The position numbers were made by a program, and so were the translations under genes. Source: Octopus vulgaris (lineage: Eukaryota). From it: a stretch of DNA of 64,000 bases. Below, one piece after another: positions 1-64,000 of this stretch (the stretch's first letter is position 1; each line of letters begins with the position of its first letter). Where the stretch lies: contig OX597815.1 in assembly GCA_951406725.2 (NCBI GenBank), positions 131,626,001 to 131,690,000 on the forward strand, written 5' to 3'. A model generated the notes under the pieces. The model had not been told where the DNA came from. It ran no database searches and was given only the letters and a program-made list of their open reading frames with translations.

Positions 1-61
1 TATGAGGCGAAACAGCCTGCTGCTAGCCCTCTTATTTACTTTACTACATATTATTTACTTT

Positions 62-108
<47 letters not shown>

Positions 109-1195
109 TGGTTCAGTAAAAATTTAGTTGAATATGTTACTTTAGTTAAAGGCACCATAATTTGGTATGGTATTACCCATATAATTCAAAATGGGGTGAT
201 TATAATCAAAATAAGCAACAAGGATATCCAAAGGTAATGCAGTACGATCGTCTCATGCGACTCCATTTAATTAAACAATGCAAGTATTACATCTGTTTTA
301 AAGTGTAGGGCAATCTTCAGTTGCATATAAATATAGAATTTAGTTAAATTGGAAAGATTCATTTTTATTCATATTCCATTTACCAACATCACAAAGAGGA
401 TAAGTAGGTAGACAGAGAAACACGTTTCATCAACACAAACATGGTAGTAATTAATATTTTTTCATGGAGATACTGCTTATCATTGATTTTACTTTGCTAT
501 TTAGACTTAATATTGGGGAAGGAGGTTTAATACTATTCCATCAGGTATAGTGGAGACAAAAACAAGAATCTTTCTTTTATAGATAGAGGAAGAGACAGTT
601 TAAGTGGCAGAGCCATAAATCAAGTTCCCTTTGAAGAACTCAATTTGGTTAAGATGAATATATTTCAGCTAAAATTAGTAGGCCAAAACTGATGAGATAG
701 GGAGAATAGAAACTTCTAATACTTAACTATTTAATAGCGATAATCCTAATTGTGATATGAAATAAATAGGTATATTTTAGATAGTTTTTTCAAAGAATTC
801 GAATGATTTTAGTATCTTATAAAATATAGGGATGGAGAATATAAAAATGATTTCATATTTGTATATAAATATAAATCAAATTAATATAAATTTATAGTTA
901 ATTAGTAAATAGTAATTTATTGGTATTGAGTTAAATTAAAGGAATAATTTCATATGTTATCAACATGCTAATGACTTTAGAACGTATTTACTTGTGTTAT
1001 AAAATAGATAGTGAATTATAACAGTATGGTTCTGTATAGGTTTGTAGAAGATATAAAAATCAACTATCAGGAACACGAGTGGCTTGTTGCCACAGAAGGT
1101 TGTAAAGTGTTGCCGAATCGAAGTACGATAACCTGAACTAAGGTTATTTTATAGTTCATGGTTAGCAGCTGGGCTTACAGTATATGCGAATGAAT

Positions 1196-1450
1196 ATCCA
1201 AAAATTAGGGAATGGAGACGATATAATCCAGGCTGCATGTGTTTCATAGCCAGTAGAACCTCGGAAGTAGTAATTATAGAACTGGATATATCAGCGACAA
1301 TTTAAACTTCATATAATCAAGCTATCCTTAGACTGAAGTGTAGTTTGCAGTCTACATTTCGTTTGGATAATTAGTACTTCCGAGCTTCCGTTAATTATCA
1401 AACATATGTAGCCTGAATATTATCTACTCCATTCCCTAATTTTTGCATAT
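1196..1450. repeat. Imperfect inverted repeat (fold-back) in a degenerate Penelope-like remnant
   Basis: 1196-1280 (caaaaattagggaatggag...ctcggaagtagtaattat) is the approximate reverse complement of 1362-1450 (ataattagtacttccgag...ctccattccctaatttttg). Confidence 0.7.
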
Positions 1451-2459
1451 ATATATATATATATGTATATATAAATGCATGTGTGAGTATGTGTATGTGT
1501 TTGTGTGTGTGAGTGTGTATTGTCTTTTATGCATACTTTATTAAATGTATATGTTCAAGTTTTATCGTCTTTATATTATTCGTACTATCAGTTTCCTATA
1601 GTAGGTTTGGCACAGTAGAATTTCAAAATATGAAGTTGAATCGGTGAGAAAACAAATCAACCGACATCCAAACCTACGCGGATTTCCCCAGATCATGTAA
1701 TTTCTAAAAAGACAGAAAGAAACATACGGGACTTAAAAGACGAGTGCTAATTACATTGATCAACAATCTTCCAGGGATAAGGATAAATATTTAATTCATT
1801 TGTAAAGAACATCCTGCAATTTTGGGATCTAGATACGTTGAGCAAGAAAGTGTGAAAAATGGTGTTTACAGCAAACATAACTTTAGAGGTTAAAAAAAGA
1901 CCAATAAGTGTTTGGGACACCTTTAGAGATGTACACACTAGAGAAAGTTAATTTTGGAGTCATGGTAATGCAGTGATGTAACACAAGAATTGAAAGATGC
2001 TACTATTGGCCCTATATTTAAGAAGACTGAGAAGAAGATTATAGTATAAATATTCTCATTAAAGAAAAGATAGGATAAGAAAATGAGATACTTGAAATTG
2101 AGTTCAGAGAGTTAGGGATTTCGATAGAAATAATTAATGTTCTGCCTGCAACAATCACAGGAGAATATGTGGAACAGGACGATGCTTTGTATGTTGTTCC
2201 TATTGACTTCACCAATCATTCTCTACAATGAACCAATCAAGCTTGTGAGAGGGACTCCGGAGGTTTGTAAAGCACTAAAATGTATTCACTCATGTGAAAG
2301 AGCCCTCACAGAGTAGAATGAGAGTCGAAATATAAATGATATCGATAAATTTCAACCGTATGCAGCTTGTTACTATATCTCTGTCTGCACGCTAGCACCA
2401 TCATTATCTCCCTTAGTTTAATAGTTCTTCAGTAATTCTGATATATATATATATATATA

Positions 2460-3140
2460 TAGAAAATATAAGTTGAAAATGCACGGAGAATAGTTAAAAT
2501 ATTTGTTATTAATATATTTGAAGCTTTAACCGGTTTCACAGCTTACACTGATTTTCAAAAAGTTCAAATAGAAAGGCGTGGCTTATGTCTCAGCTGTCTT
2601 GCTTCTAACCAGTGTTTTATGGCTCAAATTAGTATACGCCTTGAATAATATTTGATTGAATGAGGAGAGTCAGGTGTCTGGTCTTACAAACTATTGTGTG
2701 TTGGTATCAAGTGACAATAGCGTTGTAAGTTAAGGCTGAGACGGTTAACTGAACATATCCAAGCAATCAATGCTCTGATTGTTTTCTATCAGGTGTTTGT
2801 AGAGAATGAATACATGATTAAGTTTATAAACTTTTGTATGTTTCCCCGCTACGCTCGTGCGTTAGTATCACGTGACGGTATATTTTACATCTGAAAACAA
2901 GGCTGAAGGTGTTATGTGGGGTGTCGGTGTGGGGTGTCGGTGTATCGGTAGTAGTGTGGTGAGGAGGAGTTGTCGGTGGTATCACCGAAGAGAGAAGGTG
3001 GGTAGGTGTGAAGAGACGAAGTAGGTGTCAGATGAAGGGAGGAGGGTAGGTTGGGGAAGATGTGCAAGGTGGAGGGGTCGGACTGGAGTTGCCGGAAGGC
3101 TCGGAGAACGGTGTGTTAGAGGGGCAGGATGGAGGGTTGG
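2460..3140 (-). mobile_element. Degenerate Penelope-like element 3' remnant with HHR
   Basis: Minus strand reads ..LYKHLIENNQSID.. (GIY-YIG C-terminal-like), followed by an HHR motif at 2520-2565; abuts (TA)n. Confidence 0.45.
2520..2565 (-). ncRNA. Minimal type I hammerhead ribozyme, U3:A8 variant
   Basis: GAACTTT TTGAAAA TCAG-TGTAAG-CTGT GAAA CCGG TT AAAGCTTC: stem I CTTT/AAAG, stem II CAG/CTG, palindromic stem III. Confidence 0.6.
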
Positions 3141-3294
3141 TAGGTGACACATACATACATACACACACACATACACACACACATATATATATATATTGTA
3201 TATGTGTGAGTGTTTGTGTATGTGTGTGTTTGTGTGTGTGTGTAAGTATGTATACATACTCATGCAGCCAATGATACAAACCTAAGAACGACGT

Positions 3295-3870
3295 CACACT
3301 TATGTTAATTAGAAATGTTTTGCAAGATGATCACACTGTTGTCTTCCGTAGTGCAGAGGATATTCAGAGCAGGTTGGATGCTTTCAACGACACAGCCATA
3401 AACATTGAAACGAAAATTAATATAAGGAACAATGGTGGTACTTTTTTTTTTATTAAAGGTATAATAATCCTTATGAAAGGGCAGGAGTTTGAAAAGGACA
3501 GCTAGTGTACCTATCCCTGCAGTAACATAGGTAATGATAGTAGAGACAGGGACAAACTTGATCGTAGAATGAGCAAGAAGCATCTTGGAATTCCCAATCT
3601 TGGGGGTACAATTGTGGAACAACAAGGTCGTTTTGATTCTAGTGAAGTGCAATGACTTCCAAGCAGTAGTGTTATCCAGCTTATTATGTATGTCAGATTA
3701 ATATTATCCAACTTATTGTGTAGAACAGATTCGAAACTGCATGTATACTTGATGAGACCTTCAGAGGGATCATAAACGTCAGACCAAGAGACAGTGTTGA
3801 ATACTATCTCATATTAGAGAAAACCGAGCCCCTTAGCGTGGAAGAGACATAGGTGCAATGAAACCTCCAC
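3295..3870 (+). mobile_element. RTE-clade LINE reverse transcriptase remnant
   Basis: IRNVLQDDHTVVFRSAEDIQSRLDAF..KIN..KGQEFEK..TY..S.I.ND resembles the RTE RT YADD region and downstream motifs; contains stops and frameshifts. Confidence 0.7.
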
Positions 3871-4017
3871 TGGTTTCAAAATGTTAAAGACTTGTAGCCA
3901 AGTGAAATTACGTTATGCAACTATATTCTATAAAGTGTATTAAGTGTTTTTATGAGTGAATACCACGTCCTACTGCATTAGTAGTGCTCTTTAGATTATT
4001 TTGTTACGGTTATTTCT

Positions 4018-4420
4018 ACAGCACTGATTTTTTGCTACAATGTTTCGTATCGAGGCGCCAGATGTAAACAAATAATGAGATCGGATGTAAAAATGGGTAA
4101 TGAGTGTATATGCCATATTTGGGATTTTTGCCCCTTCATCAGCACTCAAGTAATCCACTCTTGCCTCCGAACACATTGTTTATACAGCCGCCACTTACAG
4201 CAGTCTAAAGTTATTGGATATACCAATTTACACATTAAACTTTACACGGCTGAATGCTGTGTTCGGAGGCAAGTGTGTGTTAGATGAGTGCTGATGAAGA
4301 GGCTAACACCAACCCTAAAATTTATGCATATACACTCATTAACCATTTTTGTCTCCGATCTCATTGTTTGTTTACATCTGAGATCTTGATATGAAACGTT
4401 GTAGCAAAAAGTCAGCGCTG
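4018..4420. repeat. Inverted pair of ~180-bp HHR-bearing repeats (Penelope pLTR-like)
   Basis: 4018-4200 and 4245-4420 are diverged reverse complements. Each arm has GAGTG CTGATGA ... CATA TA CACTC (4102-4147 minus, 4286-4337 plus), with G12 of GAAA lost. Confidence 0.75.
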
Positions 4421-5567
4421 GCTATAATTTTTGTAAAAATATAACCTTAAAAAAATAAGGTTTGAAAATGTTCCGAAAATATAGGAAGCTCAGTAAGTAA
4501 AACATATCATGTATCCACAGTCATCAGCTGGTACGAAACATCAGTATGCGTAAAGTGTATGTATACGACATACACATAATAGGTATGAAGGTATTCATAA
4601 CATGATGTGAGGAGATACATGACAGCGGTAGGAGTACACCAACTGATGTCAGAAACCAGTTAAGAAAATCAATTCACTTGCAATAATACAGCAATCGATA
4701 TTTCGTACGGATAGTCATAATAGATTGTCGGCAGACTGCGTGCAATGGTGAATATACGTGGGCATCAGAGAACAGAATGAAATATAAGGAAATTATGCAA
4801 CACGATCCAAATTTGTGATTCCTCTATTTACTATTTGACAGTTGTTTGTATTATCATTTAGAAGGACGTTAATGCCATAATCCTACTTTCTTAGAATCAT
4901 AATTTTCTTAATACAGCTAATAATCCATTACAGGATATTGATAATTACAGAATAAGCAAAGTAATAAACACAGATATTGCATTCTTGCATATATAGAATT
5001 TCATCTGCGCGTCAAATACATAACAAAACAAATCCATTAATTCCTGTTTCATGACTCCCTATAACCTGATAGTAGCAACGAAGTTCTTTTCAACAAAATC
5101 AATTATCTATTCTCGGAAACCTTATGTTTAAATCCCGCAAATCCGTACTAAATTCATTAAAGAAATGCGTTATACGGCGAATAATAATATTATACCACAC
5201 AATATGGATAAATACAGGTAAAATGCGTAAATTATTCGTATATTGATACGAAATGTATATATTGTATGTACAACTATACAGTCTTTGCATAACAATATTT
5301 AGTTTAATTCGGAGTAGTTTTCATATAAGTTCATTGTGTTATCGCCTACCCACGATTTAATATATAAATCCCTTTTATGTCCTTTCTTTTACTTATCTCC
5401 CACTATCCCCTTCCTCTAACTAAATTCTCCCTCTCTCTCAAATATATATATACGTGTGTGTGCGTGAGTGTGCGTATGTGTGTGTGTGTATTCATGCATG
5501 CAGATAGGCACATGCACACACACTTTTGTATATATGCACACGCATAAATACGATATACGTATACATC

Positions 5568-5645
<78 letters not shown>

Positions 5646-5651
<6 letters not shown>

Positions 5652-6028
5652 TATGAGAGGTAATGGTGTCACTAACGCCCAAAAGTGTCAGAATGAGATA
5701 AAAAACCAAGGCTGTGAAGATTTTAGAACATTTATAAATAGGTCTTACAATTGTTTCCAGAACATTTATTATATCCCTTCATCGAAGACGGTGTGAGAAA
5801 ATGATTAAGCAATAGATAATTTAGATAAGATACGAAATAAAGAGTGACGTAGAGCAATGAAAATAGATGTGAGATATGCAGAGATATTGCATTTGTAGAT
5901 CCATTATTTAGGCAGAATGGTATACATATAAGATTCCAGTACCTTGTGAGTAAATTCCAATGGTGTTTAAAGTTGGTCATTCCAAGTATCCAGTTTGTAC
6001 ACAGTGCTATTGAATCGAGGGTTTTATT

Positions 6029-6116
<88 letters not shown>

Positions 6117-6800
6117 AATAAAACCCTCGATTCAATAGCACTGTGTACAAACTCGATATATATATATAGCTGAGGTTATAAGAGATAATGGTGTCATGTA
6201 ATGCTGAATAAGTGCTATAGACAGACCATATTTAAGTTCCAGATTCAGTAATATTGCGAATAAAGGGTTCAACGTTGGTTCTATGTCAGCGTGTGTATAT
6301 AAGAATTTTTTGCGTAATGAGATAAAAAAAAACCAAGGCTGTATAGATATTAGAGCATTTATAGATAGAAGGTCTTACAGCTGTTTCTAGGATATTAATT
6401 AATAATATCCCTTCATCGGAGACGGTGTGACAGGAAAAATTAAGTCATAGTTAGTTTCGATGTGATACAAATAGGGATTGTGGTGGAGGAAAGAAAATAG
6501 ATGTAAGATATGTATGTGTATTGATTTCGTAAATCCGTTTTATAGGTATAATGGTACATATGCAATATTCCAATATCGTTTGAGTAAAATCCAAAAGTCC
6601 AACAGAGTTTAATATCAGTTCATCCAAATATAGAGTTTATAAGCAATGTAATCTCTATATTTGGATGGATTCATATTAAACTATGTTGGACTTTTGGATT
6701 TTATTCAAAGGATATTGGAATATTGCATATATACCATTATGCCCATAAAAAGGATTTATGAAACCAATACCCATACATATCTTACATCTATTTGTTTCCT
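5646..6800 (-). mobile_element. Two direct copies of an HHR-bearing pLTR-like repeat, each with a terminal fold-back
   Basis: 5646-6010 resembles 6172-6636; HHRs at 5742-5789 and 6372-6423; inverted arms at 5992-6153 and 6487-6636/6654-6800; a related fragment lies at ~19475-19742. Confidence 0.7.
6372..6423 (-). ncRNA. Type I hammerhead ribozyme (C4 variant)
   Basis: GTCT CCGATGA AGGGATATT-ATTAATT-AATATCCTA GAAA CAGCTG TA AGAC; paralog at 5742-5789. Confidence 0.7.
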
Positions 6801-8334
6801 ATTTACGATAACCAAGATCAAATCTGACTGATGAACTCATTAATGCAGGAATTTGAAACAAGACCGTTAGTTTTATCTCATCAGTTTGGTGATTATTTGT
6901 AATTAGCTTATGCTAGCTCTTTGTCTTTCCAGTGTGCTTTCTAACGAGCATTGCTACCATCATTAAATATCTATTGTGGAGAGTAATACTCTAGATTAGT
7001 GGTGTATTGAATGATTTTATTTGCTGCGGTTTAAGAGATAAAAGGAAATTGAAAGGACAAGATACAAATATTTTGGCATTTGACAGACCAAGTGTTTTGA
7101 TTTGATTCCACTTAGTCTTTACTCAAAATTGCTACTCATGTGACTAACTTAGAAACCAGTATTGTTGTTCTTTCTATTTTGTTCTCACACAATAAGACGT
7201 TGGATTAACCAGTATGGGCCGTTTCTCTCCAGTTTATCTTTGATCTGTGAGCAAGGCTCAGCCATTGTCTCAAGTTATATTCTACAGCAAACTCGATTGT
7301 TTACACCTACTTAACTGCACGAATGTCCGTTCCGTCTGCCAATAGGACGATTAATATATTTTATTATCAACTGTATCTTAATTAACAGGATTATAGTAAT
7401 TATTCACATCCTTCTCGGAGAGTAGGAACAATTGATGTTATCGTATTCTTAAATTATAACAGCAATTACAACATTGATCATTAATCATTACAATAATGCC
7501 AGTAGTAGTAATTAAAACAATCGCAATGAAGACAATTGATATTAACTAATATATGGCATCAGTAATTGATGCTTCTAATCTATGTGCAGAATTGAGTATG
7601 AAATTCTATTTCAGAACCGTCTCTTTAAACTTGACATTCTTCTGGGTTCGTTAACAACACTAACAGCAATGATGTTAAACAATGCCGAAATATGTGGAGA
7701 AGCAAACAATAAAAGTGTTTTCTCCATTCTAATATATAAAACTATAGCCGAATAGAGCCTTCTAAGTCAAAATAATATTCGTAAGTAGTACATTTCGATT
7801 GAAAGTGAACAGCTAGAGAAGTGAAAAATAAATTGTTGCTATGCTTTTCTCGACACGACACAGTGACCATCACACATATTTAGTAAATAAAAAAATAAAA
7901 TATTATAATATATAAATATTATGCCTCTGTTTCTTTAAAAGAATAGAAGTCAATCTGAGGGAAATTTGGCTGATATGTCTAAAGCAATTTGTAGAGTGCG
8001 TTGATATTTTTTGGTGCCTATAGGCAAGTAGCTTTCACCAAGGTATGTTTACAGGGTTGAGCCTATCAATTTTAAAAGCTGTACATCAGATGTAGGTTAA
8101 ACACTCTACCACAAGCTTCTAGAAATGTCGACAGTTTTCGGAGCATCTATAACTTTAACCCCTAAGAAATAATTATCTTCATTAACATTGGATGGAACTG
8201 GTGAGGATGATAGGTATCAGGGCTCCTCAACTGATAATTCATCTCCTCAGATTTTCCAGCTGTGTTATACACTGTAAGCTTGCAATGTAAATATATATTT
8301 TCACGTTTCTATTCCTTCCCACCCTCTTCCCTGT

Positions 8335-8500
8335 AGTTTTAGTTTTAGTTTTTCACACACAGTTGGTCTGGACATCGGGCAGCAAGACGTCTCCAATAAG
8401 CCTGGTTTTGAGAGCTGCCTGAATTTCTCCAGATGATGATTATCTGCTTCAGATCTTCTTCGAAGGTGACGCGCCATGTCTTTCCATATTACTTTATTAT
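8335..8500 (-). mobile_element. RTE LINE 3' end
   Basis: GKTWRVTFEEDLKQIIIIW..QAYWRRLAARC* matches the RTE C-terminal TWR..DL..W..WR pattern, followed by a (CTAAAA)n tail. Confidence 0.65.
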
Positions 8501-8834
8501 TTTATCTTTGTTCCCAACTCTAACCGTCGCTCTCGTTTGCCTTTCCTTCACACAATGCGTCTCTATTTATTCGAATCATGACTAGATATACCTTAATTCT
8601 CCAGGAACCACAACATAAAATATATATATTTCCAATGCTATATATCATAACAATTCATATAGTGTGCGATAACTGGTATCCGTATCAAGGAAAATGTCTG
8701 AGGTTTTAACATCAAAATTTATGACAACTGGAATCAGTCTGATCCTTCGTTATTCACATATTAAAATACATTTCACATGTTGACATTGGGCTCAATAATT
8801 TTACCAAAGACTCTTATTATATTGCTTGTCTTAT

Positions 8835-8879
<45 letters not shown>

Positions 8880-9461
8880 GCACTCAACGACAGCTTAGAA
8901 TTACTAATTAAATTTTCTTCGATCACAACTTGTTATAAGTAAAGACACAACACAGTGGAGAATATAGTCTCTTATAACACCTAAAATGTCACGGATGAAA
9001 TGTCTCACAACTTAAGTTTCTTCATTGAAGCTTGATTTGGGGTTAGACAACGCAAATCCCTGACAAGTAAAACAAAAATAACTAAACATAAATAAATGTA
9101 GAAATATCATTATAGTGTGTCTCTAAAATGAAAGCGACGGGCACAACAGGCTCTTAGGTTAGTGTTTAAATAATTTCAGTGTAGATCTTACTAGCGATTT
9201 TTCTGAAATAATGTCATGTGAACAATTTATAAATATTTATTTTATAAATTGGTTTTCAAAAACCACTCGATGGTTCTATCAAATATCTGTGTATCACATT
9301 TGTTTGTAATAATTGAAGTCTAATATATGTGTATGTGTTTATAATTAAATAAGTCGGATGGGAGCAGCTGGTGAAATGTCTAGCTCATATGAGATGAAAA
9401 TATTATAAATTTAATATTTTATGTTTAAATTATCAACAGACTGTACATTGTGTTCTGACAG

Positions 9462-9508
<47 letters not shown>

Positions 9509-9837
9509 TGTGTGTGTGGGTGTGTGTGTGTGTCTGTTTCTGTGTGTGTGTCCTTGTTTCTGTGTGTGTGTTTCTGTGTGTATACATACATACATATGAG
9601 GTGTGTGTGTGTAAAACGCTAGTTTTTTCAGGTTCTTGTAATTTGAGATAAATTTTAGTAAATGTCTATTATGAAAAAGAATGAAATATATATATACACA
9701 TGTATATATGTGTATTTACATATGTATATATATGCATATATAATATATATGTATGTCTATATATATTTACATATATATGTATATATGTGCATTTACATAT
9801 GTATGTATATGTATGCATATATATATATATATATATA

Positions 9838-10314
9838 TGACGGTGCCGAGCCTTTCTGGTGACGTCGATGTTCGCCTGGGGCTAAATGCAACAGTAACAC
9901 CCCCACCACCCTGCCCTGTCCCTAGCCATATTCAGATGGCTTTAGTCCCTTATGTTATCGAGCAGTTACTGTCTATATCCCTTTTAGAGAATTATTATTG
10001 CTTTCGAACAGATTTTCGAAATCAGCAAATGTATTTTGCTTGAAAATCTATATAAGAAAATCCTGCAGAGTGAGAATTCGTCGAGGAAGCGGAGGCCTAC
10101 CACACGCCGATGATAGGCAATACACCTTGAAACCATGGTCCGTGTGTGGTTTCCGCTTCATCGGGGAATTACCTCCCTTTGCAGGTTAAGGGCACCGTGA
10201 CGGTGTCGAGCCTTTCTGGTGACGTCGATGTTCGCCTGGGGCTAAATGCAACAGTAACACCCCCACCACCCTGCCCTGTCCCTAGCCATATTCAGATGGC
10301 TTTAGTCCCTTATG

Positions 10315-10318
<4 letters not shown>
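9838..10318 (+). mobile_element. Retrozyme-like element: 360-nt unit plus 121-nt direct repeat, with HHR, inserted in (TA)n
   Basis: 9838-9958 equals 10198-10318 with one mismatch (period 360); central HHR at 10101-10146; flanked by TA runs on both sides. Confidence 0.8.
10062..10185 (+). ncRNA. Type I hammerhead ribozyme with long rod-like stem I; predicted cleavage after GUC at 10140
   Basis: CACACG CCGATGA TAGG-CAATACA-CCTT GAAA CCATGG TC CGTGTG; stem I extends via GAAGCGGA/TCCGCTTC, AATTC/GAATT and CCTGCA/TGCAGG. Confidence 0.8.
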
Positions 10319-10389
<71 letters not shown>

Positions 10390-10391
<2 letters not shown>

Positions 10392-10595
10392 GTAAATAAA
10401 AAAGACGAAGAACAACACAAGAAAAAAAGCAATAACGCGAGGACGTGGTACATACAAAGTATTAGCAGACGCTCAGGGAAGGAAAAAAAAAAAAAAGGTG
10501 ATTTTGCGTTTCGAGCAAAGCTCTTCATCAGAAACAGGAGACAGAGGGATGTCCAAGGGAAAAGCAAGACTGGGGGAAAATCGCCAACTTTTCAC
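10390..10595 (-). mobile_element. Short pLTR-like repeat with minimal HHR (10501-10535)
   Basis: GTTT CTGATGA AGAGC-TTT-GCTC GAAA CG CA AAAT; homologous copy at 31800-32040. Confidence 0.7.
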
Positions 10596-10674
10596 ATGTG
10601 AAAAATGTTGCATCTTTGCTAACGTTTGAGAATCTCCTTGCTTCTATCTGAAATGATGGTAACGACAATGAAAC

Positions 10675-10875
10675 CGTTCCTAGACATGGGCAAATTGACT
10701 TCATTCAAAATTTGCATCAATACAACATTGTATTTCAAAAATTGCTTTGAGAACTTCTTCGTGACGCTAGAAGAATGAACATTAATTTTAAACTGATACA
10801 ACTAGTCGAACGAGAATGGTAAAGATAGTGGCCTACATTTCCTTGGCATGAATACACTTTTGTGCTGCCATAACA
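10675..10875 (-). mobile_element. Possible Helitron Pif1-type helicase C-terminal remnant
   Basis: SVFMPR..LPFSF*LYQF.I......K.S.Q.LK resembles Helitron VFIPR..LPF.F.R.QFP....TINKSQGQ; heavily degraded. Confidence 0.4.
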
Positions 10876-11366
10876 TACGAAAAGTATTTTTGTTGCTCGT
10901 CATGTTTCAACCAGTATTTATAAAGAATGTGTTAAGAATAATGTGTGATGTACATGTTGATGTTGTTTATAATGTCATATTAAAGTAAAAAAATATATAC
11001 ATCAAACCCATTCATACAAAATCTATTTCCTATATATTTCTTAATTCATCTTATTTCATTCAACTAGAAAATATATACATTTGATAAGTTATATTAAGTA
11101 TTGTTATTGAAGTTTAGAAAAGTGTAAACTCTAAGAGTGCATTGTTTTACAATTTTCCATTGTAAATCGAATATGTTCAATTTCTTCAGAACTATGGCAC
11201 CTAAGATTTGACCTTGGAATTAAGATAATATAGATTACACATATTCCATCTAATTATTTAATATTTAGTCATATAACCTTTTTGTGCATAAAATCAATTT
11301 CAGTAGAAAGTACTGAAAACGTTGAATTCAAATGTGGTCGTAAATATACATAATACTTCACTCAGA

Positions 11367-11548
<182 letters not shown>

Positions 11549-12619
11549 TGTCTGTCTGTTTGTCTGTCTCTCTGAATGTTTCCGTCTACACGTGAATACT
11601 CTTTCATATACACATATACACATACACACATACAATGGAGTAACGTGGGATAAAATATTTTTAAGAGTCGTGAATTAGTCACTTAGTTTGTTGAAATTCA
11701 TTCTGTTGTTTGTTCGTCAATGGGAACGAAGCATTAATAGTCATATCAAGTGTATACATTATAAGCAGCTATATATCCGGCTGACATGCTGTCGAGTGAG
11801 TCCTTGCAAATCAGCTAAATGGACTTTTCTGAATTCTAAGATGCTTATGTTGGTAGAAACTGCATTAATGTACACTCATGATATTAAAGCCGAACTGCAC
11901 TCTCTATTAAACGTCTTCCTTGTCTATGATGAAGAATAAATTAGTTATTTTTGAATTCGAAGAAGATGCCTAAGCTTTCAAATATAATTTTAGTTTTATA
12001 GATGTCTTGCAAACAACTTGCACATGCAAGTGCTACCAGTCAAAACCTCCGCATACCGGAAGCCAGCAAGTGTATGGGGTCATCAGGAGAGAATGCGCGC
12101 CGTTTCGGGGCCTACCTCTCGACGGCATCAATGCACACCGGCCCCCCTCACTGATATGAGGCCCCGCTTGCTAGATCAGCTGGTTATCAAATAAAGCTTA
12201 ATATTCTTCTAGCAATCGCTCATCGTCTCTTTTTAACCAAATCCAGTGACTAACCCTCTCCACTGTAGTTTGGATATCAGTCATGGTGGTATTGACTTTA
12301 CGATGAGTTAGGCCTAACGATAACAACAGTCGCCTCACACTGTGTTCAACGAACCCTTTACATCATATGATTGCTCTCAAAGATCATCACATATCGCAAT
12401 ATCTGCAATTTATTGCATAAATTAAACAGATGAAAACCATACATATGATGTAGTGCCTCACATTTCTGTTCGCGCTCAGCTGAAGGAAATCGTTTCGGTT
12501 GTTCTCTGGGGCCTTGATTAACAATGCGATGCAATTTTGGCATCAGGTGTACAGAGGGCGTCCTATTGTACTTGTTACGGAAAGGTCAATAACCGTGCTT
12601 TGTGAATACGCTTATATAA

Positions 12620-12685
12620 ACATTATTTACATTATTTGCATTTGTCCTCATCTTGTTTGCTGTTAACATAACGTTTCGGCTCATA
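12620..12685 (-). mobile_element. 3' fragment of the Penelope pLTR seen at 16340-16415
   Basis: Reverse complement GAGCCGAAACGTTATGTTAACAGCAAACAAGATGAGGACAAAT matches 16350-16390. Confidence 0.7.
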
Positions 12686-12699
12686 TTATAAGAATACAT

Positions 12700-13090
12700 A
12701 CACATACAAAGACTGTGTGCTACAGACATATGTACTAGTAATACATAAAAGAATAAAAGATCAGTTACGTACGGCCGTTTCTGTCAAGAGGCCACGATAT
12801 CTCCATCTCTTCAGTGTTTTGTAGGGATGGGTAGATAAAGTTAAGATGTTGAGTGTGCTAATAGGCTTCTTCAGAGGGTCTACCAATAGGTACTGTATAT
12901 TTTTCTTATTGAAGAGGGCATATGAAGAATATGAGCAAAATTTTGAGTGTGAGAGGAGTACAACTTAGTAAAATGGATTAGGTATAGGAAAGGGAAATAA
13001 ATCATAGATTTCCAGTTTTGCCTTCCAAGATTCATGTTATTTTAATGCTTCCTTATGTTTTGGAATAAATAGACATAATAGAATGTCTAC
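12700..13090 (-). mobile_element. pLTR-like repeat with degenerate HHR (12764-12820)
   Basis: CTGAAGA ... GAAA CGGCCG TA with palindromic stem III; stems I and II are degraded. Confidence 0.4.
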
Positions 13091-13135
13091 CGACTGATGT
13101 ATGTCATTTTTGTATCCCCTCCATTTTCTTTTTTG

Positions 13136-13188
<53 letters not shown>

Positions 13189-13932
13189 GGGAGACCTTTG
13201 ATGCAAGTCTTATAATGTACCTCTCGTAAATATGTGTTAAAGGATTTCCTTGACTTTTTCTTTGGATTATAGTTTGCTCTTCGCTGCATCCACGCAACAG
13301 TTTTACCGTCGTGAAACCAGGATTTTCTACACTTGAGGAATTTCAGTTTTAGTCTGAACTCGGGTTCAGTGCTTCTCTGGAAATACCCTACCAGGACCTA
13401 GAGAGAGAGAGACTAATAGAGAGAGAGAAACAAATAGAAAAAGAGAAAGAAATACAGGTTTATTACATCCATATGACAACAGTCATGATTCATTAAAACT
13501 ATTTCCTTCACTAGAAGACGTGTTATAATTAACAAATTGCAAGTAAGACCAGCTCCAAACGGAGAAGGGAGATAAGTTCAATAATCATAAGTTTTCCAAA
13601 TTTGATATTCCTTTAATTAAAAGGATAGGCTTTTTGTCTGAAGAGGGCACGTTTCTTGCTGAATGGTCGTCATCAGCAAGAGAATTGGCCGAATTAATTC
13701 TAATAATCAAGCGGCTCAGATTTATACAAATTGAGTAGAACACATTTATGGCCCACGTAATTCGTATAATTTAAAAACAAATGAGCTAAAAGAATTAAAA
13801 TGGAACGACCAGTGGGATGTATTTGAATAACATTGAAAAATACAGGTAAATCAAATACCGTAACGCATAAATTCTTGATTTATTATTCTTATCACCGCTT
13901 CTTGAAGATGTGAAACTTTAGAGGAATATACA

Positions 13933-13984
13933 ATCGTAGTACTGATGACGCCTATGGGGGCAGAAACAAGTGTGCACGACTATC
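13933..13984 (+). ncRNA. Degenerate hammerhead-like motif
   Basis: CTGATGA CGCC-TATGGG-GGCA GAAA CA..TG; stem I is imperfect; lies between diverged inverted arms at ~13800-13875 and ~14128-14200. Confidence 0.4.
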
Positions 13985-15199
13985 TTCTTATATTCAGGAA
14001 AGTCTGTCCTTTTCCTGAAAGGCATGTCAACTTCGGTGAACTCCTTCTGATATGGATTTAGTCTTAATTGCGATTTGTAATTTGTTATACATCTTCTAAT
14101 GGGCGAGATAATGTTAATAAATTATAAATTTACGGTGCAAGTTATTTGATATAGATTCACTTGTTTATGATGTTCAGTTACGTGCCACTGGCCACTCTGA
14201 ATTATTTTTCTTAGCTCATTTTTTCATTTACATACATACATTCATATATACGTGTGTATTTGTGTGTATGTATGTGTGTGTGTGTGTGTGTGCTTGTGTG
14301 CATGTGTGTGTGTGTGTGCATGTGTGTGTGTGTGTGTGTGCGTGCGTGTTGGTTATTTGAAGTTGAGGAAAATGCATGTGAATACGGGTCCCTCAAGAGG
14401 TCTAACCAGATATTTATTTCTATGAACATCTCATAACACTGACTATGTCTAATCCTTACTCTTCTCATCAAACTCTTCTGTCATTCCTTCTCTCTCCTAT
14501 TGCACTTTGTACATGCTTCTATGCTACCTGTGTGAATGTCCTTTTGATCAAGCTTGTCTTTATGTGCTCCTACTACTAAATCTCACCTCACTTGATCACA
14601 CTACCTTCTTTCTCATTTCAACTAAGCTGGATTTGCTTTCAAACTTTCTCTCTCGTAACCACTCTTTACTTCATTTCCTGTCAACTTCCTCGCATATTAC
14701 TTATCACTGGTTTCCCTCACGTACTGCATTTGAATTCCTCCCATCACAAACATATTTTGTTTTGCATTCACAAGGATATTACGCAGATAATAACACCTTT
14801 GTATAAAATATTTCTCAGAAGACTTCTAGTTCTGGAAACGTGAGATTGTTTTACACCTTGCAGTTAATAAACTCTTTGAACTCCCTTCGAACTACCTTGC
14901 TGATTCGGTTGTGCCGAGGCTACTGATTACCAAGCATTCCCTTCGGGTTCCAGATTTGTATTATAATTCGTGCAAGAAGTATTAAAATCTAACTAGAATT
15001 AATTATAAGCTGATCGGAAAAGATGATTTATATTTTGAAAAACAGGTGACACAATTTGGGACATGCTTGGTCTTTTATTTGTACCCCTATAAGCTTTATG
15101 TTGGTCCCGGCATTGAATATACGAACACTAACATGTATACTGTTTTTCATGAGGATGGCGTCAGCATTTCATTTTTGACTAAACAATTCTTTTTCCTAA

Positions 15200-15330
15200 T
15201 TATTTTATCGACTCCGAAAGGATGAAAGGCAAAGTCAACTTCGGCGCTATTTGAACTCAGAACATAAAGACGGCCGAAATGCCGCTAAACATTTTGCACA
15301 GTGTGGTAACGATTTTGCCAGGCTGCCAGG
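15200..15330 (-). mobile_element. tRNA-derived SINE family A (core GACTTTGCCTTTCATCCTTTCGGGGTCGATAAA)
   Basis: Homologous to copies at 17478-17690 (+), 37370-37445 (+), 48288-48630 (-) and a degenerate copy at 16440-16520 (-). Confidence 0.8.
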
Positions 15331-15454
15331 TGGCCGCTGTTCCGTCATTCACTAATATCATCTTCTGATAATCGTATAATTATTTTTAGTTCCATTTTAA
15401 TGCTGTCTTCAATAAAAGTGCTAAAACTATCTCACAGGCATATATCTCTGTCCT

Positions 15455-16415
15455 GACGATACCTGGACGATACCTCAACTTCCATACAGTGTAAAGAGAG
15501 GTGTTGTTGCTCAGTGCCTAAAACATCGAACAACGAATTTAAGTAGCGATCATGATACACACCAAGAAGAAATGATCAAGCTCAATAACAATCTATTAAG
15601 CAACAACTACCCAAAAAACATACTATCCTCTCCAATTATGAAGAAAAGAGAGGATGAAACCAATAAACATTCCACAGTCTGTCTACCCTATATGAAAGGC
15701 CTCTTCCAAAAGAAACAAAAGATATGTGGCCCATATGACATCAGGACAGTATTCAAGAGTAATACAACACTTCGCAAATATCTATTTCGAGTAAAACCAA
15801 TACAAGAGAATATGACCAAAGACTGCGTGTACTTCATCGCATGGATCTGTGGTAGGTTATATAAAGGCGAAACATGCTGCCCCCTTAAAATAAGGGTAGA
15901 CGAACATCGCAAAGCTGTGGCATGAGGAAATATTGATAAATCGGTTATAGCTGATCATGTATGGAAAAATGGAGACCACCTTCTCCTGTGGGATAAAGTT
16001 AAAATAATAGACAGAGAACACCATTAAAAAAATACGGAAACTAAACGAAGCAGCACATATGCTAGGACACAACAATCTCCTAAACAGACCGAGTGCATAT
16101 ATGAGTAGCATATGGGAACCAATATTAAGGAAGGATTGGAGAATATTAGATTTATAAGCCCTATAATTCACTCCATAATTGCCCACAGGCATATGGCGCA
16201 GTGATTAAGAGTGCGGGCTACTAACCCCAAGATTAGTTCGATTCTAGGCAGTGACCCGAATAATAATAATAATAATAATAATAATTTAGGAATGAGAATC
16301 CAGGTTCAAAATTTCCCCCACGACACCTGATGAAAGCTGGACGGTATATGAGCCGAAGAGTTGTGTTAACAAACAAGATGAGGACAAATATCTGTCAAAT
16401 AATGTAAGTAATGTA
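15455..16415 (+). mobile_element. Penelope-like element 3' part: RT thumb, GIY-YIG endonuclease pseudogene, pLTR with HHR
   Basis: LPYMKGL..I....DIRTVFKSNTTLRKYL..K....CVYFI..CG..YKGET..L..RVDEH..*..S.IADHVW..H...WD.V.IIDRE is a Penelope GIY-YIG; HHR at 16323-16366; (AATGTA)-type tail. Confidence 0.9.
16187..16260 (+). other. tRNA-like Pol III head (A and B boxes) within the Penelope 3' region
   Basis: TGGCGCAGTGATT (A box), GGG-CTACTAA-CCC anticodon-like arm, AGTTCGATTC (B box), then (AAT)n. Confidence 0.6.
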
Positions 16416-17477
16416 AAGGAGTTATTCTCTGACTTCTACTCGTGTACTTGGTTGGTGTTTTACTTTTTTTGATCTCGAGAGCGTTAAAGGCAAAATAGAC
16501 GTCGGAGAGTTTTCAAATCAGAGCATATAGAGGGGAAAGTACTATAGTCTGGAGCTTTGTCATATGCATAAGTGATCCTTTCAGCTCACCCACTGCACTG
16601 TGGCACATGAAATAACCAAAAAGTACCCACTATTTTTACTTGAAATGAAACCACAGAACGTCTTCGATTATTTTCAAATGGATGAATATATAATCTTTAC
16701 GGCATAAATTCGTTTGCTAGTCTACGTTAGCTGTGATAGTGTGATGTCGTCAACAAGAATCGAAAACGTTTAACGGAAAGAATATAACAAGAGACAACAC
16801 TTGCTCACATTTCTCACCACCATAAATAAGAAAGACAAATATTGTTTACTAAAAGGAAACAATTAGATTATTTTAAATCTGTCTACAAATTATCAATTAT
16901 GCTTGGCAGCATTCCCTGGAAATGTTAACATGTAAATAGTTGTCTAATACATTAATCAATTTGTCAGGTAAAATCTAAAGTGTTTATCGTATTTACACAT
17001 CGACGCATTGCACAAGTGATATAGCTGAGTTGTAATATATACAAGATATACGTGATCTGAAAATGTTCAACCTAGGTAAGATTTCTGACTTTTCGAACAT
17101 GTACTTACACTTAGGTATGTTGTTTAATGGTAGGGGAACAGTGTACTATAAACGCAAACTCACACACGTACACACACATACACACACGTATACAAACGCA
17201 TATACATATACCTATAGGTGTGTGTATGTATGTTTGTGTGAGCGCGCCCATGTACAGGTATTGGCATATGTGAAGGAGGAGGCTCAAAGGTTACAATGCT
17301 GGAAAAACAATCTTGACATTATGTATAGCCATTATATATAGCAGGTAGAAATTATGCTAAAATCGTAGAAATATATAATATAGAACATGTATATTGTTTG
17401 ATTCACGACATGTCATCAAAGTACAACTAAGCAAATTAAACAATCCACAATGGCAATATCTTAATATCAGACTGGTT

Positions 17478-17690
17478 AAGGTGGCGAACTGGCAGAAACA
17501 TTAGCACGCCAGGCGAAATGGTTAGCAGTATTTTGTCTGTCTATGTTCTGAGTTCAAATTCCACCGAGGTTTATTTTGCCTTTCCTCCTTTCGGGATCGA
17601 TAAATTAAGTAACAGATATGTACTGGTGTCATTCAAATCGACTGCTTCCTCACCCAAAATTTCGGGCCTTGTGCCTAGAGTAACAAATAA
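17478..17690 (+). mobile_element. SINE family A
   Basis: GGTGGCGAACTGGCAGAA head, GAGTTCAAATTC B box, shared core. Confidence 0.8.
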
Positions 17691-18199
17691 TATCAGACTA
17701 GTTTATATAGCCGATAAATATCCTGTGCAGAGAAGAATTGTGTTTACATTCCTATTAATCTTTTCTCACATCTAAATAGTTTCTCATGTGTAAATTTACT
17801 TCATTAATCCTGATTACACGACGGTTACAGAATAGTTATACGTTTTATCTAACTGCATGCCATCAAATTATAAAGATGTAAGTTAAACTGTCTAATACGA
17901 CAATAGCTTAGTTTCTGACAGCTTTATAGAGCGGCTAGGTCTTCTACAACTATCGATTACGAAAAGCAGTCTAGCGTTTAGGTTCTGAAGAGCGCCCACC
18001 AACCTGTGAAACAGTTCTGGAGCAGCTCCATTTCTCTTTTCCTACAATTCGAAAGCCCAGAAGGGATGTGCTTGCATTCTTATACTTTTCTTTCACAGTT
18101 AAATGATTTCTAATAATAATAATTATAATAACAACGATGACAATGATATATGTATGTGCGTATGTATGTACATACACACACACACAGACACATACGTAT

Positions 18200-18460
18200 A
18201 ACACGCTTGGCACAGATTGACCTTGAAATCTGCTGTATATACGCATTAGGTTTTAACGTTCTGCCTCACTTCTGTTGTTTCCAGCAGTGCTTGGTTGGAA
18301 GGAACGTGTGTAGCGTGTTATCTCGCATTGTCATGACAGAGACAGTTGAGTAGAGAATCTGCATGAAATTTGCCAAAATCTTGATGAGGCAGAGCACATC
18401 AAATATAATAGATGATCTAGTCGTTCAGTAAACGGTTGTTTTGCATTCATATGAACTACT
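18200..18460 (+). mobile_element. mariner transposon 5' remnant
   Basis: ATG at ~18332 gives MTETVE*RICMKF, matching the mariner N-terminal EQR.CIKF motif; disrupted thereafter. Confidence 0.55.
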
Positions 18461-19033
18461 CTATCTATACCCAGAATGTTTCCATTTACCCGACTCAGTT
18501 TAGTTTGATGTAAATAAAATTTATGAATTTCTTTATAAATCACTATATTGGATTACGGATAAGAATAAATAGTAGTTAATGAGATGAGGGAAGCAAATTC
18601 CAATGGACAGTAACAGATGTTAGTATTGTTAGGTATTTGTACTGGGTTAAGACGGGTTTGATCTCTACCACTATTAAGTACAAGTTAATTGGATCGATAT
18701 ATCATAGTTGATTATGCTGCTTCCCGAACAAATTTATGGGAGCTTGTTGTATCGCAGAGAATAATATTTCACGGATGATGTTTATGCAGATATCAACCCT
18801 GGCTGAACGCAGCTATGATGAAATAATTTGCAGTCGTTATCATCATGTCTCTGCTTATACCAAGAACTATGTTACAAAACGTTTCTATTTCTGCAAAATG
18901 AATGCGACGTCGCTGTTATTTGTAACAGGAAATTACCTCCTAAGTGTTACCTTACTGGCTCGTTTATTAATTAGTTCATTTGCAGAGCAAGTATTATTCG
19001 TCACTATTAGTATCAAAACAAGGAGATGTAGCA

Positions 19034-19091
<58 letters not shown>

Positions 19092-19095
<4 letters not shown>

Positions 19096-19295
19096 GAGAG
19101 TTTACGGAAAAAACAAAAGACGAAGACTGGTGGTGTACAAAACAAACAGATGTATTAGTATAACGCTCAGGAATAGAAAAAAGTCTTTTACTTTTCGAGC
19201 CTACGCTCTTCTACAGAAAGGGACACAAAAAAATAAGGAGAGAAACAAGGAGAGAAAAAAATGTGTGTAGTGACTAACGATCTATCCTGGCGATA
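19092..19295 (-). mobile_element. Short pLTR-like repeat with HHR-like motif (19185-19220) in TA-rich flanks
   Basis: CTTT CTGTAGA AGAGC-GTAG-GCTC GAAA AG TA AAAG; close partial copy at 31078-31200 (+) has GAAACGTA. Confidence 0.7.
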
Positions 19296-19426
19296 TATAT
19301 ATATGTGTGTGTGTTAGCTTCGTTTTAACTATTCACTAAAACTTCTTAAGTTAGTTGAAGAAAGAACAGATAACATTAAGGAGAATAGCATCTAAGTGAC
19401 GTGAATTTATTACGACAGAGGGAAGA

Positions 19427-19480
<54 letters not shown>

Positions 19481-19770
19481 GAAAGGTATTGGTGTCAGGA
19501 AGACCCAAAAGGTGTCGGGTAAAGTACTATGGATAGACCGTGGTTAAGCTCCTGGCTCGATAATATGAGTGAGGAGTCCAATGTGGGTCATGTATTAGCA
19601 TACGTATATATAAATTGACAGAATGAAATAAAAAAAAACCAAGGCAGTAAATAGATTTCATAACATTTACCAAGACTTTTTCTTGATAAATGCTATGAGA
19701 TCTATTTACTGTCTTGGTTTTTTTATCTCTTTCTGTCAATTTATGTGTTTATACACACACATACACACAC

Positions 19771-19817
<47 letters not shown>

Positions 19818-19821
<4 letters not shown>

Positions 19822-20182
19822 GGTACTCTGTCGGTTACGACGACGAGTGATCCAGTTGATCCGATCAACGGAACACCCTGCTCCTGAAATTAACGTGCAA
19901 GTGGCTGAGCTCTCTACAAACAGGCGTGCTCTTCACGTATTTGTCGGGGAAATTCAGCGTGACACAGAGTGTGAAAAGGCTGGTCCTTTGAAATACAGTC
20001 ACAGAGAAAATTGTGGCGAAAGAGTACAGCAGTTTTCGCCACCTCCATCACCTCGCCAGAGCTTCGTGGAGCTTTAGGTGTTTTCCCTCATTAAACACTC
20101 AAAAACGGTCGGTCTGGGAATCGAAACCGTGTTTTTACGACCGCCAAACCGCTGCCCTAACCACTGAGCCATTACTCCTACA
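19818..20182 (-). mobile_element. tRNA-derived SINE family B
   Basis: Minus-strand head TGGCTCAGTGGTTAGG (A box) ... GTTTCGATTCC (B box); second full copy at 43667-44020. Confidence 0.85.
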
Positions 20183-20237
<55 letters not shown>

Positions 20238-20409
20238 TACACACACACATAATGTAATTCAAAATAAAATACTGAATATGATTTATCAGTGATTTGGATT
20301 ATTAAAGTCATTCTGAATCGAAGAGCGAAACTAGAAGGTAGGCCTAATCTAAACATTGTGTAGGAGAAATTTAGGTCAGGTTTCTCGTGTTATGGTACAA
20401 ATGTCAGTC

Positions 20410-20650
20410 TTAATAGTTAGGGTGCTGCATTCAGAGTTGCAAGACCGAGGTTTCGATTCTCTGACTAGGCGGTGCATTTTGACCTTAACCAAAACTCTTC
20501 ATCTCACGTTGCTCCATCTTACTCAGCCATGAATGAGGGACCCTGCAATGAATTGGTTTCCCGTTCAGAGACGAGGGAATATTGTGATCTCGGCCAGTCA
20601 TACGCCGTGGAAAGCGGGTAAGCAGCTCTTTGAGTCTTTGGAGTTCAGAC
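20410..20650 (+). mobile_element. Degenerate tRNA-derived SINE
   Basis: GTTAGGGTG...GGTTTCGATTC B box followed by a SINE-like body. Confidence 0.5.
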
Positions 20651-21029
20651 GATACTTTCCCGTTTCAGGATAAAATGCGTCGCACAGTTTTTCCACTTTT
20701 GACTAGATGCTACCAGCTGTAGTGCTGTTTATGCTTGTATTCAATGCATTAGAGCAGTAAGTGAAATAAATTGAATAAAAAGAACATCGACTCATCAGGA
20801 GTTATCTTATACGTTTTCTATAATATTGTTAGTCATAAAATACATTGCAGCATATTCGACCATAACCATAAAAAATACTACTAAAATAGAAAAGAGCAGA
20901 TAGTTACCACTCGGATAATGAAAATAACAAATGCATTGAAAACTTTGTTAGAGTATTTTTGTGTAAGAGCATATAATTTCATAAAAACCACAGAAGCATG
21001 GTCTTCGAAAATATATCTTATCTCCATAT

Positions 21030-21037
21030 ACATGCAA

Positions 21038-21090
<53 letters not shown>

Positions 21091-21106
21091 CATGTATATA
21101 TATATG

Positions 21107-21179
<73 letters not shown>

Positions 21180-21194
21180 ATATATTTACATATG

Positions 21195-21272
<78 letters not shown>

Positions 21273-21305
21273 CATGCATGTATGCATGTATGTATGTACA
21301 TGCAC
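21030..21305. repeat. Compound (TACA)/(CA)/(TA) microsatellite
   Basis: Direct inspection. Confidence 0.95.
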
Positions 21306-21511
21306 ATTACACTCTAAACAATATGTGATATTGGTTTCACTATAAAAAAGTTAGAAGAAATATATCGATAGAATATTCGAGTATAACACGTTGTTTTTGC
21401 TTTCATTTTCAATACTTAGTCAACAATATCATGGCAGACTTTACAAATGACACCATGTGTCCGTGTGTGTATACATACATACATACATACATACATACAT
21501 ACATACATACA

Positions 21512-21545
<34 letters not shown>

Positions 21546-22633
21546 CGTATATAACACACACGGACGTACACACGCACACACAAACATATATTACATCAGA
21601 CTTTAGACGCATAGATATACAGATATATGACACTGTAGACATATGAAACTAACGCCCTTGTTTTTACTTATTACCAATACACTTGACGTGTTTTTATAGC
21701 AGTCGAGGCGAACAATAAATTGGAATATTTAACTGAAGATTATTTATTAGATTATGATGATATAATGTTTCTCATTGACGTTTACTTTTCTGAGATCTGC
21801 TTGGGATATTTATTATATTTCAAACATCATTAATCTATCTTTACAGTATAGTTATTCTTTCTGGTATTGAACAAGCATTGTAGTAAATACTTGGCGAGTA
21901 GCTGTTTCGATGTCTGGCTAAATGCGTTTCATTTTGTGCCTTTTGCTTGGATAGCACTAGCATATTACAAGGTATAATTGTTCTTTATGTTTAGAGGAAT
22001 TATTTCTCTTCTTAAGATTGGTAACACTCATTGATAGGTATTCAGTAGAGCCATTCAAACGGAGTTCCCTTCAGTTCACCTGTTGGTCAATCTGCCTAAG
22101 AACCTTACGTAGAAATATATTAATCTACCTTCACCAACGCTTTTCTGCGTCCCTTTCTCTTTTTTCACTTCATTTCTGGTTTTCTTTTTACTTTTCCTGT
22201 CTCATTCAACGTATCTCTGCTCCTAGGACATATTTTTATTTGTTTTCTTTACGCCATTTTTACTTCTTTTCATAGGAGTTCTTCACAGACCTATACTTAC
22301 ACACACACACACACACACACACAAATAAACAAACATTTCTCAGTCTACCTCTGATGGGGCGTTTCCCCTCAAACCCATGAATTAATTTCCTACATATGTT
22401 TATGCTTTTTCGTTCGTTGGTAATGCTTTTCTCTGTAAGGAAGAATGTTGTCCTAAATTTCATTTCCCAAACGAAATAGCACTTCGTGTTCAAAGCTCCG
22501 ACGACGCATCAAATATGAGTGCAGTACATCTAATAGCATGATTTATAACTGCTCTGTACTCAACTGACACTTTATTCTGAAGCATGGATATATTAAGTTC
22601 TAACGCCACGTAATTAGCATCGCTATGCCTAAG

Positions 22634-22707
<74 letters not shown>

Positions 22708-22714
22708 TGTATAT

Positions 22715-22915
22715 GTCTGTGTGTCCGTGTTTGTCTGCCCAACAACGCTTGACCACCGATGCTACTGCGTTTACGTCTCCGAAACCTAGTGGTTCGGTAA
22801 AAGAGACCCGATAGAATAAGTACTAAGCTTACAAAGAATAAGTCCTGGGGTCGATTTACTCGAGTAAAGGCTGTGCTCCAGCATAGCCGCAGTCAAATGA
22901 CTGAAACAAGTAAAA

Positions 22916-22920
<5 letters not shown>
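22715..22920 (+). mobile_element. SINE family C 3' half
   Basis: Tail GGCTGTGCTCCAGCATAGCCGCAGTCAAATGACTGAAACAAGTAAAAGA; homologues at ~26250-26470, 34960-35165, 57170-57390 and 43015-43070 (-). Confidence 0.8.
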
Positions 22921-22951
<31 letters not shown>

Positions 22952-22971
22952 TTATATATATATTTATTTAT

Positions 22972-23665
22972 CTTTTATCTTTTGCTGGTTTCAGCCCAGG
23001 GCTGAAGTCATGCTGGTGAACCACCTGTAGTTACTCGGTGTTGTTTCCGGTATTGTTTTTGGTGAAGTGGCTATCTGGGCAGAGCTACTCTTCTTTGTGT
23101 CTCCTGCCGTCATATGGGTTCATCTGGTATCTCAGATAGAAACCTGTTCAGACGTTCCTTGACAAGTTCTACATCAATGCCATGTAGATCTCTAAGGTTA
23201 CCAGCCAGGATGTTGAACAACTGCGGACCCTTGTATCCGTGACTAAAGCAGTACTGTGTCCTTATTTTAGATGGGAAAGACGTGATCTTTGGTATGATGC
23301 TCTGCCATCCAGTTCGTGTATTGGTATAGCTGTCAATTCCAAAATTAGGAGTTAAACCCTCTAAGATCTTCCAACTATATGTCACCGCATATTTCTCTTG
23401 TCTTCTCTCCAGGGAATAGAGACTCAACTCCTTTAGCCTCTCCCAGAAGCCCATCTTTTGTATCAAGTCAATCTTCTTTGTGTATTGGCGCTGGATTGCT
23501 TCGAGTTCCACAGTTTGTATCACACTCTCCCGGGACCATAGTTAGGCGCAGTAGTCCAAGAACGAACGTCCGCCATAGGAATAGCAGAACCTCCCTTTTC
23601 CTAGTTCTGAACATCCTCAGAATCCATTCAGCTACTCGTCTCCGCGGTGTTGCCATCTTGGTAAT
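22972..23665 (-). mobile_element. CR1/L2-group LINE 3' end (RT C-terminal pseudogene and tail)
   Basis: WILRMFRTRKREVLL.LWRTFVL, ELEAIQRQYTKKI..WERLKELSLYSLERR..Y..WKIL, GPQLFNIL..LR..K.RL..FLSEIPDEP. Confidence 0.85.
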
Positions 23666-23672
23666 ATGAACA

Positions 23673-23716
<44 letters not shown>

Positions 23717-23785
23717 TATTGTCATATATATATATATATATATATATATTTCATATCGTTAGCATAACTAGATTGGCATGTACCG

Positions 23786-23888
<103 letters not shown>

Positions 23889-24271
23889 CAGGGGTGAGTG
23901 AATATGTGGGTGTATGTAGATACATGCATATACGTTGTTGTAAGTAGACAAAAAGTGGAACTTGGAATAACTCCTCTCTAGTTTTGGTACTAAGACGTCT
24001 TTCGCATTATTTATCAATTCATGATAAATTTTGAAATTTACTTAGCATTTCGGATATAACCCTCGTGTAAAACTACTATTCTTTTCATCTAAATTGTAGC
24101 TAGTGCGTGACGAAAGAACTAGAGAACACTTCTGAAGTGCATGTATATTTCTCCCGATTGCATTATCCTATTGAGACTTCAGTTACAAAATACCGGTGAT
24201 ATTGCAAATTAAAACGTAGCTCATTGGAAAAACTAGCAATTATCTAAAAGCTTTGAACGTTTGGACACACG

Positions 24272-24388
<117 letters not shown>

Positions 24389-25413
24389 GTACACACTCAT
24401 ATATATATGTGTGTGTGTGCGTGTTCACGTCGCGCAATCGTACCTCTAATTTTTCTGTAGTAATGCAATGTTAATGAATATGGTGAACGTAATTGTTTAG
24501 TATCATGGTTAAATGCCTCCAGACAAAATTTTTTAATCTTAAATGTGACTCGTTTGCGAATTCATTTGACCGCGATACGATTAGAGTTGTATGGCATCTG
24601 TAAAATCATTGATGCTATGTCCAACCAAGCGATTGGTTTCCATCTGAGATTAATTAGTACATAACTCTTCATAACATAATTTCGGTTTTACAGATACGTC
24701 TGGGTGGTTTTAATTATTTTACAAAATTCGATATTACCACATATTACAAACACCAAAGCCTATCATTCAGTAAAAAATAATAAAGTGTTAATTTCCTTTA
24801 AGAATTACAGTAGAAAATCAAAGACAGGAATCGGAATAAAACCAGTTAAGCACTGAATTAGTCCACTTCCTGTGTTGAAATTTTGTCAGAATTGGTTTCG
24901 CCTTTTATCTCTACAAAGAAACCAAGTCAGTTATTAATAGAATCGGTAATGTTGGCTGTATCCCGTGGTAAAAACTATAATTATTTGTTAGGATGTGTAG
25001 AGAGTAATCAAGTACTAGTCTTATTATAGTAATTGTAATTATATATGCTACACTATCTCATTTCAGACTACAATACCACGTTTTGGGCTGCAACACCTCG
25101 TTTCCTGAAGCTTAAGGGATATTACTGATAGAAAGCGTTGCTTTTCTTACAAAATTAAGTACGGCCTGTTTTTAATGACTATAGAATTAAAGCCTCTTTG
25201 TTGTAGTTTTTGATACAGTAAATTCTGCTGGTTTTGACCCAACGTCCTATGTGTTCCTATGTTTCTTTTAATGGATGATAAAATCCAAATAGACATAGGA
25301 ACAAATCTTAAAAGCAAATGTACTCTCACAATTTGAAAATAATCTAATTCCGGACATATGATACATTGTGAATCGTACTCCCTTTAAAGTAAATACAAAT
25401 TAATTTAACAAGA

Positions 25414-25483
<70 letters not shown>

Positions 25484-27554
25484 CCCAAACTACCAATATA
25501 TAAGATTAATACAACTATATAAATAAAATAAAGAATTATACTAATAATAAAAGTTGAAATTCTCCCAATTAAATAAGTAGAAGTTAAATGAATAAATAGA
25601 TTTGGATACTTACTAATATATGTATTTATTTTTTTTTTTGTTTTATTCTTCTGACAAGTGAGTAGGGAGAAGAGTAACAGCCAGCCTCTAAAAAAGTTGA
25701 TCTAAATTTCATTAGGGGTGAATAGTAGCATGACCTAATTCTTCAGTACTGCAACTAGCCATTGTCCATCATGGTCGCAGATTAACCTGTAGACATTTTT
25801 AGAAGAGAATCCAGAGATCCACATGCTCACACACACACACACACACCAACACACACACCCACACACACACTCACACATATACACATACATACACTGCCAT
25901 TCTGTCTATAATGAACTCTCCTTCCATTAGGATGTAAATGAATTTAGGTCAATTTTGCCCTGAAGAGATTTTTTTACCTTTTAAATTCATAATGTGATAT
26001 TAATTGTAAAATATGAATGAAGGTGAGAAATTGAAACATGTGTAGGCGACATGGAATTGACTATTATATAAAGAAATTCCATAAATCTCTTTAAATATAT
26101 ATATATGATTTTATTTTCAGTTATTGCTTAACTGGCCGAGACTTCAAAGTCACCGTCAATTATATATATATGTTTTTGTATATATATATATATATGAAGA
26201 GACAGAGACAGAGGAAGAGGGAGAACGAGATGTTTGCGTATGCATATTCATTATTGTGTTTGTTTATTTCCTCAAATGTCGATAACTGGTGTTACTTGTA
26301 TTATGTCCCCATCACAAGTTGGCGATTCAGAAAAAAGTGACTCAGAGAATGAATAACTACCTGGCTTAAATTTGTATCAGAGTCGATTTGTCCAAATAAA
26401 TTTTTCAAGCGGTGCCTTGATGGGGTTGCCGTCCAATTACTTCAACGAACATAAGATGAAAATAATAAAAAATATACAGAGATTATAGTATAACCCTTAT
26501 CAGGGAATCTTTGTCGGATTTAAATCTCATATTTAGATTTTAAACGGTTTATTGGTGGACTTTTTTGTTTTTGTTTTTGATATTCGTAATTCATTTCATA
26601 TGACTATACTGATTTTGTACAGAAGAAAAATTGATGTTACATATAACCTTTCAAAACTTTTAAGAAATTTTCTTTTTTATCCTTTGTGAGAATATACCAG
26701 TGAGTTTGGAAATAAAAAAAATAAGTAATAAATAGAAAATATTAGTGTAAATAGAAAGAACATTTTTAGGTGTGATGCAAAAGTTTTCTTTTTATTTTCA
26801 GTTTTTGGCAGGTCGAATGTTTTCATTCAACACTTATTTTGTCACAGGAGAAATCTCTGTACTTTCGTGCTGGCAAAATATTTACTTGCTGGTCAAAATC
26901 CGCGCAAGGTAAAAAGAGTATAGTAGACACATACAGAGCGAGTCACTGATCACAATCTAAATCTAAACTTTAGTAAGGCATTGTACATTACTGTCAGAAA
27001 ATTACATTTGCGAATTCTTAATCCTTTTTAAAATCTTCTTGGTGTTGTGTAGGCACCGAGAGAACTCTATTCAAATATTGAAATATGACCCGGTTTTGCC
27101 CATCACATTTTAAAGAAAAATTTCAAAAGATGTATCTATGATAATATTAACTAATGTTTTTGTTAATTAACACGATAGCTTGTGATTTCATGGGTCATTG
27201 TTTAATGTTTATCAGATGCAAAATTACATATGACGTACGTTTTCGGGCTCAAGAACTTATTTACTAAGTACGTAGGTACTACTTAATTTAAGGGTTAGAA
27301 ATAAAAATAGAACTGTATGATTCTGTTCTCTGCATCAAGAATTTGCAGTATAATTTCAACTTCCACTCGCAGCCTTTATATTTTAGCATTTCTATGACTC
27401 ATAAACATTCAGGTTCAATATGCATCTTTAGAAACAGTGATTAAGTCATTCATTAGGATTTTATCCTGGAGTTAGTGTTTCGACTATTACATCACAATCT
27501 CTTCAGATAGAAATGTGCACTAAGCTAAGATTTATATTGTGATAAATGACTCGC

Positions 27555-27631
<77 letters not shown>

Positions 27632-27778
27632 GTGTGTGTATCTTTTCAATGTGCACAAATAAAAAGGTTAAATAAATAAGTAGTTACCAGGGTAGCAAAA
27701 ATTCACAAAAGTGTACTTGTATTACAGCCTACTTATAAAGGTAGAAATTCCAGGGTTAAGCGAAACTTTTTGTATAAC

Positions 27779-27890
27779 ATGGATAAATGAATAAATGGAG
27801 TTAAACGCAGGTGTTATTCAAATCATTTATACTTCCAGTATATGAACTGAATAACACCTGCATTTGACTCCATTTCTTAATTTATCCATA
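27779..27890. repeat. ~110-bp imperfect hairpin
   Basis: tggataaat..aaatggagttaaacgcaggtgttattca versus tgaataacacctgcatttgactccattt..atttatcca. Confidence 0.75.
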
Positions 27891-27899
27891 TATATAATA

Positions 27900-28600
27900 T
27901 ATAAGAAAACAAAAATGGAACAAGAACGTTACAGATGACAACAAAACATTCGGTGAGTTAGACAATACAAAAAAGGACAGGAAAAAACAAGGACGGGTCA
28001 TTTGGAGCTTTCCATCTTCAGTCGAGAAGCAGATCATCTCTGCAGTTTCAGCCGGTTAATCTGGAGACTACTCTAATCTGGCCGGTTTCAAGAAAATCTA
28101 AGCGAATATATGCGAAAACAAGGATGAAGAAAAAACAGATAAATGGTACACAGTTACAAATACAAACAACAGGATATTAACAACAGGTGTCTTTCGACTA
28201 GGGACGAACTAAATTAAGCTGGCGAGTGTGGAAGTGAAGCATTACGACAGGAACATAGAAAATAAAAGTCATGGGAAGGAATATAAGAGAAGCTACACGG
28301 TTGGTAGTTTAACCAAGAAAGAAAGGTTAGGCTTGGTCGACCACAGGTCACGTGGAAGGAGAGGAGAGAGATAGGGAGTAGAGGGATTGAAGAATTAGGG
28401 GGACGGGCGTAAAAGAGAGAAAAAACGAAAGGGACAGAGTGAGGTAAGGGAGGAGATAAAGTAACGATAATGAAGGGAAAGCCAAGAAACGTGAGAGAGG
28501 ATGAGAGCGAGAAAAACAAAGTGAAAGGAACGAAGAAAATGTAAAGGGGGATAAAGAAAAGAGTAAAAGAGTCGAACAGAATTTATATATATATGAGGGA
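27900..28600 (-). mobile_element. ~700-bp dispersed repeat (probable non-autonomous PLE-type)
   Basis: Reverse-complement homologue at 33600-34285 and terminal fragment at 33405-33520. Confidence 0.7.
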
Positions 28601-28670
28601 TGATAAATTATACAGAAATGCATGCGTTTTGAATATGTAAGCTATCCTATGATATAATGCCATTACACTG

Positions 28671-28725
<55 letters not shown>

Positions 28726-28940
28726 GATATGTATATGATCTCCCTGAAGTGATGACAAATAAAGGCTACACTGGTAAAAGTTAGATGGAGTACAGTAGAA
28801 CTGAATAGTCTAGTGATATAGAATCATCATTTATGACGTGAACCAAACGAGGGATGATAAATTATTTAGAAATGCATGCGTTTTGTATATGTAAGCTATC
28901 TGAGGATATAAAGCCGTTACGTAAAGCACTGTTTTACAAA
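28597..28940 (+). repeat. Local direct duplication (~85 bp)
   Basis: agggatgataaattat..gaaatgcatgcgttttg..tatgtaagctatc at ~28597 and ~28850. Confidence 0.75.
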
Positions 28941-31022
28941 AATAGATTTTCCTATAGTGAAAGAGAAAATGTCTGGTCTTGTAACCCGAGCTGTAACGGA
29001 AATATGTAACTCCCGGCCAAAGAAGCGGGCGTCGCATTTCCAGTCTGAGTTGAATCTGTACGATACTTATTTCCTAAATCATGAAATTTGTTAAAAAGGG
29101 ATTGAAAGGTCCTTTTTAAAAAGTACTAAATAACCATTTCAAGTGTTTAGAAGACAAAAATAGTGTGACTTACTGAATGAGGTCAGGAATGCTTTAACAA
29201 AAGGCATGGTCGTCACATATCAAATGTTACTGGCCAAATGTTTGTTTGAAATATATCGCTAATTCCTTATCGATTATTTCAAGGAAATTTCAAGCTCGAT
29301 ACAGTCATTGTAGATTTCTAGTTTGCCAAGATGAACAGATTTCAAATCGTGTTTGGAGCCACTTAGTCTTCGAAATGCCATAAATGTTATATAATTATAT
29401 TTTCTTTCTACAAATCTGCAAAAATCTTGTGCTTGTGTTAAAAGACGAAAACAATCAATAATTCGGTAGTATAACATAATTGGTAACAAAATGCTGAAGT
29501 TGGCAGCTGTCTCCAAAGTGTCTGGTATAGTTTATGGTCATGACTTGTAAGACAGACATAGACACTGCACTCAAGAAATGTTTACGAAAATTAACGGTCG
29601 AAAGAATATATAAGGAAATATATCTAGCAAAAATATATAAACAAATTTAGAACTACTCATTCTTATTTCTCGTATAATTTAAGAAAGGATTATTGCATAA
29701 TACGTTCTTTTCACTTAAGTACATTGTTATATTAGCTCAAAAAGAAATAATAAATAAATAAATAATCGAAATAGGGGAAGTAATAAAAATGTCATGTAAG
29801 ATAACTTCCTCTTTTGTTTGAAAGCCAAGTTTTCTGCTGTTTTGTTCTCGTGTAATATTGTCTTGGTTGTTTGCTTTCCATTGACTAGTTATTCCAGTTA
29901 AAATGGTTGTAAAATAAAAACAATGAAATCCCAATAGACTATAAACGAAAGATCAGCTTACTTTAGATAAAGTAGTATGGAATCTGTTTACGGTATTGCT
30001 TTTCAATTGTTTTTACCGCTGCTGAGTTATCATATACTCCAACAGGTCTACCTACGCAAGTACTACATTCTTTTAATACATTCGAAATGGAAACCCAAAT
30101 AACATTAAAATCTTTTTATTTCTTCTTTTCTGTATTATACTCTCTTATTTGTATTTGTTCGTTTTTGCAAGTTTCGTTTGTGTATTTAGTTTGTATAGCT
30201 CTGTGTGACATCGCCACAGCTGGTTATAATTAAAACATATCTTAACACGGGTCTCTCCTTTTAAAACAACAATGTTTGTTTCCGGTTTAAGACTGTAATT
30301 TATAAAACCACTCAAAAAGATTTTGCTTACGTTTTGAGTCGTGACGTACACTATTTGTTGTACGAATGGCAGATTGTTTCCTAAACTTTAATGGTAGATA
30401 CACAGGTGAAAACATTGACAATGCGTGTATAAGCGATGTGTTGAGTGAGGATGGTATTTATGTGTGCGTTAGTATATTTGTGTACATGCTTCTGGCATGT
30501 GTGTACGCTTGTGCTATGCGTGTCCGCTTCTGGCATGTCCGTATGTTTCAGGTATATGTGTGTGTGAGACTATGCTTCTGTGTATGTAAGTGTATGAGTG
30601 TGTACGCGTTTACAGATGATAAATGAAGGTAAAGGAAATCTAGTGCATTAAGCATATATCTGACAATAGATGGTATATTAGAACAGAGCATTAGGGTCAA
30701 CTCATTTTCTGCAGTGTAAGATGCTAAGAAACACCAATAAGATCTCATATAAGAGAAATAATGAGGCTATCAGGTTAGTTTACTAGATTCCCAAAGGCTA
30801 ACTATTAATGAATAAAAACATGGGTCACAGTGACTTGAAAACTACAAAAAGAAAGAAACAAATACATTCCTGCTAAACCCAAATGAACAAAGTGTATATA
30901 ATACAAAGTGGTCGTATGATTCCCTACAGAGATCTATACTCTCTATTGCTCCTACCTATTTGTCTATCTGCCTCTCTGTCTTCCTACATCTCTGCTTCTC
31001 TCAGAGTATACAATGTACGTAT

Positions 31023-31078
<56 letters not shown>

Positions 31079-31194
31079 TGAAGAGCGTAGGCTCGAAACG
31101 TAAAAGACTTTTTCTATTCCTGAGCGTTATACTAATACATCTGTTTGTTTTGTACACCACCTGTCTTCGTCTTTTGTTTTTTTTCGGAAACTCT

Positions 31195-31250
<56 letters not shown>

Positions 31251-31799
31251 GTATACAAAGAATTTATGTATTCATACATAAAGAGGTGACCATTTACAGG
31301 ACACCTTACATGCAAGAAAGGGCAGTGAAAGTCTAAACCACGAATAACATCAATTTTATATATATACATGTATGTATGTACGTGCGTGAGTATGTGTGTG
31401 TCTTTGCGTGTACATATGTATGCATATACATACGTATACATACACGAATACATACTACACACACACCTACACCCACACATATTTGACGCTATATATGCTA
31501 TTACAAACGGAGGGGGCGCCAATTAATGCAAAGTACTCGATAAAGGCATATAAATGTATTAATTAAGTGAGCCTTATATGATAAGTAGGGTTGCATTTCT
31601 CGAAAATTTATAACCATGGTTCTGCAATGAATTCTCCAGTCATATAGTGGTATAATTCCTACAAGAGTGATTTATCATTAAACAAATTAACGCACATTCA
31701 TATATAAATAAACATTTATATATTATACATTAATACATACATAACATATAAGGCATATATATTTGCACGTATGTATGTACATTTATATAGTTAATCCAA

Positions 31800-32040
31800 A
31801 CATGAACAAAGAGAAAACACAACAACGCGTGGACCTGGTAAAAGTTCAGTGTTATTGGACATTCAGGAAAGGAAAGATAGAAGAAGGATTTAAGGTTCCG
31901 AGCGGAGCTCTTCGTCGGAAATATATAAAAAAAGAAAAAGTCCAAGGAAGGGAAGACGGAGAAAGAAAATCACCAACAATACACACGCGGTCACATATTG
32001 AATTTACCGGAACGGAATGGGCGAAGAAAAAGTTCTTTTA
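31800..32040 (-). mobile_element. pLTR-like repeat with degenerate minimal HHR (31888-31922)
   Basis: ATTT CCGACGA AGAGC-TCC-GCTC GGAA CC TT AAAT; homologue of 10390-10595. Confidence 0.6.
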
Positions 32041-32481
32041 AAGACAGGAGAGTGTAAGAGAAGGAGGTATGTGTGTGCATGTGTGGGTATGTGCGTACGT
32101 GCAGGTCTGTGTTTGTGTAATGATAGCACGTGTGTGTGTGTGTGTGGTTGTGACTGTTTATCAATGTGTGTGGATTATGCTTAGTATCATTTAAGGTCAT
32201 AGGAAGAATTTATAGTAAGAATTTTGGTAGGAGTGGCTGCCTGTTGTGTGTCTACCTACACGTGTGCGTAGGAGGATGGTCAGTAAAAAATACTGGTAGT
32301 TTGAAGAATGTGTGTGTGCGTGCATGTATATGTAGTGTGTGTGTATGTTTTGTTTGCAGTGTGTGTATATGTATGTGTTCGTGTGTGTATGTTTGTGTGT
32401 GGAGTAATTGTACTTTATACATACATACATGCATACATACATACATACGTACATACATACATACATACATAAATACATAGT

Positions 32482-32566
<85 letters not shown>

Positions 32567-32611
32567 CAGGAAAGGGGATTTGAAAATGCAGAGGTCTTTT
32601 AAAGATATTTA

Positions 32612-32660
32612 TTGACTTGACCGGTTTCACATTTTTAAAAAAAAGATTTTCAAATGTAAA
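32612..32660 (-). ncRNA. Degenerate HHR, U3:A8 variant
   Basis: TTGAAAA TC...GT GAAA CCGG TC; same layout as 2520-2565. Confidence 0.45.
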
Positions 32661-33249
32661 ATGTAAGGCTTTGTGTAGCCTTTGTTGGGTTAAAAAATCG
32701 TTATCATATGTGTATTAAAATACAGTGATGCAGTCTTAAAATGTCAAGAGGAGTTTTTGTTTAAACGATTTACATAAAAGTGTTCAAAATATGTAGCAAA
32801 ATAAATTCATAATTATTTATAATTTCATCAAAAATCATGATTATATAGAAGCATATATAAAGAGAGGATTTATAGACAGTATTTGATAGGAGAAGCGTGC
32901 ATTGCTTATTATAAACTTCATCACGAATCGTATTTAGGTACTTATACAGAATTTTTGGGGAATGACCAGCCTTTTTTCCTTCATCTGAGTCTTGTGTGTA
33001 TGTATTTGATAAAATTGATTGCACATTTCATCAGAGTAACTCTTGGTCAATTCAAAGTTGATATTTAACATACTCTCGATCACAAAATATTTATTCGCCT
33101 AATTTGTGGCCCACAAACCTTGGATCCTGTTTTTAATAATTCAAATAATTCAGGTGAACGCTGCTGTAGAGCCATGTTTCATATCCTGTCAATCAATCGA
33201 AAGTAAAAACAACAACTACAACAAAAAAAACACGTGACTACATAAGATT

Positions 33250-33405
33250 CAGGAGTGGTTGTGTACTAAAAAACTTACTTCCCAACCACATGGTTCCGGA
33301 TTCAGTCCCGCTGCGTGGCACTATGGTTAAATTTCTTCTATTAAAGCCTCGGGCCGACCAACACTGTGAGTGGGTTTGGCAGACGGAAACTGAAAGAAGC
33401 TCGTC
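33250..33405 (+). mobile_element. tRNA-derived SINE head (probable 5' half of family C)
   Basis: GGAGTGG..GTG...AACCACATGGTTCCGG.TTCAGTCCC.CTGCGTGGCAC; copies at 47605-47770, 49898-50055 and truncated at 60465-60515. Confidence 0.8.
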
Positions 33406-33599
33406 AGGATAGGAAGCTCCGAATGACCCGTCATTGTTTTTGCCTCTCCTTTTTGTATTGTCTAACTGTTCGGATGTTTTGTTGTCGCCTGTGACGTTCT
33501 TCCATTTTTGTTTTCTTTTTTCATACATATAGCGGCGTACGTACACTTTTAGACACAAGTATGTAAGTACATACATATATATATATATATATAAAATCT

Positions 33600-34285
33600 G
33601 TGCGATTCTATTACTCTTCTTTTAACCCTCTCCACACTTTCTTCGTTCTTTCCGCTTTTCTGTTTCTCGCTCCTCCTCTCTCACATTTCTTGGCCTTCCC
33701 TTCATTCTCACTGCCCCCATGTTTTACCATACTCTGTCCATTTCCTTTTTTCTCTTCTTCTCATCCCTCACTAATTCTATAATCCATTTGCTCCGAACTC
33801 TCTCCTCTCCTTCCACGTGACCGGTGTTCGACTAAGCCTGACTTTACTTTCTTGGTTCGTGTAGCATCCCTTATATTCCTTTCCGTGACTTTCATCTGCA
33901 ATGTTCCTGCCGTAAGGCTTCACTTCCACACGAGCCAGTTTAATTGAATTCGTCCTTAGTCGATAGACACGTGTTGTTAATGTCCTGTTATTTGTATTTG
34001 TTATTGTGTATCATCTCTCCATTTTTTCGCCCTTGTTTTCATATACATTCGCTTGCTTTCTTCCAAGGAGTCTAGTCATCTTAGCTTAGGTTTTCTTCGG
34101 GCCGGCCAGATTGGAGCAGTCTTGAGTGAAACCGACCGGAACTGAAAAGACGATCTGGAACCCAACTGAGGATAGGAAACTCCGAATGACACATCGTTGT
34201 TTTTTCCTTTCCTTTTTTGTATCTTCTAACTGTCCGAATGTTTTGTAATCGCCTGTTACGTTTTTGTTCCACTTTTCGTTCTCTC
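33600..34285 (+). mobile_element. Second copy of the ~700-bp dispersed repeat
   Basis: Inverted homology to 27900-28600. Confidence 0.7.
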
Positions 34286-34302
34286 TCTCTCTCTCTCTCT
34301 CT

Positions 34303-34347
<45 letters not shown>

Positions 34348-34874
34348 AGGGAAGGAATGAATTCACAGGTAGTTCTAATTGATTTCATTTCCTAATAATA
34401 TAATATAATTTAATCTTACAATTTGTTCTGTTAACTTTTCTGGAGAACATTCTCACATTCAGGTTGTATGGTGCTCCATCCTCAATCAATTATCTTGTTT
34501 TCACCATTCACTGTTTTCCTTCAGCTCTGATTCATCGACACCCTTTCATTCTCACACTTTTAATTAACAAACCCCAACCCCAACCAAGACATACCCAAAT
34601 CTCTTGTATATAGAATCACACAGCAGCACAGAACCTGAAGATCAGTTTGACAACCGCCACCGACGAATGCGAGAAAGTTCTCAAGAAAAGTTAACAGGGA
34701 ATCATGAAAATATCTCCCCACCGAAGTTAACAAAGAACTTACTAGATCTCCAAATGAAACTGTAAAATTAAATTTCATTATATTATTAGGAAAGGAAATT
34801 AATTAGAACAGTGAAGTCATTCTTTTCCTTATTCAAACATACCTAAATATACCAAGGATTTCACACATTTACCA

Positions 34875-34932
<58 letters not shown>

Positions 34933-35601
34933 TCATATGTGTATGTGCGTGCGTGTGTGTGTCTCTGTCTGTGTCTCTGTCTTTGTGTTTATCAACCGCT
35001 GTTTGTGCGTATACGTTCCTGTAACTTATCTCTACAGCAAAAATGACCGGTATAATCAATTAAAAGCATAAAAATATCATTACTAGTGTTGATTCGGTCG
35101 ACTAAAATTATTCAAGGCAGAACGTTGCTGCTGCCTGGTAACTGAAACAAACAAAAGAGAGAATAAAAGATTAAAGAAACACAAAAGCATTGAAAACGAA
35201 CGTTTCAGTTGATCCGAGCAAACATCCACTGCACACTTCTTCTTAAGTAAAAAGATGTCAACAGCTGTGGTACCCTCTTTGCGGACACTTTTCATACATA
35301 ATGTTTTCCAGTATCTGTAATGCATTGCTATCACAGTCGAACAGCGTAGGAAGCATATAAATCGTGATACGTGGTCCATGGTAATCACTTCGTTTATTCT
35401 TTGGCGATTTATGTCAATTGTTGCTGGTTTCCCATTGCATGGTTTATCGTTTAATGTTGTTTTTTTCTTCTTTTAAACTTCACCCATCTGTCACCATTCC
35501 TCTTTTCAATTCCCCTTTCATTCCCCTTTCTTCATCATCCAATAACGGATGAAGGACATGGAGGAAAAGGGATTTCTATCTATATGTCTATCTGTCTGTC
35601 C

Positions 35602-35667
<66 letters not shown>

Positions 35668-37896
35668 TTATTTATCTATCTATCTATCTGTCCATCTTTC
35701 TCTGTAGATACATTCATACACGAGTGTGTGTGTGTGTACGCGTGGGTGTGTACGCGTGGGTGTATATTTGTGCATATAACAATATATACCTATATATATA
35801 CACATATATATATATATTCTATAAGTGTATGTGTGTATATTATTCTCGTTTAATATTTCTCAGTAACATCAAAATTTCCCAGTTTTTGTAGAGTTAAATT
35901 CAAATTATTTCCCTGAAGACAAACCCAGATAAGAACAATGAACTTACCAGAAACAGAATATATTTACTTTTCAGATACTGACTACGTTGAAAGTATTTAA
36001 TATGTATGATACTCATCATTTCTTCTTTTATTATGAAAGTAAGTTGTGAGGTATGAGGAGTAAAATAGGCTTCAAATTAAATTTTTAAATAATTCAGCAT
36101 ACCAGCTGCGGCCATTACTGATATAATCACGTGAAGACCTCAGTATGTATTCTAAGTAATATTTTGACACAGGTAACAACAAATACTTATTAAGTTGTAC
36201 TTGATTTCCAGCTACGATTGATAAAAATTGACTAATTAGCAGGAGAGATATCAAAGAGTGCGCATGTATTTTACCTTGAATTTTCTTTTATTTAGAAAAA
36301 ATCCATTTTGAAATACATTATATAGGGTCTTCAGAAAAGTGCACGTATCCTGAATATACAAGTGGTTTCTGCTAATGGTTTAGGGGAGAAGTATTCAAAG
36401 TAGGAGATAATGCCCCCAAGGGTGCCCTGGGCAGTCGAAGGCATTAAGGGGCGGCAAGGGAACATAATTAACATATTACATTTTACTTAGAGTAGTAATT
36501 ATATTATACATGATAAAATTATTGATGGTTATCAAAATAAAATGAGAGCTCATCAGGCACTGAGAAGTCATTAATTTTCAATGGACAATGTAAATTTACA
36601 ACTTTTGTCTGATAATTTTTTAATAATTTCACTGTTAAAAGCTTATACAATCCATCTTTAGAGGGGAACTTATAAATTATTATCCATGTTAATTTAGTCA
36701 TGATAACTCACTCCCCACCTAGGCAGGCACTAGGTTTAACAAGTATTCCAAAATGGGGCGCTACAAAACATTTAAGAATCACTGGTTTAGAAGATGGAAA
36801 AATAATGTAAACAGTTTAATTGAAATTTGGAAGCAATGGTGTTTTATAATATTTATATCTGCTTGTATTACTGAAATGCTTTTCCTTACAAACATTTCGA
36901 TGATCACAAAAGTAGATGATAGCAGCCAGATGAATATTATGTTATAGGAAAACTACAATTGGATCGTGAAACGTCGTCTTAATATAATAGACGTTGCCTA
37001 AATGTCATTGATCGAAGGAAATAATAATACTAGTGGCTTGCTATTTGATTTGATATGAGGACATTTAAATAAATTCTCTTTAAGAGTGGTAAATAATACA
37101 ACAAACAATGAAATACCAATATAAGGACATTCTGAACTCGTTGCAAATGATAAGAATTCATAAAACCTAGGCCAATGCACTCTTTTCTGGAATTATATTT
37201 AAAATTTTGCCCGAGTCTTTTTCAAATTCATCAAGCCTTATCCTTAACCAATAAACATATAATTCATTTGGGTACTCCCTTCTTATAAACAATATAAAAA
37301 CTGCATTCGGTAATATTTGTGATAAATAAAACAGTGAGCTTTGCAGAACCGTTACTGTTCCGAACAAAACGCTTAGCGGTATTTCTAATGACTATACGAC
37401 CTGAATTCTAATGCCGGCACGATCGACTTTGTCTTTCATCAATTTGCTAAGGTTGTGCGAAAATTTGAAATCATTATGTTTCCTTCAAACAGCACTCTTA
37501 ACACAATTTTTCTCTTCAAAAATGTTTTTTTTTAAATATGTTCATGCAAAGCTACACCAGGTATTTTTTAACTGAATTTTAGGTACGTTCATCTCATAGA
37601 TTTTCATCTTCCATTTGTTGTAAGCACTTTTATTTTATGTTTGAGTGACCGAACATTTAACACATTACTTATTACGTTTCTGTGAGTGAACGCATTGAAC
37701 ATGGTAATAAGCTAACTAACACCTAAATGCTTCACTTACGAAGGTTGAGTATCCTCATAAATCATCCAACAATTTTCAGGTAAATAATTCTTGCGTCGCA
37801 GCACGAACCATAACTCGTCATATACACAGACACTCAGTTACTCCTTCCCAGACTCATTTACATGTTCATACTTATACATACATGTATATATATATA

Positions 37897-38055
37897 TAAA
37901 ATTAGAAAAAAAAACACCTTTTATCAATTCGAAATGAACAATTACATTACACCATCTAGAATATTACATATAATAGAAATATTAATATTAAAATAACAAT
38001 AAAATGTTAAAGATTAAGTAAATTGCAAAAAAAAGATAATAATAATAACGTATAT
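37897..38055 (-). mobile_element. Terminal fragment of the 60.5-63.4 kb element family
   Basis: Approximate reverse complement of 63290-63445 (ccatctagaa..ttacatataatagaaatatt). Confidence 0.7.
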
Positions 38056-38101
38056 ATATTGTATATATATGTGTGTGTGTATGTATGTGTGTGTGTGTGT
38101 A

Positions 38102-38151
<50 letters not shown>

Positions 38152-38299
38152 TGTGTGTGTTTGTATGTGTATGTGTATATGTGCATGATTGTGTGCATAT
38201 ATATTGCACAAAATAATAAAAACAGACGGATTATATAAGAATATCAGAAAGGCACAGAAATGGGTGAATATTAGTCTGGTTAAACTATCAGTTTAGTGG

Positions 38300-38670
38300 C
38301 TGTAAATGGAGCACATACTATTATATAAATATATGTTCCATAAAAGAAGTAAAGTCGATGGTCGCTTTATTTACAGTATTATCTTAGCTGGAGCAGACCC
38401 TGGTAATCGCTCTGTTAAGCAGGTGCTCGTGAAGACGGGCCAACTAGATCGAAACAGAGTCAGTCTTTTGATCCTGTTGTCTACTAGAGGATGGTTGTAA
38501 TTCGCTCCGGTAACCAACCGGTGGAAGATCTGCCTGGGGTTAAACTAGTAGTAACATGGAACAGCCACTTTGATGTGGCGATTGAATTTACTTGTTAGTA
38601 TAGTTACTACTCTGATCTATTCTTGAGATTTTACTATGGTCGCTTTGGTAGTACCTAATTAAACTAAATC
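38300..38670 (+). mobile_element. Divergent retrozyme-like unit
   Basis: Degenerate HHR at 38425-38465, CCTGGGGTTAAA at 38533-38544, GCCAC/GTGGC hairpin at 38564-38579, GTTACT block. Confidence 0.5.
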
Positions 38671-38699
38671 TTTATATATATATATATATATATATATTA

Positions 38700-39365
38700 T
38701 TAATAGATATCACCATACTAATATTGCAGTCTATAAATAAAACTAAAGCTGTCGCTGATTAGCTCCAAGAGGCCATCGCCTCTAGCTAGCTATATAACAC
38801 ACGAACCTGCGTCCATTACAACCTTCGAACAGGGAGGTCAGCCGCTTCACCTTGCTAGTCAGACATCTGCAGACATGTTTCAGGGTTGTTGCCCTTTATC
38901 AATGCAGCGTAGTCAGAACCAGCAGGTGTCGCTACTGACCGTCTGTTCGAAGATTTTATTTACCTAGTTACAGTGGAATACATCCACTTGTTTTCAATAA
39001 TAGAAATATTAAAATTACTAGGTCTCTCTAAAGGAGATTACGGCAGCGTTACTGGATATTAATAGTTATCGCCATACTAATATGGCAGTCTACGCTGCAT
39101 TGGTAAAGGGCAACAACCCTGAAACATGTCTGCAGATGTCTGACTAGCAAGGTGAAGCGGCTGACCTCCCCTGTTCGAAGGTTGTAATGGACGCAGGTTC
39201 GTGTGTCATATAGCTAGCTAGAAGCGATGGCCTCTTGGAGCTAATCAGCGACAGCTTTAGTCTTATTTATAGATTGCCATATTAGTATGGCGATAACTAT
39301 TAATATCCAGTAACGCTGCCGTAATCTCCTTTAAAGAGACTTAGTAATTTTAATATTTCTATTAC
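38700..39365. mobile_element. Retrozyme-like/pLTR units in nested inverted arrangement with two HHRs
   Basis: 38706-38910 is inverted relative to 39092-39295, and 38998-39092 is inverted relative to 39272-39365; HHRs at 38867-38907 (-) and 39095-39135 (+). Confidence 0.8.
38867..38907 (-). ncRNA. Minimal type I HHR, U3:A8 variant, GUC site
   Basis: CTGCA TTGATAA AGGG-CAACAA-CCCT GAAA CATG TC TGCAG; all three stems are perfect. Confidence 0.8.
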
Positions 39366-39369
39366 ATAT

Positions 39370-39379
39370 ATTATTGCTA

Positions 39380-39441
<62 letters not shown>

Positions 39442-39532
39442 GTCATCATTATTATTATTATTATCATTATTATTATTATTGTTGTTGTTGTTGTTATTAT
39501 TATTATTGTTGTTATTATTATTATTGTTGTTG

Positions 39533-39575
<43 letters not shown>

Positions 39576-39596
39576 CATTATTATTATTATTATTAA

Positions 39597-39632
<36 letters not shown>
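39370..39632. repeat. (ATT)n/(GTT)n trinucleotide microsatellite
   Basis: Direct inspection; source of the poly-N, poly-I and poly-L ORFs. Confidence 0.95.
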
Positions 39633-39633
<1 letters not shown>

Positions 39634-40320
39634 TCTAAATCTCTCAAAGGGAAACATTCAGTAACAGCTCTTTAAGGTAAAGGCTATTTGCTAACATAAT
39701 GTGGCTGTCCTGGAAGAGAAAATATTATTGTTGTTTAGCCCCAGGAATCATTGTCTCTAGCTGGCTACACGACACAATATCTGTGTCCTTATATTTTCGA
39801 ACAGAGAGTTCATCACCGTCATCTAGCACAAAACAATGTCTGTGAACCGGTTTCTGGGTTATTGCGCCTTATTAACACAGAGTAGTTGCTTGGCTAGATG
39901 GCTAAACAACAGTAGCATTGTCCCTTCCAGGACAGCCACATTATGTTGGCAAATAGCCTTTACTTTAAAGAGCTGTTACTCAATATCTCTCTTTGAGAAG
40001 CTTAGAAATAATATTTCTATTTTTAGATCCGTGACTGTGTGTCGCTTTGAAAACTATATATTCAAACAGTGTATTCAGCAACGCCATCTAGCCAAGCAGC
40101 TACTCTGTGTTGATAAAGGAAATAACCCAGAAATCGGTCCATAGATATTATAGATATTGTTTTGTGCTAGATGGGAGTGCGGAATTCCCTGTTCGAAAAT
40201 ATAAGGACACAGATATTGTATCGTATAGCCAGCTATAAACGATGTCTCCCGAGGTAAACAACATTAACATCGTCCGTTTCTGGACAATCACATTATGTTG
40301 GAAAATAGCCTTTACTTTAT
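39630..40320. mobile_element. Retrozyme-like units: inverted copy plus a ~355-nt unit with terminal redundancy
   Basis: 39630-39910 is a minus copy with HHR at 39840-39880. 39915-40320 is a plus copy with HHR at 40105-40144 (CTGTG TTGATAA AGG..CC CA GAAA TCGG TC CATAG); ggaca..cacattatgttgg recurs at ~39930 and ~40282. Confidence 0.75.
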
Positions 40321-42013
40321 ATATATATACGATTTTCAGGATCCGAATTAATTAGGTATTTAAACAGTAAAAGCACCAAGATAGAGTCAAGGATAGCACA
40401 CCTGTGCACCGACAATGTATATTGACAAATTCGTACTTTCAGTCATGCACAGACCCACAAGTACTGACTGATTACTGAATTTTTCATCGTAGTGACACAG
40501 ATCCACTGCACTTATTCATTAGTCGACTATAAACTCCAGATGAAAACGTAGGGAAGGTTCCGAGTAAGGGGAAGAATAAATGACAACTGCATGATATGAA
40601 ATAAAGTGGCAGCTCTCAACATGTTAAGATTAATCTGTAATATTCGTCTACAGAAAACGTAATTACAGGTAGGAACTAAAACAGGGATTTTATTTAGAAT
40701 TCCCGTTTTGAACAGTTTTCATATGAATCTCCTAACATGTATTTAGTTTAAAATGATATGGAAAACATTTGGATACACTTCGAAAAATTTAACTACATAA
40801 TTGCAAACAGCAATGTTTTTTTCTTTTTTGAAAATCAAGTATTTAATAAAGTTTTGTCTGTCGAAATATTGTTGTGACAAGTTATTGATATGTATTAGAT
40901 TGGGTAAGATATATGTTCCAATATGTTCCACTATAGAGTGCAGTCCATTAAAATGTTGATCTAATCCTATTTGTAATTGATTCTGAAATCCTTCATGTAA
41001 AAAAAAAAAATATTAGCACTCTGAAATATTTGCCATGTTTACTGAAAGGGAATTTAATTTACAAATCTGATCAATCTCTTTTTGGACCAAAAGCGTTTAT
41101 AATTTTATAAAAAACAATTTGACATTAAAGTCATTATTATAATTAATGGTTAGAAATATTTTAATAAAACATTTTAAATATAATATTGTTATAAACATTG
41201 CAAACGTTTCAATTATAGAATTTAATTAATTCCCTTTGTAACTCAGCTCTTAAAGACGAGTTAAAAAATTTTTCTCATTTTTTTATCACCATTATATTAC
41301 GATAACAATCAGGTTTTCTGGGCTGTTTTAAAGCATCTGTTATTTTGTTATAAAAATATTTCGTGCTGGCATTATTAAAACGAAAACCAGTTTCTGGAAA
41401 TAAAAGGTTCTTTTTTAACTTTTCTGACAAAATTTAAAATAAATGTTTTGTTGAGCATGGCTTAGAATCGTTATTTATAGTGTTTAGGCAACTTCTTTAA
41501 ATGAAATACAAAAATCTAAATATTATAAAATATTAAAGCCTCAGAGTTATTGATTAAGAAATATTGAAGAAACAGTAAGAATTAGGTTTCGATAGACATT
41601 AGACATTTGGAACACCGTTGAAAAAACTTCTTATATAAGTAAATTTTTCAACGGAAGCTATAGTGGTGTAGTTATATGTTATATATTCATAGGAATTTAT
41701 TCACATAGATTCGTTGTTAGAGAACTTGTAACTATTGCAGTGATCTCTTGCTCACCATCGTACCACAATATAAAGTTACACAGGCCGGCGATTAAGAATG
41801 AAATAAATTTACAAGACCGAGATGACTTAAAAAACAGTGAGTGTCCTTAACAATCGCATCATATACCACACATATAGACATTATCAATGTTATACACACG
41901 AGTTAATAGAAGACAACATTACTATTTTTCTAGCTTTTACATAAAATTTGAAATATACTGCTGATTTATAGCCTACTTGCCTTGATTTAATTTTAACGAA
42001 ATTAACTGAAATA

Positions 42014-43084
42014 TTCAACGCTGAGTCTCTTTGGAATTTTGTGTTTATCTATTCTCAATAAATATTTGGTGTCATTAATGTAGTTTTCTCAGCCAGACAA
42101 GTTACAGAGCTTTATGAGAAAAAAAAACTTTCTGTCTGAGTACTTTATAAATATACATTTTTTAATGATAATGCTATTAGTGACCATAATATTTCTTATA
42201 ATAATACAAAACAATAATCAGTGTTTCTGATTAGCCATGTAGAGGGAATAATAGTTTAATGAATCAGGTTTGAAGTGATTTTCTCTTAGTATAAATATAC
42301 ATAACGTAGTATGATAGAAAACTAACCAGCAGCCTAGTTGAGGAATGATTATGAATTGTCTTAGTATATGTTATATAATATTTATCATATTGTACTTAGT
42401 ATATAACTATTTTCATAGAGATGAATGAACATCAATATGAGCGCATGAATTGTTTTCGTGTTGGTTGCCCATCATATTGCATTGTAAATCATGAACATAA
42501 CTTCAACATCATGTAACACTATGGACATCCAAACAATTCCGATAACAGAAATGAAATACAACAATGCTGGCTGGATTAGTTAGTCCACAAATACTCTGCA
42601 AACTAAATGAGAGTGCTTGATGTCAGTTGAAGACTATTCATAATATAGATTGTGAGATCAAAACTACATTAATCAATATTGTGTTAATTTCGAGGAAGAA
42701 AATTGCATTAATCGCAATTCTCTTTCTGGAAAAGTGTAAAATCTGCTAATTCATTTTTTCAATATACTTTAAGACCTCGTGGATTGTTAAGGAAGGTAAA
42801 CAGTTGCTTACAGAAAATCCAACCAGATCAAAACATACAACACATCATACTCTTTTCTTTTGCCAGGATACGAGCTTAGTGCGTTTACATATATTAACTT
42901 TGTAACGGTGTTGGTTAATAACTTTATAGACATGCACTATAGAGCATTATAGGAATATATCTGTGCATGTGTGGGCGCACATGTGCTTATATGTATGTAT
43001 CTATATATATATTATCTTCTACCTTTTACTTTGGTTCAATGATTTGATTGCGGCCATGCTGGGACATTGCATACATATACGTGC

Positions 43085-43115
<31 letters not shown>

Positions 43116-44060
43116 TGTGGAAGTATGTATGTATGTATCTATGTATGTATGTATATGCGTATGCACTTTCGTTTAATGAAAGGATGGAACAAAAATGGGA
43201 ATTCATTGTGTCGTGTGCAGAATAGGTTTTATATGCATGCACCTTAACATGCACAAATATGTTTCACTTACACATACATACATGTACTATATTTTATCGC
43301 AGTCTACAGGTTACGTCATAAACCGAGAAGGATATGAATTGTGTCAAGTCGAAATAAATTTTTATTGAATTATATACGTTAACATAACATAATAATAAAG
43401 TCACTGATAGCTTTTAAAATTGATAAGTGAATTTATTTTCCCATTTTCTATATTGGGCCTTTTGACTAAGCACAATGTTCAACGCTGAGTCTCTTTGGAG
43501 TTTAGGACTATATGTGCTTATCTTCTCTCAATAATTATTTGGTGACGCTAATGTAATTTTCTGAACCAGACAAATCATGGAGTTTTATGATATAAAAAAA
43601 TTTCTGTCTGAGTACTGTATCAATATTTTCTGACTATGGTTTAGTCTCCGTAATATTTCTAATAATTGTGGCACACCGTCGGTTACGACAACGAGGGTTC
43701 CAGTTGAACCGAGCAACAGAACAGCCTGCTCGTGAATTTAACGAGTAAAGGGCTGAGCACTCCCGACACGTGTACCCTTAACGTAGTTCTCGAGGAGATT
43801 CAGCGTGATACAGTGTGTATGAAAAGGCTGGCCCTTTGAAATACATGTACAAGAAGAAAGATTGAGAGAAAGTTGTGGTGAAAGAGTATAGCAGGGTTCC
43901 CCACCACTCCCTGCCGGAGCCTTGCGGGTCTTTATTTGTTTCCGCTCAATAAACACTCACAACGCCCGTACTGGGAATCAAGTCCACTGCCCTAACCACT
44001 GGGTTATTGTGCCTCCACTTCCTTATGATAATACAAAATAATAATCGTTATTTCTGACCT
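42014..44060 (+). repeat. Old ~220-bp direct duplication; second copy interrupted by a SINE B
   Basis: ttcaacgctgagtctctttgga..tttctgtctgagtact at ~42014 and ~43478; homology resumes after 44020. Confidence 0.7.
43667..44020 (-). mobile_element. SINE family B
   Basis: Homologous to 19818-20182 over its length. Confidence 0.85.
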
Positions 44061-44446
44061 TTTGACTAAACACATGTTGATTCCATGTTTATACAGTAAG
44101 GAAAATGAGTTGCAATAATTTTAGGTGAGGTCGACAGTGAATAAAATTGTTGAGTAAGCAGGCTAAAATAATCATAGTATATTTTGTGCCTCGTCACTTT
44201 AATTTTACAGCCATTTGGTAGCCCTTATTTTTCTTTCACCTGTAAAAAATATTTATCAATAGCTGAGCTCTTCAATTCATTAGACTGTTTTTTTTCCATT
44301 TCAGATACATTTTTACTGAATCATGCCAGCGAATACTTGAAATTTTAACCTGAAAATATGTAGTTATAAAATTAGTCTATTATATACATAGAAGCAGATA
44401 TCGATATAGTACACTTCTTGCTCAAATATTAATGACTTTCATAAAG

Positions 44447-44513
<67 letters not shown>

Positions 44514-44529
44514 CGCGCGCACATACACG

Positions 44530-44571
<42 letters not shown>

Positions 44572-45922
44572 TATACATAAATTCATTATTGAGCAATTGC
44601 ATGCTAACACGTCTTTTACATAGTCTGTAAAATTAGTAGAAAATGTCTGAGAAAAACTCTTTTCAGAAATATTACGAAGCCAATAAGAATGTCATTCACA
44701 GGCAGACAACTGAAACTAAGTGAAGTGGAGATACTGGGCGAACATGATCAGACTTTCCGATGCATACAGATGAATAATTTTTTTTTTAAATGTATAGCTA
44801 GAATTATATTTGGAAGTGGAACTACAGCACGATGTAAATGACAGCATAGCTGAATTATATTATTTGTGCAGTTACAATCTCTAACTGACGCACTGGAGCA
44901 TAGAGAGAATGAGCAATTACTAATTTTAGCAAGGAAACTATAAATGTTTTCATTATACAGGCCTGACTATTGTATATCACATTGTGCATCTTTTCAAGAA
45001 ATATTTCTCTATGAGTAAAAAAACCCCAGCTTTTCTCCATTCATGACAACTATTCAAAGAATTGTTAAGTATATCAAAATTTAGAACTGAGATGTTGATT
45101 AGAAAAAAGAAATTGTAATACATATCTTGTTGCCGTTATCTTCTGACGCCTCGCATGAGCCTGCGCTGTCTCGAACTAGGTCTACAATTTTATATCATTT
45201 CCTAGCGAAAATGGATCTAAATTCTTCCGTGCCAATCTGATGATGTGTAAATGTGAATATCGCGCAATTACTTTCTAATTCTCAATAGATTGCTAATATT
45301 GATTTCTGATATAAGAAGTTAATACTGATGAACCTTAATTTGTTCGATTCACAAATGAATTTGTTACTGAAGTATAAAAGTAATTAATAAGATGGGGAAA
45401 ACGTCGATTAAATCTATGTGCTATAGTACTCCTCATCTCTATTCTATTAAGACGAATGCGGATGGCTGATTTCACCGAAAAACCAGCTAAAATTTTAACA
45501 TATGGTTTACTAAAAGAGGTTTAGACCACTGCTGTAGGCAATCGCAGATTTGTGGTTTCTTCCCAGAAAAATCTAATAGCAATAATTCAGCATAAAAATT
45601 AATGTGAAATATAATTGTCAATCTCATTTAGATATTGAGAATAGAATAAATATAACTTTGCAAAGCTGAGTCGTGTCAATTAAGTGCTGTGACATAAAAA
45701 ATCTAATCCCTTTTCTTTTTTCATCAAGGCGATGAGTAATTGTTAAATTGATTATCAATTCTTGTAAATAAACAGACTTCTTTTAAACATAACAGGAATT
45801 TGGTACACATTTCTAGTGGAATATGAATATAGAAAAAAAGTACTTATATGATATTGAGAATTTAAGAGGTATTTCCCTTCGTATCATCGAAAACACACAA
45901 ACATATACGCACTCGTATATAT

Positions 45923-46330
45923 ACAGGGTGCGGACGGTATTTGAAGACATGCATTTTTAGACATTATTTTATTTGACTAACGTTTATTCAACGTCTATTT
46001 CAGAAAATAACAATGACAGGTCCTATGCTTACTAATGAAATGAAAAGGGATGCTGTGATTGTGGCTTTGAAGGCTAAGCATGGTGATTTAGAAATTTCTC
46101 TTTTTCTGAAAGTTGCAAGATCTTTTGTCCTCAAGATTTGGTGTGAGCTAGAGAAAAAGGTGAAACTGTATTATCTGTATCAAAACGTAAAAACATTCCA
46201 AACGCTCTGATTCTATCAGGACACCAGAATTTTTCAGGAAGTTAAGCAAAACCTTGAAAACAAGAATGACACAAGAATGACACAAGAATGTATGGCCAAA
46301 TTTTATTAACAGAGATTATATAAACTGCAA
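45923..46330 (+). mobile_element. Tc1/mariner (maT/DD37D-like) 5' remnant
   Basis: TA-CAGGGTG terminus; MKRDAVIVALKAKHGDLEISLFLKVARSFVLK HTH-like segment, then frameshifted ..KRSDSIRTPEF. Confidence 0.7.
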
Positions 46331-47019
46331 TGCATCGCGGCCCAACGTTAGCTTCACTGGCCGAAACTTCGAATTCCCTCTCAAGAATATTCTTGATTAT
46401 GATAATAAATATATATGCAAACATACATTCATGCACACACATATATGCAGATACACATAGACACACTCAATCTACGCACACTTACATGCACGAAGACTTT
46501 AATGGATACTCAGAAGTATGCCTTTTCTTTTACAATTATACCAAAATCATACCACTATAATGATATAATGACCACAACTGGCTAAATATATCTTAATTGC
46601 AATTAGAGATATATATCTGCTTTTCTTTTTCTGAGTCTTCTGACAGCATTTGCTATATCTTTTTCTCTCATTAATATTGAGAACCATATTACTGAATATT
46701 AGATTGTTATTTTTTTCTGCGCTATTTTAAGTCAAGGAATGTCCGTAAATGTTTTGGGTTAACATTGTAGTACATATTTAAAGAAAAGTACGTTCATATA
46801 TCTTTTGGAATGTAACTTGAGAAACATTACTTTGGAGTGAATTTCACATGACCTAACAATTTTATCTAAGGTTAAATAGGGCTTGCTGCCTTTGGTTTTG
46901 CTTCCAAACGATATATATAAAAAGAGAGGAGACAGATACTTGTTAGATTTAAAACTAAAATGTTATCCAATATTATCCAAATTATATCAGTATATATTTA
47001 CAATTCACACAAGACAAGA

Positions 47020-47345
47020 CCCCCGTGCAATGCGTCCCCTACAGAGGTCGAAATCACATCACATAAAAACATTTCAACACTACAAATGGTCCCGCTCCTT
47101 TCAATGTTATCCCGAAAGGAAATAAAGTAGAAAAAGAACCCACAACTTTCAAACGGTACCTGGAAAAGTTTCTCTAGGAAATACAGGATAAACCACCTAC
47201 ACCTGGATACGTCTCAAATAGTATCAACTCTCTTCTTGAGTGGTCCATGGCGTCCCGAAATAATTAACTAAAAGACTTTTCCAGGTGGTGCTAATGAGTT
47301 AATCATGGCGTGGGCCGATAATGGTCGAAACCAATCTAAGTTATT
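47020..47345 (+). mobile_element. CR1/L2-group LINE 3' end
   Basis: GP..FNVIP....TFKRYLEKFL*EIQDKPPTPGY..NSLLEW; related to 22972-23665. Confidence 0.7.
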
Positions 47346-47537
47346 TAAGTTAAGATGTCATCAGTAGCCGGCTTATATTTTGTACAATGAATTAGTTGTT
47401 ATATATATATTTCTGTTATTCATGTGAAGCACATTCCTTTTGATACACATTTTCTTCGCGCTGTTTAATAGTTAGCTATACTTAATTATACATACATACA
47501 CACACATACATACATATACATAATACATACATACAAT

Positions 47538-47584
<47 letters not shown>

Positions 47585-47852
47585 AGTAATAATAGTATTT
47601 TATAGGTGTAGGAGTGGGTAAGTGTGGTAAATAGCTTGCTTACCAACCACATGGTCCTGGGTTCAGTCCCACTGCGTGGCACCTTGGTCAGGTGTCTTTT
47701 ACAATAGCTTCTGGCCGACCAAAACCTTGTGATTGGATTTGGTAGAGGGAAACTGAAAGAAGACCGTCTATATATATATATGTGTGTGTGTGTATGTGTG
47801 TGTATGTATGTATGTATGTATGTATGTATGTATGTATGTAGGAATATACACC

Positions 47853-48287
47853 TACACAGGGTGTTGCAGGTAAATCGAGACAATTTTTACAATGCATAAA
47901 ACTGGTTATAAATATAAAATTATGGTAGTAGACAAATAGAATTTTAATATAACATTTATTACTACAAAAGCATTTATCACTCAATATGAGCACCCTTTTG
48001 AGCAATTAATGCCTAGATCTCAAATTTCTCCATTACATTTTATGGGGCGTAGTCCAAGCAAGAACTAATGCTTCACCACACTCGAGTGTCAACAGTTTGA
48101 AGATCTGCATCGTGTGTGCGACACGCAAAATCAAAAAGATGGAGGTTGCGGCCGCTGCAGAACAATTTCGTTCTTGTGTGGAGGCATTAATTGCTCAAAA
48201 GGGTACTCATACTGAGTGATAAATGCTTTTGTAGTAATATATGTTACATTAAAATTCTATTTGTCTACTACCATTATTTTTATATTT
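47853..48287 (+). mobile_element. maT/DD37D-like transposase C-terminal remnant with inverted duplicate of its 3' end
   Basis: 48013-48219 reads LDLKFLHYILWGVVQARTNASPHSSVNSLK...EQFRSCVEALIAQKGTHTE*; 47908-48014 is the reverse complement of 48182-48287; CAGGGTG terminus at ~47857. Confidence 0.8.
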
Positions 48288-48630
48288 AGGACAGACAAAG
48301 AGATTAAGTCGATTACATCGACCCCAGTGCGTAACTGGTACTTAATTTATCGATCCTGAAAGGATGAAAGACGAAGTCGACCTTGGCGGAATTTGAACTC
48401 AGAACGTAACGGCAGACAAAATACCTATTTTTTTACTACCCACAAGGGGCTAAACACAGAAGGGACAAACAAGGACAAACGAACGGATTAAGTCGACTGT
48501 ATCGACCCCAGTGCATAACTGGTACTTATTTAATCGACCCCGAAAGGATGAAAGGCAAAGTCGACCTCGGCGGAATTTGAACTCAGAACGTAGCGGCAGA
48601 CGAAATACGATTCTGCCAGCTCGCCGCCTT
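48288..48630 (-). mobile_element. Dimeric SINE family A
   Basis: Two head-to-tail monomers (48630-48428 and 48427-48288), each with the GAGTTCAAATTCC B box. Confidence 0.85.
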
Positions 48631-48873
48631 CATAAAGTGAATATATTAATCAAAGGGTACAGTTTTTTTATGGCTCTTACGGCAGATCTTGCCTATCAGT
48701 TTCTCTCTACATATAAATACTGTCCTTGAAACGTATTTGTGTGAGTGTGCACAGTAGACTCATTGTCTTTATGCGTTGGCTTACAATTACTAGCGATAGT
48801 CATGTGTAAAGCACATATACTTTTCTGCCTGTCTGTCTGTCTCTGTCTGTTTGTCCGTCTATCTGTCTCTCTC

Positions 48874-48914
<41 letters not shown>

Positions 48915-49393
48915 TTCCCAAACCCATTGTACGCCTTGTCCATAATTTTGTCAATATCTTATCTTTCATGGCCAACTATTATCCCTTCAGTTTTCACTTT
49001 TTACGACTAGTTTTCATTACTTTATTTTTCGAAATCATAACCGTTTCACGTTTCTTTACGAGTTACATTTTATAACTATTTTTCATTCACTTTATCTTCT
49101 ATAAATTCTTTATATTTTCAAATTATGACTCTGCGTCCAGTTATAAATCAGATTATCAACCTGGTTTTCTATACATTCAAAATAATTAGTTTTTGTGTAT
49201 AGCTTGTCTTTGGTATCACGTGTAGACATTTGTATTCAAAAACACATTGATATACATTTATATATTCATGTAAATATATTTTTATATGTGTATATATGAG
49301 TGTGTGTATACATACGTGTGTACATATATATGTGCCTATACATTTTTTATACACACACAGGCACACAGACACAGACACACACACACACACAGT

Positions 49394-49427
<34 letters not shown>

Positions 49428-50113
49428 CATACATATGTAGGAAGGTATTATTCGAAGTATTTATCTTTATATACAACTAAAATATTGCAGCCCTCATTGT
49501 TATTGGCAGAAATAACAGTACACTTTTGATGATAACAGATCATTAATTAGACTGTGACAAGATTCTAATTCAGATACAGCCTGCATCGATGTTGTGTCAA
49601 AGAATTATCGCTGAAATGGTATTCAGGTCAGTAATCTAATAAAAATAACCCAATGCCACGTGATCAGTATTTTAGTATAAAATGACATTTTACAGTTAGA
49701 AACATTTTTTTTTTGCACCATTTCAAATGTATTTAGAAAAAAGCTTGATCGGAGTAAATCTCATTAGGCAAGGCTTTTAAATTTTTGTCTTTTGTTCGCT
49801 AGCAAGTAAAACATTGATATAATAAAGTGAAGCACAAAATATGTTATATAGTAAAATATAGCATATAATTTTTTACATATAAGTAATAAATGCCATGTGT
49901 AGGCATGGTTGTATGGTAAGACGTTTACTACTCAACCACATTGTTCTGCACTCAGTCCCGCTGCCAAGTCTCCTTCGGCAAGTTTCTTCTACTATAGTCA
50001 TGGACCAACAAAACTTTATGAGATTTTGTAGCCGAAAACAGTAAGTGGCCTGTCGTACGTATGTATGTACGCATGTATGTCTGTGTGTATGTCTGTGTGT
50101 ATGTATGTATCTA

Positions 50114-50202
<89 letters not shown>

Positions 50203-50659
50203 CTGTATATATATATATATAGTTAGTGTGTTTTGGAGATTCCTTGATACAGTTATTTGGAGAGAAGATTTATCCGAAAAAGTTAAGATTGAGAAAAGAA
50301 CCTTTTTAGAAAGTCGAAAAACACTAACCTTTGAGAAGCGATTTCAAAAATGTGTGTGGGTTTTGATTTTATAGATGTGCAAGCGCTTTCAGTTTTTAAC
50401 ATTTTCAAGCACGTGTTATTATATATATATATATATATATATACATATACATATCTTGATAAAAATGGTAAGACAACACAAGAATGAAAGAGACTTCGAT
50501 ATTATGTAAATAGAGGAATTTATATGTGGAAATGTAAATTTTATCATGGCTACCGAACAATTGTCACATATTACATTTACAGTTATATATATATATATAT
50601 GTGTGTGTGCGTGTGTGTGTGTGTATGTATGTATGTATGTATGTATGTATGTATGTATG

Positions 50660-50690
<31 letters not shown>

Positions 50691-51944
50691 CGATTGTTTA
50701 TGAGGTTTCGAATAGAAAGAGGCTGCTCTTTCAACAAGGAGGCATTTCATCCAAGCGTACCCTGGTTTAGCTTCATATTGATTGATTTTCCTGCCATTTG
50801 TTAACCTGTTTTAGAATTGGTGTTTATTAATGTAACTTCTTCGACATCAGTGCTAACGAAGCTCCAGTGGTCGTTATGGATGTTTTCATCCATCCGACAT
50901 TGGAGAACAGAATTTTGAAAACATAATATAAAGAAAATGGTGAGTGTGGAAAGAGAACATTAATTTATTTACATGGTAGTAGTCAATTTCATGTTGCCTT
51001 CGTATGTCGCAAGTTCTAATTTCTACCTTCGTCTATGTGTTACAGTTAAATTGCATTATGAATTTAAAATGATGGAGAGTTCCTTACAGACTAAAATAGC
51101 AGCTTGTGTCTGTGTGAGAGAGAGAGCTTGTGTGTCCTTGGTTTTCATTATAAAAATAACTAGAGGCTAAACTACGATCATAGTGGACAAGAGCTTGTAG
51201 CAGTCATGAAGAACCAGGACACATTAGTATCCAATCTTAATGGAATTTAGGCTAGTGTTTTTAGAAGCTGATTAACACTTCTATCCCTACTCCCTTACCA
51301 AAGGATTCCAAAAGTAAATATATATAGATATATACATTTATTAGTAAGTATCTAAATCAATACATTTAACTTGTACTTACTTAAATAAAAGAATTTTTTT
51401 TATTAGTTATATATTTATGTGTTGTTAGTGTTTTTCGGTTGATACTTTGGGTTATAACATATACTTAGTTAAATTAATGTTCATATATTTTATTGGGGGC
51501 ATGATTTACTAATGTGATACATAGTTACATGCACAGAGTTAGACTATTTTCAAATGGTGAGAGCAAATTTTATTTTAAGATTTGTTCCCATATTTACTTT
51601 AATTTTATTATTCATCGAGTGTTTATAATTTATTATTTAATATATAACATATACATACATACATATATCAATAATACAGTGATTGTTTCTTGTCAGGAAC
51701 AAAAAGATGAATAGGACTGCTATAGAAGTGCTCTATTGAAAGAGACAAATATATCAAACTAAGGTTAAAGAACAAACAAATGCAAGGTCATCCGCATGAC
51801 ATTTCATAATTCGAGCATTTAATCATAGAATATACATTTAAACATCCCGCAAGATGGAACATAATTCATCTGTACAAGCAATAAGCATATAATAAGGTGC
51901 GAGAAAGAAGTTCATCACGGTTTAGAGTTAATACATTAGCGATT

Positions 51945-52366
51945 CAGAAAAATACATTTAAAAAAAAAACATTACAACATCTAGAAAGTAAAAATATAAT
52001 ATAAAGTAATATATAAAAATATATAGGTATATAAAAATATATAAAATATATATATAGGAAGCATATAAAAAATATATAATATATATCATGTAAATAAAAT
52101 AAAAGTTCATCGTTTAGAAATCTTATAAAACTATTCAAGTAAGAGAAGCCTTATAGTTAAAGAAGAGGAAACCATATTTACTTAATCCTTATGGCCATTT
52201 CAGGGGTGTATTATTATGTTTAAAGCACTAGGGTGCATCAAGATAATACCTCCTTCGTCAGGGGAAAAATACAGAAAGACAGACATCATCGTTTACCAGG
52301 CTAACACAATGTTGTGTGCTTTCCTATTGAAGCATTCACGCTCGGATAAGCCCAAAAGGAAGAGTT
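51945..52366 (-). mobile_element. 3' pLTR of the Penelope-like element, with long-stem-II HHR (52186-52265)
   Basis: TCCC CTGACGA AGGAGGTATTAT...ATAATACACCCCT GAAA TGGCCA TA AGGA; lies downstream of the GIY-YIG at 54327-54790 once the nested element is removed. Confidence 0.7.
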
Positions 52367-54010
52367 TTCTTTATTACCCACTAGGGGCCACACAGAGGGG
52401 GACACTACAAACATTGGGGACATAGAACATCACGATTACAACGAATGAAAGATGAATTTTGAAAATGATAATATGAAAGTGATGCTAACGGCCCCATCCG
52501 CTAGCATCACTTCCCTGTCCTTTAGTCGTTAATCCCACACAAATGCTCCTTGTTCAGTTCCTATACAAAGTCCTTCCATCTCCATCCTTGTTTCAAACGT
52601 CTCTTCCAAATCCCTCATGATTTTTTCGACAATTCTCACTTCATTTACTTCTCAATCCTCACTTCATTTACTTCTCAATCCTCCCTTTCACACATTATCA
52701 TAAACTCGTCCATTCGTTCTTTTTCAATTACTGCATACCTGATCGGTCCTCTGTCACACCATTGATATTCTTCCATTGTCTTTTTAATTTTTTTCTTTTC
52801 CCGTCATACATACAATGTTTGGCCTGGGTTCATTTTTTGTATCATGGTTGTGTGTGTCTTTTCCTTTCTGTTTTCTTGTTGGAGGGGAGCGGGTGGGTTC
52901 ACTGTCCGCAGGGAGAGGGTGGGACTCAGAGGGTGTGGGTGGTGTTGGGGTGGTTTGGGATTCCATACTGTTTGCTTTTCCTCTTATTCTTCTTTTCCTC
53001 TTTCTCCTGGCTTCTTTCCATTCTTTTGAATTATTTTCTTCTTCTGTTATCTCCTCTTCTGTTTTCTACTCTTTTTCCGCCTCTCTTTGTTGTTCCGCAT
53101 CCATATCTTTCTCTGGGGGAGGGCAGTTAGCTCTTATGTGGCCCCTCAGGCCACACTTGTAACAACGTGGAGCTCTGCCCTCAACCCACACTCTCATGAT
53201 TACGTCTCCCAATCTGATGTTCTCTTCTAGGTCCTCCAGTACATTATCCTCCGCCTGCATATTTAGATCCAGTGTCGCGCCTCTCCAGCCCTCGGTCTTT
53301 ACCGTGGCATGGAAGATGTCCACTTCATCCTCATGATCGCTAATTGTAGCTGTCACAATCCACTCAGCTTCGACGTTTGGGGGTATTCCCTCAACCCTTA
53401 TTCTAGTAATTTTCCTGTTGAAGTATGAGGGCAAAAGGAATACCCTCTCAGATTTCACTGCTTTCGCCGCCATCCTCCTTGCTGTATTTTCACTCCTGAA
53501 CTGTACCACCACAGTACCATAGCTTATACCTCTTGTCAGAAATATTATTTCCACTTCTGTTCTTCTCAGAGCCTCCTCTATCCACTCCATATTCACCACT
53601 TTGATTTTTCTCTTTCCGTTTACGTAGACCCTGTTTGTAATGGTCCTTTTCTCGTACCATTCTCTGCGCTTTCGTGGCGGTGCCAATTCCACCTCACCTC
53701 CGTCCTTCCTGACATACGTCTGGTAACTTGGCAGCTTGGCCAAGTCCAACCCTCTCTCCTCCGATTTTTTAGCCACTCCAGCATAGGTATTACCTAGTTT
53801 CTGGTCCATTCTCCTCACCGCTTCCTCCAATTCCTCCTCAGACGTAGACAAGTCCGATAGGGTTTCGAACATTCTTGCCGTCTCTCCCATTTGGGAGGGA
53901 TTGTTCTTGTCTGTCTTAACGCAGACAGACAAACACCGCGCATCCGTACAACAAAAAACGCTTAACAAAACTTACGTGCAACGCAGCAACAAAAATTAAC
54001 TCACGACTTC
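52367..54010 (-). mobile_element. ORF1-only non-LTR retroelement (HAL1-like) nested in the Penelope-like element
   Basis: 5' UTR, zinc-knuckle ORF1, short 3' UTR with hairpin, AATAAAGAAAA tail and a degenerate ~21-bp flanking duplication; no room for EN/RT. Confidence 0.7.
53066..53890 (-). CDS. LINE ORF1/gag-like nucleic-acid-binding protein with CCHC zinc knuckle (probably truncated by a premature stop)
   Basis: ATG at 53890 (MGETARMF); RIRVEGIPPNV..W RRM-like segment; RVWVEGRAPRCYKCGLRGHIRANC. Charged and Pro-rich coding-like sequence continues through stops and frameshifts to ~52530. Confidence 0.8.
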   Translation of the reverse strand: MGETARMFETLSDLSTSEEELEEAVRRMDQKLGNTYAGVAKKSEERGLDLAKLPSYQTYVRKDGGEVELAPPRKRREWYEKRTITNRVYVNGKRKIKVVNMEWIEEALRRTEVEIIFLTRGISYGTVVVQFRSENTARRMAAKAVKSERVFLLPSYFNRKITRIRVEGIPPNVEAEWIVTATISDHEDEVDIFHATVKTEGWRGATLDLNMQAEDNVLEDLEENIRLGDVIMRVWVEGRAPRCYKCGLRGHIRANCPPPEKDMDAEQQREAEKE

Positions 54011-55075
54011 GATAGCCCAAACGAAAAAATTAAAACAGTAAAAGAATTTTCTTTTAAAGCAGTAGAGAAATAAGGCGGTAAAAAAATGTGTGTATTAAAT
54101 TAAATTAAGTTCAATTAAATTAAATTGAATTAAATTGAATTAAATTGAGCCTCCGTGGTTTCAAATCCTGTAAAAGCTAAATTATTCATTTTCTACAACT
54201 TATTTTATTCCTATAGACTCAAAATAATGGGTGTATTAAATTAAATTAAGTTCATTTAAATTAAATTGAATTAAATTGAATTAAATTGAGCCTCCGTGGT
54301 CCCAAATCCTGTAAAAGCTAAATTATTTATTTTCTACAACTTATTTTATTTCTATAGACTTTTAAGAATGTAGAAGAAAATTTATGGATGCAAAAGGGAA
54401 TCACGTCCGTAAATTTATTCAGAATGTGCGGTCCATAACACCTAAGGATGGTAAGTGATTCCCTTATGCATAGCTTACATTTGTTGATATTTCTCTTGAA
54501 ATTTGGGGTTTTAGAAATAATGGACCATTCTAGATGATAATTCTTATTAGTTTTCTTCAAGTTGTGTATATGAGATGCAAGTGTAGTTGAGTTACATTAT
54601 TAGTCGTCAGCAAAAGAGCTCATATGTAATATATATCTCGCCTTAAAGTCTATCGTGCTACCTATATAAAATTTATTTAGCTTATCTTCGTCCTTGACTA
54701 CACATTTATATATAACGTTGGTAACTAGACAGGAACCATCTAAAGGACATGATTCGGGTTTTCTACAGTTACATGTCTTTCCGGGGCCTTTCCTAGTTTT
54801 ATTCCTATTGTTACCTTTACTTCTTGTATCTCCAGTTCCAGACGGGTTTCCCGTTTTCATTCCATCAAATCTTCTTTATTACATGGGTTCGATATACCCG
54901 GTAAAGGCAGACTGCTTGTAGCATTGGCATTAGGCGTTACAAGATTATCATACGCAGTTCGTTCTTTGGTCATCCTCAAAAGAACTTTTTCCGCTATTCC
55001 ACCCAGCAAGCTTGCTTCTATTGATTGAAGCAATGATGGAAGCAAAGTTAGGCATTACAGAGTAAGAGAACATAT

Positions 55076-55139
<64 letters not shown>

Positions 55140-56960
55140 TTATGAATATAACAGGTCCTCTATCCCCCATTCCTTTAATACAATTGTTCCCATATTTATT
55201 TAGATACATCAGCTGATAGTAAGGGTTTCAATACGTCTTCTATTGGATTAATATTAAAAATCATTGGTTATATATATTTATTTATTCTCAATGCCCATTT
55301 AATTATATCTATCTGGATTTACTAGACATATTTATTCACTATAATTTAATTTCATTTATTTGAATTTATTAAACACATATTTAATTATGTGTGGGCAACA
55401 AAAACCTCTTTCTCTTTTATTGTGTATTAATTTGTGCTTGGTCTTATTGATCTGGAAAAGTGTCTTAACGTATAAATCAAACCTTTGCATAAATAACACA
55501 TTTTCATTTGTCAAACAGATTTTGGCCGGCTACTTACTTCCCACTTCAGCGTAAAGTCCTTGTTTTTTTCCTTACTTGCCCAAATTATTCTACTTAGACC
55601 TCTTTTCTCTTATCTCTAAAAGTACTTTTATGGTTGGCTATCCTGCTTTTTAGATAATTTTCTGTTGAGCCTATATAATAGTAATCCTGCTCCTCAGACA
55701 TTAACTTACACCTATATATTATACATTTTTCTCCACAAAAGATGTTAATGGATATCTATTTCTATGTTCATTGCCACAATCACAGGTTTTATTTGCAGGA
55801 TCTTTTGCTGATTCCTTATTCATAATGTTGTGCCTATTTTTCAGGGTTATTTTCGTGTTGTTTATTTCTTGTGGTATGCATTTTAAATAATGACATATTT
55901 TCTTCCTGTTCCCTTTTCTTATCTATCCTAATAATTATATTGTAACTGATTTTTTTGTTCGTTGTTGCTAATATAGGTACGAATAATATATTGAAATCAT
56001 TTGTATTAATGTTTTTATTACCATTTTTGTTATTGTTATTAAGTTTATTTTTTCTCATTTTTGTAGGCTGCAAGTTTAAATTTTTCCGTTTTAGTGGGGA
56101 ATCATTAAGGATTACTTCCCTTTATTCGCCTGTCTATAGAATACTATCGTTATGATCTTCAGCATTTGGGACATTTAGTAAATCATTTGTATTTTCCTTA
56201 CTCCTGTTGTTATAGAAATCGTTTAAATTTTAGTATTTTGGGCAGATATAATTTCTGCAATGGTTTTCGAAACGCAGAAGCCGGCCCTTAATTTATGGCA
56301 GTTCGTTATTTTCTGATAACTGTTTTCCTTTGGAAAGTGTTTCGAGACAGTTGTGTAAAATAATCTTACTATAATGATTCAAATTTGTTTTGCAAATGGT
56401 ATTATGAACCATACTATATTATGTTCATAGTAATTCTTTTTAGTTTAATTTTTCTGGTGGTTAATTGCATTTACATACAGGGTTTAATGGTTTACAGAGT
56501 TAACATGAATTATATAGTTTAGGTTTTCGATTTCTACTTTTTTGTTATTTCCTATGCTACTTACGTTTTTATTTTTATTTTTATTTTTATTTAAGTAGTC
56601 ACGATTTTCATTTTTTGTTTTTGACCTTTTTTCTATTCTATTATCTTTAAATTTTATTAGTTCCTCATTGTTTCCATCCTTATTATAAGTGTTTAGTTTA
56701 TTTATGCCTTCCATATGTTTCTTGGCGTATATTCTGATATTATTCTTATTTATTCTATATCGAATTCCATCTGTAATTATTTTATCCTTATATTTATTTT
56801 CTTCTATTTTATATCATTATTGTGAAGTCCGTTGTGTGTATAATTCTCATTATTAGAATTTACATTTAGTTCAAGGATCTTTAATTTTTGTTTGTATCCT
56901 GCTTTATGCTTATTGTCTTATTAGAGTTATCCTTTGGGCCATACCATTTTAATTTTGGCT
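54011..56960 (-). mobile_element. Penelope-like element body (GIY-YIG pseudogene; RT core apparently deleted)
   Basis: FSYSVMPNFASIIASIN..L; CNCRKPESCPLDGSCLVTNVIYKC.V...FYIGST.DFKARY..H.SSF; STTLASHI..LK...LEW.II; CKLCIRE. 55140-56960 is degraded K/N-rich coding-like sequence. Confidence 0.85.
54090..54359. repeat. 141-bp tandem duplication spanning the PLE ORF end, with (AATTA/AATTG)n
   Basis: 54090-54219 matches 54231-54359. Confidence 0.9.
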
Positions 56961-59900
56961 TATAAATTCAAAATGCAATGTAATTGTAAAATATGAATGA
57001 AGGTAAGAACTGAGACGAGTGTAGACGACAAGAAATTGACTACTAATATATAAATAAATTGATTTTCTGTGTTCACGCTCTCCATTTTCTTTATATTACA
57101 TATGTGTGTGTGAGTGCGTGTGTATGAGTGTGTATGCGTGTGTATGTATGTGTATGTGTGTGTGTTTCTCTTTCTTTGTGTCTGTGTTTGTCCCGCCGCA
57201 CCGCTTGACAACCGGTGTCGATATGTTTACGTCCCCGTAACATTGTGGATTGACAGAAGACACCGATACAATACCAATTTGAAAAAGGGTCGATTGGCGT
57301 TGATTGGGGTCGATTCATTCCGCTAAAATTTCGTCAAGGAGGAGCCCCAGCATGGCTGCATTTTACTGACTGAAACATAAAATATAAAAATAAAAAAATT
57401 AAGATTGTATGATATATTACTTATACGTGCTTTCCAACTTTCTTTTCTTCTCCAAAATTGGGCTAAATTAAAACATGATATATTATATATTCTATCTAAG
57501 CCAGTGAGTCATTCATGATTTATAAAATAATTTTTACTATGATCTATAATCGACCCGATTTAAAACATTTGATATTTGTAGCTACTGATATGACCATCTG
57601 TACCTATAGCGTAAACCCTTATAGTGATGCAATTTGGTACGGTATATATGGTATAGATAATTTGATTCTGTGCACCTAAAATACTAATTCATGTAATAAT
57701 TCCTCATTTTCTAACCAGTTCATGATTCTGTTCCTCAGTCATAGAAATTCATTCCTGTTTGTACGAATGAAGGGAAGTAAGTTACTATGTCATTTGTTAT
57801 GGATCGACTCAACATTATAGAATCTTTGCAGACTCATAGATTTACTCGAAGAAAATTTAATTGTTGTAACTGATTATCCTTTATTACATCACTCAGCCGT
57901 AATATCAATCACGACAGTTTCTTTCATTTCAATGACTTGGAGTCAAGTCCTAAATTGCAACCATTAAATGAAATATCAGCGACCACTATAAATATCAAAT
58001 CACTACGATAAATATATATCACGATACCATTTCATAACCATTGCATGATTTCTCAGAGTACGTACTATTTAAAAGTATTATATCAGCTTTATATATTACT
58101 ATGGTTAAATTAAACTGATTACTGACAAGACTTAATTATTAGGTACGACGAGGTGAATAAGATGGAGACGTATTAAAGATATGTGTTCTGACTGTCGACT
58201 AATTTCATTCATTGGTTACACTCCATTCAAGCAAGAGCTCTACTCGAGCACATTTTATCTGCTCAATATTTAAATTTCGCATTGTCCGTGTAAAAGAATT
58301 TATGTGTTATAACATGGCTGTTTAATAACAGCACAACATTCATTTTCATGTGTGCCTTGCTTAAGGTACACATGTTACAAGGTTAGTAAGGCTATCCACA
58401 ACCTTCGTTGAATCTCTTTCCTTTGCCTGTCTCACTAAGAGTTATTTTTTGTTATTTTCTTCCAATAATAGCAATGTCTGCAATATTTGAAGTGCCTATA
58501 CTATTATCTATAAACTATTATCAGCTTATCTTATTACGGGGAAAATTGTCATAGAAAAGCAAAGATAACTTACTGAATTTTATTGAACAATCCATGACTT
58601 TTGACGAATGTAAATGCTGAAGGCTCCTTTATAATTTTCAATATAGAAAAAGATTTTGCTTCTGTTCCAAAATTCGTCACATCATAAAACTTTCTGTGTT
58701 TTGTGTTCTATATTTTCTATAAAGTGAGAAGATATAAATTTAATATGAAAAATTCAAACTCAAGATGTATATAGTTCTGTAATAAATAGCAATGGATGAA
58801 GATGTATTTGAATGGAAAGAAACTTTTGTACTATACGAATGAGAAGATGAAGATTTGAATATATATAAAACGCCGAATACTATTGAAAATATAAATCAAA
58901 TTTATGAGTAAAATAAATGAATATTTGGTATTTTTTGTATTTAATCGATCTACATTCCTACGGGAAATAATTGCAAACTTAATATTAAGAGCAATTTAAT
59001 TCATAACGAATATATATATGAGTTTAAAATAAACTAATCATCTGAAATACTATGTTAGGGACCAAAAGATTCGACAACATTCTATCTTCATATTTCATAA
59101 ATCAGCGTGAAATTTTGATGTGAGTGATGAGGGAGACTATTGTTACTATATTGATTTCAATACAGAATTATTATTTTGTGTTTTTCGTTGTTGATCCTGA
59201 AATAATCATTTCATGTGGTTTAGAGTTGATTTAAAATTACTACGTCCATCACATAAAACATTAACAAAAGAACTATATGCTTTGTTTTATTTCCCGGCGG
59301 TAATAACGATTCAAACATTCTTTGTATGTCGGCCATGCATGTGAATTACTTCCCAGAATTTCCCAAGAGATAGCAGCGAAAGGAATCTACACAATATTTA
59401 GCTTGTGATAGTGTTTCGCCAACAAAGTATAACAGAGGCATACAGCACATTCATGAAAATGAAACATTACAGAGAGATCTAAGTTCAGTAGATGCGATCA
59501 CAAAGTTAATTTGAAATTCGAAACACACATACACACACACACACAAAGTAGGGCGTATAATATATGCACACACTAACACCCAAATATTTATTGCATATAT
59601 GTTTTATATTTTCATATATACACACATATGCACACACGTACAACTTCATGCTTAAACACACACACACGCAAACATACACATACGTACACACGCACGCACA
59701 CACACATTCATAGATATATACGCTACGCAATTGAATCTCAATTTATACTGTCTATGTTATCATTTTATATGCGAAATTTTTAGTGAGTAATGCCAATATA
59801 TATTTTTTTCTGAAGACTTACCTAGAAATGTTTCAAATAGATATTGACAGGAGAAATCTAATCTACGCTAAATAGTTTATTCCACGAATCTAAAATGCTT

Positions 59901-60515
59901 TCTATTTCCTGCCCTCCTATATGATAGAAAGATACTCTGCATTTCTTAATATTTCATCATACCTAACTTCAGTTTTACGTGTGATGTTGGGATATTATAA
60001 CCTTCATTGATATATTTGCTGTGATGTCATTCTCTTTGATGCCTAATGTTTTTAGAAAAGGAGAAATAACAGCCATGCCGTTTATGATCTTAAGAGAGAT
60101 GCTAGTCTCATAGGTTAACTAAAACGAGTATCGTTAGAAATGGAAAGTCCAACACTATTCTATAACAGGTATCTCTTATTCTATTGCTATTGCTGTAATG
60201 GTACCAATCTAATTTGTTGGTAAAAGTGAAAGAGTTTGTTCCTAAACGAAACGCTTATATATAATAAAATGTTACTTTCACTCGCAACATTGAGATGAGA
60301 TTGTCTGTAATATCTTTTCCTATCGAGAGGGGCCGTAGATATGAAACTTATCTAATCTAACATATTTGTTCATAGAAAACCATACAACATATAATGTAAT
60401 TTAACTGACAGCTATATAAAGCATTATATAATTTAACCGAGATAATTAAAAACGTTCAGCTAGAGAACGCACGACTGCGTAGTTAAGAAGCTGAGTTTGC
60501 AACCATGTGGTTTCA

Positions 60516-63450
60516 GAAATTACATATAATAGAAATATTAAATATAGGATAAAAAGTATATCGATGAATAAGTAATCTGCAAAATAATCAATAAAACGTA
60601 TATATTTGGTTGAATAACGACACCTGTTTCGTGGCTATATTTAAGAAATGATTATAGTAAAAATATTAGTAATAGTAAAATCACTTCAGTATACATATAG
60701 CCACTCATCCGGTGAAAAATAACTACAATAATAAAATAATTAATTAATAAATATACGTAAATAATCTTTTGAAAAAGATGGGTGGTAAAGGGTAGTCGGC
60801 TGTGAAGACATTTGGTGGTAGCTGGCGGTTTGTTGTAGATTGGGTTAGTAGCAGTGATGGTAATAATAATGATATTCGGGTACAGTGGGATGTAGGTTCC
60901 GGGTAGTATTGATGAACAAGCAATACTTGTTATCCTATTTTCATTACTTTTCTTTGATTCATGAAACTTGAATATTTTTTGTATTTTTCATTAATAGATA
61001 GTTTTCGCCATTTTCATTGATAATTTATTCTATTTCTTTAAACAACGTCTCCACGAGTTTAATTTCTTATAAACGCTAAGAACTATTCTTTTACATTTAA
61101 AATTTAGTTATATTATATTCTCAACAAGCTAAGTAACGTTGTTTGTTTATCAATATTGTTTGGATTTTGCATTATATGGGATTAATAGTTGTTGTTGTTA
61201 TTGTTATTGAATTATTAATAGTGGGCTGTTAGTTGCAGTTGGGTGTCTTCATGTTAGATTGTTCATATGCTGTATTTTTCCTCACCTTTCTTTAGTTCAT
61301 GAGGCTTAAATGTTTTCTCGTACTTTTCATTGATAAATAGTTTTCGCCATTTTCATTGATAATTTATTCTATTTGTTTACACAAAGCCTTCACGCGTTAA
61401 ATTTTATAAACGCTAAGGACTATTTTTTTACGTTTAAAATTCAGTTATATTTTTTCTTCGACAAGCTAACTAACGGTTTTCGCTTATAAATATTATTTGG
61501 CTTTTGAATAATATTGGGTTTGATTATTATTGTTATTATTATTGTTGTTGAAATATTATTATTTATGTTGTTTTATTGATTATCTATATTATTTGGATTT
61601 TGAATTGTTTTTGGTTTGATATTATTATTATTATTATTGTTGTTGTTGTTGTTGTTGAACTATTATTACTTTTATTTATAGTTTCTTGACAGTTATTAGT
61701 TACGATCGTTATTAGTTATGATATCTATGTATTTAATATGATTTAGTATTAATTTTATAAACAGATTTAACGTATTACATATAATTTAATTTGAGAATTA
61801 GTTTTGTTAGACTATACATTATTTAATTATTAGGTGGTATTTTTATCAAGTAGTATTACATTTAAGTAAATTAGTTTTTATATTAATTAATATGTTGGTC
61901 AACTTTATTATTGTGTGAAATATTAAATCTATAGATACTACATATATATTAATAATATAGTTAGTTTATATAATGGGTTTGTGTATATTTGAACTATTTC
62001 CTATTTTTGATTCCATCATTTATGACTTGTACTAGCATTGGGTATATTAATTAAGGCGCTAAGACATATATTTATACATTTAAAATCCAGTTGTATTAAT
62101 TTAATCGATAAGCTTAGGAACTTTGTTTATCAATATTATTTGGATTTTATATTATATTGAGTTTGATTGTTATTATTATTATTGTTATTGACTGGATTTG
62201 TAGTGGACTGTCGGTTGTAGCTGAATGTCTTCATAGTGTGTTGTTCATTCGTTCTAATATTTTCGTACCTTTCTTTAATTTGTGGGGCTTAGATGTTTTT
62301 CGTACTTTTCATTAGTAAATTGTTTTCGCCATTTTCATTGATAATTTATTTAATTTGTTTACACTAAGACTTCACGGGTTTAACTTTTATAAGTACTAAG
62401 ACCTATATATTTTTTTACGTTTAAAATTCAGTTATATTATTTTCATCGACAAGCTAAGTAACGGTTTTTGCTTATAAATATTATTTGGCTTTTGAATAAT
62501 ATTGGGTTTGATTATTATTGTTATTATTATTGTTATTATTATTGTTGTTGAAATATTATTATTTATATATATATTGATAGTTATAAGTTATGATAGTTAT
62601 TAATTACGATATCTATTTATTAAGAATGATTTATTATTATTTTTATAAACGGATTTAACGTATTACATATAATTTAATTTGAGAATTAATTTTGTTATAT
62701 AATACATTATTTAATAACTAGGCGGTATATTTATCAAGTAGTGTTACATTTAAGTAAATTAGTTCTGATATTAATTGATATTTTGGTCAACTATATTATT
62801 GAGTGATATATTAAATCTATAGATACTACATATATATCAATTTTATTGTTAGTTTATATAATGGGTGTGTCTAAATTCTAACCATTTCTTATTTTTGATT
62901 CCAGAATTTTTGGCTTATACTAGCATTATGTAAAGTAATTAATTTTAAGTTTTAATTGCTTAATGGGTAGTAGACTGTATTTGGATGTTTATTAAATAAA
63001 TATATTAATAATTTGATTTAATGTATATAGTTGAAATTGTTGTATATAGTTTTCACTTAATGTATATTTTGTATCTTATATATATATATATTAAATATAT
63101 TAAAGAATATATTTATTTTTAAAAGATTATTTACGTATATTTATTAATTAATTATTTTATTATTGTAGTTATTTTTCACCGGATGAGTGGCTATATTTAT
63201 ACTGAAGTGATTTTACTACTACTACTAATATTTTTACTATAATCATTTCTTAAATATAGCCAGGAAACATGTGTCTTTATTCTACCAAATATATACGTTT
63301 TATTGATTATTTTGCACATTACTTAATCATCGGTATATTTTTTAATCTTATATTTAATATTTCTATTATATGTAATTTTCTAGATGGTGCAATTTAATTT
63401 TTCATTTTCAATTGATAAAAGGTATATTTTTCTAATTTATATATATATTA
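60516..63450. mobile_element. ~2.9-kb element bounded by ~260-bp inverted HHR-like repeats, with internal direct repeats (PLE-derived)
   Basis: 60516-60775 is the reverse complement of ~63115-63378. Internal repeats ttttcgccattttcattgataatttatt occur at ~61002, 61341 and 62323; 61690-62040 resembles 62580-62930. Confidence 0.75.
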
Positions 63451-63635
63451 TATTTTGTGAAAATTGATTTAGTATTTCTAAATTGAATTTCTCCCTGTAA
63501 GTTGGAATAATATTCCCTGAAATTATTATTAAATACACATATAAATGTCTTTTTTTTTTTCAGCCAATTGTTTACGTTAAGTCACTCTTAATGGAGCATA
63601 TAGTATCAGCATAAATAATATATAATTATAGTTAT

Positions 63636-63685
<50 letters not shown>

Positions 63686-64000
63686 ATACAATATATAATT
63701 GGTGATGGCAGATAACACATCAAAATACTATTGTAGCATTAGCCCTGAATAATGCCATCCGACAATATTATGTCATAACTAGTAATATATTGTTTGAACA
63801 TTACATACATTGACTCTGCTTTTGTTTCTAATTTAATGAAAACCAATTGATATTATCTACCTAACTACCTAAGTGTGCGTCTGTATCAATCTAGAAACTG
63901 CATTGTTGATGTAAGTACGCCAGTTTGCATGTGTCTAAGTGTGAGAATGAAGGCATGTTTGTACCTGTACAGAAACAAAGTTTATAAAATATAAGATAAA

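Follow-up and report, generated by a model that had tools for sequence, protein, structure and literature searches.

Four elements in the window, the 64,000-nt stretch of Octopus vulgaris DNA analysed here, are copies of four high-copy families of non-coding repeats, A–D. They are listed below with the parts recognised in each copy, namely a hammerhead ribozyme, a sequence block of the pattern GAT..CYTGGRGYTAA, a GCCAY hairpin, hairpins H1–H3 of a head domain described further on, and the site at which the copy ends. Two such sites are distinguished: e1, ~9-22 nt past the GCCAY hairpin, and e2, ~45-60 nt further. No real open reading frame (ORF) crosses the window elements, as the frames there merely run through microsatellites.

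9838..10318, plus strand: family A copy, 1.34 units of 360 nt (unit positions 58-538), flanked by TA repeats, ending at e1, 99.8% identical to the consensus
9867..9940, plus strand: head domain copy 1 in A, from the 3' side of hairpin H2 to the GCCAT hairpin
10038..10054, plus strand: AT-rich TATA-like segment 5' of the A hammerhead, homologous to 40044 by alignment, TATA likeness being one of sequence only
10100..10148, plus strand: type I hammerhead of A with palindromic helix III; at 10107 the core, CCGATGA, is a U4C variant, and the cut is predicted after 10140
10190..10318, plus strand: head domain copy 2 in A, with H1, H2, the start of H3 and the GCCAT hairpin, interrupted at e1
38347..38356, minus strand: possible 10-nt inverted stub of family B ending at e1 (weak; by eye against the B consensus)
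38356..38634, plus strand: family B copy, old, with an internal deletion, ending at e2
38424-38471, plus strand: hammerhead of the B copy, C3 lost
38527 (block) and 38564-38579 (hairpin), plus strand: block and hairpin of the B copy
38673..38697: (TA)n tract between the B and C insertions
38698..39092, minus strand: family C minus arm, 1.1 units, ending at e1, 97.7% identical to the consensus, block at 38777
38867-38907, minus strand: hammerhead in the C minus arm, intact U3-A8 core
39090..39364, plus strand: family C plus arm, ending at e2 with the tail included, 97.8% identical to the consensus, block at 39226
39100-39106, plus strand: hammerhead core in the C plus arm, mutated
39369..39633: (TAT)n tract between the C and D insertions
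39624..39902, minus strand: family D minus arm, ending at e2, 88.6% identical to the consensus, block at 39749
39875-39869, minus strand: hammerhead core in the D minus arm, mutated
39900..40319, plus strand: family D plus arm, 1.2 units, ending at e1 against TA, 88.3% identical to the consensus
40105-40144 (U3-A8 hammerhead), 40044 (TATA-like segment) and 40241-40258 (decayed block), plus strand: parts of the D plus arm

The sequence-only reading had seen in these elements a divergent superfamily of retroelements that are non-coding, bear hammerheads and share conserved blocks outside the ribozyme; alignments, pattern counts and covariation bear this out. The shared block is real, with copies at 9867, 10227, 38527 and 39226 on the plus strand and at 38777 and 39749 on the minus strand, and its combination with the GCCAY hairpin lies far above chance (five matches in the window and zero in all 100 dinucleotide shuffles; across the genome, 10,282 exact matches versus 1 for the reversed pattern). 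Several details changed: the stretches 38698-39364 and 39624-40319, taken as single elements, each consist of two inverted arms, the fourth block quoted is actually on the minus strand, the plus-arm version (40241-40258) having decayed, and GAT, placed ~70-100 nt after the hammerhead, lies 62-96 nt from the ribozyme cut in the window copies. The segment GCTT(T)GAAAA(T)CTATATA does occur at both 10038 and 40044, which correspond in the alignment, yet in the D consensus it reads CACTTTGAAAACTATATA, and families B and C have no such segment. As for the hammerheads ascribed to all four elements, the core is intact at 10107 (CCGATGA) and at 38902 on the minus strand and 40110 (both TTGATAA) but decayed at 38430, 39100 and 39875 on the minus strand (judged by eye), i.e. 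three of six cores are broken.

At 38356-40319, three different families lie inside 2 kb with only (TA)n and (TAT)n tracts between them, which is consistent with repeated use of the same microsatellite targets. Further minimal hammerhead-like motifs occur in the window at 6419 (minus), 6828 (plus), 10531 (minus), 12814 (minus), 13942 (plus), 17985 (plus) and ~31920 (minus); they sit in short repeats that are unrelated and have no head domain, and the 10531 motif adjoins the TA tract right of family A. The window also holds a 301-aa open frame with a C-terminal zinc knuckle (53066-53971, minus strand; PF00098, E=0.001) that resembles LINE ORF1, a separate 141-nt tandem pair at 54080-54360 and, at 60517-63378, an AT-rich stretch with direct repeats of 480-500 nt within a 260-nt inverted repeat.

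Seven related families and their class

First-look searches of the genome, which spans 2.8 Gb and is rich in TA and other microsatellites, gave 712 (A), 1,063 (B), 2,656 (C) and 2,442 (D) candidates, 40 of each being scored. The pattern of hairpin H2 (6,664 genome matches versus 28 in controls; none in a metagenome scan) led to three further families, E, F and G, which we reconstructed, and to several partly seen ones; the superfamily is larger than seven families. Consensus lengths from A to G are 360, 361, 362, 346, 353, 354 and 353 nt, with observed periods of 336-355 nt in D, and pairwise identity among the seven units is 44-75% (values from the B and E consensus as they stood before faulty segments were put right). 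When consensus units were aligned formally with BLAST, the proposed relationship was recovered for C-D (E=1.5e-10), A-D (2.8e-7) and B-D (0.002), but A-B, A-C and B-C gave no significant pairwise match. Family A is very young (99.9% identical to its consensus), while C stands at ~98% and B and D at ~91%. Copies are both dispersed over many contigs and arranged in tandem: block-to-block periods are visible in B, C, D, F, G and at least one E locus, and the largest A arrays reach 15 minus-strand and 8 plus-strand units. Additional divergent families with the head domain were seen at L297:907-1263 and L264:5189-5339 and in loci L165, L220 and L221.

In all seven consensus units a type I hammerhead can be recognised by its core, its three helices and the cut triplet, with helix III short and mostly palindromic (topology assessed by eye). 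Core sequences are CCGATGA in A (37/37 copies), CTGAAGA in B (the commonest form), TTGATAA in C (31/33) and D (17/30), CTGATGA in E (12/12), TTGACAA in F (4/4) and CTGACGA in G (10/11). C3-G8 and U3-A8 cores alternate between families, U3-A8 being found in three of the seven (C, D and F), and A, whose hammerhead has 804 exact copies genome-wide, carries U4C. U3-A8 is a known covariation in hammerheads of Penelope-like elements (PLEs), as the available text of PMC4209133 reports, and U4C reduces in vitro activity yet suffices in a viroid, according to the available text of PMC3088659. The Rfam model Hammerhead_1 (RF00163) recognised G alone, matching its hammerhead over the whole model with 32.2 bits (E=1.5e-4) and thus under the gathering score of 34, whereas A–F loci, which share the topology but include the U4C and U3-A8 variants, were not recovered at E<=0.5. 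Rfam found no hammerhead in the window at the gathering score and none at E<=10 in 37800-41000. The units match no tRNA, SRP, snRNA or telomerase family in Rfam; matches at relaxed thresholds were rejected as miRNA-type and microsatellite-driven.

Non-LTR retrozymes, described in 2020, are non-coding repeats of 150-450 nt with a type I hammerhead, tandem or dispersed, whose predicted circles are self-paired (available text of PMC7229834). Their units measure 350-390 nt in mussel and 330 and 350 nt in axolotl, and expression and circles were demonstrated in coral, mussel and axolotl (available text of PMC7229834 and bioRxiv 10.64898/2026.07.22.740005). Units of 346-362 nt in tandem, with a type I hammerhead, no coding sequence, no LTR and a highly self-paired predicted circle, agree with this description; we are therefore highly confident that the families belong to the animal non-LTR retrozymes, a known kind, and the earlier suggestion of an undescribed system is not supported, given the agreement in size, tandem layout, hammerhead type and lack of coding sequence. 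The octopus families were characterised here in DNA.

A covarying head domain and two fixed copy ends

The consensus circles of A–D fold at z=-4.9 to -10.2 (40 shuffles each), and the seven families have a predicted common plan with a long stem capped by the ribozyme and a multi-hairpin head at the opposite end; in the fold of the window copy, the family A hammerhead caps a long stem with z=-7.1. CYTGGRGYTAA is the 3' strand of H2, two stems flanking a nearly invariant internal loop (AGCU opposite UGG; UUUCU in A), and GTTACT pairs with AGTAAC to form H3, which encloses the GCCAY hairpin. According to this model, the two-block pattern is made up of parts of one shared covarying hairpin domain. 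Covariation was assessed in 16 real copies, ten from A–G and six from the partly seen families. In the 28-pair head structure, 92% of cells pair and 18/28 pairs show two-sided changes, a combination reached by 0/500 shuffles (slid controls: 2-8 pairs), in a test that ignores relatedness and uses a structure drawn from the same 16 sequences, with family A misaligned in H2. RNAalifold independently returned the same five helices with 31 pairs, 18 of them with two-sided change, and a shifted H2 register. The arms of the GCCAY hairpin, said to covary, do so at the fifth pair only (4 U-A, 2 C-G, 10 unpaired of 16), the outer four pairs being nearly invariant; neighbouring helices covary more strongly. 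Taken by itself, the head has a weak predicted fold in the window copies (z -0.27 to -1.76), and the second head domain of A (10190..10318) does no better than shuffles (z=-0.27). Base-pair covariation points to selection on RNA rather than on a DNA promoter. Readings as a Pol III B box or an H/ACA box were dropped, since the candidate letters vary across families (judged by eye).

After removal of overlapping duplicates, 204 3' ends were mapped in 130 of 145 loci, of which 83 lie at e1, 97 at e2 and 24 elsewhere (180/204 at the two sites); the e1 and e2 windows make up 16% of the unit and were defined after inspection of the data, and the A–D loci had been chosen with queries ending at those sites. 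In families E–G, whose loci were found by an internal motif, 56 of 60 3' ends fall into the e1/e2 windows. Most copies of all seven families have e1 12-19 nt past the hairpin despite differing local sequence, and other AT-rich parts of the unit seldom serve as ends. Copies are 5'-truncated, many with inverted arms, and both orientations are present in 71 of 125 family-locus pairs. Among these two-armed loci, 56 combine e1 with e2, 11 have one unplaced end, two combine e2 with e2, two have both ends unplaced and none combines e1 with e1. The e1+e2 pairing holds for the C and D elements of the window and may hold for B. Flanking TA is evident in A (19/19), C (34/39) and G (12/12) and mostly not visible in E (1/32), B (9/32), D (12/34) and F (4/12).

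PLEs characteristically form partial tandems, carry an inverted copy truncated at its 5' end, have a tail at a single end and insert into (TA)n (available text of PMC8557442), and the purified anole Poseidon element cuts and extends both strands, with two internal RNA start sites bounding its tail (PMC11167929). The e1+e2 pairing and the two fixed ends match the two internal start sites and the tail of PLEs. By this analogy, e1 and e2 may be start sites of reverse transcription, and we regard it as fairly probable that the adjacent head positions them. Recruitment of a reverse transcriptase (RT), one of the roles suggested for the blocks, gains support because both fixed copy ends lie at or just beyond the head domain.

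The likeness extends to the EN+ PLEs Neptune, Hydra and Poseidon as they appear in the available text of PMC8557442, PMC11167929 and PMC4209133: partial tandems, 5' truncation, an inverted 5' copy, a one-end tail, a type I hammerhead with palindromic helix III and its U3-A8 variant are common to both, as are AT/(TA)n targets in families A, C and G. Unlike those elements, the octopus units have no ORF for RT and GIY-YIG, and their tail measures 45-60 nt against the reported 30-40 nt. Unlike non-LTR retrozymes as described in the available literature, they comprise at least seven families united by a single covarying head domain, to which their two fixed ends are tied.

Autonomous Penelope-like elements in the genome

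The genome contains intact Neptune-like ORFs of 781 aa with RT and GIY-YIG, intact Hydra-like ORFs of 899 aa with DKT, CxxC and CxH motifs, two Neptune-related families and a decayed Poseidon-like one, the clade names resting on motifs rather than a tree. The three motifs mark the Hydra clade (available text of PMC8557442); Pfam gave no RT match for the 899-aa protein. Neptune-like and Hydra-like elements each have two ends of their own, with tails, measured by eye, of ~38 nt and ~150 nt, respectively, versus 45-60 nt in the retrozymes, and the Neptune-like element has the same U3-A8 core and helix III as family C.

Several features of these elements were noted in passing. The Hydra-like hammerhead has a very long helix II, the Hydra-like tail is optional and far above the 30-40 nt reported for PLEs, and locus L257 (G000:C1:119514500-119524400) holds Hydra-like head-to-tail tandems of ~3.6 kb with many intact 899-aa frames. 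In a young Neptune-like element (L116-L119), an open frame of ~330-380 aa lies 5' of the RT-endonuclease frame; its 3' UTR is long and repetitive, and its hammerhead has a U3-A8 core. A Poseidon-like Penelope fragment at 15425-16300 of the window (plus strand) has decayed; its C-terminus is of GIY-YIG type, its 3' end contains a minimal hammerhead, and it has 2,830 first-look candidates genome-wide.

None of the UTRs in 95 loci of the five autonomous families contains the head domain, a seven-family profile having detected only embedded retrozyme copies in these loci. The units are thus not merely pLTRs of any sampled autonomous family, and because the domain is missing from all sampled autonomous UTRs, the usual link to a helper through a shared 3' end is missing as well. 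Around 175 element loci, six query proteins revealed no same-strand Penelope-type ORF closer than 856 nt. Each protein search for autonomous elements scored the best 147-150 of 2,830-6,725 candidates; these searches addressed Neptune-, Poseidon- and Hydra-like elements, with the Naiad, Nematis and EN-minus clades outside their scope.

Hand counting gave three retrozyme fusions, in which no TA separates the two partners, in a set of 75 non-redundant Hydra-like loci (from 79 retrieved). In L261, a C arm ending at e2 is inverted against a Hydra-like PLE that ends at its own first site; in L273, an F arm is inverted against a truncated Hydra-like ORF, with damaged ends; and in L295, a C-like piece reaching from the predicted cut to e1 is fused in sense to a Hydra-like ORF. 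Direct fusions numbered 0 in 56 Neptune-type loci (~40 visible junctions, duplicates included) and 0 in 20 Poseidon-like loci. The difference between 3/75 and 0/~40 is too small to separate the clades, the more so as the Neptune-like element resembles family C in ribozyme core and helix III. The three junctions nonetheless hint at a Hydra-clade element as helper, and a Hydra-like family is our tentative candidate, at somewhat less than even odds. Locus L331, where another repeat separates a C-like dimer from a Neptune junction 150 bp away, was not counted as a fusion, nor were L010, L061, L120, L122, L171 and L308, which look like neighbours in shared TA targets.

Template, mechanism and alternative readings

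With a probability of roughly 0.68, we propose that these at least seven related ~350-nt non-coding families, likely retrozymes, make an RNA that the enzyme of an autonomous PLE binds at the head and reverse-transcribes into AT-rich DNA. Arrays would be transcribed, hammerheads would cut the multimers to monomers and a host ligase would close these into circles. A Penelope-type protein would bind the head with H1, H2 and H3 and nick both target strands, and one cDNA would begin at e1 and another at e2, so that the insertion acquires two arms and a one-sided tail; by running round the circle, the RT would generate arrays.

Among 197 arms (153 loci), 115 cross the predicted ribozyme cut, 66 span at least one unit and 13 at least two, and 5' ends do not pile up at the cut (7/197 arms, ~7 expected). 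Templates are hence circles or uncut multimers, and linear cut monomers are therefore not the main template. Private variants, counted as ordered pairs with CpG sites excluded, are shared in C by 40/89 tandem, 130/213 inverted and 172/3888 between-locus pairs, and in G by 30/35, 8/11 and 12/106, respectively; in F the inverted arms also exceed the between-locus rate well, B, D and E show weak sharing and A shows none (0/39 tandem). A single template for each insertion would account for this, circle and multimer fitting equally, and gene conversion could add to it. Two of four sequencing runs presumed to be RNA yielded, over an A array, a 390-letter contig that would fit one closed 360-nt unit; it was discarded, as a DNA tandem gives the same contig and the run type is a presumption.

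We lean slightly towards the circle. The same class and helper type could instead use the uncut multimeric transcript of an existing array, with the hammerhead incidental to insertion, a reading we consider possible though doubtful. In its favour, the anole element still inserts normally in vitro when its hammerhead is mutated, with uncut RNA as the chief substrate (PMC11167929), only 1/9 Xenopus retrozyme dimers was cleaved (available text of bioRxiv 10.64898/2026.07.22.740005), and arms across the cut site with shared variants suit multimers just as well. However, arrays of 15+8 units need a source at least equally long when 5' truncation shortens copies in every round, the catalytic core is kept by compensatory C3-G8/U3-A8 swaps across families ~45-75% identical, and the L295 piece, a single case, begins at the predicted cut site.

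That the head serves transcription, stability or ligation of the RNA, while local AT-rich sequence rather than protein binding sets the fixed ends, is unlikely. The head domain is common to no sampled autonomous element, and both ends lie in AT-rich stretches able to pair with nicked TA targets, as such a role would allow; yet the constant e1 spacing across seven families of differing sequence, the rare use of other AT-rich parts as ends and the covariation, with its bearing on RNA, speak against it.

We consider it distinctly improbable that the units are pLTRs of an unsampled or extinct autonomous Penelope-like family and the copies its truncated ends. In Xenopus, 24/57 retrozyme families match transposable elements at their termini, 21/22 of these elements being PLEs (available text of bioRxiv 10.64898/2026.07.22.740005), which lends this reading some force, as does the scope of our protein searches given above. 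Unlike many Xenopus families, the octopus units match the pLTR of no sampled local autonomous family: two fixed ends and an inverted 5'-truncated arm, as in a non-autonomous PLE, were found, and sequence shared with an autonomous pLTR was not (five families sampled). The units join head to tail without coding sequence, none of the 175 loci runs into a same-strand Penelope-type ORF within 856 nt, and the profile finds embedded copies only in the 95 PLE loci. Spread of a satellite-like DNA by unequal crossing over, with no RNA step, would explain tandem arrays of near-identical units but is scarcely credible given dispersal over many contigs, 5' truncation, inverted arms, two fixed 3' ends and compensatory base changes.

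The proposed capture of a PLE enzyme can be taken further. The families may form a self-standing lineage of ~350-nt circular RNAs whose own protein-binding head has no counterpart in the helper RNA; it would capture a Penelope-clade, possibly Hydra, RT, and the complex would prime twice on opposite target strands at sites set by the head and roll round the circle. We offer this as a speculative extension that is unlikely to hold in full.

Our literature search found nothing on these families or on the conserved head domain, although Repbase or Dfam may hold them as unclassified or Penelope repeats; in the available text of two cephalopod genome papers, hammerhead counts and Penelope abundance are the only related content. 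Head domain and end geometry are features of an otherwise known class that we did not find in print; the novelty of the superfamily is lower than first thought, yet it tells more than an ordinary repeat would. Both the mode of copying of animal retrozymes and the enzyme behind it are stated open questions: mobility through PLEs was proposed in PMC7229834 and is supported by pLTR homology in bioRxiv 10.64898/2026.07.22.740005, the available text of both leaving the mechanism open. To these questions the superfamily brings a near-identical young family (A), a structure defined by covariation, start sites predicted to the base, intact candidate helper ORFs in the same genome and fusion junctions. 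With the existing in vitro assay for a Penelope-like protein (PMC11167929), circle versus multimer, the role of the domain and the helper are each testable. The e1+e2 rule also bears on how PLEs produce inverted, one-tailed insertions. If the lineage of circles is indeed self-standing, its seven families would be a natural mutagenesis series that defines which RNA signal serves telomerase-related RTs, and in the retrozyme-PLE fusions the helper would have left its first physical trace.
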